64,000 nucleotides of DNA. It comes from Anaerolineae bacterium (GTDB lineage Bacteria; Chloroflexota; Anaerolineae; UBA1429). A program made the position numbers and the translations under genes. The notes below the pieces were generated by a model. The model did no database searches and had not been told where the DNA came from. It saw only the letters and a program-made list of their open reading frames with translations. The DNA lies in the NCBI GenBank assembly GCA_963675785.1, contig OY776562.1, positions 2,400,001-2,464,000 on the forward strand, given 5' to 3'. Below, piece by piece: positions 1 through 64,000 of this stretch. The stretch's first letter is position 1. Every line of letters starts with the position of its first letter.

Positions 1-24
1 AGATGCAGCGCTCAAGCTCAAGCG

Positions 25-402
25 CTACTTGCTGGCGCGCTTTCTGCCAGCGACAGTACGCCTCATGCCGCGATTTGTGCGAGCATTCGTCTTGGTGCGC
101 TGCCCATGACAGGGCAACCCACGACGATGCCGCAATCCGCGATAGGAGCCAATCTCCTGGAGGCGCTTGATATTCATCGACGTCTCGCGGCGGAGATCAC
201 CCTCGACGAGGTACTCGTTATCGATGAGCTCACGCAAACGAGCGCTCTCGGCCTCAGTTAGATCCCGACAACGTGTATCTGCATTAACCCCAGTGCGATC
301 CAAAATCTCGCGACTGCGAGTAAGCCCGATACCAAAGATGTACGTCAGGCCGATCTCCACGCGCTTGTCGTTGGGGAGATCAATTCCCGCAATACGTGCC
401 AT
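25..402 (-). CDS. rpsM: 30S ribosomal protein S13
   Basis: [10 protein letters not shown]...[21 protein letters not shown], classic S13; AGGAGG SD upstream. Confidence 0.98.
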
Positions 403-434
403 TCCCTATCCTCCTGCTTGCCCGACCGTAATCG

Positions 435-548
435 CTATCCTTGGCGCTGCTTGTGTCGCGGGTTTTCACATATCACGCGAACAACGCCCTTGCGACGAAT
501 GATCTTGCACTTCTCACATCTTTTTTTGACCGATGGACGAACCTTCAT
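435..548 (-). CDS. rpmJ: 50S ribosomal protein L36 (Zn-binding type)
   Basis: Not in the ORF track; hand translation gives [37 protein letters not shown]; GGAGG SD. Confidence 0.97.
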
Positions 549-574
549 CGAAATATCCTCCAAAACAGATGACG

Positions 575-1360
575 CTAAACTGTCGGTGAAAGGGTAAGCT
601 TCTCTGCACCATCTCGAGTGATCAAGATGGTGTGTTCGTAATGAGCAGAAAGACTATTATCTGCTGTTACCACAGTCCAACCGTCTTCTAACGTCCGCGT
701 TTCAAACCCACCCAGGGTAAGCATAGGCTCGATACACAGCGTCATGCCCGTATCCAGTATAGGACCACGCCCAGGCGCACCCCAATTCCAGATAAGCGGT
801 GGCTCATGCATCTCACGGCCGATCCCGTGTCCACCGTACTCACGCACAACCTCTAGCTTGGCAGCACGAGCAGTAATCTCGACAACATGGGAGATATCGG
901 TCAGATGAACCCCTGCTCTTGCGGCTGCAATGCCAGCCTCCAGCGCGCGTTCTGTACCAGCCATCAGACGTTTTGCTTTCTCAGAAACACAACCCACCGC
1001 CACTGTTGTGGCGGCATCTCCTTGAAAGCCGTTCTTGATGGCCCCTACATCCACACTGAGGATATCACCCTCTATTAGTGTGTAAGCGCCAGGAATGCCG
1101 TGTACGATCTCTTGGTTTACAGACGCACAAATGCTGGCCGGAAACCCATGGTAACCCTTGAACGATGGAATAGCGCCCATGTCACGGATCACTGTTTCTG
1201 CCAGGGTGTCCAGCTCAGCAGTAGTTACACCGGGACGAATCGCCTGCCGCAGTGCCTCAAGCACAGCTCCAACGACGCGACCAGCATCTCGCATACATTC
1301 TACTTCTAAAGAGCTTTTTCGCCTAATTTGGCGACGGTCTCTGTTAAACCGCACAGGCAA
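575..1360 (-). CDS. map: Type I methionine aminopeptidase
   Basis: [38 protein letters not shown] motifs; position after adk. Confidence 0.96.
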
Positions 1361-1363
1361 CCT

Positions 1364-2032
1364 TCATTTATCGCAGCAAGCGTTCTGGGCATTGAGTAAA
1401 AGCGCTCGCAGATCGGCTTGAATAGCTTCAATATCGCGATTCCCATTGATTGTTCGCAGAGCTCCCGTAGCTCTATAGTACTCAATCAACGGTGCCGTAG
1501 CCTCTTCGTAAACCTTAATTCGACGATTCTGAACCGCTGGCTCATCATCACTCCGTCTTTCCAAAGGGCGGGTGCAATTGTCACATACACCCTCTACCGC
1601 TTCGGGGTTAAAAACGTGATGATAAGTAGCGCCACAGTTAGAACAAAACCAACGGCCAGAAAGTCTATCAAGCAAGACATCTTGGTTCACACGGATATAA
1701 GCGGCAAAGCCCAAACTTCTACCCATGTCCTTTAGCATTTCGGCAAATGCTTCAGCTTGAGCCACTGTACGAGGGAAACCATCCAGAATGACACCCTCAG
1801 CACAATCAGATTCGCTCAAACGTTCGCGAACCAATGCAATGGTCGTCTCGTCCGGTACAAGTGCTCCTCGATCAATGAACGAGACAGCGTACTTGCCAAG
1901 CTCAGTCTCTTGCTCTATCGCGTTCCGAAAGAGGACCCCCGTCGACACTGTAGGGATATCAGCCCATTCAGACAGTAAAGCAGCCTGTGTACCTTTTCCA
2001 GCACCCGGAGCTCCCAGCAGAAGGATATCCAC
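1364..2032 (-). CDS. adk: Adenylate kinase (Zn-lid type)
   Basis: GAPGAGKGT P-loop, LDGFPRT, CxxC...CxxC lid. Confidence 0.97.
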   Translation of the reverse strand: MDILLLGAPGAGKGTQAALLSEWADIPTVSTGVLFRNAIEQETELGKYAVSFIDRGALVPDETTIALVRERLSESDCAEGVILDGFPRTVAQAEAFAEMLKDMGRSLGFAAYIRVNQDVLLDRLSGRWFCSNCGATYHHVFNPEAVEGVCDNCTRPLERRSDDEPAVQNRRIKVYEEATAPLIEYYRATGALRTINGNRDIEAIQADLRALLLNAQNACCDK

Positions 2033-2036
2033 GACG

Positions 2037-3335
2037 TTACCTTAATTTTTTGATAAAGCCCTCATAGTGCCGCATCATTAGCTGCGCTTCGAGTTGCTTC
2101 ATCGTATCTAACACAACGCCTACGACAATCAACAAACCGGTGCTTGTAATAAGCATTTGATCGGTTTGCACCAACGGCTTGACCAGGAACGGCAGAACGG
2201 CAATGAGCCCCAAGAAAAGTGCGCCAACTGCAGTGATACGGCGCATGACACCCTGTAGATAATCAGCCGTTCGTTTGCCCGGACGAATACCCGGCACAAA
2301 ACCACCCTGGCGCTGAAGCGTCTCGGGCAAATTTTGTTGCTGGAACATGACATCCGAGTAAAAGTAGGTAAAGCCGACCGCCAGCAAAAAGTACATGATC
2401 CAATACCAAACGCTGGATGAGCTGAACACGTTAGAAACCCAAGTCGCAAAGCTCGCGATCCACTGCACATCTGCATTGACAAAGTAGCTAGCCAATACGC
2501 CCGGGAACATCATGATAGAAACCGCAAAAATAAGCGGGATCATACCAGCCGAGTTCACCTTGAGGGGGATGTGCGTGCTCTGGCCGCCATATACCTTGTT
2601 CCCGCGTACGCGCTTGGCATACTGCACGGGAATGCGGCGTTCGCCCTCATGCACATACACAATACCCACAATGGTGATAGCCGTAACCACCACAAATACC
2701 GCGATGGACCATGGATTGACGACCCACAATTCACCAACGTTGGAAGGGATGCCCGAGACAATGTTGCCAAAGATGATAATGGACAAGCCGTTGCCAATAC
2801 CAATCTCATCAATAAGCTGACCCAGCCAGATCGCTCCCATGGTTCCGCCAACTAGTGTCAACAAAGTAGCCGTCGTCGGTAGCCAGGTGCCTGCTGCAAA
2901 GCCAAAGTTCTCAATGACCGCACCAGAAGACGACGTGGATAACATCGCCGCCTGAGCCCATCCCTGCAACAAGCAGAGGGGAATGGTCAAAAAGTAGGTG
3001 TACATGTTCATCTTGCGTCGGCCAGCCTCGCCCTCTTCACCAAGCCTTTCAAGCGCTGGGATTACGGGCTGCAGCAGCTGCAGAACGATCTGGGCTGTGA
3101 TATAAGGATAGACGCCCAATGCCATTACAGAGAAACTTTGCATGGCCCCACCGGAGAACATGTCCAGCATGCCAAGAAGCTGGTTCTGCTCGATAACAGA
3201 TTGCAGAGCGGCAGCATTGACATTAGGCACAGGAATGTGCGCAGCCAAACGATAAATTGCCAAAATCAGCAAAGTAAAGAGTAGCTTTTTGCGCAACTCG
3301 GGTAGCTTGAACGCGTTCGTTAGTGCCTGGAGCAT
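2037..3335 (-). CDS. secY: Preprotein translocase subunit SecY
   Basis: LGVYPYITAQIV, GIGNGLS, PGIRPG, TGLLIVVGV; multi-TM. Confidence 0.98.
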   Translation of the reverse strand: MLQALTNAFKLPELRKKLLFTLLILAIYRLAAHIPVPNVNAAALQSVIEQNQLLGMLDMFSGGAMQSFSVMALGVYPYITAQIVLQLLQPVIPALERLGEEGEAGRRKMNMYTYFLTIPLCLLQGWAQAAMLSTSSSGAVIENFGFAAGTWLPTTATLLTLVGGTMGAIWLGQLIDEIGIGNGLSIIIFGNIVSGIPSNVGELWVVNPWSIAVFVVVTAITIVGIVYVHEGERRIPVQYAKRVRGNKVYGGQSTHIPLKVNSAGMIPLIFAVSIMMFPGVLASYFVNADVQWIASFATWVSNVFSSSSVWYWIMYFLLAVGFTYFYSDVMFQQQNLPETLQRQGGFVPGIRPGKRTADYLQGVMRRITAVGALFLGLIAVLPFLVKPLVQTDQMLITSTGLLIVVGVVLDTMKQLEAQLMMRHYEGFIKKLR

Positions 3336-3378
3336 CTATTCCTCCAATACCGCAATCAGCCAACGCGGCCGCATCAAT

Positions 3379-3822
3379 TTAGAGAATTTCGACCGTTCCG
3401 CCCACAGCTTCGATCTTGGTGCGAGCCGAAGCCGAGACTTTGTCAACCTTGAGCGTCAAAGGACGATCCAAGTCTCCATCACCCAAGATCTTGACGGGGT
3501 AATGGTCGTTTTTGACAAGCCCGACGGCGATAAGCTCTAGAACGCTGACCACGGCGCCCGCTTCAAAACAATCCAGATCTCCAACGTTCACTGGAGAATA
3601 GGGAACTCGATTAAAGTTGGTAAACCCAGGACGGAAAGCAAGCCTCCGAACCAACGGCAGCTGGCCGCCTTCAAAGTATAACTTGCCGCCGCGCCCAGAA
3701 CGAGAACCAGCGCCTTTTGTACCATAACCACAGGTTTTGCCCTGCCCTGACGAGATGCCACGCCCAACGCGCTTGCGCGAGTGAGTGGCTCCCTCAGGAG
3801 AAGCAAGTTCGTGTAACTTCAT
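3379..3822 (-). CDS. rplO: 50S ribosomal protein L15
   Basis: RVGRGISSGQGKT, FEGGQLPL. Confidence 0.97.
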   Translation of the reverse strand: MKLHELASPEGATHSRKRVGRGISSGQGKTCGYGTKGAGSRSGRGGKLYFEGGQLPLVRRLAFRPGFTNFNRVPYSPVNVGDLDCFEAGAVVSVLELIAVGLVKNDHYPVKILGDGDLDRPLTLKVDKVSASARTKIEAVGGTVEIL

Positions 3823-4007
3823 TATGCTACCTCTTCAACCTCAAGGAGATGCTGCACCTTGTTAACCATGCCGCGTATCACAGGATTATCTTCATGTTCG
3901 GACACATCACCCAGGCGCCTAAGCCCCAAGGCATGTACCGTGTCTTTTTGATCCTGTTTGCGCCCAATGGCGCTCCTCACATACTTGATTCGAAGCTTGC
4001 TAGACAT
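3822..4007 (-). CDS. rpmD: 50S ribosomal protein L30
   Basis: [16 protein letters not shown]...[12 protein letters not shown]; start moved to ATG at 4007, overlapping the rpsE stop. Confidence 0.95.
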
Positions 4008-4554
4008 CGGCAGACACTTTCCAGGGCGCAAGCAGATCAGACACGGGCAGGCCGCGTCGTTCAGCTTCAACCTCAACATCCTTAAGCTGCTTTAGCCCTT
4101 CAAACGTCGCAAAGACCACGTTGAACACATTATCGCTGCCCAAAGATTTGGCCAGCACATCTTTGCAGCCCAAAGCCTCAAGCACGGCACGCACGCCGCC
4201 ACCCGCGATAACGCCGGTACCAGGCGAAGCCGGCTTCATCAACACCTGAGCCGCACCGAACTTGACCAAAACTTCGTGGGGAATTGTGCGTTCGGAAACC
4301 ATGGGCACAGTAATCATGCTACGACGAGCATGCTCTCCCGCCTTGCGAATTGCCTGCGGCACTTCGCGGGCCTTACCCACACCCACACCAACGCGACCTT
4401 TGCCATCACCAACGACCATCAAAGCACGGAAGCCAAAACGGCGTCCACCTTTGACAACCTTGGAAACACGACTGATGTGAACGACGCGCTCAGTAAGCCC
4501 GTCATCCTCACGTCCACGAGAGCGGTCACGCCCTCGATCGTCATTTCTCGCCAT
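4000..4554 (-). CDS. rpsE: 30S ribosomal protein S5
   Basis: [26 protein letters not shown]. Confidence 0.98.
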
Positions 4555-4606
4555 TCACTCTCTCCTAGTCTTAAGCCGTTAGAGCCCAAGCTCTTACTAA
4601 GCAGCC

Positions 4607-4975
4607 CTAGAAATCCAGGCCAGCTTCTCTAGCGGCCTCAGCAAGGGCTTGTACTCGCCCATGATACTGGAATCCACCGCGGTCAAAGACAACGGTCTTG
4701 ATTCCTTTGCCAAGAGCACGCTCTGCGGCCACTCGCCCAACCACCTTGGCGGCATCTGTCTTGGTCATACCTTCGACTTCAGACGCGATGTCCTTATCCA
4801 CGGTGGAAGCCGAAACCAGTGTATGCCGAAGTGTATCATCTATCACTTGCACATAAATGTGCTCCAAGCTGCGATAGACGTTAAAGCGGGGGCACTCGGC
4901 CGTGCCATTGATCTTGTTGCGCACACGACGATGACGCCGAATGCGACTTTCACGTCTTTCCATTGCGGTGTTCAC
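4607..4975 (-). CDS. rplR: 50S ribosomal protein L18
   Basis: [28 protein letters not shown]. Confidence 0.98.
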
Positions 4976-5514
4976 TTGGCACCCGCCTTTCCGGCCTTAC
5001 GACGGATAACCTCACCCTCGTAAGCAATACCCTTGCCCTTGTAGGGTTCTGGCTTGCGCACTGCGCGGATCCGTGCGGCCATCTCACCAACAGCAGCCTT
5101 GTCATTGCCTTGAATCACAATGGCTTGGCCACCGTTCTCAACACCAAAAGTGATGCCCTCGGGTGCGGTTACTGGCACAGGATGAGAAAATCCCATCTGC
5201 AACACAAGATCTTTGCCTTGTGCTTCTGCACGATAACCCACACCACTGATGACAAGCTTTTTCGCGAACCCTACAGTTACACCGGTCACCATATTGGCGA
5301 TCAATGCTCTTGAAAGGCCGTGAAGAGCCTTGTTGAACTTGGTGTCATCAGGGCGTTCAACTACGATTTGGCCACCCTCGATCTTGACGATCATGTTCGG
5401 GTGGATATCCTGTTCCAGGGTACCCCTAGGGCCACTGATAATCATCTTGCTGCCATCCAGCTTGGCACTTACTCCGGCGGGCAGCTCGACGGGCATGCGT
5501 CCAATTCGAGACAC
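4972..5514 (-). CDS. rplF: 50S ribosomal protein L6
   Basis: [23 protein letters not shown]. Confidence 0.98.
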
Positions 5515-5542
5515 TAGAAACCTCCCAATATCCAGCTGCGAA

Positions 5543-5947
5543 CTACCAGACCTTGCAGATCACTTCGCCGCCAACACCGAGCTGGCGTGCCTTGCGGCCC
5601 GTCATAATGCCCTGTGATGTCGATAGGATCACGGAGCCCATGCCTGACTGAACCATAGGGACATCAGCCTTGCCGGCGTAAACACGACAACCCGGCTTGC
5701 TCACGCGCTCCAAACCTCTCAAAACGGGAATACGCTCACGACCACCCGCATACTTGAGATAGATGCGCATCGTCGGCCATTTCGCACCAGCCACGTCTTC
5801 CACTCTCGCGACATATCCTTCACTAAGAAGAACGTCCGCCACAGCGGCCTTCATCTGTGACTTGGGGACAATTACCGTATCATGCTTTGCCATCACTGCA
5901 TTACGCAGCCTGGTGAGCATGTCAGAAATCGGGTCTGTTACCGTCAT
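5543..5947 (-). CDS. rpsH: 30S ribosomal protein S8
   Basis: [31 protein letters not shown]; start at the ATG of MTVTDP. Confidence 0.97.
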
Positions 5948-6017
5948 CGTTCCAACTCTCCTGTTCCGCACTCAGCACTCGTCAGGCGGTAACACGCCTG
6001 CAGCACCGGCACGACTG

Positions 6018-6200
6018 CTACCAGCTCGACTTGACGACGCCAGGAATCTTGCCAGACATTGCCAGCTCGCGGAAGCAGATGCGGCACAGCCCAAACCGGC
6101 GCATATACGCTCTGGAACGTCCGCATCGACTACAGCGATTGCGAACTCTGGTCGGGTACTTGCGCCGAGTTTCTCGCGCGATCATCGACTTTTTTGCCAC
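6018..6200 (-). CDS. rpsZ: 30S ribosomal protein S14, short Zn-binding (type Z)
   Basis: RCSRCGR...LCRICFRE...GVVKSSW; GTG start after GGAGG. Confidence 0.95.
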
Positions 6201-6255
6201 TGCACACTCCTCCACGCATCCCCCGGGCAGGGGGTTCGCTCGTCGTCCTTAAATC

Positions 6256-6798
6256 CTAGACACGCTGAAACGGCATGCCAAACAGCTCTAGCAATGCACG
6301 GCCTTCTTCATCGGTCTCTGCTGTAGTGACAACAGAAACTTCAAAGCCACGCACGCGATCGATCTTGTCATAGTCGATCTCGGTAAAGATAAGCTGCTCT
6401 CTCAAGCCGAGGGTATAATTGCCTCGGCCGTCAAACGCCGTCCTGGGCACGCCAGAAAAATCACGCTGGCGCGGCAAAGCCACGTTAATCAGACGGTCCA
6501 AAAAGGCATACATCCGGCGCCCGCGTAGGGTCACCTTGGCACCGATCGGGTTGCCTTCGCGCAATCTAAAGGTAGAAATAGACTTGCGCGCGCGCCGAAT
6601 GATCGGCTTTTGACCCGTGATGGTTGTCAGGTCACTAACAGCGGAGTCAAGTGCTTTGGCGTTTTGCAGCGCCTCACCGACACCCACATTCACCACGATC
6701 TTTTCGATACGCGGCACCTGCATCACGTTGTCATACTGGAATCGTTCCATCAAACCAGGAACGATTTCTTCTTTGTACTGTTCCAAAAGATTGGGCAT
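6256..6798 (-). CDS. rplE: 50S ribosomal protein L5
   Basis: [27 protein letters not shown]. Confidence 0.98.
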
Positions 6799-6837
6799 TT
6801 TTCGGGTACTCCTGGTCTAAACTCTGCGGCAATAGCG

Positions 6838-7152
6838 CTAATCGAGCGCTTCGTTGCAGCGCCGGCAGATCCGAACCTTGGTCCCGTCTTCACCGATCTG
6901 ATAGCCCACTCTAGAGGGCTTGTCACAATGAGGACAGACGACCGATACGTTCGAAACTTGAATTGGCGCCTCGCGTTCGATGATGCCACCCTCGCTGCCG
7001 GGAGCACCGGTGCGCCGCTGGTGCTTTTTGATCATCCGCACTCCGGAAACAATAAGGCGATTCTCGCGCAGCATAACCTTGTTAACGGTGCCGCGCACGC
7101 CCTTGTCATTCCCGCTGATTACTTCAACTGTATCGCCCTTTTTGATCTTCAT
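6838..7152 (-). CDS. rplX: 50S ribosomal protein L24
   Basis: [20 protein letters not shown] motif; ATG at 7152 best fits the GAGGAG SD. Confidence 0.96.
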
Positions 7153-7201
7153 ACCACTCACTCCTCGACGTGGCCGCCCTCCAGAGCGCCGCCCGATGCT
7201 G

Positions 7202-7570
7202 TTATAGCACCTCAGGCGACAGAGAGACGATTCTCATAAAGCCCCGCTCACGCAGTTCGCGCCCAACCGGGCCAAAAATGCGCGTACCGCGAGGGTTCTG
7301 CTCAGCGTCGAGAATGACTGCGGCATTGTCATCGAAGCGAATGTAAGAACCATCGGGCCTACGATAAGTCTTGGCCTGCCGCACGATTACGGCACGAACC
7401 ACATCCTTTTTCTTGACGGCACCACCCGGCGACGCACTCTTGACCGAAGCCACGATCACATCGCCCACACTCGCATACCGACGCCGCGAACCACCCAACA
7501 CCTTGATGCACATGATCTCGCGTGCGCCCGTGTTATCGGCGACCTTTAGCCTTGTATTTGCCTGAATCAT
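7202..7570 (-). CDS. rplN: 50S ribosomal protein L14
   Basis: [25 protein letters not shown]. Confidence 0.98.
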
Positions 7571-7661
7571 TGCTCGTCACCCCAATGTTACTTGCGCGCC
7601 CAAGCGCCCTCGGCATTGCGCAGAACCACCCCAAGGGCAGGCCAGCCATGGGAATTGTGCG

Positions 7662-7898
7662 CTAGCGCACAACCTCCACGACTCTCCAGCGCTTCCTCTT
7701 ACTCAGTGGACGAGTCTCTTCAATCAGGACAATGTCGCCCTCTTGGCAGATCTCGTTCTCGTCATGTGCAAGATACTTTTTGCCTGTGCGTATCGTCTTT
7801 TTATACAAACGATGCTGGAAAGCGCGCTCAACACGCACTGCCACGGTTTTTTGCATCTTTGTACTCACGACGACGCCACTCATTTGCTTTTGCGCCAT
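7662..7898 (-). CDS. rpsQ: 30S ribosomal protein S17
   Basis: [22 protein letters not shown]. Confidence 0.97.
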
Positions 7899-7900
7899 AC

Positions 7901-8101
7901 CTACTGTACCTCCTCGACGACCTGCTCGCTGAGCACCGTCTTGGTACGAGCGATCTCACGTCGAACAGTCCGCAGTCGACCTACATTCTCAAGTTGCCTA
8001 GTAGCCGCCTGGAACCGAAGATTGAACAGCTCCTGGTATAGCTCCTCAAGGTGCTGCGCGAGCTCGCCGCGCGTCATCTCTCGCATATCACTGGCTTTCA
8101 T
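7901..8101 (-). CDS. rpmC: 50S ribosomal protein L29
   Basis: ELFNLRFQ...VRREIAR. Confidence 0.96.
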
Positions 8102-8658
8102 GCCGTCTCCTCCTCGGCGGATGCAACCTCGACGGCCTCTTCTTCAGCCAGTGCTTCGGCCTCTTCTTCGGCCTCAGATGCAACCATCTCTGCAGCAGCA
8201 GCCAAGTTCTCCGCGACTTCTTGAGCGCGCTCAGCGCGCTCGGCCTTGGTCAATTCGCGCTCGACGATGATGGTAGGAACAGCGAGCTTTTGGGCTCCAA
8301 GTTCCAGTGCACGAATTGCTGTGGCTCTATCTACACCGCGGATCTCAAAGATGATCCGACCCGGCTTGACAACTGCCACATAGTGATCCAAGTCACCCTT
8401 ACCACTACCCATGCGGGTTTCTGCAGCCTTGGCAGTGACGGGCTTGTCAGGAAAGACACTCGTCCACAATTGTCCCGCTCGCTTCATCTGGCGCACAATC
8501 GCTCGACGTGCAGCTTCCAATTGACGGCTGGTAACCCAGGCAGGCTCGATGGCCTTCAATCCATAGTCACCGTAGTTAAGTTCACAACCACGATAGGCCT
8601 TACCACGCATGCGACCACGATGCTGCTTGCGGTGCTTTAGCCTCTTTGGCATCAACAT
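8098..8658 (-). CDS. rplP: 50S ribosomal protein L16 with acidic C-terminal extension
   Basis: [29 protein letters not shown]. Confidence 0.97.
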
Positions 8659-8670
8659 GATACTGACTCC

Positions 8671-9336
8671 TTAGGCGCTGGCAGAGGCATTAGCAGCCTC
8701 GGGCAGTACTTCGCCGCGATAGATCCACACCTTGACACCGATGCGACCCTGTGCGGTCAGCGACTCTGCAACAGAATAGTCAATGTCTGCGCGCAGTGTA
8801 TGAAGAGGAACGCGTCCCTCTCTTACCCACTCTTTGCGAGACATTTCAGCACCACCCAGGCGCCCACTGCAGCAGATCTTGATGCCCTCGGCGCCTGCGC
8901 GCATAGCACGTACAACTGCCTGACGCATGGCGCGCTTTTGCGAAACGCGTCGCTCCAACTGCTCTGCGACACTTTCAGCAACCAGATGGGCATCCAAGTC
9001 TGGCTGTTCGACCTCTTGAACATCGAGGCGCAAATTCTTGCTCTCGATATCCGTTAGTTCTTCAACCTTGTGCTTGAGGGCGTTAATGCTGGCACCTTTA
9101 CGCCCGATGACAACACCTGGCTTGGCTGTTACGATCGTAACTGCAACCCGCTTGGGGAAACGCTGAATCTCTATACGAGAAACACCGGCGCGGCCAAGTT
9201 CACTGTTGATCAACTTGCGTATCTGTTCGTCTTCGTGGACCAGCTTGGCATATCGATTGCCTTCAGCATACCACGTGGATTCCCAACTCTTAATCACCCC
9301 AAGCCTGAAGCCTATGGGATTAACCTTCCGGCCCAA
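8671..9336 (-). CDS. rpsC: 30S ribosomal protein S3
   Basis: GRKVNPIGFRLG, KH domain, GRVPLHTLRADIDY; TTG start. Confidence 0.98.
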   Translation of the reverse strand: MGRKVNPIGFRLGVIKSWESTWYAEGNRYAKLVHEDEQIRKLINSELGRAGVSRIEIQRFPKRVAVTIVTAKPGVVIGRKGASINALKHKVEELTDIESKNLRLDVQEVEQPDLDAHLVAESVAEQLERRVSQKRAMRQAVVRAMRAGAEGIKICCSGRLGGAEMSRKEWVREGRVPLHTLRADIDYSVAESLTAQGRIGVKVWIYRGEVLPEAANASASA

Positions 9337-9361
9337 GATCTCCTCCTTGTACTCTCACGCT

Positions 9362-9709
9362 TTATGCCTGTGCCCGTTCTGTTACCATCACCGAGATGTG
9401 GGAGCCGCGCTTGAGAAGGGGCTTGTAACGCCCACGAGCGCCTGCACGCCCACGACGCAATGTCGGGGCATCATCCACCTTGATCTCAGCGATGTACAAA
9501 TCATCCAACAGCAATCCATAGTTTTCTTCGGCGTTGGCAGCAGCCGAAGCGACTACCTGGGAAACGGACTTGGCAGCAGCGCGGTTCGTAAACTGGAGCA
9601 CTGTCAGGGCCTCTTGTACATTCTTGCCACGCACGAGGTCAGCCACCAGGCGCACCTTTTGCGGAGACATCCGAATGTATTTGGCCACAGCTCGCACTTC
9701 AACGCTCAT
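9362..9709 (-). CDS. rplV: 50S ribosomal protein L22
   Basis: RMSPQKVRLVADLVRG, SAAANAE. Confidence 0.97.
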   Translation of the reverse strand: MSVEVRAVAKYIRMSPQKVRLVADLVRGKNVQEALTVLQFTNRAAAKSVSQVVASAAANAEENYGLLLDDLYIAEIKVDDAPTLRRGRAGARGRYKPLLKRGSHISVMVTERAQA

Positions 9710-9760
9710 GCCTTATCTCCTAATCGTTCTCTCAAGGCACTATGCGTGCCAGAAAACTCG

Positions 9761-10045
9761 CTATCCGACACGCGAACCACGTTCGCTGGACCTTGCGTGT
9801 CCACGGAAGTAACGTGTAGGAGCAAACTCACCTAGCTTGTGCCCTACCATATTCTCGGTGATGTAGATGGGCACGTGACGGCGACCATCATGTACTGCGA
9901 TAGTATGGCCAACCATCTGAGGGAACACGGTGCTTGCCCGCGACCACGTTTTGATGACCCGCTTTTCGCCGCGGCGGTTCATCTCTTCGACTTTTTTCAG
10001 AAGCTTGTCCGCTACGAACGGACCCTTCTTCAACGATCTCGACAT
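9761..10045 (-). CDS. rpsS: 30S ribosomal protein S19
   Basis: [21 protein letters not shown]. Confidence 0.98.
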
Positions 10046-10108
10046 TACCTAGCCTCCTGACCGGCTCCCGGGGATCCGGGGTGGCCCGGCCCAGTGCCTA
10101 CGCTGATA

Positions 10109-10945
10109 TTAGCTGCGTCCGCTTCCGCGACGACGGACAATGTACTTGTCACTCTGCTTCTTACCGCGAGTCTTGTAGCCCAACGCGGGCTTGCCCCACG
10201 GCGTACGCGGCCCCGGAAGACCAATGGGGGCCTTGCCCTCACCACCACCATGCGGATGGTCGCAAGGGTTCATCGCAGAACCACGAACTTGCGGACGACG
10301 GCCCATCCAGCGCTTACGCCCGGCCTTACCAAGCTTGATGTTGCCGTGGTCGACATTGCCGACCTGACCAATGGTTGCCATGCAATTTGCCTTGACAAGC
10401 CGCATCTCACCAGAGGGGAGACGCAAGAGCGCAGTATCGCCTTCTTTGGCTGCAACTTGAGCGCCAGTGCCAGCTGCACGAGCCAGCTGGCCACCCTTAC
10501 CCGGCGTCAGTTCAACGTTATGAACAATTGTACCGAGCGGGATGTTTGCCAGCGGAAGGGCATTCCCAGGTCGAATTTCGGCCTCTGCACCGGAGCTCAG
10601 CATATCGCCAACTTGAACACCCACCGGAACCAGAATATAGCGCTTTTCACCGTCACGATAAGCGATCAATGCAATTCGCGCCGACCGATTAGGATCGTAC
10701 TCGATGGTCTGCACTTTGGCGGGAATACCAACCTTATCGCGTTTGAAATCGATAATACGATAACGGCGTTTGTGTCCACCGCCACGATGTCGGACAGTGA
10801 TTTTGCCACGGACGTTACGTCCGGCATGCTTGCTTTGCTTTGCCACCAGCGAGCGCTCGGGCTTGGATGCCGTAATCTCTTCAAAAGAGTATCCCGTCAT
10901 CGACCTGCGCGAAGGCGTGGTGGGCCTGTAAACCTTTATAGCCAT
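10109..10945 (-). CDS. rplB: 50S ribosomal protein L2
   Basis: [32 protein letters not shown]. Confidence 0.98.
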
Positions 10946-10977
10946 TGCCTCTTCCTCTCAGACTCCGCGAAACAGCC

Positions 10978-11265
10978 CTATACGCCTTCGAAAAAGCTGA
11001 TGCTGTCGCCCGCTTTTAGTGTCACGATGGCCTTCTTCCACTCTGGACTCTGACTGTAGAAGCGACCAAAACGACGGCGTTTGCCGCGAACATTGATGAC
11101 ATTCACGCGGAGGACAGTTACATCAAAGATCTTTTCGACAGCCTGGGCTACCTGAATTCTATTAGCCCTGGTATCGACCTCAAAGGTGTACGTGTTCAGC
11201 GCGTCAGCCTGAAAATTGCTTTTTTCTGTCAGAATCGGGCGCCTAAGCACTTCATATGTATGCAT
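10978..11265 (-). CDS. rplW: 50S ribosomal protein L23
   Basis: RPILTEKS, WKKAIVTL. Confidence 0.96.
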   Translation of the reverse strand: MHTYEVLRRPILTEKSNFQADALNTYTFEVDTRANRIQVAQAVEKIFDVTVLRVNVINVRGKRRRFGRFYSQSPEWKKAIVTLKAGDSISFFEGV

Positions 11266-11300
11266 CTCAACGTTCCCCCTATGCCTACCGGCTCGCTAGC

Positions 11301-11927
11301 CTAAGCAGCCTGGCCCAGCCAGCTCTCGATCAACTCGACCGCATCCACAGGGATGATGACATACTCATACTTGAGCAGGTCGCGCACATTCAGACATCCG
11401 GCGGCAAGCGTCTTGATTTCGCCAAGGTTACGAGCAGCTTGCTCGACGTTGGCGTTTCGCTCGGCCAAAAGCACCAGAGCCGACCCATCGACACCTAGAT
11501 TGCCCAGACATACCTTCATGGCTTTGGTCTTGGCCTCAAGTGTCAGATCATCCATCACGATGATGCGCGACTCACCCGCCTTGACCGATAAAGCCGATCG
11601 CAACGCAAGCCTGCGCATCTTGCGGTTCATTTTTTGGGTGTAGAGCCGAGGACTTGCGGCAAAGACTACACCACCACCTTTAAACTGCGGGGCGCGGATG
11701 CTTCCCTGACGAGCACGACCAGTGCCCTTTTGCCGCCACGGCTTGCGTCCACCACCACTAACTTCTGCGCGTGACTTGGCTTTTTGCGTGCCAAGCCTTG
11801 CATTGGCCTGTTGCATAACAACAGCCTGATGCATAACGGCCTGATTGGGTTCGATCCCAAAAATGTCGTCTCGCAGTTCTATCTCTTTGACCGTCTCTCC
11901 GGCCACATTGCGAATCGCAACTCGCAT
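11301..11927 (-). CDS. rplD: 50S ribosomal protein L4
   Basis: VSGGGRKPWRQKGTGRARQGS. Confidence 0.98.
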   Translation of the reverse strand: MRVAIRNVAGETVKEIELRDDIFGIEPNQAVMHQAVVMQQANARLGTQKAKSRAEVSGGGRKPWRQKGTGRARQGSIRAPQFKGGGVVFAASPRLYTQKMNRKMRRLALRSALSVKAGESRIIVMDDLTLEAKTKAMKVCLGNLGVDGSALVLLAERNANVEQAARNLGEIKTLAAGCLNVRDLLKYEYVIIPVDAVELIESWLGQAA

Positions 11928-11982
11928 GATTAACTCTCCTGCGTTTCATCCAACGGTCCGCTTATCGCTGACCTCTAGTGCG

Positions 11983-12642
11983 TTACGCTTCCAGAAGACT
12001 CTTTTTCTTTGAAACTGTGGTCTTGGCAGCCTTCCGAATGAAAACCAACCCACCTTTGGGGCCAGGAATCGCGCCACGTACCGCAATCAAGTTCCTGTCA
12101 GCATCAACCAGCTGAACCGTTAGGTTGAGAACAGTCACACGGTCGTTGCCCATGTGGCCGGGGCCACGCATGCCCTTGTAAACACGCCCAGGCGTTGTGC
12201 CAGAGCCAATGGATCCCACAGCGCGGGTTCGGTCAGACTGACCATGCGTTACCGGGCCACCGCGAAAGTGATGCCGCTTGACAGCGCCAGCAAAACCCTT
12301 GCCTTTGGAGGTACCAATCACATCCACCATGTCGCCCAGCTCAAAAAGCGAAGCGTCAAGTCGTTGGCCAAGCTCATAGGTCTCAGCATCGTCCGTACGC
12401 AACTCGCGAAGCGTCTCAAGCTGAGGCAGATCACCTAGGTGACCACGCTCTGGCTTGTTCAAGCGCTTGGCATTGCCAAAGCCCATCTGCACCGCATCGT
12501 ATCCGTCTTTGGCGGTTGTTTTAACCTGCGTAACAAAGCAGGGTCCAACCTCAACGACGGTAACCGGTACTGCTTCACCGGACTCGGTAATGAGCTGCGT
12601 CATACCGATTTTTTTACCGATCAATCCTTGTCGTTTTGCCAT
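11983..12642 (-). CDS. rplC: 50S ribosomal protein L3
   Basis: GKKIGMTQ, SKGKGFAG, PGRVYKG. Confidence 0.98.
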   Translation of the reverse strand: MAKRQGLIGKKIGMTQLITESGEAVPVTVVEVGPCFVTQVKTTAKDGYDAVQMGFGNAKRLNKPERGHLGDLPQLETLRELRTDDAETYELGQRLDASLFELGDMVDVIGTSKGKGFAGAVKRHHFRGGPVTHGQSDRTRAVGSIGSGTTPGRVYKGMRGPGHMGNDRVTVLNLTVQLVDADRNLIAVRGAIPGPKGGLVFIRKAAKTTVSKKKSLLEA

Positions 12643-12759
12643 CTCTCTTCTCCGGGAGCTTACCGACAGCCACGGCGTGAGCCGTAGGGCTGCAAGTGAT
12701 GCTCACTTTCCCCCATTGTTTCAAGGGATGACGCGACCAGCGCATCATCCAGATTCGTA

Positions 12760-13071
12760 CTACAACTTGATCTCAATATCGACGCCTGCAGGCAAATCCA
12801 GGCGCATCAAAGCATCAACCGTCTTGGGGTTCGGATCAAGCACGTCAATAAGGCGCTTGTGCGTCCGAATCTCCAGAGCCTCACGAGAGTCTCGGTCGAT
12901 AAATGGCGATCGCGCGACAGAAAACTTTTCGATGCGCGTAGGAAGGGGCACTGGGCCCACCACTGCTGCACCTGAACGCTCTGCTGACTCGACAATCTGT
13001 TGGGCTGACTGATCGAGCACGCGATGGTCATAAGCTTTGAGTCGAATCCTAATACGCTGTTGCTTGGCCAT
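12760..13071 (-). CDS. rpsJ: 30S ribosomal protein S10
   Basis: [25 protein letters not shown]; start at the ATG of MAKQQ. Confidence 0.97.
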
Positions 13072-13147
13072 ATTCTCCCATGGGCAGGGTCTCCTCAACG
13101 CGAGGATCCCCTAACGCCCAACCTCCTTGTCAGCTATTCGCTCAGTC

Positions 13148-14350
13148 TTACTCGATGATCTTGGTGAGAACGCCCGAACCCACTGTGCGGCCGCCCTCTC
13201 GAATCGCAAAGTGCGAGCCTATCTCCAGCGCCACCGGCGTGATCAACTCTACTGTCAGGTTCGCATTGTCCCCCGGCATTACCATCTCTACGCCTTCGTC
13301 CAACCGCACTTCACCCGTTACGTCCATCGTCCGAATAAAGAACTGCGGACGATATCCATCAAAGAATGGCGTGTGACGCCCGCCTTCTTCCTTCTTCAAT
13401 ACGTATACTTCACCACGAAACGTCGTGTGCGGCGTGATCGACTTGGGCGCTGCCAGTACCTGCCCGCGCTCTACCTGCTCTCGATCTATGCCTCGCAGCA
13501 AACAACCTACGTTGTCTCCTGCCTGCCCCTGCTGCAGTGTCTTGCGGAACATCTCTACACCCGTCACTACTGTCTGACGTATGTCTTCTCGCAAACCCAC
13601 GATCTCGACTGTGTCGCCAGTCTTTACCATGCCGCGATCAATTCGACCCGTCACTACCGTGCCGCGTCCCTTGATCCCAAATACGTCCTCAATCGGCATC
13701 AGGAACGGACGATCGACTTCTCGCACCGGCGTCGGTATGTAGCTGTCTACTGCATCCATCAGCTCCAAGATCGGCGCATAGATCGGATCGTTGATATCTG
13801 TCGACTCGCACTCCAATACATCTAGCGCTGACCCGCGAATGATGGGAATGTCGTCGCCAGGAAACTCATAGTCCGTCAGCAGCTCGCGCAGCTCCAGCTC
13901 TACCAGTTCCAGCAACTCTTCGTCATCCATCATGTCGCACTTGTTCAAGAACACTACCATCGCCGGCACTTCTACCTGCCTCGCCAGCAAGATGTGCTCT
14001 CGCGTCTGTGGCATCGGCCCGTCTGGCGCACTTACTACCAGAATCGCTCCGTCCATCTGCGCCGCACCCGTAATCATGTTCTTGATATAGTCCGCGTGAC
14101 CCGGGCAGTCTACGTGCGCATAATGACGATTGTCTGTCTCGTACTCAACGTGCGAAATCGCTATCGTCAGTCCTCGCGCTTTTTCTTCCGGCGCGTTGTC
14201 GATTTGATCATACGCTTGAAACTTGGCATCACCCTTCATCGCCAATACTTTGGTGATCGCCGCTGTCAGTGATGTCTTCCCATGGTCTACGTGCCCAATC
14301 GTACCAATGTTTACGTGTGGCTTGGTACGCTCGAATACCTGCTTCGCCAT
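13148..14350 (-). CDS. tuf: Elongation factor Tu
   Basis: [27 protein letters not shown]. Confidence 0.99.
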
Positions 14351-14420
14351 CCTAATCCCCTTTCAGGTGCCGAGATCATACTCAGGCACGCGTCCACTGT
14401 TTTACAAGAGAAACCGACGA

Positions 14421-14449
14421 ATTATAACTGAACTATCTCGACAGCCCAA
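14421..14449 (-). promoter_or_regulatory. Putative sigma70 promoter for tuf and the S10 cluster
   Basis: Minus strand TTGGGC-17 bp-TATAAT in the fusA-tuf spacer. Confidence 0.6.
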
Positions 14450-14472
14450 AACGACGGACCGTACTGTAAAAT

Positions 14473-16572
14473 TTACCGATACTGGCTGATCGGACCACCC
14501 AAGATGCGTTCCACCACGTCATCGGGGGCAGGTTCATAATGATCAAACTCCATTGTAAATGCCCCACGCCCCTGAGTTGAAGATCGTATATCCGTTGCGT
14601 AACCAAACATCCCAGATAGAGGGACAAATCCATCAATGGCTTGCGTTTCGCCCGGTTGTGGCTGCATCGCCACGATCTCGCCTCGCCTACTGGTGAGATC
14701 CCCGATTACATCGCCCGTGTTCTCAGCGGGCACCGTAATCTCGACCTTCATAACAGGCTCCATCAAAGTAGGCATACCCTTACGAAGTGCCTGCTGAAAA
14801 GCCAGGGAAGCGGCTCGATAAAACGCTGCCTCGGTCGATTCTCCTTCATAAAACGTGCCATCGAGCAATGTAGCGGCGACGTTTACCAACGGATAACCAG
14901 CTAGAATCCCTGAGCTGAGAGAATCTCGCACAGCGTCCTCGACCACCTTGACCATGGTGGGCGGTACAGCCGTCTTGGAAGCTTCATTCGTAAAGATGAA
15001 TTTATCACCACCGGATGAAGGAAACACTTTGAGCACTACACGTGCCGACATGACTTTGGCACCGTGCTGGATGTGACTGTCCTCTTCACCAGTAGCAATC
15101 TTTCTTATCGTCTCTCGATAAGCAACCTGCGGCCGCCCTACTTTGGCATCGACATGGAATTCGCGCCGCACCCGCTCAACGAGAATCTCGAGGTGAAGCT
15201 CACCCATACCCGAGATGATTGTCTGGCCGGTATTCTCATCGATTGAGACCCTAAAAGTTGGGTCCTCTTCAGCAAGAGTTTCCAAAGCGGCAGCCAATTT
15301 TTTCTCGTCTGCTGCACTGCGGGGCTCGATGGCCACACGAATCACAGGCTCTGGGAAGCGGATTGCCTCCAAAAGGACAGGATTACTGGGGTCACACAGG
15401 GTCTCGCCAGTAAAGGTGAACTTGAGTCCGCCTACAGCAGCGATATCGCCTGCGGAGACCATGTCCACATCTTCACGACGCGATGCATAAACGTAGGTAA
15501 GGTGCCCAATGCGTTCTTTGCGAGACTTGATGGGGTTATATGTAGAAGAGTTCGAGGAAAGGGTGCCGGAGTAGACGCGCATGTAGGCTAACCTGCCCAA
15601 AAAGGGGTCCGTCACAATCTTGAAAACGAGCGCTGAAAAAGGCGCATCGGGATCCGCAGCACGCGATACTTTGTCGCCTGTGCGCGGATCCACCCCCATA
15701 ATAGAGGGGACCTCAAGAGGTGAAGGTAAATAGTCTACAATAGCGTCAAGAACCGGCTGTACGCCCTTGTTGCGCAGTGAAGCCCCCGCCAGAACAGGCA
15801 CTAGCCTGCCATCCAGAGTGGCCTTTCGAAGGCCAAAGCGCAATTCCTCAGAACTCAACTCCTCACCATCGAGATACTTGGCAAGAAACTCATCGTCAGT
15901 TTCAGCAACTGCCTCGACGAGCGCCTCACGCACTGCCGACACTTGTTCAACAAGGTCAGCAGGTATCTCGCGTTTCTCCGGGTCCAGTCCCAGCTCATCT
16001 GTCCAGATAAGCGCGACCTGGTCGATAACATCGACCACACCGGAAAAGGAAGCCTCAGCTCCAATAGGCACCTGTATTGCCACAGGTACAGCTTGAAGGC
16101 GATCTCGAATTGTATCAATCGAGCGCCAAAAATCGGCTCCTGTACGGTCCATCTTGTTAATGAAGCAGACACGAGGAACATGAAAACGATCTGCTTGCCG
16201 CCAAACCGTTTCGGATTGCGGCTCTACACCATGAACGGCATCAAATACGACTACGCCCCCATCCAGCACACGCAAGGAACGCTGAACTTCGGCAGTAAAA
16301 TCGATATGGCCGGGTGTATCAATGATGTTAATGCGATGATCACGCCAAAAACATGTTACTGCCGCAGATGCAATCGTGATCCCGCGTTCGCGTTCCTGCT
16401 CCATGAAATCCGTGACAGTCGTACCGTCATCTACGTTACCCAAGCGATGCGTTCGCCCGGTATAAAACAGAATACGCTCAGTTGTTGTCGTTTTGCCCGC
16501 ATCAATATGGGCTATGATCCCAATATTGCGAACACGACCTAGTTCAACGTCCCGGCTCACCACCGTGGTCAT
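14473..16572 (-). CDS. fusA: Elongation factor G family protein with divergent domain IV
   Basis: [38 protein letters not shown]; str-operon position. Confidence 0.93.
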
Positions 16573-16651
16573 CTCTGCTCCTGCCAGTATGTATTGCTAT
16601 GGACGCCAAGCGAGACACCAGATAGCTGAACCGCGCCGGTAGATTCAAAGG

Positions 16652-17122
16652 CTACCAGCGGAAATGGGCAAACGCCTTGTTCGCTTCAGCCATGCGATGT
16701 GTGTCTTCACGCTTTTTGACTGCTGAACCCGCATTATTAGCAGCATCCAACAGCTCAGCCGCAAGTTTATCAGCAAAAGTTTTGCCGTTGCGACTACGGG
16801 CTGCATTCAACAACCACCTCATCGCCAAAGACGTGCGGCGCTGCGGGCCCACTTCTACAGGCACCTGGTACGTTGCACCACCCACTCGGCGAGGTTTAAC
16901 CTCGATAGTAGGAGCAATGTTATCCATGGCCTGCTCAAAAACATCAATCGATGCCTTACCTGTTCGCTCAGATACCAAGTCAAGCGCATCATAAACGATG
17001 CCGCGAGCCGTGCTCTTTTTGCCATCAACCATTACATTGTTGATAAACTTGGCAAGAAGCTCACTGTTGTACTTGGGATCAGGCGCAACTACCCGGCGTT
17101 CGGGTCGGTAGCGTCTCGGCAT
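16652..17122 (-). CDS. rpsG: 30S ribosomal protein S7
   Basis: [23 protein letters not shown]. Confidence 0.98.
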
Positions 17123-17210
17123 TACTACACCCTCCGATAGATTGTGCCCAAGCCCCGCCCAAATGGCGGGAAGAGCAACCTAATCGCGGGCAACAACCCG
17201 CGCGATATTC

Positions 17211-17630
17211 CTAACGACGAGGACGTTTTGTTCCGTACTGGGAACGACCACGACCACGACCCTCAACGCCAGCTGCATCCAGCGTACCACGAACGATGTG
17301 ATAGCGAACACCAGGCAAGTCACGGACACGACCACCGCGCACAAGCACCACAGAGTGCTCTTGCAGGTTATGCCCTTCACCGGGGATATAGGCGGTAACT
17401 TCCACACCATTGGACAACCGAACACGGGCAATCTTACGAAGTGCCGAGTTCGGTTTCTTGGGCGTTACCGTGCTTACGCGTGTACATACACCACGTCGCT
17501 GCGGAGCACCTTTTTCCGAACGCGTCACAGTACCCTTTTGGCCGTTGAGGTTATAGCTCAACGCAGGCGCATTGGATTTCTTTGTTGTGCGCTTGCGGCC
17601 CTTTCGCACGAGCTGGTTAATCGTTGGCAA
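17211..17630 (-). CDS. rpsL: 30S ribosomal protein S12
   Basis: [30 protein letters not shown]. Confidence 0.98.
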
Positions 17631-17683
17631 AGCAATCCTCCCTGGTTCCTTTTACGCGAGCTTTTCACTACTCACGAAGTATG

Positions 17684-17712
17684 AGTATATCCTGTCATCT
17701 ATTTCCTGTCAA
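17684..17712 (-). promoter_or_regulatory. Near-consensus sigma70 promoter of the str operon
   Basis: Minus strand TTGACA-17 bp-TATACT between the rpoB stop and rpsL. Confidence 0.85.
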
Positions 17713-17735
17713 AACAGGTCAGAGCAACGCCAAGC

Positions 17736-20700
17736 TCAGCGCATTGAGGCGCCAAAGCCCAGCCCCAAGCCCAGATTAGGCATAGTTGCAGCAGTATCAT
17801 CGTGCTTGAGCGAGACTTCTGCCCCATCGTCATCATACACGTGCACCGCCAACCCCAAGCCCTGAAGCTCTTTGATCAAGACACTGAACGATTCGGGAAC
17901 GCCGGCATCTTCGATGGGCTCTCCCTTGACGATAGCCTCATAGGTCTTGACTCGCCCCACTACATCGTCAGACTTGATGGTAAGCATCTCTTGCAGTGTG
18001 TGCGCGGCACCATAAGCCTCCAACGCCCACACTTCCATCTCGCCAAAACGCTGCCCACCAAACTGTGCCTTGCCACCCAACGGCTGCTGAGTAACCAACG
18101 AGTACGGGCCAGTAGAACGGGCATGAATTTTGTCCTGCACAAGGTGGTTCAGCTTGAGCATGTAAATGATGCCGACTGTAACTGGGCGATCAAACGTCTG
18201 GCCGGTTTTGCCATCATACAGCACCATCTTGCCGCTGGTGGGGAGTGCTGCCCCCATCTCTTTCGCCTTGGTAAGAGCCTGCTGACTTGTTTGATCGCGA
18301 GAAAGACCCTCGACATCAACGCCTTCGTCCTGAAGCCAGACGCGCAGGCAAATCTCGGTAGCATAAGTATCTACGGCTTCTCGATGAGCTATCGATGCTT
18401 TCTCATCCTCGTACATAAGTGCGTCGGCGGGGTTGTATCCCTTTTCAGCAAGCCAGCGGCTCAACCAGAAACGGCGCACACGAACCTCATCGCCAAACAG
18501 CGAGTCAATCTCGCTAAAACTCATGCCTTCTGCACCGAGCAGCCCGCCCAGATAGTTAAGCACGACTTCCGAGTCATCTCGCATAAGCGTGGTGTCGATC
18601 TCATCCTCGACCACCCAATCCCAGGCGCGAACATGCAGGTCGGCCCAGGCGCGATCCATGAGCCAAGCACGGGCCAACTCGGAGGCAATCTCATCCTCAC
18701 TGGCACCATCAGAAACCGGCGTCATTACCTTAAAGCCAAGTCGCTCTGCGGCCCAACCAAGGTGGGTCTCCAGAATCTGGCCTACGTTCATACGGCCAGG
18801 CACGCCCAGCGGGTTCAGAATAATCTGGACCGGCGTACCATCAGAAAGATAAGGCATATCCTCAATGGGAACGATGCCCGAGATAACGCCCTTGTTTCCG
18901 TGGCGACCAGCAATCTTGTCGCCTTGAACGATCTTGCGGCGCTGAGCCACGGCAACACGAACCATCTTTTCAACACCGGCAGCAAGGTCCTGGTTATCGT
19001 CACGTGTAAACACATTGACTTCGACAACCTTGCCTTCTTCGCCATGAGGCAGTTTAAGGGAGGAATCCTTCACCTCGCGCGCCTTTTCACCAAAGATCGC
19101 GCGCAAGAGCTTTTCCTCAGGTGTCAATTCGGTTTCACCCTTGGGGGTAATCTTACCGACCAAGATGTCGCCAGGACTTACTGAAGCGCCGACATAAATG
19201 ATGCCGTCTTCATCCAGATTACGCAGGGCATCTTCACCCACGTTCGGGATGTCACGTGTGATCTCTTCGGGGCCGAGCTTGGTGTCGCGGGCCTCAACCT
19301 CGTGCTTTTCGATGTGGATGGAGGTAAACATGTCCTTGCGAACACAATCCTCGCTCACAACGATAGCATCCTCATAGTTGCCGCCCTCCCAGGACATGAA
19401 CGCGCAAAGCACGTTTTGCCCAAGGGCTAGCTCACCATCTTCGGTGGCCATAGCATCAGCCAAGGCATCGCCCTTGCGAACTATGTCCCCTCGGTTTACG
19501 AGAGGTGTCTGATCCACACAGGTAGACTGGTTAGAACGAGCAAACCGGCGCAATTTGTAGACGCGCTCGCCGCTCTCCCCCTCTACCACAATCTCTTCAC
19601 CACTGGCATGCTTTACCCGGCCATCTTCAAGAGCCAACACAACCTGACCCGAGTCGACAGCAGCACGCGCTTCCATGCCCGTTCCCACAACAGGAGAGTT
19701 CGCATTCAACAACGGAACAGCCTGACGCTGCATGTTTGAGCCCATCAGAGCGCGGTTTGCATCGTCATGGTCCAAGAAGGGAATCAGAGCCGCAGAAACA
19801 CCGAACACCTGCTTGGGTGAAACGTCCATATGCATCACGCGATCGACATTTTCGATCACAAACTTGTCATAGTAGCGCGCCGAAACACGATCACCGATGA
19901 ACTGATCTAGCTCATCGAGCTCAGAGTTGGCCTGAGCCACAACGGAATTCTCTTCTTCATCAGCCGAAAGATAGAGAACGCGATCAGTTGCGTAGGGGTG
20001 TACGCGGAAAGACTCGCGATCCAAGGCGGCAAGCGCCTCGGCAGCTGCTTCCGTAATCACATCGCCGCTTTGGATAATAGTCTCGCCATTAGCATCCGAA
20101 ACAGACTCACGAATGGTACGGCCAACAAGAAAATCCTTGTCGTTCGGTGCTTCGTGTGCCACAACGCGATAGGGCGTCTCGATAAAGCCATAGTCATTGA
20201 TTTCAGCAAAGGTGGCCAAACGCACGATCAAACCGATGTTCGGGCCTTCGGGCGTCTCTACCGGACAAATGCGGCCATAGTGAGAATAGTGCACGTCGCG
20301 CACATCAAAGCCGGCGCGCTCACGACGCAAGCCGCCAGGCCCCAAAGCCGAAAGCGTGCGCTTGTGCGTCAATTCATCCAGCGGGTTGTGCTGGCTCATG
20401 AACTGAGAAAGCTGACTGCCACCAAAGAACTCGCGAACTACAGCAACAACTGGTCGAATGTTGATCAGCGAAACCGGCGAAACCTGTTCTTGATCGTGCG
20501 TGCTCATACGCTCGCGCACAACGCGCTCGGTTCGCAAAAAGCCCACACGAAGCTGATTCTGCAAAAGCTCGCCCATCGTCTTGATTCGGCGGTTGCCCAA
20601 ATGGTCGATATCATCCGGTTCGGCAAGACCGTTATCAATGCGAATAATGCGCTTGACCAGCTCGAGCACATCGCGCTTGGTTAGCGTACGAATCGCAAAG

Positions 20701-21662
20701 TCGTCAGGCCGTCCGATCCGGCGGTTCAACTTGTAGCGCCCCACACGCCCCAGATCGTACCGACGGGGGCTAAAGAGAAGCTGGTCAAGGTAGCTGGTAG
20801 CATTCTCTAGTGTGGCAGGATCACCAGGACGCATGCGCTTGTAAAAGTCGATCAGCGCATCTTCAGCAGTCGTATTTGGATCGTGCTGCAGCGTGGTAGC
20901 GATAAAAGGATGATCAGCATCCCTGTCTACATCCACAAACAGCGCGAGCAGTGCCTCATTACTCACATCATCCAACAAGGGATCCAACATCTGATCGGGC
21001 ACTGCGCCAAGAGCCTTGAGCAAAACTGTTACGGGGATCTTACGCTTGCGATCAACCTTGACAGAGATCACATCGCGCTTGCTGGTCTCAAATTCAAGCC
21101 AGGCGCCGCGATTCGGAATGAGCTTGGCCATACACAAGCGGCGTCCCGTGGTACGATCTTCTTGTGCCGTATAATAGGCGCCAGGAGAACGAATCAGCTG
21201 CGAGACTACAACGCGCTCTGCACCGTTAATGATAAAAGTCGCATTGTCAGTCATCACAGGAAAGTCGCCCATATAGACTTCCTGCACTTGCTGCTGGCCG
21301 GTTTCGGCGTTCTCAAGAAGTACCGTTACATAGAGTGGGCGAGCATAAGTCGAATCACGCTCACGACACTCGTCTTCGGAATAAGGAGGCTCATCAAAGC
21401 GAAAAGCGAGCCCCCACTCATCGTTAAATGTCTGATCAGAGCCTGGGAAATAAAGCCTGAGGTTTTTGTTAAAGCTCTCGATAGGGGATATTTCATCAAA
21501 GAGTTCTATCAAACCCTCTGAGCAGAACCAGTCATAAGATTGGCGCTGTGCCTTCTTAAGATCGGGAATCGGCACAATGTCGGGAATACGTGCATAGTTT
21601 TTGCGCTGTTTTGCACGCGCGGTACCTGAGGTTTCGGGAGCCGCCATCACCGAGATTGCCAT
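17736..21662 (-). CDS. rpoB: DNA-directed RNA polymerase beta subunit
   Basis: [47 protein letters not shown]; ATG at 21662 after AAGGAG. Confidence 0.99.
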
Positions 21663-21884
21663 ATGCCACACACTCCTTGAGCACTAGAAGGGTCCCGCCA
21701 CCCGCGCTTTGCGGCGTGCCAGGAACACCCTGCTCACCACACCTGGCTATGGCCAGGAAATGGCTCAACGTAGAATCCGAACAGCATCCCCGAAAACGTC
21801 TACTGCCCAGACAATATGAACGCCGCGTTCAAGAAATCAGCGCGGGTTCATGAGGTATAAATACCGAAAGACTACCAAACTAAC

Positions 21885-21912
21885 ATTATACCGCTCTGAG
21901 GGATAATGTCAA
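21885..21912 (-). promoter_or_regulatory. Consensus sigma70 promoter of rpoB
   Basis: Minus strand TTGACA-16 bp-TATAAT, about 220 nt upstream of the start codon. Confidence 0.85.
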
Positions 21913-21942
21913 ATGGTTTTATCAAACCAATCACAACACACA

Positions 21943-21970
21943 TTGACCCGTTTTCTCCTCACCCTATAAT
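21943..21970 (+). promoter_or_regulatory. sigma70 promoter of the cold-shock-domain gene
   Basis: TTGACC-16 bp-TATAAT, then AAGGAG SD and ATG at 21992. Confidence 0.75.
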
Positions 21971-21991
21971 AACATCATAAGGAGACGCGCG

Positions 21992-22303
21992 ATGAGACAG
22001 ACCAGTTCCGTATGCAGTTCCTGTGGGATTGAATATCTGGGATTTGATAAGGGCAAGAAATGCCCAGGGTGCCGAAAGCTCGACGAACTGACCCGAGGTG
22101 AGGGCGTCGTCCGTTGGTTTGACCCTCGCCGAGGTTACGGCTTTATCCGTTCGGAGCATCATGGAGATCTCTTTTTCCATCACTCGGATTTGTATGTCCC
22201 TAGGAGATCCATTCACCCCAATGTATCCGTTATCTTTTTGGTGGAACGAACCGATTCGGGCGTACAAGCGCGCCAGGTACACATGAACCAAGACGCAGAA
22301 TGA
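21992..22303 (+). CDS. Cold-shock domain protein with N-terminal CxxC..CxxC zinc ribbon
   Basis: CSSC/CPGC followed by GVVRWFDPRRGYGFI...DLFFHHS (RNP1/RNP2). Confidence 0.85.
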   Translation: MRQTSSVCSSCGIEYLGFDKGKKCPGCRKLDELTRGEGVVRWFDPRRGYGFIRSEHHGDLFFHHSDLYVPRRSIHPNVSVIFLVERTDSGVQARQVHMNQDAE

Positions 22304-22327
22304 CGTTTATCGAAGCAATACAGCGTA

Positions 22328-22336
22328 TGCTATAAT
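22328..22336 (+). promoter_or_regulatory. Extended -10 promoter for the membrane protein to der operon
   Basis: TGcTATAAT about 35 nt before ATG 22371. Confidence 0.55.
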
Positions 22337-22370
22337 CGTCAGACCATTGCATTAATCAAGAAAGTAAATC

Positions 22371-23054
22371 ATGGCTGACAAGGAAAATCCATCACTCATC
22401 CCTTATGCCCCCGCCGCCTGGGCAGCCGTGTGCGGTATAGCCGCAAGCGGCTTGGAGTTAACCTCTCTCACTCTGCTGGTAGCACCCATTATGGCCTGGC
22501 TAGCCGCCGATTCACTTGAAGGATTTATCGTTGTCAGCATAAAAAACTGGTGGCAGGATAAATCGCTTCGAGTTCTGTTTGTCGAAGCACTCGTCGTTTT
22601 TGCAATTGCGCTGGGGCTCGTCGCCCATTCAACACAGGCTGTGCTCATCATCATTGGGGCAATCGTCATCAACCTAGCCGCATTACTTTTGCCCAAGAAT
22701 GTAACCCCCACCATCCACCAGGCTACCCGAGTAACGGCTGCCTGGTTGGCGGCCCATGCAAGCCTAGGAATGCTAACCCTGCCGTCGCTCTTGTTGGGAT
22801 TGGGTGTAGGGCTGATGACTGCACTGCGTACAAGTCGGCACATGCTCGTCCCTCGTGTGGCCATGGGCCTCTTGTGGGGGACGTTGGCCGTTGGGCTCTT
22901 CCTCGCCCACCAGCCTCAGTTGGGTGTGCCCGTTGTTGCAGCAGGGCTGGTCGATATAGGTCTCGCGCAAGATATTCCCGATTCTGCTCCCAGTATTGGC
23001 TGGTCAGCAAGTATGCTATTGGGCGCCCTGGCCAGCGCCTACTGGAACATCTGA
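22371..23054 (+). CDS. Hypothetical multi-pass membrane protein
   Basis: 227 aa, very hydrophobic, several predicted TM segments; 3-bp gap to the next gene. Confidence 0.7.
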   Translation: MADKENPSLIPYAPAAWAAVCGIAASGLELTSLTLLVAPIMAWLAADSLEGFIVVSIKNWWQDKSLRVLFVEALVVFAIALGLVAHSTQAVLIIIGAIVINLAALLLPKNVTPTIHQATRVTAAWLAAHASLGMLTLPSLLLGLGVGLMTALRTSRHMLVPRVAMGLLWGTLAVGLFLAHQPQLGVPVVAAGLVDIGLAQDIPDSAPSIGWSASMLLGALASAYWNI

Positions 23055-23057
23055 TTC

Positions 23058-23732
23058 ATGACGGCGTTTTGGATTGGAGGACTATTTCTACTGGCGGCAG
23101 CTGCCCTGTATTGGCTGCTGATCAGTACAGAGGGAACCTATCTCGGACCGCAAATAGTAGCCCTTCTCTATGATTGGACCGCACACCGTTATGAGAATAT
23201 TAAAAACGTATCGTTCCTGAACGAAGTTCAATACATCGGTTTGCCCCTGGCAGAACGGTTAGAAGGTATACAGGAGCCTGTCATTCTTGATGTGGCCACC
23301 GGCACAGCACGAGTCGCCAGAGCACTGTTGCGCGGTACGAATCAGAGGGCACACATCATCGGCTTAGACCGCTCACCCGGCATGCTCAAAGAGGCAGCGC
23401 ATATCTGTGAGGACTTGGTTTCGCTTGACCTTGTTCTGGGCGACGCCGCAAACCTCCCCATTGCCGATGGCTGCTGCGATTGCGTTGTCTGTCTTGAGGC
23501 TCTCGAATTCTTTGCCTCACCTGACACGGTATTGCGCGAATTTCTGCGCGTACTCAAGCCCGGCGGGCAACTCTTGGTCTCTAATAGGGTTGGAACGGAT
23601 GCACTGGCCTTTCCAGACCGACTTGCAGGGCGTGGCGATACTGAAAGACGACTGGAAAAAGCTGGCTTGAGCCAGATTCAGACAGAACGCTGGCAAATTC
23701 ATTATGATATCATCTGGGCAGCCAAGCCCTGA
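23058..23732 (+). CDS. Class I SAM-dependent methyltransferase (UbiE/MenG-like) with N-terminal membrane anchor
   Basis: ILDVATGTA motif I, GLDRSPGML, GDAANLP, RVLKPGG. Confidence 0.85.
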   Translation: MTAFWIGGLFLLAAAALYWLLISTEGTYLGPQIVALLYDWTAHRYENIKNVSFLNEVQYIGLPLAERLEGIQEPVILDVATGTARVARALLRGTNQRAHIIGLDRSPGMLKEAAHICEDLVSLDLVLGDAANLPIADGCCDCVVCLEALEFFASPDTVLREFLRVLKPGGQLLVSNRVGTDALAFPDRLAGRGDTERRLEKAGLSQIQTERWQIHYDIIWAAKP

Positions 23733-23754
23733 ATTCTAGATGCGCGGAGGCAAC

Positions 23755-24684
23755 ATGAAAGACAACTGGCTATCTCTTGAGACGCAAACCCCCGACTCGC
23801 TCAATGCCCTGTTGGACCTGGCAGAGAGCCTAAAGGCCCAGCTGCAGGCCGGGGGCAATGAGCCTCTGTTGAGGGGTAAGGCATTGGCCATGCTTTTTAT
23901 GAAACCCTCTTTGAGAACACGCGTTTCCTTTGAGATGGGCATGGAACAGCTCGGGGGACATGCTCTTTATCTTTCACCTGATGAGGTAGGCCTGGGCAAA
24001 CGCGAAAGTGTCGCCGATGTTGCCCGCGTGCTGAGCCGCTTTGTGGATGGCATTATGGCGCGCGTCTTTGCGCATGATGACGTCGTTGAGCTGGCCAAAT
24101 GGGCCTCTATCCCCGTTATCAACGGCCTTTCAGATTACAACCACCCCTGCCAGGGGCTTACTGATCTGTTGACAATTCGTGAGAAATTGGGGTATCTCAA
24201 AGGAGTTTCACTGGCCTATGTCGGCGATGGCAACAATATGACGCATACACTCATGTATGCGGCCGCCTTGACGGGCATGAGACTCACTATTGCTACGCCT
24301 CCTTGTTATGAACCCTTGCAAAACGTTGTGGCACGTGCACTAGAGCTTGCCAAGCAGTATGATACAGGTGCAACGATTACGGTTACCCGTGATTGCACAG
24401 CGGCCGTATATGGCGCTCAGGTTCTATACACTGATACTTGGACCAGTATGGGACAAGAGGAAGAGGAAGAGGAACGGCTCAAGGTTTTTCCGCCTTACCA
24501 GATCAATGCCGAGCTGTTGAGCAAAGCGGCTCCGGACGCTAAGGTGATGCACTGTCTTCCTGCGCATCGCGGACAGGAAATCACAGACGAGATTGCGGAT
24601 GGCGCAGACTCGTGGTTGTTCGATCAGGCTGAGAATCGCTTGCATGCCCAAAAAGCGATACTGGTAACGCTTTTGAAGGACTAG
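23755..24684 (+). CDS. argF: Ornithine carbamoyltransferase
   Basis: [31 protein letters not shown]; GGAGG SD. Confidence 0.93.
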
Positions 24685-24702
24685 CCCCGAAAGGTACAGC
24701 CC

Positions 24703-25551
24703 GTGGCCAATGTTCTGTGGATTCTGCAAAAAATAGATCTCTTGAACATTGTCGACATCCTGCTGGTTGCCGGCATTATCTACATGATCCTGCTGCTCCT
24801 TCGCGGCACGCAGGCCGTCCAATTGCTGCGTGGTGTTATTCTGTTGGTGCTCGTCGTCGCTGTTATCGGCAGCCTGGCAGGCCTTACCGCTTTTAACTGG
24901 TTGATACGCACAGGCGGGCAGTTTCTGGCTATTGCTGTCGCTGTCGTACTACAGCCAGAATTGAGGCGCGCGCTGGAGCGCATCGGTAGAGCCGGCACTG
25001 CCGCATTGTGGCGAGGCCGCGAGCTAGAGCTAGACCTGGTCATACGAGAAATCGCCAGCTGTGCGCAGCATTTGTCAGATCGGCGACACGGCGCACTCAT
25101 CGTCATCGAACGCGAATCTGGCTTGCAGGACGTGATCGAAAGCGGTGTAGAGATCGATAGCAAAGTCACAGATCAACTTTTGCAAACCATCTTTTTCCCC
25201 AACACAGCCCTGCATGACGGCGCCGTTATCATCCGAGCTAACCGTGTTGTTGCAGCGGCCTGTGTATTGCCGCTTGCACAAAATGTATCCACAGGTGCTC
25301 ACATTGGCACAAGACATCGTGCCGCGCTAGGCATCACGGAACAGACCGACGCCCTGGCAATTGTCGTTTCGGAAGAGACTGGCACCATATCGCTAGCTCG
25401 TAGCGGCCGAATGGCGCGCTATCTTGATGAACGAAGACTGACAACACTCTTGCAAAGCCTGCTCTCACCCAAAGTAGAGCGCAAGAGCACGGGACTATGG
25501 CGCTTTATGCCCTATTCCTGGCGCCCAGAAAAAACCGACCGACGCTCTTGA
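24703..25551 (+). CDS. cdaA: Diadenylate cyclase CdaA/DacA
   Basis: 3 N-terminal TM segments, QPELRRALE, LHDGA and GTRHRAA catalytic motifs, VSEETG. Confidence 0.95.
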   Translation: MANVLWILQKIDLLNIVDILLVAGIIYMILLLLRGTQAVQLLRGVILLVLVVAVIGSLAGLTAFNWLIRTGGQFLAIAVAVVLQPELRRALERIGRAGTAALWRGRELELDLVIREIASCAQHLSDRRHGALIVIERESGLQDVIESGVEIDSKVTDQLLQTIFFPNTALHDGAVIIRANRVVAAACVLPLAQNVSTGAHIGTRHRAALGITEQTDALAIVVSEETGTISLARSGRMARYLDERRLTTLLQSLLSPKVERKSTGLWRFMPYSWRPEKTDRRS

Positions 25552-25562
25552 GGGGGCACCCG

Positions 25563-26903
25563 ATGAAAAAATTAAAGTGGGACAACCTCAGCTCCATACT
25601 TCTAGCCATTACACTGGCCCTTATCCTCTGGGTCTATGCCACCTATGAGAACGATGCCCCCTATACCGATATATTTTCGGAAACAATTACTATCCAGATT
25701 CAGAACCAGGATGTCGATATGGCCGTCGTCGATTCCGTCGAGGAAACCGTCCAAGTAACCATACGCGCTTTCCAATCCGATTGGGATACTCTTACGGCAA
25801 ACAGTTTTCGGGCAACCGCAGATTGGGGCGGGCTCGGTGAGGGCGTACACACTGTACCCATCGTAGTGACTTGTTCTGATCCCACAGTGACGATTATAAG
25901 CGTTCAACCCGAGGCAATGTATGTAGAACTCGAACCCATCATCTCGCGAACAGCGCAGATCGATCTGCGGCTCACCGATGAAGACTCGCTTGCGCTGGGT
26001 TATGTGCTGGGTACGCCGGCCGTATCACCAACCACCGTTACTATCAGTGGCCCGGAAAGCGTCATAGAAAAAGTTAGCTCCGTCAGAGCCACTTTGAGCC
26101 TCCTCGACAAAAGCGAGAGCATCGACCAAGATGTAGTGCTTATTGCACTTGATGCCAACGGTGAGATCGTTGGTGGGGTGACAATCTATCCCGAAAAAAC
26201 ACACGTCTCTATAGAGCTGGAACAAACACTCACTTCACGCGAGGTTGCCGTACGCGCCTCCACTACCGGCCAGCCTGCTCGTGGCTACTTTATCAGCGGC
26301 CTCTCTACAGATCCGGCTACCATCACTGTTATTGGGCCGCCATCTATCGTCGAAGATATGTCTGGTCTCATTTCCACTGTGTCCGAGATCGATGTAACCG
26401 ATGCTACGCGCATGATTGCTGAGCGCCTCGAACTCGATCTGCCCGATGAGGTGACAGCCATCGATGAGAACAATGAGCCGCTGACAGAGGTGCTGGTTAC
26501 AGTCGAGATCGATGCCATTACCAGCGGAACCACTATCGAAGTTCCCCTCACAGCTCGCGATCTTTCGGATGGATATGAGGTAGAATTGTCTGTAGAGACA
26601 GTTGATGTTATCCTAACAGGACCGGCTGTTGTCATTGACGAGTTGAACACGGCGCTCGTTGAGGCATATGTCGACTTGAGCGGTCTTGAAGAAGGCACAC
26701 ACCAACTCAAGACATCGGTAGAATTGCTCGTTGCGCAGAATCCGAACCTGGCAGATCTGGTGGTTACCAGTATCTCGCCCGCGTTTGTTGAGGTCACCAT
26801 CCAGTCGCTGGCTACTCCCACGCCAACGCCAACCGTGAAACCGAGCGCCACACCAACCAGAATCGCCACACCGGCACCAACCAAGAACAGCACATCCCCG
26901 TGA
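25563..26903 (+). CDS. cdaR: CdaR/YbbR-domain regulator of CdaA
   Basis: N-terminal TM (ILLAITLALILWVYA), repeated P.TV.I.GP YbbR units; follows cdaA. Confidence 0.85.
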   Translation: MKKLKWDNLSSILLAITLALILWVYATYENDAPYTDIFSETITIQIQNQDVDMAVVDSVEETVQVTIRAFQSDWDTLTANSFRATADWGGLGEGVHTVPIVVTCSDPTVTIISVQPEAMYVELEPIISRTAQIDLRLTDEDSLALGYVLGTPAVSPTTVTISGPESVIEKVSSVRATLSLLDKSESIDQDVVLIALDANGEIVGGVTIYPEKTHVSIELEQTLTSREVAVRASTTGQPARGYFISGLSTDPATITVIGPPSIVEDMSGLISTVSEIDVTDATRMIAERLELDLPDEVTAIDENNEPLTEVLVTVEIDAITSGTTIEVPLTARDLSDGYEVELSVETVDVILTGPAVVIDELNTALVEAYVDLSGLEEGTHQLKTSVELLVAQNPNLADLVVTSISPAFVEVTIQSLATPTPTPTVKPSATPTRIATPAPTKNSTSP

Positions 26904-26927
26904 TGTTGCGATAGAAAATGGAAGCGA

Positions 26928-28265
26928 ATGGCCACTAAACCAATTGTCGCCCTTGTTGGGCGGCCTAACGTAGGGAAATCTACGTTATTTAACCGCCTCG
27001 CAGGCGAACGCATCGCCATCGTCGAGGATTTGCCCGGCACCACGCGAGACCGGCAATACGCTGATGTCGAGTGGCAGGGGCGCATCTTTACCATTGTTGA
27101 CACGGGAGGGCTGGTACTCGGTGACGAGGACAAGCTCGTCGAAGCCGTCAGAGGCCAGGCGCAAATGGCCATCGATGAAGCCGATGTGATCGTTTTTCTC
27201 ACCGACATTACCACCGGCCTCACCCCTGCTGAACATGAAATTGCCGATATCCTGCGACGAACACACAAACCTATCATTCTGACCGCCAACAAGGCCGATA
27301 ACTTAAAACGAGAAATGCTCATTCACGAGTTTTACGAGCTGGGTTTAGGAGAACCCTACCCCATCTCGGCGCTGGGCGGGCTCAGCACGGGCGACTTGCT
27401 GGATAGAATCGTCGAGAGGCTGCCTGAAAGCGGCTCACAAGAAGAAGACGATGATGACTTGCTGAAAATTGCCATCGTCGGACGGCCCAACGTCGGCAAA
27501 TCATCCCTGGTCAATCGTTTGATGGGGGAAGAACGCGTCATCGTTTCTGACATCCCCGGCACCACACGTGATTCGATCGATACCACCATTCGCTTTCACG
27601 GCCAGGATATCAAGCTTATTGATACCGCCGGTATCCGCAAACGTGGCAAAATAGACCAGGGTATTGAGAAATACAGCGTGCTCAGAGCACTGCGCTCTAT
27701 AAGCCGCGCTGATGTGGTACTGCTGCTCCTTGATGCTTCAACTGGTGTTACCGAGCAAGATACGCACGTGGCCGGCTATATCCTCGATGAGGCCAAAAGC
27801 GTGATTGTGTTGGTGAACAAATGGGACCTGGTAGAAAAAGACAGCTATACCATGCTCGAATACGAAAAGCGTGTCCGCAACGAGCTCAAGTTCATGTCAT
27901 GGGTGCCTGTTCTGTTCATCTCGGCACTGTCAGGGCAGCGGGTCGGCAAAGTCATCACTGAAGCCATCCGCATCAATGACCTGCGGCAAAAGCGGCTCAG
28001 CACGACGGAAATCAACGACATCATCCGCAACGCCACCGCACGGCACTCGCCGCCCACAAAATGGGGACGCAAACTGCGTATCTACTTTGGTACCCAGGTA
28101 TCGATGACACCGCCCACATTTGTCATGTTCGTTAATGATGTACGCCTGGTGCACTTTGGCTATGAACGTTACCTGGAGAATCAAATTCGGGAACGGTACA
28201 AGTTCGAGGGGAGCCCTCTCAAGCTAGTCTTCCGAGGACACGAACCTAGAAAAGATGAGAGATAA
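26928..28265 (+). CDS. der: Ribosome biogenesis GTPase Der/EngA
   Basis: Two GRPNVGKS P-loops, DTGG/DTAG, C-terminal KH-like domain. Confidence 0.97.
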   Translation: MATKPIVALVGRPNVGKSTLFNRLAGERIAIVEDLPGTTRDRQYADVEWQGRIFTIVDTGGLVLGDEDKLVEAVRGQAQMAIDEADVIVFLTDITTGLTPAEHEIADILRRTHKPIILTANKADNLKREMLIHEFYELGLGEPYPISALGGLSTGDLLDRIVERLPESGSQEEDDDDLLKIAIVGRPNVGKSSLVNRLMGEERVIVSDIPGTTRDSIDTTIRFHGQDIKLIDTAGIRKRGKIDQGIEKYSVLRALRSISRADVVLLLLDASTGVTEQDTHVAGYILDEAKSVIVLVNKWDLVEKDSYTMLEYEKRVRNELKFMSWVPVLFISALSGQRVGKVITEAIRINDLRQKRLSTTEINDIIRNATARHSPPTKWGRKLRIYFGTQVSMTPPTFVMFVNDVRLVHFGYERYLENQIRERYKFEGSPLKLVFRGHEPRKDER

Positions 28266-28290
28266 ACGGCGCACCTGGCCTCCGGTCATC

Positions 28291-28328
28291 ATAAAAAGGG
28301 TATTTCCATTTGGAGATACCTTTTTTAT
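28291..28328 (+). terminator. Intrinsic terminator after der
   Basis: AAAAAGGGTATTTCCA-TT-TGGAGATACCTTTTTT inverted repeat with T tail. Confidence 0.75.
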
Positions 28329-28466
28329 CAATTGAAGAATACCCGGTGTTCGTAACCACCTGTATTCTCACCCATAAAAATACCTGCTTGTAAAACCATT
28401 GCATCAACCTACCAAGTGCCATATCTTGGCTGCATTCGATTGTTGTTCTGTTCAGAGGGGAGAACA

Positions 28467-31292
28467 ATGAGAGAGCGACTTTTGATGAACCGCAATTGGT
28501 TGTTCTATTTCGGCGAACCTGATTACAAGAGACCCAAGCCCACCTCTTCGGATCAGACCTACCACGGCAGTCGTGCCGAAAACGCCAGAGGCCCGGCAAG
28601 GCGCGATTTTACTGACAGTGACTGGAAAACTGTCACCCTTCCCCACGATTTCGTCAACGAGAATGGCCCCTCCCCGGATTGTTTGCCTGGCGAAAAACAC
28701 GGCTATCCCCTGGATAGAGGTTCCGCCTGGTACAGACGCTATTTCCGCCTGGAAGAAACAGACAGAGGCAAGAGGATTACACTGCTCTTTGATGGCGTAG
28801 CGACCCGTTGTGAAGTCTATGTCAACTCGATGTTCTTTAAACTCAACCGAACAGCGGGCATCGGCTTTGAAGTCGACATTACGGATGCCGCCCGCTTTGG
28901 CACGGATTACAACCTCGTTTCCGTCCATGTGGATTGTCATGATTACGAGGCCTGGTATTATGAAGGCGGCGGCATCTACAGAAACGTCTGGCTCATCAAA
29001 ACCGATCCGCTCGCCGTCGACCTTTGGGGAACCTTTGTGCGTTCAAAGCAGCTCGACGGCAACCAGTGGCAACTAGGTGTCGAGACAAAAGTTCGCAACG
29101 ACTATTACTCGGACAAGACTGCCAAAGTCATCTCCAGGATAGTCGATCCCTCTGGAGAGACCGTCGCCGAGCTCGTCTGTGATACCGAGAACTTTTTCGC
29201 TCAGGCAGTCACAACCGTATATCAGAATGTGCTATTGAGCGATCCCGCCCTCTGGAGCCCAGAGATCTGCAATCTCTACACGCTCTATACCGAGATCGTG
29301 CTCGACGGGGAAACTGTAGACGATTATCAGACTACCTTTGGCATCCGTGAGTTGAGATTCGATCCCGATCACGGCATGTTCCTCAATGGCAAAAAGACCG
29401 TCATTTACGGCTTTGCCAACCACCAGATACAGGTTGGCGTGGGCAATGCCATGAGCGACTCGATGCGCGAGTTTCAGCTTCGTACCATCCACGATATAGG
29501 CGGCAACGGCTTTCGCACAGCGCACAGCCCCCACGGCCCCGCTACATACGACTATTGCGACCGCTATGGCTTGATGGTGATGGATGAGAACCGCATCTTT
29601 CAACCTTCGGATACCGTCAAGGATGAGGTTCGGCGTTTGATCAAGCGTGACAGAAATCACCCTTCCGTAATCATGTGGTCGCTTTACAATGAAGAGGACA
29701 CCGTAACCCACGAAACCGGCAAGCGTATCTACCGTCGTCTGGCTTGCACGGCAAGAGAACTCGATCCGACCCGACCCATATCTGGTGCAACCTCTTATGG
29801 GATGTTCTCTGAGGGTGCAGATGAGGATTACGATCTGTTGGGCATCAATCACCAGACGATGAATTTCCCCGCTTTGCATCATGCCAAACCCGACAAGCCG
29901 CTCTACTCCTCCGAGATGGTCATTCCATTGGGAAAAGCCCGCAGTTTTCTGGGGTCGGATATAGTCCCTGGACAAGATGCGCATTCCACCGAGCTGGAAT
30001 ACGCCATAGGCGGTTATCATTTCACCGCCTGGGCCTTTGGCAGTGATAGGGGTAGGATATTCGCCTGCGACGGCACCCCAAGAACGATTGCCCACGGCTT
30101 TAGGGCCTATCTCAAACAAGACGAACCCTTTGTCAAGATATGCCCTGGCTGGAATCACCCCGAGAAAGAGGGGCAAAAGGTTGAGCTCAACATCGCCAAC
30201 AATGGTGATTATGTCGAGTTATTTGTGAACGGTACAAGTAGGGGAACGGTCAAAACGGATCTTTATACGATTACCCCTTTCACCACCCTCTACGAGCCTG
30301 GCGAAATCCAAGCTATCGCCTACAAGGATGGCAAACGATGGGCTGAGGACACGGCGCGTACATCAGGAGAGCCTGTGGCAATCAAACTCGTCATGGAGAA
30401 CCCCTCTCTGAAAGACGACAACGATGATGTGGCTATTATCTCCGCCTATCTCGTAGACGATGGCGGCAATTGGTGTGACACAGAAACCGGCTATCCCGTG
30501 CATTGGGACTGCAACTGCGCCGGCGAGTACGTGAGCTCTGTCTCCATACGAAATGACGGCTATATGGGCTGGCACGGCCCTGACACAACCTTCTTCGAGG
30601 GCAAGGTACAAGCCTTTTTCCGCTCATTGGCCGTTGATCAAGACCTCGTCATCACTGCAGAAACCGAAGGTTTGCCCAAAGCAGAGCTGGTGATACGCCG
30701 CGATAAGGTTGGTGCTATACCTGCTGTCACGGAGGTTCCCAACAATTTCATCCTCGATTGGCGAATTTCTAAACTCTATCCCTATACGATGGATGACGAG
30801 CAAGTCATGAAAGAGAGACAGATCGAACTTTGGGAGCACATTGATACCCAGGGCTCACCAGATATACTCTATGGCGCGCTGCCAGGGAGAACTGGCCCGG
30901 GCCTGTACCCCGCAGGAACGAGCATGAACTATGCCTACTATAGTTGCACCATGATTCCTGACATGGGCAATAAAGGTGGCAAAAAGCTGGCTTTGTTCTT
31001 TGAAGGACTAGATGGCATCGCCAACATCGTTGTCACCGACGGCACTAAAACAGCCCAAGGCCACCACCCTGCCAATTCACCCTGGCCGGGGCATTACCGC
31101 CCAGAGATGGTGGTCGACTGCGACCAATTCAAGCCTGGTGATCAAGTCGAGATTTGGGTGTTCATCCACGATGCCGTGAGGATTACTGGCATCGGTTGGC
31201 CAGTGCGTTGGGCATTTATGACGCAGCAAGAGATAGATGAGGTTGCGGAAAAGGAACGCCGAGAGTGGGCACTGCACACCTACAAAGGTTGA
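28467..31292 (+). CDS. Glycoside hydrolase family 2 (beta-galactosidase-like)
   Basis: LPHD, WYRRYF, LFDGV, GGGIYRNVWL, FGIR, RDRNHPSVIMWSLYNEE (acid/base), YSSE (nucleophile). Confidence 0.9.
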   Translation: MRERLLMNRNWLFYFGEPDYKRPKPTSSDQTYHGSRAENARGPARRDFTDSDWKTVTLPHDFVNENGPSPDCLPGEKHGYPLDRGSAWYRRYFRLEETDRGKRITLLFDGVATRCEVYVNSMFFKLNRTAGIGFEVDITDAARFGTDYNLVSVHVDCHDYEAWYYEGGGIYRNVWLIKTDPLAVDLWGTFVRSKQLDGNQWQLGVETKVRNDYYSDKTAKVISRIVDPSGETVAELVCDTENFFAQAVTTVYQNVLLSDPALWSPEICNLYTLYTEIVLDGETVDDYQTTFGIRELRFDPDHGMFLNGKKTVIYGFANHQIQVGVGNAMSDSMREFQLRTIHDIGGNGFRTAHSPHGPATYDYCDRYGLMVMDENRIFQPSDTVKDEVRRLIKRDRNHPSVIMWSLYNEEDTVTHETGKRIYRRLACTARELDPTRPISGATSYGMFSEGADEDYDLLGINHQTMNFPALHHAKPDKPLYSSEMVIPLGKARSFLGSDIVPGQDAHSTELEYAIGGYHFTAWAFGSDRGRIFACDGTPRTIAHGFRAYLKQDEPFVKICPGWNHPEKEGQKVELNIANNGDYVELFVNGTSRGTVKTDLYTITPFTTLYEPGEIQAIAYKDGKRWAEDTARTSGEPVAIKLVMENPSLKDDNDDVAIISAYLVDDGGNWCDTETGYPVHWDCNCAGEYVSSVSIRNDGYMGWHGPDTTFFEGKVQAFFRSLAVDQDLVITAETEGLPKAELVIRRDKVGAIPAVTEVPNNFILDWRISKLYPYTMDDEQVMKERQIELWEHIDTQGSPDILYGALPGRTGPGLYPAGTSMNYAYYSCTMIPDMGNKGGKKLALFFEGLDGIANIVVTDGTKTAQGHHPANSPWPGHYRPEMVVDCDQFKPGDQVEIWVFIHDAVRITGIGWPVRWAFMTQQEIDEVAEKERREWALHTYKG

Positions 31293-31320
31293 GCACTAAA
31301 AAGCCTATACCTGCCTAAAT

Positions 31321-31361
31321 ATAAAAGGGTGTATTTCTCCCAAGACGAGAAATACACCCTT
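31321..31361. terminator. Hairpin terminator between convergent GH2 and miaB
   Basis: AAGGGTGTATTTCTC...GAGAAATACACCCTT perfect 15-bp stem; T tail on the minus strand. Confidence 0.75.
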
Positions 31362-31403
31362 AAACTATCATCTGTGAAACATCTCTAGATCACAGAACCC
31401 TGT

Positions 31404-32696
31404 CTAGTCGCCGGCAGGTGCCGAGCCAACGATCTCGCCAATGAGAGACCAAGGTCCCGTCCAAAAGATCTTGACTCGAGCCAGTTTGCCATGATAGTCG
31501 TCATCGCTCTCAAAGAACACCAGCCGGTTGGTTGTGGTGCGCCCACGCCAGCGATTGCGTGATCTGCCCTCCACCAGCACTTCAACCGTCTCGCCGAGGA
31601 ATTGAGCCGCAATCTCGGAAGCAATCTCCTCTTGCAGTGCTTCAACGGCCTTGCGCCGTGCCTCTTTGACCTCGGGCAATACATCATCCTCCCAGCGAGA
31701 GGCCGGCGTGCCCGGCCGTACCGAATACGAGGCCGCATGCACCTGATCACAGCGTACCGTGCGCAGCAGATCGAGGGTATGCTCGAACTCGGCATCGGTC
31801 TCACCGCAAAAACCCACGATGATGTCGGTGTTGATGGCACAGTCGGGCGTGGACTGGCGAATGCGCGACACCACATCCAGGAATCGCTCCGCCGTATAGC
31901 CGCGAGCCATACGACGCAGCACATCATCATCGCCAGACTGTACCGCCAGTTCCCAGGTGGGACAAACCTTGGGCAGTTGCCCCACGGTATCGATAATGCG
32001 TTGGCTCATCTCGCGGGGATGAGAGGTAAGAAAACGAAGGCGCTCCAGCCCCTCGATCTCGTGAACAGCCATGAGCACATCGGCCAAGTCCACTGGCTCG
32101 TCGAGGTCCGATCCATAAGCATCCACGTTTTGGCCCAACAGAACGATCTCTTTAGTACCGTGGGCAACGAGGGAGCGAGCATCAGCCACAATCTCGACAA
32201 TGGACCGGCTGCGCTGAGGTCCACGCCGCATGGTGACAATGCAATAGGTGCAGTGGTGGTCACAGCCATAGCTAATGGGCACCAAATCCGAGATCTGTGG
32301 CGGAGTCACCAATTCGCCAGAAACAGAGTCCGTCCCGTTCTCCCAGGCGCGCACATAGCGAGATACCCCCTCGATATCCGAAGGTTGGAAAAAAGCGTTG
32401 ACAAAGGGATAGGCTTCCTTCATCCGCTGAGGGTCATCGACCAGGCAGCCCATCACCAGCAATGCCCGGCGCCTTTCGCCATCCAGCAGAGATTTGAGCG
32501 AGAGCATTCTGCCCATTGCACGGTCTTCGGCGCTCTGACGAACCACGCAGGTGTTCATAAAAAGCACATCCGCAGCCTCAGGATCGACCACAGGCTGGTA
32601 TCCAAGCAGCTCAAGCTGTTCTTGAACCCGGTAACTATCCGAGCGGTTCATCTGACAGCCGCTCGACCATATATAGTATGCTTTACTCACAATCAC
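31404..32696 (-). CDS. miaB: tRNA methylthiotransferase MiaB (radical SAM)
   Basis: GCQMN, NTCVVR, CDHHCTYC, VQSG, DIIVGF, YSVRPGT, C-terminal TRAM domain. Confidence 0.88.
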   Translation of the reverse strand: MIVSKAYYIWSSGCQMNRSDSYRVQEQLELLGYQPVVDPEAADVLFMNTCVVRQSAEDRAMGRMLSLKSLLDGERRRALLVMGCLVDDPQRMKEAYPFVNAFFQPSDIEGVSRYVRAWENGTDSVSGELVTPPQISDLVPISYGCDHHCTYCIVTMRRGPQRSRSIVEIVADARSLVAHGTKEIVLLGQNVDAYGSDLDEPVDLADVLMAVHEIEGLERLRFLTSHPREMSQRIIDTVGQLPKVCPTWELAVQSGDDDVLRRMARGYTAERFLDVVSRIRQSTPDCAINTDIIVGFCGETDAEFEHTLDLLRTVRCDQVHAASYSVRPGTPASRWEDDVLPEVKEARRKAVEALQEEIASEIAAQFLGETVEVLVEGRSRNRWRGRTTTNRLVFFESDDDYHGKLARVKIFWTGPWSLIGEIVGSAPAGD

Positions 32697-32713
32697 TCTT
32701 TCACACGCTAATG

Positions 32714-35572
32714 CTAGTACAACACCCGCTTGAGATATTGTCCGGTATACGATTCGGGACAGGCGGCCACCTCTTCGGGCGTGCCAGAGGCGATGACCCG
32801 CCCGCCTTCTGATCCGCCCTCAGGTCCCAGATCAATAATCCAGTCGGCGGACTTGATCACATCCAGATTGTGTTCGATGACCGCCACAGTATTACCTGCA
32901 TCCACCAATCTGCCCAAAACGAGCATCAAACGGTCGACATCGGCAGCATGCAAGCCCACAGTCGGTTCGTCGAGAATGTAGAGCGTTCTGCCTGTGGCGC
33001 GTCGAGACAGCTCACGGGCCAATTTGATGCGCTGAGCCTCACCACCAGAAAGGGTCGTTCCCGGCTGACCCAAACGAATATAACCCAGACCCACATCCCG
33101 CAGCGTTTGCAGATGGCGCTGCATGGAGGGGATGTTCTCGAAAAAGCGCAGAGCTTCATCCACGGTCATTTCGAGCACATCGGCGATCGAGGCTCCCTTG
33201 TATTTGATCTCCAAGGCTTCACGATTATAGCGCTTGCCCCCGCACACGTCGCAGGGCACATATACATCCGGCAAGAACTGCATCTCGATGCGAATGATGC
33301 CGGCACCCTGGCAGGCTTCACAACGGCCGCCTTTAACATTAAAGGAAAAACGGCCCGGCTTGTAGCCTCGTATCTTGGCATCAGGCAATGAGGCAAACAG
33401 GCTGCGAATACTGCCAAACAGTCCCGTATAGGTAGCCGGATTCGAACGCGGTGTGCGCCCAATCGGCGATTGGTCGATATCGATGACTTTGTCCAGATAA
33501 TCCTGACCGCGCATCTCATCGTGCGGCCCCGGCTTGGTGGCAGCGCGGTTCAGCTCGTGTGCCAGTCGCTTGTAGATAGTCTCGATGAGCAGACTACTCT
33601 TGCCCGAACCCGATACGCCCGTTACTGCAACAAAGCACCCCAGGGGCATGCGCACACCCACATCCCGCAGGTTATTCATGCGCGCACCCTCAAGAGTCAG
33701 CCAATGCCCATTACCCGAGCGACGCTTGGCCGGCATAGGCACAGCCTTGGTTCCACTGAGGTACTGACCAGTCAACGAATCCTCACAAGCCATAATCTCT
33801 TGCAAGGTGCCAGCACAGACGATCTCGCCACCCAACTCACCGGCGCCAGGGCCCAGGTCGATGATGTAATCCGCACTGCGGATGGTCTCCTCATCGTGCT
33901 CAACTACCAGCACGGTGTTACCCAAATCCCGCAGGCCAATCAGGGTATCGATGAGCCGCTGGTTATCGCGCTGATGTAGGCCAATGCTGGGCTCATCCAG
34001 AATATAGAGCACGCCCATCAGCTTGCTGCCGATTTGCGTGGCCAGGCGAATGCGCTGAGCCTCACCACCAGACAGCGTCGCCGCCGCCCGTGACAGGCTC
34101 AAATAATGCAGCCCTACATCCCGAAGAAAATTGAGCCGATTGAGCACTTCTTTGATGATGTCACGGGCAATAGTTAGCTGGCGTTCTGGCAAATGCTGAT
34201 CGAGGTCGGTGAAAAAGGCAATGGCCTCTTTGACTGCAAGCCCGCTCACCTGGTCGATCGCCTTGTCGCTCACGGTAACCGCCAAGCTGGTAGGCTTGAG
34301 TCGGCGCCCCTGGCAAACCGGACAAGGCGTTACCGACATGTACTCTTCGACGCGGCTCTTCCAGAAATCCGAGCTGCTCTCAGCATAACGACGCTCCAAA
34401 AACGGGATAACACCCTCGAAAGTGGTCTCATAGTTCCGCTCGCCGCCCTGCCAACTGTTGTAGTGAAAAGGAATCGATTCAGCCCCACTGCCATAGAGCA
34501 CAATCTTTTGAAAATCGGGGGGCAGTTCACACCAGGGTTTATTCATCGACACGCCGTAATGTTCGGCCACGGCCGTCAACAGTGAACGGTTGTAATCATC
34601 GGATTTCAAACCATTGGCCCAGGGAGCAATCGCCCCAGCCGCAAGCGAGAGCGAATCGTCCGGTACCACCAACTCGGGATCGATTTCCTCTTTGATGCCC
34701 AGGCCAGTACATTCGGGGCAAGCACCATGGGGCGAGTTGAAGGAAAAACTGCGAGGCTCCAATTCGGGTAAACTGATGCCGCACACCGGACATGCGTATT
34801 TTTCGGAAAAGAGCATGTCCTCGCCATCGATGACCGCAGCGATCAGGCTGCCATCGCCAAGCTCTAACGCCGTCTCGATTGAATCCGCCAAACGCCGCCG
34901 AAGCTCATCGGCTGTAGCTACATCACCCTGCACATCGCGAACAATGATGCGGTCTACGACGGCCTCAATGGTGTGCATCTTGTAACGATCCAGGACAATG
35001 TCCTCGGTCAGGTCACGGACCTCACCATCGATGCGGGCCCGCACAAACCCAGCACGAGCGAGATCAGTCAACACCTTGCGGTGTTCACCCTTGCGGTCGC
35101 GAATCAACGGCCCAAGGATGAGCAAGCGGGTACCATCCGGCACGGCCAACAGCGTATCCACCATGTCCTGTACAGTCTGGCGGCTAATCTCGCGCCCGCA
35201 CTCTGGGCAATGCGGCACACCGATACGAGCATACAAGAGACGCAAATAGTCATAGATCTCTGTAACCGTGCCCACTGTGGAACGCGGACTGCGGCTGGTG
35301 CTCTTTTGATCGATGCTAATGGCCGGCGAGAGCCCCTCAATGTGATCCACATCGGGCTTGTCCATCTGCCCCAAGAACTGGCGGGCATAGGCCGAGAGAG
35401 ACTCTACATAGCGCCGCTGGCCCTCGGCATAGATGGTATCAAAAGCGAGGGAAGACTTGCCCGAACCAGAAAGCCCAGTGATGACCACCAGCTTGTCGCG
35501 GGGAATATCCACATCAATATTCTTGAGGTTATGCTGCCGCGCTCCGCGGATCGTTATATTTTCTTGAGGCAT
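32714..35572 (-). CDS. uvrA: Excinuclease ABC subunit A
   Basis: GARQHNLKN, two GxSGSGKS and LSGGEAQR motifs, Zn fingers. Confidence 0.98.
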
Positions 35573-35582
35573 TCATCCACCA

Positions 35583-37610
35583 TTAACTCTTTTCAACGCG
35601 TTGTGCTTTGCGAAAACGTTCCCACTCGGGAGCATCGTCTTGGGCCTCGATGCTACGCCGCAAATCGAGGATCTCGTCGCGAATGAGGGCCGCCTTTTCA
35701 AACTCGAGAGCACGAGAGGCCTCTTTCATCTGCTCTTCCAACTGTTTGATAACGCGCAGGGCCTCATCCACCGGAATAGCCGATACGTGATAAGCTGCCC
35801 CTTCTTCGGCCACAACCCTAGACGCAGCCGACAAAGCGCGGATTTCCTTGATAATCGAGGTCGGCTCGATGCCGTTGGCCTCGTTGTAGTCTCGCTGAAT
35901 CTGGCGCCTGCGGTTGGTCTCTTCAATAGCCCGCCGCATTGAATCAGTGACCACATCGGCGTACATAATGACCTGGCCGTTGACATGCCGCGCAGCACGG
36001 CCGATGGTTTGAATGAGCGCCTGCGCCGAACGCAAGAACCCTTCTTTGTCCGCATCCAGAATGACCACCAACGACACTTCGGGCAGGTCGAGACCCTCAC
36101 GCAAGAGGTTGACACCCACCACCACATCATATACACCGGCCCGCAGGTCATTCAAAATATCGACGCGCTCCATAGTGACAATCTCACTGTGCAGATAATG
36201 CACCCGAATACCCGCCTCTGTCAGATATTCAGCCAGGTCCTCGGCCATGCGCTTGGTCAAGGTCGTCACCAGAGCGCGCTCGCCATGCCGGGTTCTCTTT
36301 TGCAGCTCTTGGATCAAATCATCGATCTGCCCTTCGGTGGGTTTGACGACCACTTCAGGGTCAATCAATCCCGTCGGCCGGATAACCTGTTCGACGATCT
36401 GGCTGCTTACCGTTCTCTCGTATTCAGCGGGCGTGGCCGAGACAAACACACACTGATTGACATGATCCTCAAATTCGGCAAAGGTGAGGGGACGGTTGTC
36501 CATAGCCGAGGGTAATCGAAAGCCAAAGTCCACCAGCGTCTTTTTGCGGGCGCGGTCGCCATTGTACATACCGCGAACCTGCGGCACTGTCATGTGCGAT
36601 TCGTCGATGAACATGAGATAATCAGAGGGGAAATAGTCCAATAACGTCCAGGGAGGCTCGCCCTCTTCGCGTCCGGAAAGATGACGCGAATAGTTTTCCA
36701 CCCCAGAGCAATAGCCCACCTCGCGCAGCATCTCCAGATCATAGCGAGTACGCTGCTCCAGGCGTTGGGCTTCAAGCAGGTGGTCGCCATCGCGCAAAAG
36801 CTTGAGTTGGTCGTCGAGTTCGCCCTCGATGCGTTCCAGGGCGCCCTCCAACTTTTCCGTTGGCGTAATAAAGTGCTTGGCCGGATAGATCTGGATCTTT
36901 TCATGCTCGGCGATAATCTGGCCAGTAAGAGCATCCACCTCAGTCAGGCGATCCACCTCGTCGCCCCAGAACTCGATGCGATATACCGTCTGCCCATAAG
37001 CGAGCATAACCTCCACTGTGTCGCCACGCACGCGGAACTTGCCCGGAGAAAGTGCGGTGTCATTGCGCTCATAGAGGATGCTCACCAAATGGCGCAACAA
37101 GCGCTCGCGCCGTTCCACCTGGCCACGAGCCAGATCCACCACTACCTGACCATACGTCTCGGGATCGCCCAAGCCGTAGATGCAGGATACTGAAGCCACC
37201 ACAACCACATCGCGCCGACTGAACAAAGAAGACGTTGCTTCCAGTCGCAGTCGGTCAATCTCATCGTTGATTTGGGCGTCTTTTTCTATATAGGTGTCAG
37301 TGCGCGGAATATAGGCTTCCGGCTGATAGTAATCATAATAGCTGACGAAATAAGAGACGGCGTTATCCGGAAAGAATTCCTTGAACTCGCCATAGAGCTG
37401 CGCTGCCAGGGTTTTGTTGTGAGCGATGACGATAGCCGGACGCTGCAAGGTCTCAATGATATTCGCCATGACGTATGTCTTGCCAGAGCCCGTTACACCC
37501 AACAGAGTCTGAAAACGGTCACCCCGCTCCATACCATCAATCAGGCTCTCGATGGCTTGCGGCTGGTCTCCTGTCGGTCGATAATCCGACACCAGTCTGA
37601 ACTCACCCAA
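35583..37610 (-). CDS. uvrB: Excinuclease ABC subunit B
   Basis: [35 protein letters not shown] domain; TTG start at 37610 follows AGGAG (the ORF track starts at 37637). Confidence 0.98.
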
Positions 37611-37645
37611 TGGAACTCTCCTGTCTCTGAAACGCACCGACCGTT

Positions 37646-37663
37646 ATTATAGCACAGATGTTC
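37646..37663 (-). promoter_or_regulatory. uvrB extended -10 promoter overlapped by a putative LexA box
   Basis: Minus strand GAACatctGTGC (one mismatch to GAAC-N4-GTTC) running into TGcTATAAT. Confidence 0.65.
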
Positions 37664-37687
37664 AAATTTTCCTTGATTGCTATACGG

Positions 37688-37716
37688 TTGCACAATGGGC
37701 TACCCTGCAATATACT
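37688..37716 (+). promoter_or_regulatory. sigma70 promoter of the epimerase gene
   Basis: TTGCAC-17 bp-TATACT. Confidence 0.65.
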
Positions 37717-37758
37717 GGCGAGTGCACGACTCACTCGATGGAGAGGAATTTTTCTAGT

Positions 37759-38688
37759 ATGCGCATTCTGGTTACGGGAGGGGCGGGCTTTTTAGGAACT
37801 GCCCTGGCCAACAAACTGGTACAAGAGGGGCACATCGTCCGTGTACTGGACGATCTTTCGGCAGGCGATGCTTCTTATCTGGATAAAGACATCCTTTTCT
37901 CACGCGGCGATACACGCGATATCCCTCGCCTTTGGTCATTGCTCAAAGATGTGGATTGCGTCTACCATCTGGCGGCGCGCGTCAGCGTCCCCGAGTCCAT
38001 CGCCTATCCCGTAGAGTATAACGATGTCAATGTAGGCGGCACGGTCAGCCTGATGACCGCCGTACGCGATGCAAGGGTCAAACGCGTGGTGCTGGCCTCT
38101 TCAGCGGCAGTGTACGGCAATCAAGCACAGCAACCCATCAGCGAATCCGCCGTGCTCCAGCCCGAATCACCCTACGCTGTCAGCAAAGTGGCCGCCGAAA
38201 ACTATGTGCAGGCCATCGGCAAACTGTGGGGAATCGAAACGGTTATCCTGCGCATTCAAAACGCCTATGGTCCCAATCAGCCGCTGCCGGCCTCGCATGC
38301 GCCGGTTGTGCCGCGGTTTCTCAAACAGGTGTGCTCGGGGGGATCGGTCATTCTCTTTGGGAGCGGGCGTCAGACGCGTGACTTTGTGTACATCAGCGAT
38401 GTTACCGATGCCCTGATAGCCGCGGGCAGCGTGCCCGATATCGACGGTACGATCTGTAACATCGGCAGCGGTAGCGAGACGAGTATCTCAGAGCTACTTG
38501 ATGTCATCGAAAAAGTCACCGGACGAGAAGCACATCGGCTGCAAAACGGAGTTGGCGAAGTGGGTGTATCTCGCCTCTATGCTAACATCTCACGCGCCCA
38601 AGAGGTTCTAGGATATAGCTCCAGGGTGAACCTAGAGACAGGTCTCCGATTCACCCTGGAGCAAGATGTGCGTTTCAGCCCCTGTTGA
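37759..38688 (+). CDS. NAD-dependent epimerase/dehydratase (extended SDR)
   Basis: MRILVTGGAGFLG, HLAA, SSAAVYG, YAVSK, RDFVY. Confidence 0.9.
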   Translation: MRILVTGGAGFLGTALANKLVQEGHIVRVLDDLSAGDASYLDKDILFSRGDTRDIPRLWSLLKDVDCVYHLAARVSVPESIAYPVEYNDVNVGGTVSLMTAVRDARVKRVVLASSAAVYGNQAQQPISESAVLQPESPYAVSKVAAENYVQAIGKLWGIETVILRIQNAYGPNQPLPASHAPVVPRFLKQVCSGGSVILFGSGRQTRDFVYISDVTDALIAAGSVPDIDGTICNIGSGSETSISELLDVIEKVTGREAHRLQNGVGEVGVSRLYANISRAQEVLGYSSRVNLETGLRFTLEQDVRFSPC

Positions 38689-38690
38689 AC

Positions 38691-38981
38691 CTAATCCTGG
38701 AACGTCGGGGCTTCTTCGATCATGACCTTGCCAGCAACAGCTTCATCTATAGAGTGCACTGTGCCGCCACCATCTGCTATCTCGCTGACCAATGCCTCGA
38801 GGCTAAGATCAGTCCCGACAGCCGTGATCTTGGCGTTCTCAACCATTCGGTCAACTTCATAGATATTGATGTTGACGCCATCGACGCCAGGGAGCCCCGC
38901 GAGCCGCTGTGCCAGCACAACGATCGAGGGATCGTGAGGCTTGAGCACATCAAGCACGATTCGCCTAACCTTGGCTTCCAT
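38691..38981 (-). CDS. DUF211-family protein
   Basis: RRIVLDVLKPH...GVDGVNI...GGTVHSIDE matches the DUF211 pattern as I recall it. Confidence 0.75.
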   Translation of the reverse strand: MEAKVRRIVLDVLKPHDPSIVVLAQRLAGLPGVDGVNINIYEVDRMVENAKITAVGTDLSLEALVSEIADGGGTVHSIDEAVAGKVMIEEAPTFQD

Positions 38982-39810
38982 TTTCGTACACTCCTTCTTC
39001 AGAACTATCCAATTCTTCTACACCCTCAGAATCCATAGCGTCTGACGGCACATACCGTGCAAACACCAGATACCCCGTATGAGCAGGCATGAGATCGACA
39101 GGGCGCAGCCGGGCTGGAACGGGTTTGTAGTGGCGCACCAGAATCTCTAGCACCTCGACATCCCATAACCCCGTGCCCCGTATGCCAAACAACAAGTCAG
39201 TCACCTGATTGGTAGTCGGGACGAGTGCGCCAAAGAACCCTGAAGGCTGAAGCGCCGCCGTTACCTGCGTCAGATATTCCCAGGGTTCGCGTACATCCAA
39301 AAAGACCGCATCCACATCCGTTTGGTCAAATCCCTCGATGATATCACGCTGGTAAAATTCGACGCGATCATTATACCCGGCCAATTCGAGATTCTTGCGG
39401 GCGATGTTGATCATGTCTTCGCGGTTATCATAGCTGTAAATCGTACCCGTGGGCGCCACACGATGGGCAAATGCCGTGGTCAGAGCGCCGCTGCCCGTTC
39501 CCGCCTCAATCACGCGGCTTCCCGCGCCAAGGTCCATCTTGAGCAAAATCAGGCCAATATCCTTGGGATAGATGATCTGCGAGCCTCGCTTCAAGTTCAT
39601 CAGCAGGTCATCCAGAGAGGGACGAAGCACCAAAACTTTGTGCCCTAAATGGGTGGTAACAGAGCGGCCGAACGACTGACCAATGATATCATCATGTTCA
39701 ACAAAACCATGATGCGTATTGTGCCGCCAACCACTCTTGAGCACAAACAGGGAACGTTTGCCGTCTTTGCCAACAAGCAGTACGGAGTCATTCTCCTGTG
39801 CTAAATTCAC
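38965..39810 (-). CDS. trmI: tRNA (adenine58-N1)-methyltransferase
   Basis: QIIYPKD, EAGTGSGALT, AVFLDVREPW, HTGYL. Confidence 0.92.
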   Translation of the reverse strand: MNLAQENDSVLLVGKDGKRSLFVLKSGWRHNTHHGFVEHDDIIGQSFGRSVTTHLGHKVLVLRPSLDDLLMNLKRGSQIIYPKDIGLILLKMDLGAGSRVIEAGTGSGALTTAFAHRVAPTGTIYSYDNREDMINIARKNLELAGYNDRVEFYQRDIIEGFDQTDVDAVFLDVREPWEYLTQVTAALQPSGFFGALVPTTNQVTDLLFGIRGTGLWDVEVLEILVRHYKPVPARLRPVDLMPAHTGYLVFARYVPSDAMDSEGVEELDSSEEGVYENGSQG

Positions 39811-39895
39811 ATTTTATCCTTTACCTAAAGTCCCTCAACAATGTATTATAGGAGGCGTATATTGCTTGTACAAACTGCAGAACGGAGCGAAAAAC

Positions 39896-40477
39896 ATGAA
39901 CGATCGGCAAGCCAAGACTGATTATCCTATCATGGATGAAATAGCCGAACGTTGGAGCCCCATCTCCTTTGAGCCAAAACCCTTATGTGAAGGTGAGCTG
40001 GCCAGCCTGTTCGAAGCTGCACGTTGGGCCCCTTCTTCGATGAACGCACAACCCTGGGAATACATCTATGCCCGACGCGAAAACGAGGTCGAATTCGACC
40101 GCCTGTTCTCCTGCCTCAACGAGGGTAACCAGGCTTGGGCCCACGAATGCAGCGTGCTCATCGTTACCGTAACCAACGGCGAAGGCCGCTATGCCTACCA
40201 CGACGCGGGCCTGGCACTCGAAAACTTGGCCATTCAGGCCACCTCCATGGGATTGCATGTCCATCCCATGGGCGGCTTTTCGCCATCCAAAGCGACCGAA
40301 CTGCTGGGCATCCCCGAAGGGCACAACCCCGTGGCCATGGTAGCTGTCGGCTATCTAGCCGACGATTCGGCTCTGGACGAGAACCTCATGCACAAGAACC
40401 GCCGTGAGCGTGCTCGCAAGCCGATTTCCGAGTTTTGCTTTGAAGGAACCTGGGGCAGCAGCATTCGCAAACTGTAA
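39896..40477 (+). CDS. Nitroreductase family protein
   Basis: ERWSPISF, AARWAPSSMNAQPW, HPMGGF. Confidence 0.88.
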   Translation: MNDRQAKTDYPIMDEIAERWSPISFEPKPLCEGELASLFEAARWAPSSMNAQPWEYIYARRENEVEFDRLFSCLNEGNQAWAHECSVLIVTVTNGEGRYAYHDAGLALENLAIQATSMGLHVHPMGGFSPSKATELLGIPEGHNPVAMVAVGYLADDSALDENLMHKNRRERARKPISEFCFEGTWGSSIRKL

Positions 40478-40480
40478 CCA

Positions 40481-40507
40481 TTTGGGGCAGGGCCTACCTG
40501 CCCCAAA
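40481..40507. terminator. Hairpin between convergent nitroreductase and GH3
   Basis: TTTGGGGCAG...CTGCCCCAAA inverted repeat. Confidence 0.6.
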
Positions 40508-40528
40508 AGATTTTGTGATGAGGTAACT

Positions 40529-42646
40529 CTACACCTGTAAGCTGAACTTTCCCTGCACAAAGGGCAAGGGGCTATTGGCAAGAGGCTGTCCTCCACCTAC
40601 AGATACCGTGAAGGTACCAGGTTCTACATGACGCACGCCTTCATCGTCAAAAACTGCTAGCTGCGTCGGTTTGAGCGTAAAGCATACTATTTTGCTCTCG
40701 CCGGGCTCCAGGGCAATACGAGCAAACCCTTCGAGATGCCGCACTGGCACCGGATAGCTGGCCTCATCATCGGTCACATAAAGCTGCACGACTTCTTCAC
40801 CAGCTCGTTGGCCCATATTCTTGACTAGCGCACTGATTCTGACCGTTGAATCCGTCCGTCCTTCGCCCTCATCGATCTTGAGATCGCTGTAGGCAAATTG
40901 GGTGTAACTAAGGCCATAGCCAAAAGGATAGAGTGGGTCGTATTTGAGAAAGCGATACGTGTGCCCCGAGTACATAGCGTAATCCGTAAAATCGGGCAAC
41001 TGATCGACAGAGCGAGCAAAGGTAATGGGCAGACGCCCAGCCGGGTTATAATCGCCAAAGAGCACGCTGGCTAGAGCTGCCCCGCCCTCTTCGCCAGGGT
41101 ACCAGGCTTCAACGATGGCCGGCACATGCTCATCAGCCCAGTTGATGGCTAACGCACTGCCGTTCAACAGCACCAATACAACGGGCGTGCCCGTCACAAC
41201 GATCTCTTTTAACAACTCTTCCTGCACGCCAAAAAGAATGATATCATCGCGGTCAGCCTTGCGGCCTTCATCGTCTATATCCTCTTCGCCCTCTACCCTC
41301 GGATTGAGGCCTAGGCAAACGATGGCGACGTCGGCCTTGGCAGCAAGGTCCACTGCCTCGGCAAAGCCATCGCGCGAGTCATCCCAAATATCACAGCCCT
41401 TGGCATAGGTCACCTTGGCTTCTGGTAGCATGTTGCGAATGCCCGCCAATGGCGTCGTCGAACGGGAGGGGGTGCCGTTATAGTTACCCAGCAGCACTTC
41501 GTCATCATCGGCATTGGGCCCAATGACGGCCACATGCTTGAGTCCCTTGTTCAGCGGCAACATGCCATCTTTGTTCTTGAGCAACACCATTGACTTTAGA
41601 GCCACTTCCAGCGCAAGCTGGCGGTGCTCTTCTGAATCGTTCTCACTGTAGGGGATATTGGCATAAGACACGCGGTCAGCGGGATCAAACATGCCCAACT
41701 TGAAACGAGCCAAGAACAAACGCTTGACCGAAAGCGTGACGGTCTCTTCGCTGATGAGCCCTTGGTTCACAGCGTTCACCAACAACTCGAAGGCCTCGCC
41801 ACAGTTGAGGTCGCAGCCCTCGTTCACCGCCAAAGCCGCTGCCTCTTCAGGTGTGGTGGCAAGGCCGTGATCCTGATAAATATCTTTGATGGCCCAGCAA
41901 TCTGAAACCACATAGCCGTCAAAGTCCCATTCATCGCGCAAAATCTCGCCCAAAAGGCGATGACTGGCACAGCAAGCCTCACCGTTGGTTCGGTTATAAG
42001 CCCCCATTACCGAATAAGCACCCGCATCGCACACCAGTGCTTCAAAGGCGGGTAAATAGGTCTCGCGCATATCGCGTTCATCAGCTATTGCATTAAAGCG
42101 ATGGCGATCAGCCTCGGGGCCGCTGTGCACGGCAAAGTGCTTGGCCGTAGCAACCAGTTTAAAATAGTGGGGATCGTCACCCTGAAGACCTTTGACGAAT
42201 TCAACGCCGAGCTTTGCGGTGAGACAGGGATCTTCTCCATAGGTCTCCTGTCCACGGCCCCAGCGGGGATCGCGAAAGATATTGACATTGGGTGACCAAA
42301 ATGTAAGTCCCTTGTAGATGCCGCGATCGTCCTGGCGTACGAATTCGTGGTGCTTGGCTCGGGCCTCGTCAGAGACGGCCACAGACATACGACTGATTAG
42401 GTCGGTATCAAAAGTGGCTCCCATGCCGATGGCTTGTGGAAAAACGGTGGCAATGCCCGCGCGAGCGACGCCGTGCAAGCATTCGTTCCACCAGTTATAG
42501 GCAGGCACGCCAAGCCGTTCGATGGCTGCCGCATGATGAACCATTTGAGAGACTTTTTCCTCAAGCGTCATTTGGTCTACCAGATCATCGACGCGTTCTT
42601 CAAAACTCAGATCCGGGTTCATATAGCGAGGAGCCGTATCAGACAT
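40529..42646 (-). CDS. Glycoside hydrolase family 3 (beta-xylosidase/glucosidase)
   Basis: WWNECLHG, RDPRWGRGQETYGED, KHF, VVSDC nucleophile, YPFGYGLSY, Fn3-like C-terminus; no signal peptide. Confidence 0.92.
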   Translation of the reverse strand: MSDTAPRYMNPDLSFEERVDDLVDQMTLEEKVSQMVHHAAAIERLGVPAYNWWNECLHGVARAGIATVFPQAIGMGATFDTDLISRMSVAVSDEARAKHHEFVRQDDRGIYKGLTFWSPNVNIFRDPRWGRGQETYGEDPCLTAKLGVEFVKGLQGDDPHYFKLVATAKHFAVHSGPEADRHRFNAIADERDMRETYLPAFEALVCDAGAYSVMGAYNRTNGEACCASHRLLGEILRDEWDFDGYVVSDCWAIKDIYQDHGLATTPEEAAALAVNEGCDLNCGEAFELLVNAVNQGLISEETVTLSVKRLFLARFKLGMFDPADRVSYANIPYSENDSEEHRQLALEVALKSMVLLKNKDGMLPLNKGLKHVAVIGPNADDDEVLLGNYNGTPSRSTTPLAGIRNMLPEAKVTYAKGCDIWDDSRDGFAEAVDLAAKADVAIVCLGLNPRVEGEEDIDDEGRKADRDDIILFGVQEELLKEIVVTGTPVVLVLLNGSALAINWADEHVPAIVEAWYPGEEGGAALASVLFGDYNPAGRLPITFARSVDQLPDFTDYAMYSGHTYRFLKYDPLYPFGYGLSYTQFAYSDLKIDEGEGRTDSTVRISALVKNMGQRAGEEVVQLYVTDDEASYPVPVRHLEGFARIALEPGESKIVCFTLKPTQLAVFDDEGVRHVEPGTFTVSVGGGQPLANSPLPFVQGKFSLQV

Positions 42647-42824
42647 CATAACCTCCTGAACAGATCTATTTTCCCTGATGACAGTATAGTCGGATAATCC
42701 CTTTAAACCAACGAATTCGCCGCTACGGGCGTAACTTCTCACGAGAAAAGGGGTTGGGAATATTACGGGTTTTTAGGCCATCCACACATTAAAAGCCAAC
42801 ATTCATAGCAAGAGAGGGATAGCA

Positions 42825-44144
42825 ATGGCAGTCGCTGCACTGGAGCACAAAGCCACCGCCAAAGAGCGGTGGGCGTGGTACCTCTATGATTTCGGAAACT
42901 CGGCATACGCTGCGGTCGTTATCCTCGCAGTCTATGCAACCTACTTTAAAGGTACGGTGGTCGGCGGAGCACGCGGCACGTTGCTATGGGGCGTCGCAGT
43001 CGGCATTGCCATGTTGGTTGTTGCCATCATATCGCCCGTTCTCGGCGCCATTGCCGACTATGCTGGCGCCAAAAAGAAACTCCTCTTTTTCTTTACCTCT
43101 CTATCCGTTCTCTTCACAGCTCTCTTGTTCTTTGTTCAAGAGGGCAGTGTCTTTACCGGCATGCTCTTTTTCATCCTGGCAGAAATCGGTTACCGAAGCT
43201 CCCAGGTGTTTTATAACTCTCTTTTGCCCGATATCGCTTACCAACATGAAATCGGCAAAGTCTCGGGCAACGGCTGGGCGATCGGCTCAGCTGGCGGTAT
43301 TGTCTGCCTTTTGATTGTTCTTCCGCTCATCTCGGGCATCGGCGGTGCTTTTGTCGTTCGCCTCTCACTGGTCATCACCGCGGTTTTTTATGCTCTTTCT
43401 TCGATTCCCATCTTCAAGTGGCTCAAAGAGCGCAATGAACCCAAAACACTCCCCGAGGGTGAGACGTATCTTTCGATAGCCTTCAAGAGCCTCGGCGAAA
43501 CGTTTCGTTCAGTCCGTACTTTTAAGGAATTCGTCAAGTTTGTCGTCAGCTTTCTCGTATTCAATGACGGCATCATGATGGCATTAAACTTTGCTTCTAT
43601 TCTGGGGGCCGTACTCTTTGGCATGCAGCAAACGCAACTGATCATTTTTATGATCATTGTGCAAGTAACCAGTGTATTGGGAGCCTGGCTATTCGGCATC
43701 ATGGCGGAACGGGTGAGCTGCAAGCGATCACTGATAGTCTCCCTGGTCATCATGGTCGGAACAGTCACCTGGATGTTCTTTAACAACAGCTTGACCAATT
43801 TCTACATAATTGGCGCATTGGCCGGTTTTGCATTAACTGGGGTACAATCTGTAAGCCGTGCTATGGTAGGAACATTTGCACCCGAGAAGCAGAGTGCTTC
43901 TTTCTATGGCTTTTTCGCTGTAGCAGGCCGCGGCTCATCGTTCATTGGCCCAACAGTATTTGGTTGGGTTGCATCTGGTGCCACCAATAGCTATATTGCA
44001 GGCGGCTATGCAGCAACCATAGCTGAACAGATGGGGCACAGAGCCGCTATATGGTCTATTGTGGCATTTTTGGTCGTTGGACTGATCTTACTCCTCTTTG
44101 TTAATGAAAAGCAGGGACAGCAAGTTGCCAGAGATCTTTCCTAG
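42825..44144 (+). CDS. MFS transporter (UMF1/Atg22-like)
   Basis: AWYLYDFGNSAY, SPVLGAIAD, FYNSLLP, QSVSRA; multi-TM. Confidence 0.85.
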   Translation: MAVAALEHKATAKERWAWYLYDFGNSAYAAVVILAVYATYFKGTVVGGARGTLLWGVAVGIAMLVVAIISPVLGAIADYAGAKKKLLFFFTSLSVLFTALLFFVQEGSVFTGMLFFILAEIGYRSSQVFYNSLLPDIAYQHEIGKVSGNGWAIGSAGGIVCLLIVLPLISGIGGAFVVRLSLVITAVFYALSSIPIFKWLKERNEPKTLPEGETYLSIAFKSLGETFRSVRTFKEFVKFVVSFLVFNDGIMMALNFASILGAVLFGMQQTQLIIFMIIVQVTSVLGAWLFGIMAERVSCKRSLIVSLVIMVGTVTWMFFNNSLTNFYIIGALAGFALTGVQSVSRAMVGTFAPEKQSASFYGFFAVAGRGSSFIGPTVFGWVASGATNSYIAGGYAATIAEQMGHRAAIWSIVAFLVVGLILLLFVNEKQGQQVARDLS

Positions 44145-44163
44145 TCTTCAAATGAGGTAGCAT

Positions 44164-44904
44164 ATGGCGATTCAAGGGCAAGTCGTGTATCCGAGGAGAC
44201 AATTTGTTCGTGCCGGACTGCGAGGCTTGACGAGGATTGCCCTTAACCTTGTCTCCAATATGCATATAGAAGGTAGAGAGAATCTGCCTCAATCAGGGCC
44301 ATTGCTCGTGGTTGCTAACCATTTTTCTTTTCTAGATCCCGTGGCCATGATTGCCGTAACAGATTGGCCACTTGAATTCATCGGCGGCACCCAAATGCCG
44401 GGGGCTCCCCCGGCAGTCCGCTGGATTCCCAAGATGTGGGGTATCTTCCCCGTCTTGAGAGGTACTGGCTCTCGTGCGGCGTTGCGCCGATCCGAAAGAG
44501 TACTCAAACAGGGCGGTGTTCTCGGTGTCTTTCCAGAGGCCGGCTCATGGGCCCAAGTACTGCGCCCAGCTCGCCCCGGCACCGCCTTTTTGGCGACGCG
44601 AACCGGCGCCAAGTTGTTGCCCATTGGCTTTAATGGATTGCCTAATGTCATGCCACGTTTGCGCAAGGGCAAGCGAGCTGATGTCCTCGTACGCATTGGC
44701 AAACCATTTGGCCCTTACAACGCCAGTGGCAGCGGCAAGGAACACCGCGCGCAGCTTGATGCCATCGGAGATGAAATCATGCTGCACATCGCTGACCTGT
44801 TGGATCCGGAAACCCGCGGCCATTTTTCCCAGGATCCGGAAATCCGCGCTGCTGCGGCAGGCACCGAGATTTATCCATGGGATGATGAGATGGAATCCGC
44901 CTAG
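44164..44904 (+). CDS. 1-acyl-glycerol-3-phosphate/lysophospholipid acyltransferase
   Basis: NHFSFLD (HX4D) and FPEAG motifs. Confidence 0.85.
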   Translation: MAIQGQVVYPRRQFVRAGLRGLTRIALNLVSNMHIEGRENLPQSGPLLVVANHFSFLDPVAMIAVTDWPLEFIGGTQMPGAPPAVRWIPKMWGIFPVLRGTGSRAALRRSERVLKQGGVLGVFPEAGSWAQVLRPARPGTAFLATRTGAKLLPIGFNGLPNVMPRLRKGKRADVLVRIGKPFGPYNASGSGKEHRAQLDAIGDEIMLHIADLLDPETRGHFSQDPEIRAAAAGTEIYPWDDEMESA

Positions 44905-44929
44905 TAGCTACCGACAGGCTGCCACATTC

Positions 44930-44974
44930 TAAAAAAGCACCTCGGAGTTCTTATTCTCCGAGGTGCTTTTTTTT
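44930..44974. terminator. Bidirectional intrinsic terminator
   Basis: AAAAAAGCACCTCGGAG...CTCCGAGGTGCTTTTTTTT. Confidence 0.85.
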
Positions 44975-45019
44975 GCAAAGCCATCTCTCTCATAGACGCA
45001 TATTATGCCATCTCATAGG

Positions 45020-45265
45020 TTATTCGATCTCCTGATTTTTCTCACAACGCCTCTGATAGGAAATTGCCAGTATCGAGGTAACTATCGAGGTGACACTCAA
45101 GATGAGAATCAGTATCTGGGTGGCTCCGTTTTCCATAAAGCCCGTCGCCGTGTTGATATGATCGATACAAAACAGCACAATGAGCATGCCTGCAACAACG
45201 ATACTGATATGAGGGACTATTTTGGATACCATATTGTGCATTTGCTTCAGTCCTCTCTTATTCAC
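45020..45265 (-). CDS. Small two-TM hypothetical protein
   Basis: Two hydrophobic stretches; overlaps the stop of the upstream gene; true start may be a later Met. Confidence 0.6.
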   Translation of the reverse strand: MNKRGLKQMHNMVSKIVPHISIVVAGMLIVLFCIDHINTATGFMENGATQILILILSVTSIVTSILAISYQRRCEKNQEIE

Positions 45266-46358
45266 TTATAAAGACGATATCACTGACCTGACGCCCGCCG
45301 CTGGCCGGTTGATCGGCAATTTCACCTTCAAATGTCATAACTGAAGATTTGCCGCCATCAAGGTTATAGGCCACGGAAAGCCCCATGTCTTCCATAAGTG
45401 ATGCCAGTGTTTTGAGGGTCATTCCCACCGAATAGCCATCCTGCCGCCCATCAACAACCACAAAACAGTAGTGACCCGGTTCATAATATCCAATGACGGT
45501 TCGGGGATTGATGTTGCTAATGTGCCCCGAGGCGAAATTCGTAAGAGCTTCTCCACTATCTGACAACAATGAAGGGCCAAAACTCCACGCCTGCCATGCA
45601 CCAGATGCCATTGCCTCGTCGGCATCAAACTCATCCTCAGAATAGACCACCATTGTGCCGTCAGAGTAGAGCACACAAACATCACCGCTTACGCTCGAAC
45701 GGTAAAGAATACCATTTCTTATCACGACACTGCTCGACCCTGTACCATAGTAATCACCGTTTATCGCAGCAATGGCATTGTTATCCTCAGCCATATTGAG
45801 CACCCAATCAGTGATTGATCTGCCATAGGTATCGTCGGCAAAGGCTGTACGCAGATATTCTATGCTACGAATATAGATGTCCTCGACGTAATAAGTTACA
45901 CCGCCACTTTGTACAGAAGTGAGCGTTATATTCACATTCTCGCTCATGTACGTAGAATCGGTGGTTATCACCTCTCCGTCGGTAAACTTGTCGGCAAATT
46001 TCACACCCCAATCCTCAGTATCAGAAGTGACGACTGCCTCTTTGGTAGATACATCCACCGAAGCATCAGGCGACGTATCCGATGCATCAGATGCGACTGT
46101 TGGGCTAGGTGTAACACTCACCTCAGCAATCGCCGTAGGAGATACTATATTCTCAATCGTATCGGCCTGGACAGAAGTAAGTTGTGACACAGAAACAAAT
46201 GAACTCGTCTTGGATAGATCTGTCGATATTTTCTGTGGTATGACAAGGTCAAATAACATATAAATGCCGAGTGAGACCACAATAAGCAGAATATCGATTA
46301 CGGCCATTTTGGCCGGGGAAGAACTCTTTTTCTTGTTTGGTATTTTAGTATCATCCAT
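45258..46358 (-). CDS. Membrane-anchored phosphodiester glycosidase family protein (NAGPA/DUF2233-like)
   Basis: AINGDYY, SFGP, NPRTVIG, VVDGR, AYNLDGGKS; N-terminal TM and S/T-rich linker; GGAGG SD. Confidence 0.85.
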   Translation of the reverse strand: MDDTKIPNKKKSSSPAKMAVIDILLIVVSLGIYMLFDLVIPQKISTDLSKTSSFVSVSQLTSVQADTIENIVSPTAIAEVSVTPSPTVASDASDTSPDASVDVSTKEAVVTSDTEDWGVKFADKFTDGEVITTDSTYMSENVNITLTSVQSGGVTYYVEDIYIRSIEYLRTAFADDTYGRSITDWVLNMAEDNNAIAAINGDYYGTGSSSVVIRNGILYRSSVSGDVCVLYSDGTMVVYSEDEFDADEAMASGAWQAWSFGPSLLSDSGEALTNFASGHISNINPRTVIGYYEPGHYCFVVVDGRQDGYSVGMTLKTLASLMEDMGLSVAYNLDGGKSSVMTFEGEIADQPASGGRQVSDIVFISE

Positions 46359-46359
46359 A

Positions 46360-47424
46360 TCAGGCGCCTCCGAGTTCAATCTTTCTAAAAACGAATCGCC
46401 TTTGCGCAACGTAGCTAAGAGCGAATAGTATCAATTCTACGCCAAGTTTGGCGATCCAAAGCGGTACCGAGAGAAGAACATTCAGCAAATACAGCATCAA
46501 ATAGTTGATGCTGAGGATAAGGGCTGCCAAGGTGTAATAGCGAAGAGCCGCCGTCCATATCTGACCATCATCATGAAACACAAGCTGCTTATTCGCCAGA
46601 AAATTGACCAGCGAGCTGATCAGACGGGCACACACAACGCTGATCAGTAGTGAAGCCGCTTCTGCCATGCCTAAAGTCAGTGACTTGAAAACCAGAAGAA
46701 GCGTGAAATCTAGGGCAAACGCACTGAATGATGATAGCGCGAATTTAAGAATACAAGAATAAATTCTTATGGAATCCCACATGGCATTGAAATGCGAAGA
46801 GGCGTTATTCTCAAAATAAACCGTTTCTATCTTGATTTCGTGTATCTCGATCCTTTCTCTGACCGCCCAAAGCAATACATTCATCTCATACTCGTAGCGC
46901 TCACCATCCACATTGAGCAGATCGGGTATCAGGTCCGCGCTAAAAGCGCAAAGTCCAGTTTGCGTGTCCATAAGCCTTTTGCCGCTGGTAGCAGCAAATA
47001 CATACCGCGTCAACGTATTCCCAAATCGGCTGCGAAGTGGCACCTCGCCTTCAAAATGGCGGCTGCCGAGTACCAAAGAGGCGCCCTGATCATTCAGAGA
47101 TTCGCTTACCTTTTTGATATCCTCCGGGCGATGCTGTCCATCCGCATCTGCCGTTACCACCCCCCTGCAATCGGGGAGATTCTGGCGGATATAGGTTAGG
47201 CCGGTCTTGAGAGCACGACCCTTTCCGCGATTATAAGGGTGTGAAAGAAGGATAACCTCGGGGGGCAGCCTGGCGAACACATCATCAAACGCACTTCCGC
47301 TGCCATCGTTTACCACGACTAGAGTAAATCGTTCTTTGAGCAACAAATCCGCAAGTACTATTAACTCATTGGTCGGCTTGTAAGCCGGGATTAGTACGAT
47401 GTGCCTTTCTTCGCCACATCCCAT
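46360..47424 (-). CDS. Bifunctional GT2 glycosyltransferase / GtrA flippase fusion
   Basis: LIPAYKP, VNDGS, NRGKGRALK, DADGQH, DTQTGL; C-terminal 4-TM GtrA domain. Confidence 0.88.
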   Translation of the reverse strand: MGCGEERHIVLIPAYKPTNELIVLADLLLKERFTLVVVNDGSGSAFDDVFARLPPEVILLSHPYNRGKGRALKTGLTYIRQNLPDCRGVVTADADGQHRPEDIKKVSESLNDQGASLVLGSRHFEGEVPLRSRFGNTLTRYVFAATSGKRLMDTQTGLCAFSADLIPDLLNVDGERYEYEMNVLLWAVRERIEIHEIKIETVYFENNASSHFNAMWDSIRIYSCILKFALSSFSAFALDFTLLLVFKSLTLGMAEAASLLISVVCARLISSLVNFLANKQLVFHDDGQIWTAALRYYTLAALILSINYLMLYLLNVLLSVPLWIAKLGVELILFALSYVAQRRFVFRKIELGGA

Positions 47425-47628
47425 AGATTCTTCTCCAACCCTGCTTTCCTATCACAGTCGCTATTAACTTGATCTTTGGTTCAAGTATAGAAAGCAGTTG
47501 TTTAGAACAGTGCAAGAAAAAATGAATTTATCAAGTACTGTGCCTGAAAGAGTTGATTTCGTGCGCCCTGTACAATACGATCGAGAAAGACTGGCTTACC
47601 AAGACGTCCTGACACATAAGGAGATGCT

Positions 47629-48063
47629 GTGGGGGAAAATGCTTTGCACAATGTTCGTCAGGCTGTACCCTTCTTCTGGGTGCAGGACATGCAGCGGTCG
47701 CTCGCGTTTTATGTTAGCAATCTCGAATTCAACGTGGATCAAAAGTGGATTATCGATGGCAGAATTCGTTGGTGTTGGCTAAAACTCGGCAGCGCATCTT
47801 TGATGCTGCAAGAATTTGACGAGCATGGAGAACACACCCTGCCCGTTGGCCCCCTAGGCCAGGGTGTGGAAATATGTTTTATCTGTCAGAATGCTTTGAC
47901 GATTTACCAAAAAGTCCAAAATAAGGAGGTCGAGTTTTCTAGGCCTTTTGTGGGGAATGGTATGTGGATTACAGAAATTTCGGATCCGGATGGATACAGA
48001 CTCTTTTTTGAAAGCCCTACGGACATGCCTGAAGAAACTGTTTACAGGGGGACGGGAGTATGA
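47629..48063 (+). CDS. VOC/glyoxalase family protein
   Basis: VQDMQRSLAFY...DPDGYRL; GTG start after AAGGAG. Confidence 0.8.
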   Translation: MGENALHNVRQAVPFFWVQDMQRSLAFYVSNLEFNVDQKWIIDGRIRWCWLKLGSASLMLQEFDEHGEHTLPVGPLGQGVEICFICQNALTIYQKVQNKEVEFSRPFVGNGMWITEISDPDGYRLFFESPTDMPEETVYRGTGV

Positions 48064-48989
48064 ACAAGCTGAGCTCTCGCTCCCTAGCTGTTCTCAAAGC
48101 GCTGTTCGTCGTCTTTCTTTGGGCTACTTCATGGGTTCTCATCAAGATCGGATTGCAGGATATTCCCGCACTCACCTTTGCCGGTCTGCGCTATGCGTTA
48201 GCCTTTGTATGTCTCATTCCGGTAATCATGCTCAGCCAAGAGAAAAAATCCTTGAGAGGGATATCAAAACAAGATTGGCGCCGTCTCTTGATCCTCGGTA
48301 TCCTCCTGTACTCGATTACACAGGGTGCATCATTTGTGGCTTTGGCATATCTACCAGCGGTGACTGTTAATTTGATCTGGTCCTTTAGCAGCATCATCGT
48401 AGCCGTAATGGGAATCTTTTTCCTGGCCGAACGTCCATCCAAATTCCAGTGGCTCGGGTTGGGTTTTGCTATGTTTGGCGCAGTCGTCTATTTCTATCCC
48501 GTAGAATTAGAGACAAACCAGATTTGGGGTGTTATCGCCTCGCTTGTTGGCATTCTAGCCAATGCAGGAGCCGTGATCTTTGGCAGAAACATAAACCGAA
48601 CGGGGCATATCTCTCCATTGATCGTAACTTTTATTAGCATGGGTTTTGGCTCTATCGGTTTGCTGACAACCGGAATCCTTACACAGGGTTTTCCCCCACT
48701 TTCGTTACAGAACTGGGCAATCATCGCCTGGCTGGCAGTTGTGAATACAGCATTCGCCTTTACAGTGTGGAACCACACCTTGCGCACGCTTTCTGCGATG
48801 GAATCGAGCATCATTAATGGCACTATGATGATCTGGATTCCTATACTCGCGGTCCTATTTCTTGATGAGACGGTTGCTACAAAAGAGCTATTGGGCTTGA
48901 TCGTGGTTGGCGTAGGAACGCTGATTGTTCAATTGCGCAATCCAACAATTTTGTCCAAGATGTTCAAACGAAATCTCTCTAAAAAGTAG
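48060..48989 (+). CDS. EamA/DMT family transporter
   Basis: LWATSW...LRY, FFLAERP; two EamA repeats; overlaps the previous stop. Confidence 0.87.
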   Translation: MNKLSSRSLAVLKALFVVFLWATSWVLIKIGLQDIPALTFAGLRYALAFVCLIPVIMLSQEKKSLRGISKQDWRRLLILGILLYSITQGASFVALAYLPAVTVNLIWSFSSIIVAVMGIFFLAERPSKFQWLGLGFAMFGAVVYFYPVELETNQIWGVIASLVGILANAGAVIFGRNINRTGHISPLIVTFISMGFGSIGLLTTGILTQGFPPLSLQNWAIIAWLAVVNTAFAFTVWNHTLRTLSAMESSIINGTMMIWIPILAVLFLDETVATKELLGLIVVGVGTLIVQLRNPTILSKMFKRNLSKK

Positions 48990-49092
48990 TAATGCAATAT
49001 GAATTGCGAGCACAGGCGAGATGTACCCTGGCGATATTCGAAGGAGTTAACTGCCGAACGAGGAAGAAGCCTACTAGTCAGAAACAGCAAAA

Positions 49093-49121
49093 CGACCAGT
49101 TGACATGTAATCAACTGGTCG
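49093..49121 (-). terminator. Hairpin terminator downstream of tRNA-Gln
   Basis: CGACCAGTTGA-catgtaa-TCAACTGGTCG followed by TTTT on the minus strand. Confidence 0.7.
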
Positions 49122-49137
49122 CCATCTGCGTTTTAGG

Positions 49138-49208
49138 CTGAGGGACAGGGATTCGAACCCCGATTGACTGATTCAGAGTCAGCTGTCCTACCGTTAGACG
49201 ATCCCCCA
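49138..49208 (-). tRNA. tRNA-Gln (anticodon CTG); CCA not fully encoded
   Basis: TGGGGGA...TCCCTCA-G acceptor stem, GCTGA-CTCTGAA-TCAGT anticodon arm, GGTTCGAATCC T-loop, U1-A72; followed by CCT. Confidence 0.93.
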
Positions 49209-49219
49209 ACGCGGGGCTC

Positions 49220-49248
49220 AGTATAGCAATCTGAGCCTCGAACGTCAA
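49220..49248 (-). promoter_or_regulatory. sigma70 promoter of tRNA-Gln
   Basis: TTGACG-17 bp-TATACT with a TG extension and a GC-rich discriminator. Confidence 0.8.
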
Positions 49249-49286
49249 ATACAGTCAGATGCTCGGCACAAAGCAGCTAGAACCAT

Positions 49287-50771
49287 CTACGACTGGCTCA
49301 GCTTCTCATATGCTGCATCCAGGCGCGCTAGGCTACGTTCTTTACCAAGGATTTTAAGCGTGCCAAACATGGGCGGCGAGACGGTTTTGCCCGTTACGGC
49401 AACGCGAATCGGCGCAAAGAACTTGCCAGCGCCCATATCCAAAACGGAGGCTTGGTTGCGTAGCGCTTCTTCAATCGTCTCTTCCTCAAAGAGCTCTACC
49501 TCACTGAGGCAAGCTTTAGCCTGAGCAAGCATATTCAAAGTAGATTCGCGGTCCATTTTTTTGCCGATCAAGAGTTGCGGATCGTAATCGAGTTCATCGA
49601 CGAAAAAGGTGTCCACAAGCGGCACAAGGTCTTTCAATGTGCGCATGCGTTCTCGTACGAGCGGCTCCAAATCCAGCACTGTGGCCAAGTCCGCCTTGAT
49701 GCCGTTAGCGAGTAGCTCTTGCAGCATACGCCCGGCCAAGTCATTCATGCCCAAAGAGCGAATGTACTCGGCGTTCATGTGGTCGAGCTTTTCATAAGAA
49801 AAAGCCGCTGGCGATTTGTTGACGCGTTCGAGATCAAACACCTCAACGAGTCGACTCTGGTTGAAATACTCTGTCTGGCCGTCGTATGACCAGCCCACCA
49901 GCGCCAAAAAGTTGAACAACGCCTCTGGAAGATATCCAGCTTCTTTGAACTCGTGTACATAAGTCAACATTTCGGGCTCGCCCGGAATACGCTTTTTGCG
50001 CTTGCTCAGCTTGCCCTTGCCGCTGGGATCAAGAATGGTTGGCAGATGAGCCTGCACAGGCACTTGCCAGCCAAAAGCCTGGTACAAAAGCACATGCTTG
50101 GGGACACTGGCTAACCACTCATCGCCGCGCATAATATGTGTAATGCCCATCAAATGGTCATCGATCACATTGGCTAAATGATAGGTGGGGAATCCATCAG
50201 ATTTGAGCAAGACCAGGTCATCCAACTGCTGGTTATCAACCGTAATGTGACCCCGGAAAAGGTCGTCATATTCGGTAGCACCCTTTGTGGGGATGGCCAA
50301 ACGCACCACCCAGGGGCACCCTTCGGCCTCGTACTCGGCAATCTGTTTCTGAGTCAAAAATCGGCAATGCCGGTCATATCCAGGGGGTTGCTTATTAACA
50401 CGCTGTTCCTCACGCATAGCGTCCAGGCGCTCTGGCGTACAATAACAGCGATAAGCCTTGCCCTCAGCAACCAGTTGGTCGCAATATTTTTGATAAAAAG
50501 GCAACCGGTCCGACTGAAAATAAGGGCCGTAATCACCACCCACTTCGGGGCCCTCATCCCAATATAGGCCTAACCAGCGAAGTCCAGCCATTAAATCGGG
50601 CAGTGAATCGGGCACATAGCGCGTGCGATCTGTATCCTCGATGCGAAGAATGAACTTGCCGCCACAATGTCTGGCAAACAACCAATTATAGAGCGCAGTG
50701 CGCGCCCCCCCAACGTGAAGATATCCCGTTGGGCTGGGAGCGAAGCGTACGCGCACACTATCAGAACTCAT
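49287..50771 (-). CDS. gltX: Glutamate--tRNA ligase
   Basis: RFAPSPTGYLHVGG, LRIEDTD, PTYHLA, RGDEW, KLSKR. Confidence 0.97.
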   Translation of the reverse strand: MSSDSVRVRFAPSPTGYLHVGGARTALYNWLFARHCGGKFILRIEDTDRTRYVPDSLPDLMAGLRWLGLYWDEGPEVGGDYGPYFQSDRLPFYQKYCDQLVAEGKAYRCYCTPERLDAMREEQRVNKQPPGYDRHCRFLTQKQIAEYEAEGCPWVVRLAIPTKGATEYDDLFRGHITVDNQQLDDLVLLKSDGFPTYHLANVIDDHLMGITHIMRGDEWLASVPKHVLLYQAFGWQVPVQAHLPTILDPSGKGKLSKRKKRIPGEPEMLTYVHEFKEAGYLPEALFNFLALVGWSYDGQTEYFNQSRLVEVFDLERVNKSPAAFSYEKLDHMNAEYIRSLGMNDLAGRMLQELLANGIKADLATVLDLEPLVRERMRTLKDLVPLVDTFFVDELDYDPQLLIGKKMDRESTLNMLAQAKACLSEVELFEEETIEEALRNQASVLDMGAGKFFAPIRVAVTGKTVSPPMFGTLKILGKERSLARLDAAYEKLSQS

Positions 50772-50790
50772 TCTAAATATCCCCCCGTGC

Positions 50791-51960
50791 TCAGTCTTCT
50801 GGCAGGCCAGGGCGCTCTGGATGCACAGAGCGCACCGCCACGCTTTGCGCCAATCCTAACGCCATAATTGTAGTAACCAACGAACTGCCGCCATAACTCA
50901 CAAGCGGAAGCGGCAATCCCGTAACCGGCAAAATGCTCATGTTCATGCCAATGTTGACAAACATTTGAACACCTATCATAGCTGCAACGCCGATAACGAT
51001 CAAACGCCCTCCAGCGTCAAGTGCATCATTGGCAATCTTGAGCAGTTGAAAGAGCAGATACACAAACAGACTGATTAACACCAAGCAGCCAATAAAGCCA
51101 AATTCTTCAGCGAGAACGGAAAAGATAAAGTCCGTATGACGCACCCGCAAGAAATAGAGCTGGCTTTGCGTCCCCTGAAGATAGCCTTTGCCAAAAAGCC
51201 CTCCCGAACCAATGCTAGTCAGCGCCTGGCGGATGTTATAGGTTGCTCCAGCAGGGTCACGGTCGGGGAACAAAAAGTTCAGAAACCGGTCACGCATATA
51301 GGTTTCCATCTGGAACCAAGCCACGGGCACAGCCAAAGCCCCCAAGAGGCCTGCACCGGCGACATAAACCCATCTGATGCCAGACATAAAGACCATGACA
51401 ACCCAAATGAACGCGACGACCAGCGCCGTACCGGCATCTGGTTGAAGGTAGATGAGTGCGATGGGGATAGCAACAACAGCACCAGAGACTAACGTGGGGA
51501 GCAACGTGTCATGCCAGGATTCATACTGCTCTAAGAGATGGGCCAAGATAACGATAAGCATTATCTTGCATAATTCAGAGGGCTGCACGCCGAAATATTC
51601 GAGTTCAAGCCAGCTTTGAGCGCCAAAATTAGTCTGCCCTAACAGGGCCGTAACACCGAGGATGACCACACAAAATGCCAACAGCCAGCGCCACATGCGC
51701 AACATGACATGATAATCTACCAACACAGCTGCAAGATAAAAGATCAAGCCTATGCCAGTAAAAACCACCTGCCTGAACACGGTATTGTCCATAAGCGTTA
51801 CGACATCTTCACGAGAGACCTCGTATGCGCTATAGATCATGGCACAGCCTATACCGATCAAAGCCATCATGGCCAGAAACATGCCCCAGTTAAAGTGCGA
51901 GAATAGTGCTCTTCGGCGCTGTTTCTCTATATTAGGCCCGGCCAAACTCCAGAGTGCCAC
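50791..51960 (-). CDS. rodA: SEDS peptidoglycan glycosyltransferase RodA
   Basis: GAQSW, QPSE, QPDAGT, HTDFIF, TGLPLPLVSYGGSS. Confidence 0.92.
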   Translation of the reverse strand: MALWSLAGPNIEKQRRRALFSHFNWGMFLAMMALIGIGCAMIYSAYEVSREDVVTLMDNTVFRQVVFTGIGLIFYLAAVLVDYHVMLRMWRWLLAFCVVILGVTALLGQTNFGAQSWLELEYFGVQPSELCKIMLIVILAHLLEQYESWHDTLLPTLVSGAVVAIPIALIYLQPDAGTALVVAFIWVVMVFMSGIRWVYVAGAGLLGALAVPVAWFQMETYMRDRFLNFLFPDRDPAGATYNIRQALTSIGSGGLFGKGYLQGTQSQLYFLRVRHTDFIFSVLAEEFGFIGCLVLISLFVYLLFQLLKIANDALDAGGRLIVIGVAAMIGVQMFVNIGMNMSILPVTGLPLPLVSYGGSSLVTTIMALGLAQSVAVRSVHPERPGLPED

Positions 51961-51963
51961 TGA

Positions 51964-52770
51964 TTATCGCCTCTCTCCGAACAAGCGCCCCACCCAACGC
52001 GAAAGCCGATTGCCGCTGATTTGTTGCTCCAGCGAAGGCAAGCTCTCGGAAGGATCGATGATGCGCCGTGCTGCCTGAGTAAATGCCACGCCAGCCGGAG
52101 ATTTGATAAAGGTCACGGGGCGACCCGTTTTTTCCTGTAGTAGGACATTCTCATCCTCAGGGATGACGGCAAGCAATTCAACCGCAAGAATGCGGCGGAT
52201 ATCATCAAGAGACAACATGCTGTCGTGTTCTGCCAGGTTGGACCTGTAACGGTTAACGAGTAATCGTACGCGCGCGTTCTTTTCAGTTTCTAGAATACCA
52301 ATGACCCGGTCTGCATCTTGGACGGCAGTCAGGCCTGGCGTTGTAACAACTATAAATTCCTCGGCAGGTGCTATGGCATTCCGAAAACCATGTTCAATGC
52401 CGGCAGGACAATCAATCAAGATATAGTCACACTGACCACGCAGCTCATTACATACACGAATAAGGTCCGCCGCGCTGATAGCTGTCTTATCGCGAGTCTG
52501 AGCAGCAGGCAGTAGATAAAGCTCATCTAGCTCTTTATCACGAATAAGAGCCTGCCTAACCCGGCAGCGACCTTCAGCAAAATCAACAATGTCATAGATG
52601 ATGCGATTTTGAAGCCCTAACAAAATGTCGAGATTGCGTAATCCGACATCAGTATCGATAACCACGACCCTCTTACCAAGCAACGCCAAGGCAACACCCA
52701 AACTAGCAGTGCTAGTTGATTTGCCTACTCCCCCCTTGCCGGAGGTCACTGTGATTACACGCGTCTGCAT
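51964..52770 (-). CDS. minD: Septum site-determining ATPase MinD
   Basis: SGKGGVGKST, GLRNLD, DCPAGIE, C-terminal amphipathic helix. Confidence 0.93.
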   Translation of the reverse strand: MQTRVITVTSGKGGVGKSTSTASLGVALALLGKRVVVIDTDVGLRNLDILLGLQNRIIYDIVDFAEGRCRVRQALIRDKELDELYLLPAAQTRDKTAISAADLIRVCNELRGQCDYILIDCPAGIEHGFRNAIAPAEEFIVVTTPGLTAVQDADRVIGILETEKNARVRLLVNRYRSNLAEHDSMLSLDDIRRILAVELLAVIPEDENVLLQEKTGRPVTFIKSPAGVAFTQAARRIIDPSESLPSLEQQISGNRLSRWVGRLFGERR

Positions 52771-52774
52771 TCGA

Positions 52775-53485
52775 TCACTCCCCCAGCTCTATGCCGTCCC
52801 AGGGTTCAACCACAATCTGGCCCTCTCGAATGCGAGCCATTTCAGGCCCCGTCTTGGTTCGGGCTTTGTGGTTATCGTCTCCTCTAGCAACCAAATCGCC
52901 AATACGGAGCATGAGCGGATTTAGCTCCAGTGCACAAACCACAGCACCCGGCTCACCGCTAATTCCCGCGCAGATCATGCCGTGGGCACGCCCCCAAATA
53001 ATCACGTCAGCCCCAGCCCATATCTCTCCGCTCGGGTTCACGTCGCCCAAAACAACCACAGGGCCTGAATGACGAATGACCTGACCAGAGCGTACTGTTC
53101 GCCGGATATACAAGGCTCCCGATACAGGAACAGCTGTTCTCACAGGCGCCGCAGCCGCCTCTGAATTTTCGCTGGATTTGGCAGCAGTGATTGGGGGCGA
53201 TATCCGCAAACCCATTGCCTGAGCAGCCTCAACCGCACGCTCATCGGAAGCGACAATTGTGCGTAAGGCCATATCGTACTTGTTCAACAATTCGGAAAGC
53301 TTTTCGAGGTCAGATTGGTCAAACGGGCGAGCACCAAGTTGGACGGCTACAGTGCCACCCTTGAAAAAGGCGCCCTGTACTTTGAGGTGTGCGTCCAACT
53401 CTTCGAGCAAATCCTGTATATCGCCTTCTCCAAGCGATACAGTTAGCCCATCTCGGGTGCCCTTGATTGAGATATTCTTACTCAT
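52775..53485 (-). CDS. minC: Septum site-determining protein MinC
   Basis: IKGTRDGL, TVRSGQ, LGDVNPSGEI. Confidence 0.9.
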   Translation of the reverse strand: MSKNISIKGTRDGLTVSLGEGDIQDLLEELDAHLKVQGAFFKGGTVAVQLGARPFDQSDLEKLSELLNKYDMALRTIVASDERAVEAAQAMGLRISPPITAAKSSENSEAAAAPVRTAVPVSGALYIRRTVRSGQVIRHSGPVVVLGDVNPSGEIWAGADVIIWGRAHGMICAGISGEPGAVVCALELNPLMLRIGDLVARGDDNHKARTKTGPEMARIREGQIVVEPWDGIELGE

Positions 53486-53505
53486 CAGGGTCTCCTCAGA
53501 ATGTC

Positions 53506-55464
53506 CTATTCGACGGCTTCTGTCGACTCTGAGGTCGACTCGGAAAGGCCAAAGTAATACATCAAGATATCTCGAGCAACTGGAGCCGCTGTTTGAGAAC
53601 CTTCACCACCGCCAGCGAGAAAGACCACAACCGCTACCTCTGGCTCATCATACGGAGCAAATGCCGTAATCCATGCATGGGTGGGAAGATCGCCATTTTC
53701 ATCGACTATGAGTTCGCCATTTTCATCCAGCGCGGCATACTCGGCAGTGCCTGTTTTTGAAGCAATATCGACACCGGGAATGGCGATGCGATAAGCGGTA
53801 CCTGATAGAACCGCCTGATGCAACCCTTCGCGCACTAATTCGATATGCTCATCAGTAGCCTCAATCTCGCGAATGATCTCTGGCGCTATTTCTTCCACAA
53901 CCTCGCCATTCTCGTCCAGCACTTGATAGACAAGCTGCGGCTGGTATAACGTGCCGCCATTGGCAATGGCTGAGGTAGCGTTCAACAACTGCATGGGGGT
54001 AACCAAGACGTAGCCCTGCCCAATGGCGGCGTTGTAAGTATCCCCCGTAAGCCATTGTTCACCATAATTCTGGCGCTTCCATTTGTCGCCAGGAACCACA
54101 CCGCTAGCCTCAGCAGAAAGTGGAATACCCGTTTTTTCACCAAAACCAAACATCTCGGCAAAGGCAGCCAGCGTCGTCATGCCCATGCCTGTCTGATCTT
54201 CGAATCCGCCGGCAACCTGGTAAAAATAGATGTCACAAGATTGAGCCAGTGCATTAACCAGGCTGATATTCCCATGCCCACTGGTACTCCAGCAATAGAA
54301 CGGTTGAGCCAAGCTCGCATCTTCGGGAAAATACTCGTTGGGCAGGTACATTGTGCCACCACAATAGACTGTCGTGTTAGCGTCAACAACGCCGGATTCA
54401 AGTGCCCCTGTAGCCGTAACGATCTTGAAAGTAGAACCAGGTGGGTAAAGGCCGCTGATTGCATGGTTCACCATCGGGCGTAGCGGATCCTCGCTAAGCA
54501 TAGCATAGTCCGCTATGGAAATGCCGCCCGAAAAGAGGTTATTATCATAACTGGGTAAAGAGACCATAGAGAGAACCTGGCCATTTTGCGGGTTCATAAC
54601 GATGGCCACACCCGTTTCAGAGCCTGTATCAGCCATACCCGCTAAGAGCGCCGTTTCTACCGCCTGCTGCAAGTCCACATCAAGTGTCAAAACCAGATTA
54701 CTACCCTGAACCGCTGCATCCTCTTGAATGAGCTCTACCTGGCGTTCGTAAACGTCCACCTCAACCAGTTTTTCGCCCTTGGCTCCCCTCAACAGGTTCT
54801 CTTGTGTTGCTTCAATACCCGTCAGGCCAACAAGATCATCTGCTTCATAATCGAAATCCGTATCGTCAAGATAATCATCAATATCGTCCGAAGGAATGGA
54901 TCCCACATAGCCAAGAATATGTGCCGTCAACGAACCATAGAGATATTCACGTAGCGCATCGACTTCGATGCCCACACCCGGCAACTCGATATTCTCTTCT
55001 TCGATCATAAAAGCCACTTCACGATCGACATTGGTTGCTACGCGAACGGGTGAATAGGCACTGATAATACGTTCTTCTAGAACACGTTCAATACTGTCGA
55101 CCTCTGGTTCACCATCATCCTGGATGGCTTCCTGACTGATTAGGCCGGGTTTACCCAAAAGATCACCGAGACGCGATAGTACAGCGTCATATTCATCTTC
55201 GTCCTCGGGCAGTCCGGCAGATACAATGGTGACCGAAAAGCTGGGCACGTTTTGAACAAGGAGATTCCCGTTGCGGTCATAAATCACACCACGGGGTGCA
55301 TCAGAAGATAGCAAGCGAAAACGATTCTCATCAGCGACAGCCTGATAACTCTCGTAAGATATAATCTGCAAGTCCCAAAGACGCACCGCCAAGATCACTG
55401 CCAAAAGCACAACAGTAATCTCAAAAAGGGCTATACGAAATTTGGGGCTCCATTCTTTCATCAC
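53506..55464 (-). CDS. mrdA: Penicillin-binding protein 2
   Basis: APRGVIYDRNG, STFK, SCD, KTG. Confidence 0.93.
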   Translation of the reverse strand: MMKEWSPKFRIALFEITVVLLAVILAVRLWDLQIISYESYQAVADENRFRLLSSDAPRGVIYDRNGNLLVQNVPSFSVTIVSAGLPEDEDEYDAVLSRLGDLLGKPGLISQEAIQDDGEPEVDSIERVLEERIISAYSPVRVATNVDREVAFMIEEENIELPGVGIEVDALREYLYGSLTAHILGYVGSIPSDDIDDYLDDTDFDYEADDLVGLTGIEATQENLLRGAKGEKLVEVDVYERQVELIQEDAAVQGSNLVLTLDVDLQQAVETALLAGMADTGSETGVAIVMNPQNGQVLSMVSLPSYDNNLFSGGISIADYAMLSEDPLRPMVNHAISGLYPPGSTFKIVTATGALESGVVDANTTVYCGGTMYLPNEYFPEDASLAQPFYCWSTSGHGNISLVNALAQSCDIYFYQVAGGFEDQTGMGMTTLAAFAEMFGFGEKTGIPLSAEASGVVPGDKWKRQNYGEQWLTGDTYNAAIGQGYVLVTPMQLLNATSAIANGGTLYQPQLVYQVLDENGEVVEEIAPEIIREIEATDEHIELVREGLHQAVLSGTAYRIAIPGVDIASKTGTAEYAALDENGELIVDENGDLPTHAWITAFAPYDEPEVAVVVFLAGGGEGSQTAAPVARDILMYYFGLSESTSESTEAVE

Positions 55465-55985
55465 AGAATCCCCGGCTTTTGAGCCTGCTTACGAAGCGTG
55501 ATGAATGTGCCGATCAAATAAAATAACCCGGCTCCTAGTGTATTGATGATCACCGAAGGGATAATGTAATTCAAAATCAAATCTCCCCAGAGTACCGTAT
55601 GCCCACCTGCCCACAACCAGATCACGATGATTATCTCATAAAGCACCGTAGCCAAACCAACGATGCCAAAAAAGGCCGCTGTAAAACCATCCGAAACGTT
55701 ATGGTCGATGATGCCCGCCAAAAGTGCGGCGGCGGCAAAGGCTGTCATACAAGCTCCAAAGGGTGCTGCTGAAAGCGCATCGCAAATAAAACCGGCCGAT
55801 AAGCCAAAGAGGAGTCCGTCTTCAGAACGGCCAAACCACACCCACACACAAACTGTCATCAAAATAACGTTGGGAACACCACCCAGAATAGATACGCGCG
55901 ATACCCAGCTGGATTGCAGTACGGCAGCAATAACGCCCAAAAGCAGACACAATAATGGATTGACCGAAGCGCGATCTTCCATCAT
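55461..55985 (-). CDS. mreD: Rod shape-determining protein MreD
   Basis: Hydrophobic, GFICDALS..PFG; between mreC and mrdA. Confidence 0.85.
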   Translation of the reverse strand: MMEDRASVNPLLCLLLGVIAAVLQSSWVSRVSILGGVPNVILMTVCVWVWFGRSEDGLLFGLSAGFICDALSAAPFGACMTAFAAAALLAGIIDHNVSDGFTAAFFGIVGLATVLYEIIIVIWLWAGGHTVLWGDLILNYIIPSVIINTLGAGLFYLIGTFITLRKQAQKPGIL

Positions 55986-55990
55986 TAACG

Positions 55991-56827
55991 CTACTCTTCT
56001 TCCAACTCATCAAGCATAGTCGAGTCAAAGTTCGTGATCACCATGACACTTTCGAGGTCAAAAAGGTTCACAGAAGGAACCAGTGTGGCGGTTTGAAACA
56101 TGTCGATATCCTGCCGCGAAACCTCGATGATTTGCCCAATAACAAGCCCTTTGGGAAAGACAGAGCCCAATCCAGAGGTGAGTACCACATCGCCTTCGGT
56201 AATTGTATCTTCCTGGGGGATATAGCGCATGACCAAATAATGCCCGGTTTCGCCTTCTACAAGTCCGCTAGAGCGAGAGCTCTGTACAATGCCGGTGACT
56301 GAACTAGAAGGATCGGTAATCAGCATAATGCGTGAAGATGCCTGGGCGACTTGGGAGACACGGCCTATAAGCCCTTCTGGTGCAACCACGGGCATGCCAA
56401 CTTGTAAACCATCTTGACTACCGCGATCGATAATCAGGTAATCGAGTTCGCCCACAGGATCTTTGCCGATTACCTCAGCAGAAAGCAATGTATAGCTCGG
56501 CGAAGTATTCTTATAGTCCAACTGTTCGCGGAGCGACTCGTTCTCAAGCTCAGCTTCCTGGAGGAGGATGATCTGGGCGCGCAACTGAGCGATCTCATCC
56601 TCGGCTGCGCGAAGCTGTTCTCTTAATGATTCTTCTGATACAAACGCACCAGAAATCTCTCCTGGCGTAGGAGAGATAGCGTTTGCAGAATATTGTAGCG
56701 GGGCAATGATGGTCGATACAAGGTCGCTGAGTGGATTAGAAATACCCAACTGATCAAGGATAAACCAAGAAAAGGCCAGCAAACAAAGGATAATGATAAG
56801 GATAGCTGGTCCGCGTTTCCACTTCAC
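55991..56827 (-). CDS. mreC: Rod shape-determining protein MreC
   Basis: TM, coiled coil ENESLREQL, IDRGSQDG, TSGLGSVFPKG. Confidence 0.92.
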   Translation of the reverse strand: MKWKRGPAILIIILCLLAFSWFILDQLGISNPLSDLVSTIIAPLQYSANAISPTPGEISGAFVSEESLREQLRAAEDEIAQLRAQIILLQEAELENESLREQLDYKNTSPSYTLLSAEVIGKDPVGELDYLIIDRGSQDGLQVGMPVVAPEGLIGRVSQVAQASSRIMLITDPSSSVTGIVQSSRSSGLVEGETGHYLVMRYIPQEDTITEGDVVLTSGLGSVFPKGLVIGQIIEVSRQDIDMFQTATLVPSVNLFDLESVMVITNFDSTMLDELEEE

Positions 56828-56845
56828 CTAGGGCCCCTTACAAAC

Positions 56846-57907
56846 TCAAGACGAAAGACGCCCGCGTCGTGCCGAAGAGAGCACCTTATGGTAACGGTCC
56901 AGATCGGCCACGATGATGCCGGCACCGCGTACTACGCATGTCACCGGATCGTCAGCGCGATACACGCGCATATGGGTCTCTTCCGAAAGGCGCTCGGGCA
57001 AACCCTGCAGCAGTGACCCACCACCGGCCAGTGCAATTCCTTGTTCCATCAGGTCAGCCACCAGCTCGGGGGGCGTCTCATCAAGTGTAGCCTTGACCGC
57101 ATCAACAATCACTTGTACCGGTCCTGAAAGCGCTTCGCGCATCTCTACGCTGCTAACTTCGACAGAATCCGGTAGGCCTGTGATGAGGTTACGTCCACGA
57201 ATGGTAATGGTTTGCTCGGTTTCCAAAGGGAATGCAGAACCAATTGCCACCTTGGTGCGTTCTGCCATACGTTCGCCAATGAGGAGGCTATACTTTTGAC
57301 GCGCATAGCGGATGATTTCTTCATCCATCTCATCGCCGCCTACACGGATAGAACGGCTTACGACGATACCACCAAGGCTCAAAACAGCTACTTCGGTAGT
57401 GCCGCCGCCGATATCGACGATCATGCTACCCACCGAATCCTCAATGGGCAGGCCTGCACCAATGGCCGCAGCCATAGGTTCCTCAACGGGATAGGCAGCG
57501 CGGGCGCCAGCATTGAGAGAAGCTTCGCGTACGGCTCTGTATTCCACTTCGGTGACGCCGCTGGGCAGCCCAATGACGACACGAGGTTTGGCGATGTGTA
57601 AGAAACTATTCCCATGCACTTTTTGAATGAAATAACGAATCATCTTTTCGGTGATGTCGAAATCCGAGATAACGCCATCCCGAAGCGGACGAATGGCTAC
57701 GATGTTGGCCGGTGTTCGCCCAATCATTTCCTTAGCCTCTGCGCCGATGGAAAGGACGCGTTTCGTATTCTGATCAACCGCCACCACAGAAGGCTCATTG
57801 ATGACGATTCCCTGTCCGCGGACAGCAACCAGAATCGTAGCGGTACCAAGATCGATACCGATATCTCGAGAAAACAAACCCATAAAGGCCCCAAAGGGAT
57901 TAAACAT
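56846..57907 (-). CDS. mreB: Actin-like protein MreB
   Basis: IDLGTA, NEPSVVA, DIGGGTTE, GGGSLL. Confidence 0.96.
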   Translation of the reverse strand: MFNPFGAFMGLFSRDIGIDLGTATILVAVRGQGIVINEPSVVAVDQNTKRVLSIGAEAKEMIGRTPANIVAIRPLRDGVISDFDITEKMIRYFIQKVHGNSFLHIAKPRVVIGLPSGVTEVEYRAVREASLNAGARAAYPVEEPMAAAIGAGLPIEDSVGSMIVDIGGGTTEVAVLSLGGIVVSRSIRVGGDEMDEEIIRYARQKYSLLIGERMAERTKVAIGSAFPLETEQTITIRGRNLITGLPDSVEVSSVEMREALSGPVQVIVDAVKATLDETPPELVADLMEQGIALAGGGSLLQGLPERLSEETHMRVYRADDPVTCVVRGAGIIVADLDRYHKVLSSARRGRLSS

Positions 57908-57950
57908 TGAGCGTAAGCTCCCTCATAAATTTTTGTGAGCAACGCTTGCG

Positions 57951-57959
57951 ATTATACCA
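57951..57959 (-). promoter_or_regulatory. Extended -10 promoter of the mre operon
   Basis: TGgTATAAT on the minus strand. Confidence 0.55.
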
Positions 57960-58031
57960 CAACTGCTAGGGGCTCAAAAGAACTCCTCAGTAGTTATGTA
58001 GCGCAGCAAGCAATACTCTTTTAGAATGGTG

Positions 58032-58040
58032 TGCTATAAT
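58032..58040 (+). promoter_or_regulatory. Extended -10 promoter of the glycosylation locus
   Basis: TGcTATAAT 30 nt before ATG 58071. Confidence 0.55.
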
Positions 58041-58070
58041 TTGCAAGTCAAACTCGCAGAAAGGCCTGGC

Positions 58071-61004
58071 ATGTTAGCACAGGGTCATCGTAAAACGCTG
58101 AGTGTGTTGTTGCGGTTCCTCATATCCACAATCATTTTTCTCATAGCGACCTTGCTCATCTATGACAATGTGAGCCTTAATCATGCAATCACTCGCGGCA
58201 TTGAAACCGGGAACAAGGTCAAGGTTCAGCCAATTGCCAGCCCATCATTGGGCACAGACCTCAATCTCTCTACAGAGGCTAACACGGCAGAGATAAAAAC
58301 AGCAATCGCCAGAGTAGCCGACGCCGGGCTCACCGGCTTTTGTCAGATATTCGCCTGGGATACCCTCGAACCACAACAAGGCGTCTATGATTGGGCCTTT
58401 AGCGATACGGTCGTTCAAGCTGCCAGTGAAAATGGTTTGCAGGTTATCGCCATCCTCAACCGCTCTCCCCAATGGGCTCGTAGCGATTGGAACAGCGATA
58501 ATGTTTATGCGCCACCCGCAGATATGAACGACTATGCGGCCTTTTGCGCGGCCTTTGCCGAACGTTATGCTGGCGACATCGCTGGCTACCAAATCTGGGA
58601 TCAACCAAACATCTACCCCAACTGGGGCAACGGCACAGTCGAGCCAAACGAGTACGTAGAGATGTTGGCTACGGCCTCACCAGCTATTCGAGAAGCTGCT
58701 CCGGGGGCGGTCATCATCGGCGGTGGGCTGGCTCCTAACACCGAATCCGGCGGAACCAACCTTTCGGATATCACCTACCTCCAAGAGATCTATCGACGGG
58801 GCGCTGGGGATTACATCGACGTACTGGGCGTCAAGGCCTATGGCTTTTGGAGCGGGCCTTATGATCGCACCACCGACGAGCAGACCCTCAACTTTTCGCG
58901 CTTGGTGCTCTTGCGCGAAGAGATGGTCAGCCGCGGAGACGCAGACAAGCCCATTTGGATTTTGGGCGGTGGCTGGGTTGCTCAAGAAGATGATTATGTT
59001 GGAGAGCCTTCTCCCATCGGCGCTGATTCATACTTGATACAAAGTCAGCGGCTTGAGCAGGCCATTGAACGCATTCGCGAAGAGTGGCCCTGGGTGGGCT
59101 ATGCCTGCCTGCAAACCGCGCAACACTATGGCTCAGCTGATGATCCATTGCAGGGCTTGGCTTTGTTTAGCCGCAACGGTTCGCGCACGCTCCTCGGCAA
59201 TGCCCTTGTTGCCGCAGTAAGGCCACAGCAAACACTCTATCCGGGTCTCACCCTGCCCTCTGATATCTATCTCGATGAAAACCTGACTGGCGAGATGGCC
59301 GAAGCCACGTTGTACGGCAGCGGCATCTGGCTGCAAATGGATTCATCCTATACTGGCGGCCTTTCTGTACTGGTGGATGAACGCCATACCGCCACCGAGA
59401 TCAATCCGCCGACACGAGACGACGGCTGGGTGCGCGTTACCTCGGGTATGTCGCTCCGCAAGCACACACTAGTATTTTACGGTGACACTGAGGCTCGTAG
59501 TGCCATCCTGGCCATTCGTGTATCCAATAGTTATGTCAATATCCGCGAGACGATTACCCTGGCCCTTGGCGTCGTGATCGCGATCTGGCAGGCCGTGCTG
59601 GCCGTGTTCGCAGCCAAAGAACTGCCCTGGAAGCGCGTCTGGCAAAAACTCTTGGCCTTGTGGCAAAAGTTGCCTGAAAGTCTGCAATGGGGACTACAGA
59701 TCATCCTGGCAATAGCCATTTTAGCCCTCTCCAATAGTTGGCTGGCGCTGCTGGCCGTCATCTGTTACGGCATCACTGCCCTATTCAGCCCCTGGAAGGC
59801 CACCTGCCTGGCCGCTGCAGCCATACCCTTTGCTCCACTTGGCAGTGGATTGATGGTGGGCCAGTTCGGCATTACGGAAATCACCGTGCTTGTAGCACTG
59901 GCCGCTTGGAGTTGGAATGCTTTACTAGGCAGCATCCAAATAACATGGAAGGGATTCCACCAATTCAAAACCATGGACTGGTTGGTCTTTGTCCTGGTGG
60001 CAATAGCGGCCATAAGCGCCATCCTGGCTGAGTATCAGCACGTGGCTCTACGTGAATTCCGAGTAACCATCGCCGAATCGGCCATCCTCTATGCACTCAT
60101 CCGTCTGCAACGGCACAAGACGACCAAGAGCCTGCTGCTCATTGACATCCTTTGGGGAGTCGGCACACTGGTAGCGCTCTACGCCCTGGCCATCTATCCC
60201 ACATCAGGGGGCGTCATCGAGGCCGAGGGCGTGCGTCGAGCACGAGCCTTTTACGGTTCGCCCAACAATCTGGCTCTGGTGATGGAACGCCTCTGGCCAT
60301 TGGGATTGGCCATGGCCCTGTGGGGCAAAACCAAATGGCGTCGCTGGGCCTATGGACTTTCCAGTGGATTGATGCTCATTGTCTTGTTGCTGACATTCTC
60401 CAGGGGGGCCATCTTTTTCGCTCTACCCGCTGCAGCGCTGGTGCTGGCCCTCTCGCTCAACAAACGTTGGCGAACCATCTTGCTTGTCGGCCTAATAGTG
60501 CTCATCATTGCTGCCATACCCATCATTGGCACCGAACGTTTGACGACCATGCTCGACCCGCAAGGCGGCACCACCGGCCTGCGCGTCTCCTTGTGGCAAG
60601 CCTCGCTAAAGATGCTCAAGGACCATCCCATTCTGGGCATTGGGCCGGATAACTTTTTGTACTATTACGGCGATTACATCCTAGAATCGGCCATGATCGA
60701 TCCCAACCTCTCGCATCCGCACAACCTGCTGTTGGACTTTTGGCTGAGGCTGGGCATTCTGGGGCCGGTGCTGCTCATCGCCATATTGGTTACCTTTGTA
60801 AGAACAGTTCGCAAAAAGCTGCCGGGAACCCACGGTGACCATTACGCCGTCATTATAGGGCTATCTTCAGGGCTGGCCGCAGCGGTGATGCATGGCCTGG
60901 GAGATTCCTTCTTCTTTGTCACTGAACTGGCTCTGTGGACCATGTTGCTGCTGGCCTGGGTAACCAACGAAAATGAGAACAATGGCGAACAGCAAGAACT
61001 TTGA
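58071..61004 (+). CDS. Fusion of a degenerate GH-A (GH5/GH39-like) domain and an O-antigen ligase/Wzy_C domain
   Basis: N-terminal FAWDTLEPQQGVYDW, YQIWDQPN, GGGLAP; C-terminal YGSPNNL, TFSRGA, R..LW..HPILGIG, HPHN. Confidence 0.82.
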   Translation: MLAQGHRKTLSVLLRFLISTIIFLIATLLIYDNVSLNHAITRGIETGNKVKVQPIASPSLGTDLNLSTEANTAEIKTAIARVADAGLTGFCQIFAWDTLEPQQGVYDWAFSDTVVQAASENGLQVIAILNRSPQWARSDWNSDNVYAPPADMNDYAAFCAAFAERYAGDIAGYQIWDQPNIYPNWGNGTVEPNEYVEMLATASPAIREAAPGAVIIGGGLAPNTESGGTNLSDITYLQEIYRRGAGDYIDVLGVKAYGFWSGPYDRTTDEQTLNFSRLVLLREEMVSRGDADKPIWILGGGWVAQEDDYVGEPSPIGADSYLIQSQRLEQAIERIREEWPWVGYACLQTAQHYGSADDPLQGLALFSRNGSRTLLGNALVAAVRPQQTLYPGLTLPSDIYLDENLTGEMAEATLYGSGIWLQMDSSYTGGLSVLVDERHTATEINPPTRDDGWVRVTSGMSLRKHTLVFYGDTEARSAILAIRVSNSYVNIRETITLALGVVIAIWQAVLAVFAAKELPWKRVWQKLLALWQKLPESLQWGLQIILAIAILALSNSWLALLAVICYGITALFSPWKATCLAAAAIPFAPLGSGLMVGQFGITEITVLVALAAWSWNALLGSIQITWKGFHQFKTMDWLVFVLVAIAAISAILAEYQHVALREFRVTIAESAILYALIRLQRHKTTKSLLLIDILWGVGTLVALYALAIYPTSGGVIEAEGVRRARAFYGSPNNLALVMERLWPLGLAMALWGKTKWRRWAYGLSSGLMLIVLLLTFSRGAIFFALPAAALVLALSLNKRWRTILLVGLIVLIIAAIPIIGTERLTTMLDPQGGTTGLRVSLWQASLKMLKDHPILGIGPDNFLYYYGDYILESAMIDPNLSHPHNLLLDFWLRLGILGPVLLIAILVTFVRTVRKKLPGTHGDHYAVIIGLSSGLAAAVMHGLGDSFFFVTELALWTMLLLAWVTNENENNGEQQEL

Positions 61005-61052
61005 CACCGCCCTAGCCTACCTTATACTCGATACACTGGAGAAAGACTGAAC

Positions 61053-61997
61053 ATGAGGATTCTCATCACGGGTGGAGCCGGTTTCATCGGCTCGCATCTC
61101 TGTGATCTTTTGATAACAAAAGGCCACACCCTTGTCGTCGTGGATGATTTCAGCACCGGAAGCCGGGCCAATGTCCAACACCTCGCCCAGTCGGAGGTTT
61201 TTACGCTGGTCGAGCAGGATGTGGTGGCTCAACCCATCGTCATGGACGGCCCACTAGATGCTGTCATTCACCTGGCTTCACTACCCAGCCCGGTAGACTA
61301 TCTCGGTAATCCCGTACAAACCCTGCTCACCGGCTCTACCGGCACCCATCATGCACTTGAGCTGGCACGCGCCAAGGGTGCCCGCTTTTTGCTGGCCTCC
61401 ACGTCCGAGGTTTACGGCGATCCGCTGGTCCATCCCCAAACGGAAAGCTATTGGGGCAACGTGAATCCCATCGGCCCCCGCGGCGTCTATGATGAGTCCA
61501 AGCGCTTTGCTGAGGCTATGACCATGGCCTATTACACCAAATACGACCTGGATATCCATATCGCTCGCATATTCAACACCTATGGCCCGCGCATGCGTTT
61601 GAACGATGGCCGAGTGGTGCCCAACTTTTGCCGGCAGGCCTTGCGCAACGAGCCGCTGACCGTGTTTGATGACGGCAGCCGTACGCGCAGCTTTTGCTAT
61701 GTCAGCGACCTGGTACGCGGCCTGTACGCCCTGCTGCTTTCAGAGGTGCACGAACCGGTCAATTTGGGCAATCCCCAAGAGATGAGCATTTTGGAATTCG
61801 CTCAGCTCGTCATCGAACTCGCCCATTCGCAATCCGAGATCGCCTTTTCGGCGGCCGACGGCGACCGTACCACCGATGATCCCAAGACCAGGCAACCGGA
61901 CATCACCCGCGCCAAAGAGATGCTGGGCTGGGAGCCCCAAGTAAGTGTACGAGAGGGTATCGCCACTGCCCTAGCCTGGTTCGCAGAAAGGGTTTAG
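61053..61997 (+). CDS. UDP-glucuronate decarboxylase (UDP-xylose synthase)
   Basis: [45 protein letters not shown]. Confidence 0.9.
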
Positions 61998-62001
61998 CTG
62001 G

Positions 62002-63474
62002 TTGACAGCCTATTTGCTCAACACACATCCGCATCACTATGAGGCAAAACGCCGGATTGAAATGGCCCTGGGTATCATCGGCCTGCTCATTCTGGGGTTA
62101 CTGCTGGCGTGTGCCCCACTGACGTGGTGTGTGTTGGCCCTTGCTAGCATAGCTGGTTTGACGGCACTTTTGCTCAACCCTGCCCTGGGCCTTTACGCCC
62201 TGGCATTTACCATCCCCTTTGGCTCAGCCATTACAATGCCATTGAACCTACCCTTTGGCCCCAGCGAAGTTGTCTTAGGTGCAACGGTTTTAGCCTATGT
62301 GCTGCGCGCTGTGGCCCTACGCCAGGACGACCTCAACTGGCATCCTCTGATTCTTCTTTGGGTAATCTATGCACTCGTACTGGGCTTTTCCTTTCTAGTA
62401 GCCAGCAACCTGCAAGAAGCTGCCCTGGAATTGGCCAAATGGATCGAGCTGATCATCGTTGCCTTGATAGTTAGTAACCTACACAATGCCCAAAAAACTA
62501 AACTACTGGTGCTAGCCTTGCTATTGGCCGCTATTGCTCAGGCTGCATTGGGTCTTTATCAATTCGTCTTTCAAGTGGGGCCAGAAGGTTTTGTGCTGAT
62601 GGGGCGTTTTATGCGCGCCTATGGCACCTTTGACCAGCCCAACCCCTTTGGAGGCTATTTGGGACTGGTACTACCGTTGGCCTATGGCATCGTCTACACC
62701 GGTTTTGGCAAGTTAAAAGCCACTGCGGCCCAAAAGGACTGGTTAACTATTGCCCTGTTTTGGGTGGCGCTGGTAGCCTGTGTGGCACTAACGGGGGGCG
62801 TTGCCGCCAGTTGGTCGCGCGGAGCCCTGCTGGGCCTGGCAGCCGGCCTTGTCTTGGTGATATTGGCCCTTGGACCAAGAATCTGGCTGACAGTGAGCCT
62901 TGTCGCTCTACTGATCGTCGCCGCTGTCCCCGTTGAACAGTATCTTTCTGGTGGCGACATCATTGAACGTCTCATCGAACCCGTCGCCCTGCTGCAAAAT
63001 GGCGATCTGGCCACCATCGAGATCACCGATTCTAACTTTTCCACAGTAGAACGCGCCGCGCACTGGTTAGCAGCCTGGCGCATGTTTGAGCAATCTCCCT
63101 GGACCGGCGTCGGCCTGGGGCAATATGCCACCGTCTACCCCGAGGTGGCCGTGCCGCGCTGGCAGGATCCACTCGGCCATGCCCACAATATTTATTTGAA
63201 CCTACTGGCTGAAAACGGCATCCCCGGCCTGTTGGCCTTTTTAGGCGTGATGATAGCTTGGATTGCTGCTGCCTGGCGCACCATCAGAAGAAGCAGCGGT
63301 TGGCAGCGTGCTCTGGCCATTGGCGTACTGGGCATGCTCGGCCATTTGGCAGCTCACTCACTCGTCGATAACCTGTTCGTCCATGATATGTACCTTTATA
63401 TGGGCGTGATGTTTGGGCTACTGATTGCTCAATCGACATCCGCCTCAACGGAGTCCAATCAATGCCCAAACTAG
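62002..63474 (+). CDS. O-antigen ligase / oligosaccharyltransferase family protein
   Basis: RAYGTFDQPN, SWSRGA, ERAAHW, GVGLG, HAHNIYL. Confidence 0.85.
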   Translation: MTAYLLNTHPHHYEAKRRIEMALGIIGLLILGLLLACAPLTWCVLALASIAGLTALLLNPALGLYALAFTIPFGSAITMPLNLPFGPSEVVLGATVLAYVLRAVALRQDDLNWHPLILLWVIYALVLGFSFLVASNLQEAALELAKWIELIIVALIVSNLHNAQKTKLLVLALLLAAIAQAALGLYQFVFQVGPEGFVLMGRFMRAYGTFDQPNPFGGYLGLVLPLAYGIVYTGFGKLKATAAQKDWLTIALFWVALVACVALTGGVAASWSRGALLGLAAGLVLVILALGPRIWLTVSLVALLIVAAVPVEQYLSGGDIIERLIEPVALLQNGDLATIEITDSNFSTVERAAHWLAAWRMFEQSPWTGVGLGQYATVYPEVAVPRWQDPLGHAHNIYLNLLAENGIPGLLAFLGVMIAWIAAAWRTIRRSSGWQRALAIGVLGMLGHLAAHSLVDNLFVHDMYLYMGVMFGLLIAQSTSASTESNQCPN

Positions 63475-63911
63475 TCGCTCGCATTCGCCAAATACTCACT
63501 GAGAACAAGAGCGAAGTACATCGTTTTTTGAAATTCGCCGTGGTCGGCAGCATCGGCTTTATCGTCGATTTTAGTCTACTCAATGTCGGCATTCAGATTT
63601 TTGGCCTGGAAAAGTGGGAAGCCAATACGATTTCTTTTACGGCTGCCGTCATCAGTAACTTTTTCTGGAACCGCTACTGGACTTATCCCGAATCCAGAGC
63701 AGATCGCTTTGGGCCACAGTTCCTTCAGTTTTTCCTGGTCAACCTGGGTGGCTTTGCTATCAATCAGGCAGTCTTTTTGTCCCTTTCCAATTATGTTTTC
63801 ACCGATTGGGGAAGCTGGGGCTATAACATTGCCAAAATCATCGCCACTGCCATCGTCATGCTTTGGAACTTTTTCGTGAACCGCAAGTGGACTTACGGAA
63901 AGATCAAATGA
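63462..63911 (+). CDS. GtrA family flippase
   Basis: RFLKFAVVG, SNFFWNRYWT, WNFFVNRKW; 4 TM. Confidence 0.88.
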   Translation: MPKLVARIRQILTENKSEVHRFLKFAVVGSIGFIVDFSLLNVGIQIFGLEKWEANTISFTAAVISNFFWNRYWTYPESRADRFGPQFLQFFLVNLGGFAINQAVFLSLSNYVFTDWGSWGYNIAKIIATAIVMLWNFFVNRKWTYGKIK

Positions 63912-64000
63912 TGCGCATTGCCATCGACTATACCTCGGCCGTTCAGCAACATGCAGGCATTGGGCGTTACACCCGCGAGCTAATTCGGGCTCTGGCGCAG
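63908..64000 (+). CDS. Glycosyltransferase family 4 protein (5' part, truncated by the window)
   Basis: MMRIAIDYTSAVQQHAGIGRYTRELIRALAQ, a typical GT4 N-terminus; ATGA overlap with gtrA. Confidence 0.75.
   Translation, partial: MMRIAIDYTSAVQQHAGIGRYTRELIRALAQ

Follow-up and report, generated by a model that had tools for sequence, protein, structure and literature searches.

The str-operon EF-G of an Anaerolineae bacterium has an altered domain IV tip and a canonical paralog

The EF-G encoded in the str operon of this Anaerolineae bacterium (the str copy) has intact GTPase motifs and an altered domain IV tip, and a second EFG-I gene in the same genome (B) has a canonical tip. The two copies probably divide the two jobs of EF-G, since the residues that push tRNA through the ribosome are missing from the str copy and present in the second. 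On balance, we lean toward the view that the str copy would be a working GTPase that has ceased to be the main translocase and probably keeps RRF-dependent ribosome splitting, while B translocates. Which copy does which job is what we infer from the observed anatomy, paralogs, conservation pattern, and class-wide recurrence of tip loss.

Anatomy of the str-operon EF-G and its locus

The window, the whole 64,000-nucleotide stretch of DNA analysed, contains fusA (Table 1), from which a 699-residue EF-G is translated. The protein scores 919.7 bits against the NCBIfam EF-G equivalog model TIGR00484 and so passes its curated cut-off of 659.4, and the Pfam domains GTP_EFTU, EF-G_D2, EFG_III, EFG_IV, and EFG_C are all found. 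The P-loop AHIDAGKT, RGITI, and the catalytic His of DTPGH are present, and the G1–G4 motifs are invariant in alignment A1. These domains and motifs confirm the observation of the earlier note that the G domain and domains III and V are intact, and domain II is intact as well. Neither Pfam nor the alignment to Thermus EF-G showed a new domain or insertion.

All three tip loops of domain IV had been described as lost. The three altered stretches are real and all lie inside 14790–15120, but the loops are replaced rather than deleted, and their lengths are unchanged. In a gap-free alignment with the solved T. thermophilus EF-G, they stand opposite VEGKFIRQTGGRGQYGHV, NAIVGGVIP, and YDGSYHEVDSSE. 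The str copy reads QHGA, KTAVP, and TFYEGESTE, against the canonical QxGG, GGxIP, and SYHxVDSSE (His573 in Thermus, His583 in E. coli), so that Thermus Q500-T501-G502-G503 is Q-H-G-A, with GG changed to GA, and Thermus H573 is Y575. The middle GG motif (canonical IVGGVIP) presumably sits at the domain IV tip. For the EF-2 family, three domain IV loops are likewise spoken of (Narrowe 2018, PMC6143161). Some relaxation also extends to the remainder of domain IV in the str copy. Its Pfam EFG_IV score is 96.6 bits vs 137.9 and 142.4 in the two paralogs of the genome. An AF2 model of the str copy has a mean pLDDT of 85.5 (81–94 in domain IV) and keeps the domain IV β-hairpin, with its turn at G504-A505. 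Thus, the str copy is an EFG-I by descent and architecture and not a canonical translocase by its tip, because the tip motifs are absent.

Table 1. Features of the str locus in the window and the other EF-G genes of the genome
Feature	Position	Strand	Basis or remark
Promoter-like site 5' of rpsL	17684..17712	(-)	TTGACA-17-TATACT, 11/12 consensus match
rpsL (S12), str operon gene 1	17211..17630	(-)	ORF
rpsG (S7), immediately upstream of fusA	16652..17122	(-)	ORF
fusA, EF-G of 'A type' in the str operon with all five domains, 699 aa	14473..16572	(-)	ORF, NCBIfam, Pfam
G domain with G' insert, aa 13-284	15721..16536	(-)	NKMD intact; motifs invariant in alignment A1
Domain IV, aa 481-598	14779..15132	(-)	Pfam EFG_IV; folded, fast-evolving
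Loop I hairpin, aa 495-512	15037..15090	(-)	Thermus RQTGGRGQYGH aligned; tip altered here
Middle motif, aa 528-537	14962..14991	(-)	canonical IVGGVIP replaced by ASKTAVP
His loop, aa 570-581 (Thermus 568-579; E. coli H583 loop)	14830..14865	(-)	H replaced by Y575; terminal S-T-E kept
fusA-tuf spacer	14351..14472	(-)	TATAAT hexamer, 3/6 -35 at 17 nt
tuf (EF-Tu), 3' of fusA	13148..14350	(-)	ORF
Paralog B, EFG-I, 690 aa	G000:C1:838853-840925		51% identical to str copy
EFG-II	L003:1471-3537		true EFG-II of the genome

The Thermus EF-G matches the str copy with 819 bits and B with 830, and mtEFG2 (EF-G2mt, 7l20_w) matches them with 526 and 500, respectively. On these scores both proteins are EFG-I. 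In trees without spdEFG1/2 references, the str copy nests among Chloroflexota str EF-Gs (one of the trees under LG+G4, 62 rows), and it is about 59% identical to the canonical EF-Gs of its own class. The scores and this nesting reject membership in spdEFG2/mtEFG2. Two traits of that group are found with the str copy, the altered loop I Gly and a canonical-tip paralog in the same genome. A third, a switch I resembling that of mtEFG2 (LGNVDxG..TD), is no special trait of this protein, since it is found in 31/31 B copies and in 23/31 single-copy str EF-Gs with a canonical tip. An EFG-II is marked by a variant P-loop (GHxxxGKT), a missing RGITI, and a loop I of basic character, KKQTGG (Margus 2011); AHIDAGKT and RGITI rule out that assignment. 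A Tet-type ribosomal protection protein was rejected as well, with 421.2 bits against the NCBIfam tet_protect model (cut-off 775).

An rpsG homologue adjoins the str-type EF-G at 18 of 18 family loci (our own, L001, and 17 relatives, L011–L027) and at 12/12 loci L028–L039. The promoter of its own that tuf had been said to have just downstream of fusA was not recovered: the consensus scan found none in the fusA-tuf spacer, and the TATAAT with a weak –35 (3/6) was spotted by eye only. Over 14200–17900, the same scan gave one sigma-70-type match, the site 5' of rpsL, vs 2.8 expected in shuffles. A weak hairpin in this spacer spans the fusA stop, and a second tuf copy lies at G000:C1:3076217-3077419. 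The rare codons noticed in places in fusA are no special trait: ATA accounts for 5/44 Ile and AGR for 5/53 Arg codons, about the genome average. Codon adaptation relative to ribosomal-protein genes falls in the 41st percentile for the str copy, in the 87th for B, and in the 96th for EFG-II, and it is uninformative on the EF-G copies because tuf itself reaches only the 17th–22nd. A search for RNA evidence yielded one metatranscriptome, kept as contigs, whose word share of 0.05 is too low to be of use.

Paralogs, selection, and recurrence of tip loss

The earlier note had expected a second EF-G elsewhere, and a sole EF-G in a complete genome was the case that would speak against it. In the closed genome (one contig, 3.22 Mb), the EF-G family has three members. 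Besides the str copy, the search found B, an EFG-I with a canonical tip outside the ribosomal operons, and an EFG-II. The tip of B reads KQTGGHGQF, FGGAIP, and DGKFHEVDSSE. There is one frr, the gene for RRF. None of rpsL, rpsG, or tuf is near any of 7 B or B' loci; the neighbours of our B locus are a carD-like gene and Oxidored_q6, and these recur at 0/16 other B loci. All 21 genomes examined in the family have the trio, with B cut by contig ends in four, and in all of them the str copy is full length, with an open frame and without the His. A B-type match was obtained in 18/18 family relatives searched (14 full length, 4 ended by contig edges). Two closed genomes, G154 and G091, each encode three EF-Gs and no more.

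Mean pairwise identities were obtained for the 14 family genomes with both copies complete. For domains G, II, III, IV, and V, they are 0.81, 0.78, 0.76, 0.50, and 0.69 in the str copy and 0.71, 0.68, 0.69, 0.72, and 0.73 in B; thus, G, II, and III are better conserved in the str copy, and domain IV is much less so. In the three tip segments, the consensus frequency is 0.49–0.61 for the str copy vs 0.78–0.93 for B. The dN/dS of domain IV is 0.17–0.30 in the str copy (5 pairs), still well below 1, 0.065–0.12 in B (3 pairs), and 0.02–0.03 in 3 of 4 pairs of single-copy EF-Gs, with dS saturated in the fourth (L091–L116). For the whole gene, the same pairs give 0.09–0.16 for the str copy, 0.12–0.18 for B, and 0.03–0.04 for single-copy EF-Gs, and the G domain of the str copy gives 0.06–0.14. 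This pattern fits a functional str copy that would have given up its translocation tip.

A survey of Anaerolineae-type genomes tabulated 86, of which 50 have two EFG-I and 36 have one. The His is lost from the str copy in 43/50 of the former vs 5/36 of the latter. Of the single-copy str EF-Gs sampled from 31 lineages (30 coded families and one named MAG), 31/31 keep it, and 29 of these 31 also keep the loop I GG, as do 35/38 of all His-keeping str copies. By contrast, the His is kept in 0/21 genomes of the window's own family, and since it is kept in 31/31 single-copy lineages, the tip alteration is not chance. The B copies have both His and GG in 31/31 cases. Among the 48 His-less str copies, the middle GG is absent from all, the loop I GG is still present in 16, and 40 have S or T at the S588 position; the His is replaced by Asp or Asn in 13/16 lineages. 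When the tree is computed from the columns outside domain IV, the His state changes at least 10 times, and six of the changes are forced by well-supported branches. The loss arose at least 6–10 times in the class, and it is repeated and independent in at least 15 lineages. The tip decays almost exclusively in genomes that also have a canonical-tip EFG-I. The phylogenetically corrected comparison of copy number with His loss was underpowered, with six independent pairs; about two changed in the same way, about none in the opposite way, and about four showed no difference (median p 0.5).

A proposed division of the EF-G jobs and its alternatives

What does the str copy do? We propose that EFG-I was duplicated inside this Chloroflexota class. 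B would have retained the decoding-centre tip on its domain IV, with the GG of loop I, GGxIP, and the His573 loop, and would carry out translocation. The str copy would have retained the GTPase, the ribosome-binding domains, and a folded domain IV, with the constraint on the tip released, and most likely would split post-termination ribosomes with the single RRF, a job that would not need the tip. In E. coli EF-G, translocation is lost on deletion of loop I and in H583K, whereas RRF-dependent disassembly survives both changes; S588 is important for this disassembly (Zhang 2015, PMC4666400). However, two results of that study count against our proposal: deletion of the His loop abolishes recycling too, and overexpressed tip mutants are dominant-negative (Zhang 2015, PMC4666400). 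Transcription of a dead-tip EF-G from the str promoter would thus be expected to do harm, unless the protein stays off elongating ribosomes. Furthermore, B has no visible defect that would bar it from recycling, and the proposal does not account for the retention of the str copy, a further point against it. The earlier statement that fusA has subfunctionalised and another EF-G translocates accordingly stands in part. The canonical-tip paralog and the conservation pattern agree with it; the recycling-only role is one we still infer, and there are counter-examples among the relatives.

The single EF-G above the family cut-off in G116 (a MAG, 94% complete, 140 contigs) is the tip-altered str copy, and both genomes of family f11 (91% and 92% complete) and G147 have the tip-altered str copy and an EFG-II but no B. 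Translocation in f11 and G147 would therefore be the work of EFG-II or, still, of the altered EF-G; in these EFG-II copies, Tyr replaces the catalytic His. It is very unlikely, in our judgement, that the tip-altered str EF-G is the sole EFG-I (f11, G147) or the sole EF-G (G116) of some Anaerolineae, in which translocation would then proceed without the conserved His and GG tip or EFG-II would be the main translocase.

The same genomes favour a reading in which the str copy remains the housekeeping EF-G and does both jobs, translocation and recycling, with a tip that has become dispensable or been functionally replaced in these lineages, and B is accessory, for example condition-specific. The str-operon position, kept behind the only strong promoter-like site, the conservation of G, II, and III beyond that in B, the loop I GG that persists in a third of His-less copies (16/48), and the non-random replacement of the His by Asp or Asn point the same way. 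We nevertheless consider this reading unlikely, since translocation is lost in E. coli EF-G with H583K or with mutations of loop I or loop II (Zhang 2015, PMC4666400), the His is retained in 31/31 single-copy str EF-Gs sampled from as many lineages and the tip decays almost only beside a canonical-tip EFG-I, and the str tip segments are poorly conserved, with no new fixed motif.

Could the str copy instead be a new ribosome-directed GTPase unrelated to recycling, with B doing both classical jobs? It might rescue or protect stalled or drug-bound ribosomes, in the manner of Tet(M)/Tet(O), or resemble archaeal aEF-2p; the Tet proteins and aEF-2p are EF-G/EF-2 paralogs with unconserved tip residues (Narrowe 2018, PMC6143161). 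B looks fully canonical and could do both jobs, and the convergent appearance of Asp or Asn in place of the His is a hint that another tip chemistry is selected. We regard this as quite unlikely: the str copy passes the EF-G equivalog model and stays far below the tet_protect cut-off, it has no added domain or insertion, and its tip varies between genera, which argues for relaxation over a new specific contact. That the str copy is a functionless, decaying duplicate kept only by its place in an essential operon is scarcely credible and is already contradicted by the selection data. In its favour, domain IV is the least conserved domain, and the dN/dS of the whole gene exceeds that of single-copy EF-Gs three- to fourfold. 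Against it, none of the 21 family genomes has a broken or shortened frame, the whole-gene and G-domain dN/dS values are low, the GTPase motifs are invariant, and conservation of G, II, and III is higher than in B.

Comparison with known EF-G systems

The division that we favour resembles that of Pseudomonas aeruginosa, which has two EFG-I-type paralogs, EF-G1A and EF-G1B. The str-operon copy, EF-G1A, is a poor translocase, with 75-fold weaker poly(Phe) synthesis, that acts with RRF, and the other copy translocates (Palmer 2013, PMC3832671). The Pseudomonas pair is 84% identical, and the published account as cited here describes no loss of tip motifs, whereas the Chloroflexota pair is 51% identical. 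In the Chloroflexota str copy, the His and the middle GG are gone, as the loop I GG often is, and its origin is an independent one inside Chloroflexota.

Jobs are likewise divided between paralogs in the systems of human EF-G2mt and Borrelia burgdorferi EF-G2, where the recycling copy has one loop I Gly replaced, as in the change of GG to GA here (Koripella 2021; Margus 2011; Atkinson 2015). These recycling-only proteins had been said to lack the loops; each in fact carries one loop-1 Gly substitution together with neighbouring changes (Koripella 2021, PMC8203779). Unlike spdEFG2/mtEFG2, the str copy lies outside that clade and has a far more extensive tip change, and its genome retains EFG-I, whereas spd-type genomes are described as having none. 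Recycling-specific EF-G2 is reportedly the subject of Tsuboi 2009 and Suematsu 2010.

Archaeal aEF-2p, too, is a second copy of the EF-2 family in which the GTPase motifs are conserved and the domain IV tip loops, including the diphthamide His, are not; it was judged unlikely to translocate (Narrowe 2018, PMC6143161). It differs in belonging to another domain of life, in which recycling is by ABCE1 and not EF-2, and in that the divergent copy is the extra one and not the one at the ancestral locus. Tet(M), Tet(O), and Tet(Q) are, like the str copy, five-domain GTPases with a non-canonical domain IV tip, derived from EF-G; unlike them, the str copy falls below the family score, sits in the str operon, and has the identity to canonical EF-Gs of its class given above.

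The proposed Chloroflexota split would be a variant of the division known from mitochondria, Borrelia, and Pseudomonas. EF-G is usually treated as a universal two-function factor, and Margus 2011 assumes that the str-operon copy stays stable after duplication; here, it is the copy at the ancestral locus that gave up the translocation tip. The tip-loss lineages form a natural mutagenesis series on domain IV. This series points to the His and the middle GG, and often also the GG of loop I, as residues for translocation only; the domain IV core stays conserved in it, as does the S/T-E that closes the His loop. It also raises the puzzle of how a tip-dead str-operon EF-G avoids poisoning elongating ribosomes. 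For annotation, the finding is a warning that a 'fusA in the str operon' need not be the translocase.

Tip motifs of the str-operon EF-G and its paralogs

The translation of fusA contains the three domain IV stretches quoted in the earlier note. Its product (the str copy) was aligned with the solved T. thermophilus EF-G, and the alignment is gap-free across the tip motifs, namely the GG of loop I, the middle GG (GGxIP), and His573 (H583 in E. coli). The loop I stretch aligns with Thermus RQTGGRGQYGH, while ASKTAVP lies opposite IVGGVIP and TFYEGESTE opposite SYHEVDSSE. Since Thermus G503 is replaced by Ala and H573 by Tyr575, with motif lengths the same as in Thermus, the tip motifs have been substituted, not deleted. 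Thus, the proposed loss of the tip loops is correct for the canonical motifs, which are gone, but not for the loops themselves. An AF2 model (input alignment of 43 rows; mean pLDDT 85.5, domain IV 81–94) retains the loop I hairpin, with predicted strands 493–503 and 506–518. The full EF-G set of five Pfam domains is found, the GTPase motifs, including NKMD, are unaltered, and the EF-G equivalog model scores 919.7 bits (cut-off 659.4). The Pfam EFG_IV score is 96.6 bits, versus 137.9 and 142.4 in two paralogs. Three supporting details of the earlier note did not hold up: the switch I likened to mitochondrial EF-G2 is a lineage trait, present in 31/31 copies of paralog B (below) and 23/31 canonical single-copy str EF-Gs; codon usage of fusA, described as rare in places, is the genome average; and the separate tuf promoter amounts to a TATAAT and a weak −35, spotted by eye.

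A second EF-G elsewhere had been predicted, and a protein search with the str copy found two more full-length EF-G genes, B and an EFG-II-type gene, giving three in a genome of one contig (3,217,757 bases, estimated 94.8% complete). The str copy is therefore not the genome's only EF-G, the case that the earlier note had named as fatal to its proposal. B has a canonical tip (KQTGGHGQF, FGGAIP, DGKFHEVDSSE). The EFG-II-type gene carries GHGSSGKT, DAPGY, and KKQTGGRGQF; in this copy and at four other loci (L240–L243), the catalytic His of DxPGH is Tyr (DAPGYTDF, DTPGYADF) and the domain IV tip is canonical. There is a single frr gene, and there are two full-length tuf genes. The two genes flanking B recur beside it at none of 16 other loci.

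Features of the window and of its genome (G000; C1, contig; L, locus; locations without prefix are in the window)
Feature	Location	Strand	Remark
fusA	14473-16572	-	699-aa EF-G; between rpsG and tuf
fusA, domain IV tip stretches	15037-15090, 14962-14991, 14830-14865		
rpsG	16652-17122		next to fusA in the str operon
tuf	13148-14350		next to fusA, on the other side from rpsG
rpsL	17211-17630		same str operon
second tuf	G000:C1:3076217-3077419		
B	C1:838853-840925		690 aa, 51% identical to str copy
EFG-II-type gene	C1:2085989-2088058		689 aa, 37% identical to str copy
EFG-II, locus numbering	L003:1471-3537		
CarD-like gene	L002:760-1275		flanks B
Oxidored_q6 gene	L002:3683-4519		hydrogenase small-subunit-like; flanks B
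low-G+C segment	46001-48000		0.466, versus about 0.53 in remaining window

Distribution in the family and class

Related records place the family among the Chloroflexota, as Anaerolineae/Anaerolineales MAGs. All 18 other family genomes in the first set have a str-type match, 65–72% identical (77% in G010, over residues 8–415 only; this sequence ends before domain IV and is not among the 17 full-length copies), and all 18 also have a B-type match, which is full length in 14 and interrupted by contig ends in four. The canonical tip motifs are absent from 17/17 full-length str copies, and three further family genomes are alike, so that with the window's own genome the tip-altered copy is found in 21/21. 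Two closed genomes (G154 and G091) have three EF-Gs each and no more. The str copy adjoins rpsG at 18/18 family loci (own and 17 relatives). Neither rpsL, rpsG, nor tuf occurs near B or B′, a further EFG-I-like paralog type, at any of seven loci with flanks.

In an even sample of 151 class genomes (completeness of ≥90% requested), at least two EFG-I-type matches at E ≤ 1e-190 occur in 33. The same holds for only two of 107 genomes from the phylum's other classes, both in one family (f54); of the others, 95 have one match at this threshold, among them the unpublished genome G197, which enters no other result, and 10 have none. Sequences were collected for the str-like copy in 30 of these 33 class genomes (three more members of genus g20 were left out), for second copies that had been listed, for a single-copy genome in each of many families, and for five named odd-loop MAGs, and 86 genomes were tabulated. 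In these chosen, nonrandom rows, His is lost in 43 genomes with two EFG-I copies (15 lineages; 21 of the 43 are from the window's family) and kept in seven (five lineages); with one copy, it is lost in five genomes (families f11, f16, and f38) and kept in 31 (31 lineages). The middle GG is missing from all 48 His-less str copies, of which 16 retain the loop I GG. S or T occupies the E. coli S588 position in 40/48, and E occupies that of E589 in 43/48. Both His and GG are retained in 31/31 B copies examined. Asp or Asn stands in the His573 column of the His-less copies in 13 of 16 lineages, which suggests convergence, not drift. On a FastTree phylogeny built without domain IV columns, the His state changes at least 10 times, six of these forced by the starred branches; an independent-pairs test of copy number against His loss, with only six usable pairs, is not significant (median p 0.5). 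Several str EF-G matches (e.g., G133, G170, G111, and G046) contain one in-frame stop, probably from alignment extending upstream of the true start.

Constraint on the str copy and origin of B

Mean pairwise identities in the 14 genomes having both copies complete are, for the str copy and B respectively, 0.81 and 0.71 in the G domain, 0.78 and 0.68 in domain II, 0.76 and 0.69 in domain III, 0.50 and 0.72 in domain IV, and 0.69 and 0.73 in domain V. Consensus frequencies in the three tip segments are 0.61, 0.49, and 0.57 for the str copy and 0.88, 0.78, and 0.93 for B; for domain IV outside the tip, they are 0.69 versus 0.78. Nei–Gojobori dN/dS values, which are rough (dS 0.6–2.9 where estimable), are 0.17–0.30 in domain IV and 0.09–0.16 over the whole gene for the str copy (five pairs), 0.065–0.12 and 0.12–0.18 for B (three pairs), and 0.02–0.03 and 0.03–0.04 for single-copy canonical EF-G (three of four pairs; the fourth, L091–L116, is saturated). 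By these comparisons, the str copy is a functional protein under constraint, from which the tip, and to a lesser extent all of domain IV, has been freed.

PDB-sequence scores for the str copy and B are 819 and 830 bits with Thermus EF-G, 526 and 500 with EF-G2mt, and 502 and 556 with EF-G1mt, which classes both as EFG-I. B forms a clade with support of 100 in both trees; it falls within a Chloroflexota polytomy by FastTree and outside every sampled EFG-I (support 88) in a quick LG+G4 search. Constraining B with a 26-row Anaerolineae clade holding all tip-altered copies gave a log-likelihood 28.3 above that of the free LG+G4 tree (p-AU 0.79), and thus an origin of B within the class, by duplication or by transfer among relatives, is favoured but not proven. 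B′ was found at L168 and L169 (G035 and G034) and, in another class of the phylum, at L245 and L247 (G175 and G187). It has AHVDAGKTTTSE, a switch I with ..TQLDWMEQE, and canonical loop I and His, with the middle GG missing; it is about 46–48% identical to B and lies deep on a long branch.

Possible division of labour

Loop I deletion or H583K in E. coli EF-G abolishes translocation and spares RRF-dependent disassembly, whereas His-loop deletion or S588P impairs disassembly, and overexpressed tip mutants are dominant-negative (Zhang 2015, PMC4666400). The recycling-only EF-G2mt and Borrelia EF-G2 each have one loop I Gly substituted, and domain IV of EF-G2mt pushes against RRF domain II with its helices, not with its tip (Koripella 2021, PMC8203779). 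The str-operon EF-G1A of P. aeruginosa is a 75-fold weaker translocase that works with RRF (Palmer 2013, PMC3832671). Taken with the sequence data, these precedents point to B as the factor that would carry out translocation, while the str copy would retain a role that does not depend on the tip, of which the splitting of ribosomes together with the one RRF is the likeliest. We consider this the most economical reading and give it slightly better than an even chance.

Several observations count against it. A single EF-G above the family cut-off is present in G116, a MAG that is 94% complete; this protein lacks His and GG and is encoded within rpsL–rpsG–fusA–tuf (G116:C53; L214, L239). Of the relatives of G116, G038 has three EF-Gs and G147 two. 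In G147 and both f11 genomes, the His-less str copy is accompanied only by EFG-II. An EF-G with a dead tip, expressed from the str promoter, should disturb elongation, and the sequence of B presents no apparent bar to recycling. Codon adaptation ranks the str copy at the 41st percentile, B at the 87th, and the EFG-II at the 96th, but it is no guide here because tuf itself reaches only the 17th–22nd. That the str copy is still bifunctional is unlikely, if worth considering beside these genomes, and a new ribosome-directed role is somewhat less probable again. Decay of the str copy, set beside the constraint on it, is very improbable.

Division of EF-G functions between paralogs is already a known type of system. 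Full-text searches, whose scope ended short of the supplementary tables of Margus 2011 and Atkinson 2015, found no paper on such a split in Chloroflexota; the text of Margus 2011 names Chloroflexi only for an EFG-II motif and assumes the str copy to be stable. The Chloroflexota case would be an independent, more radical, and recurrent form of the known EF-G paralog split.
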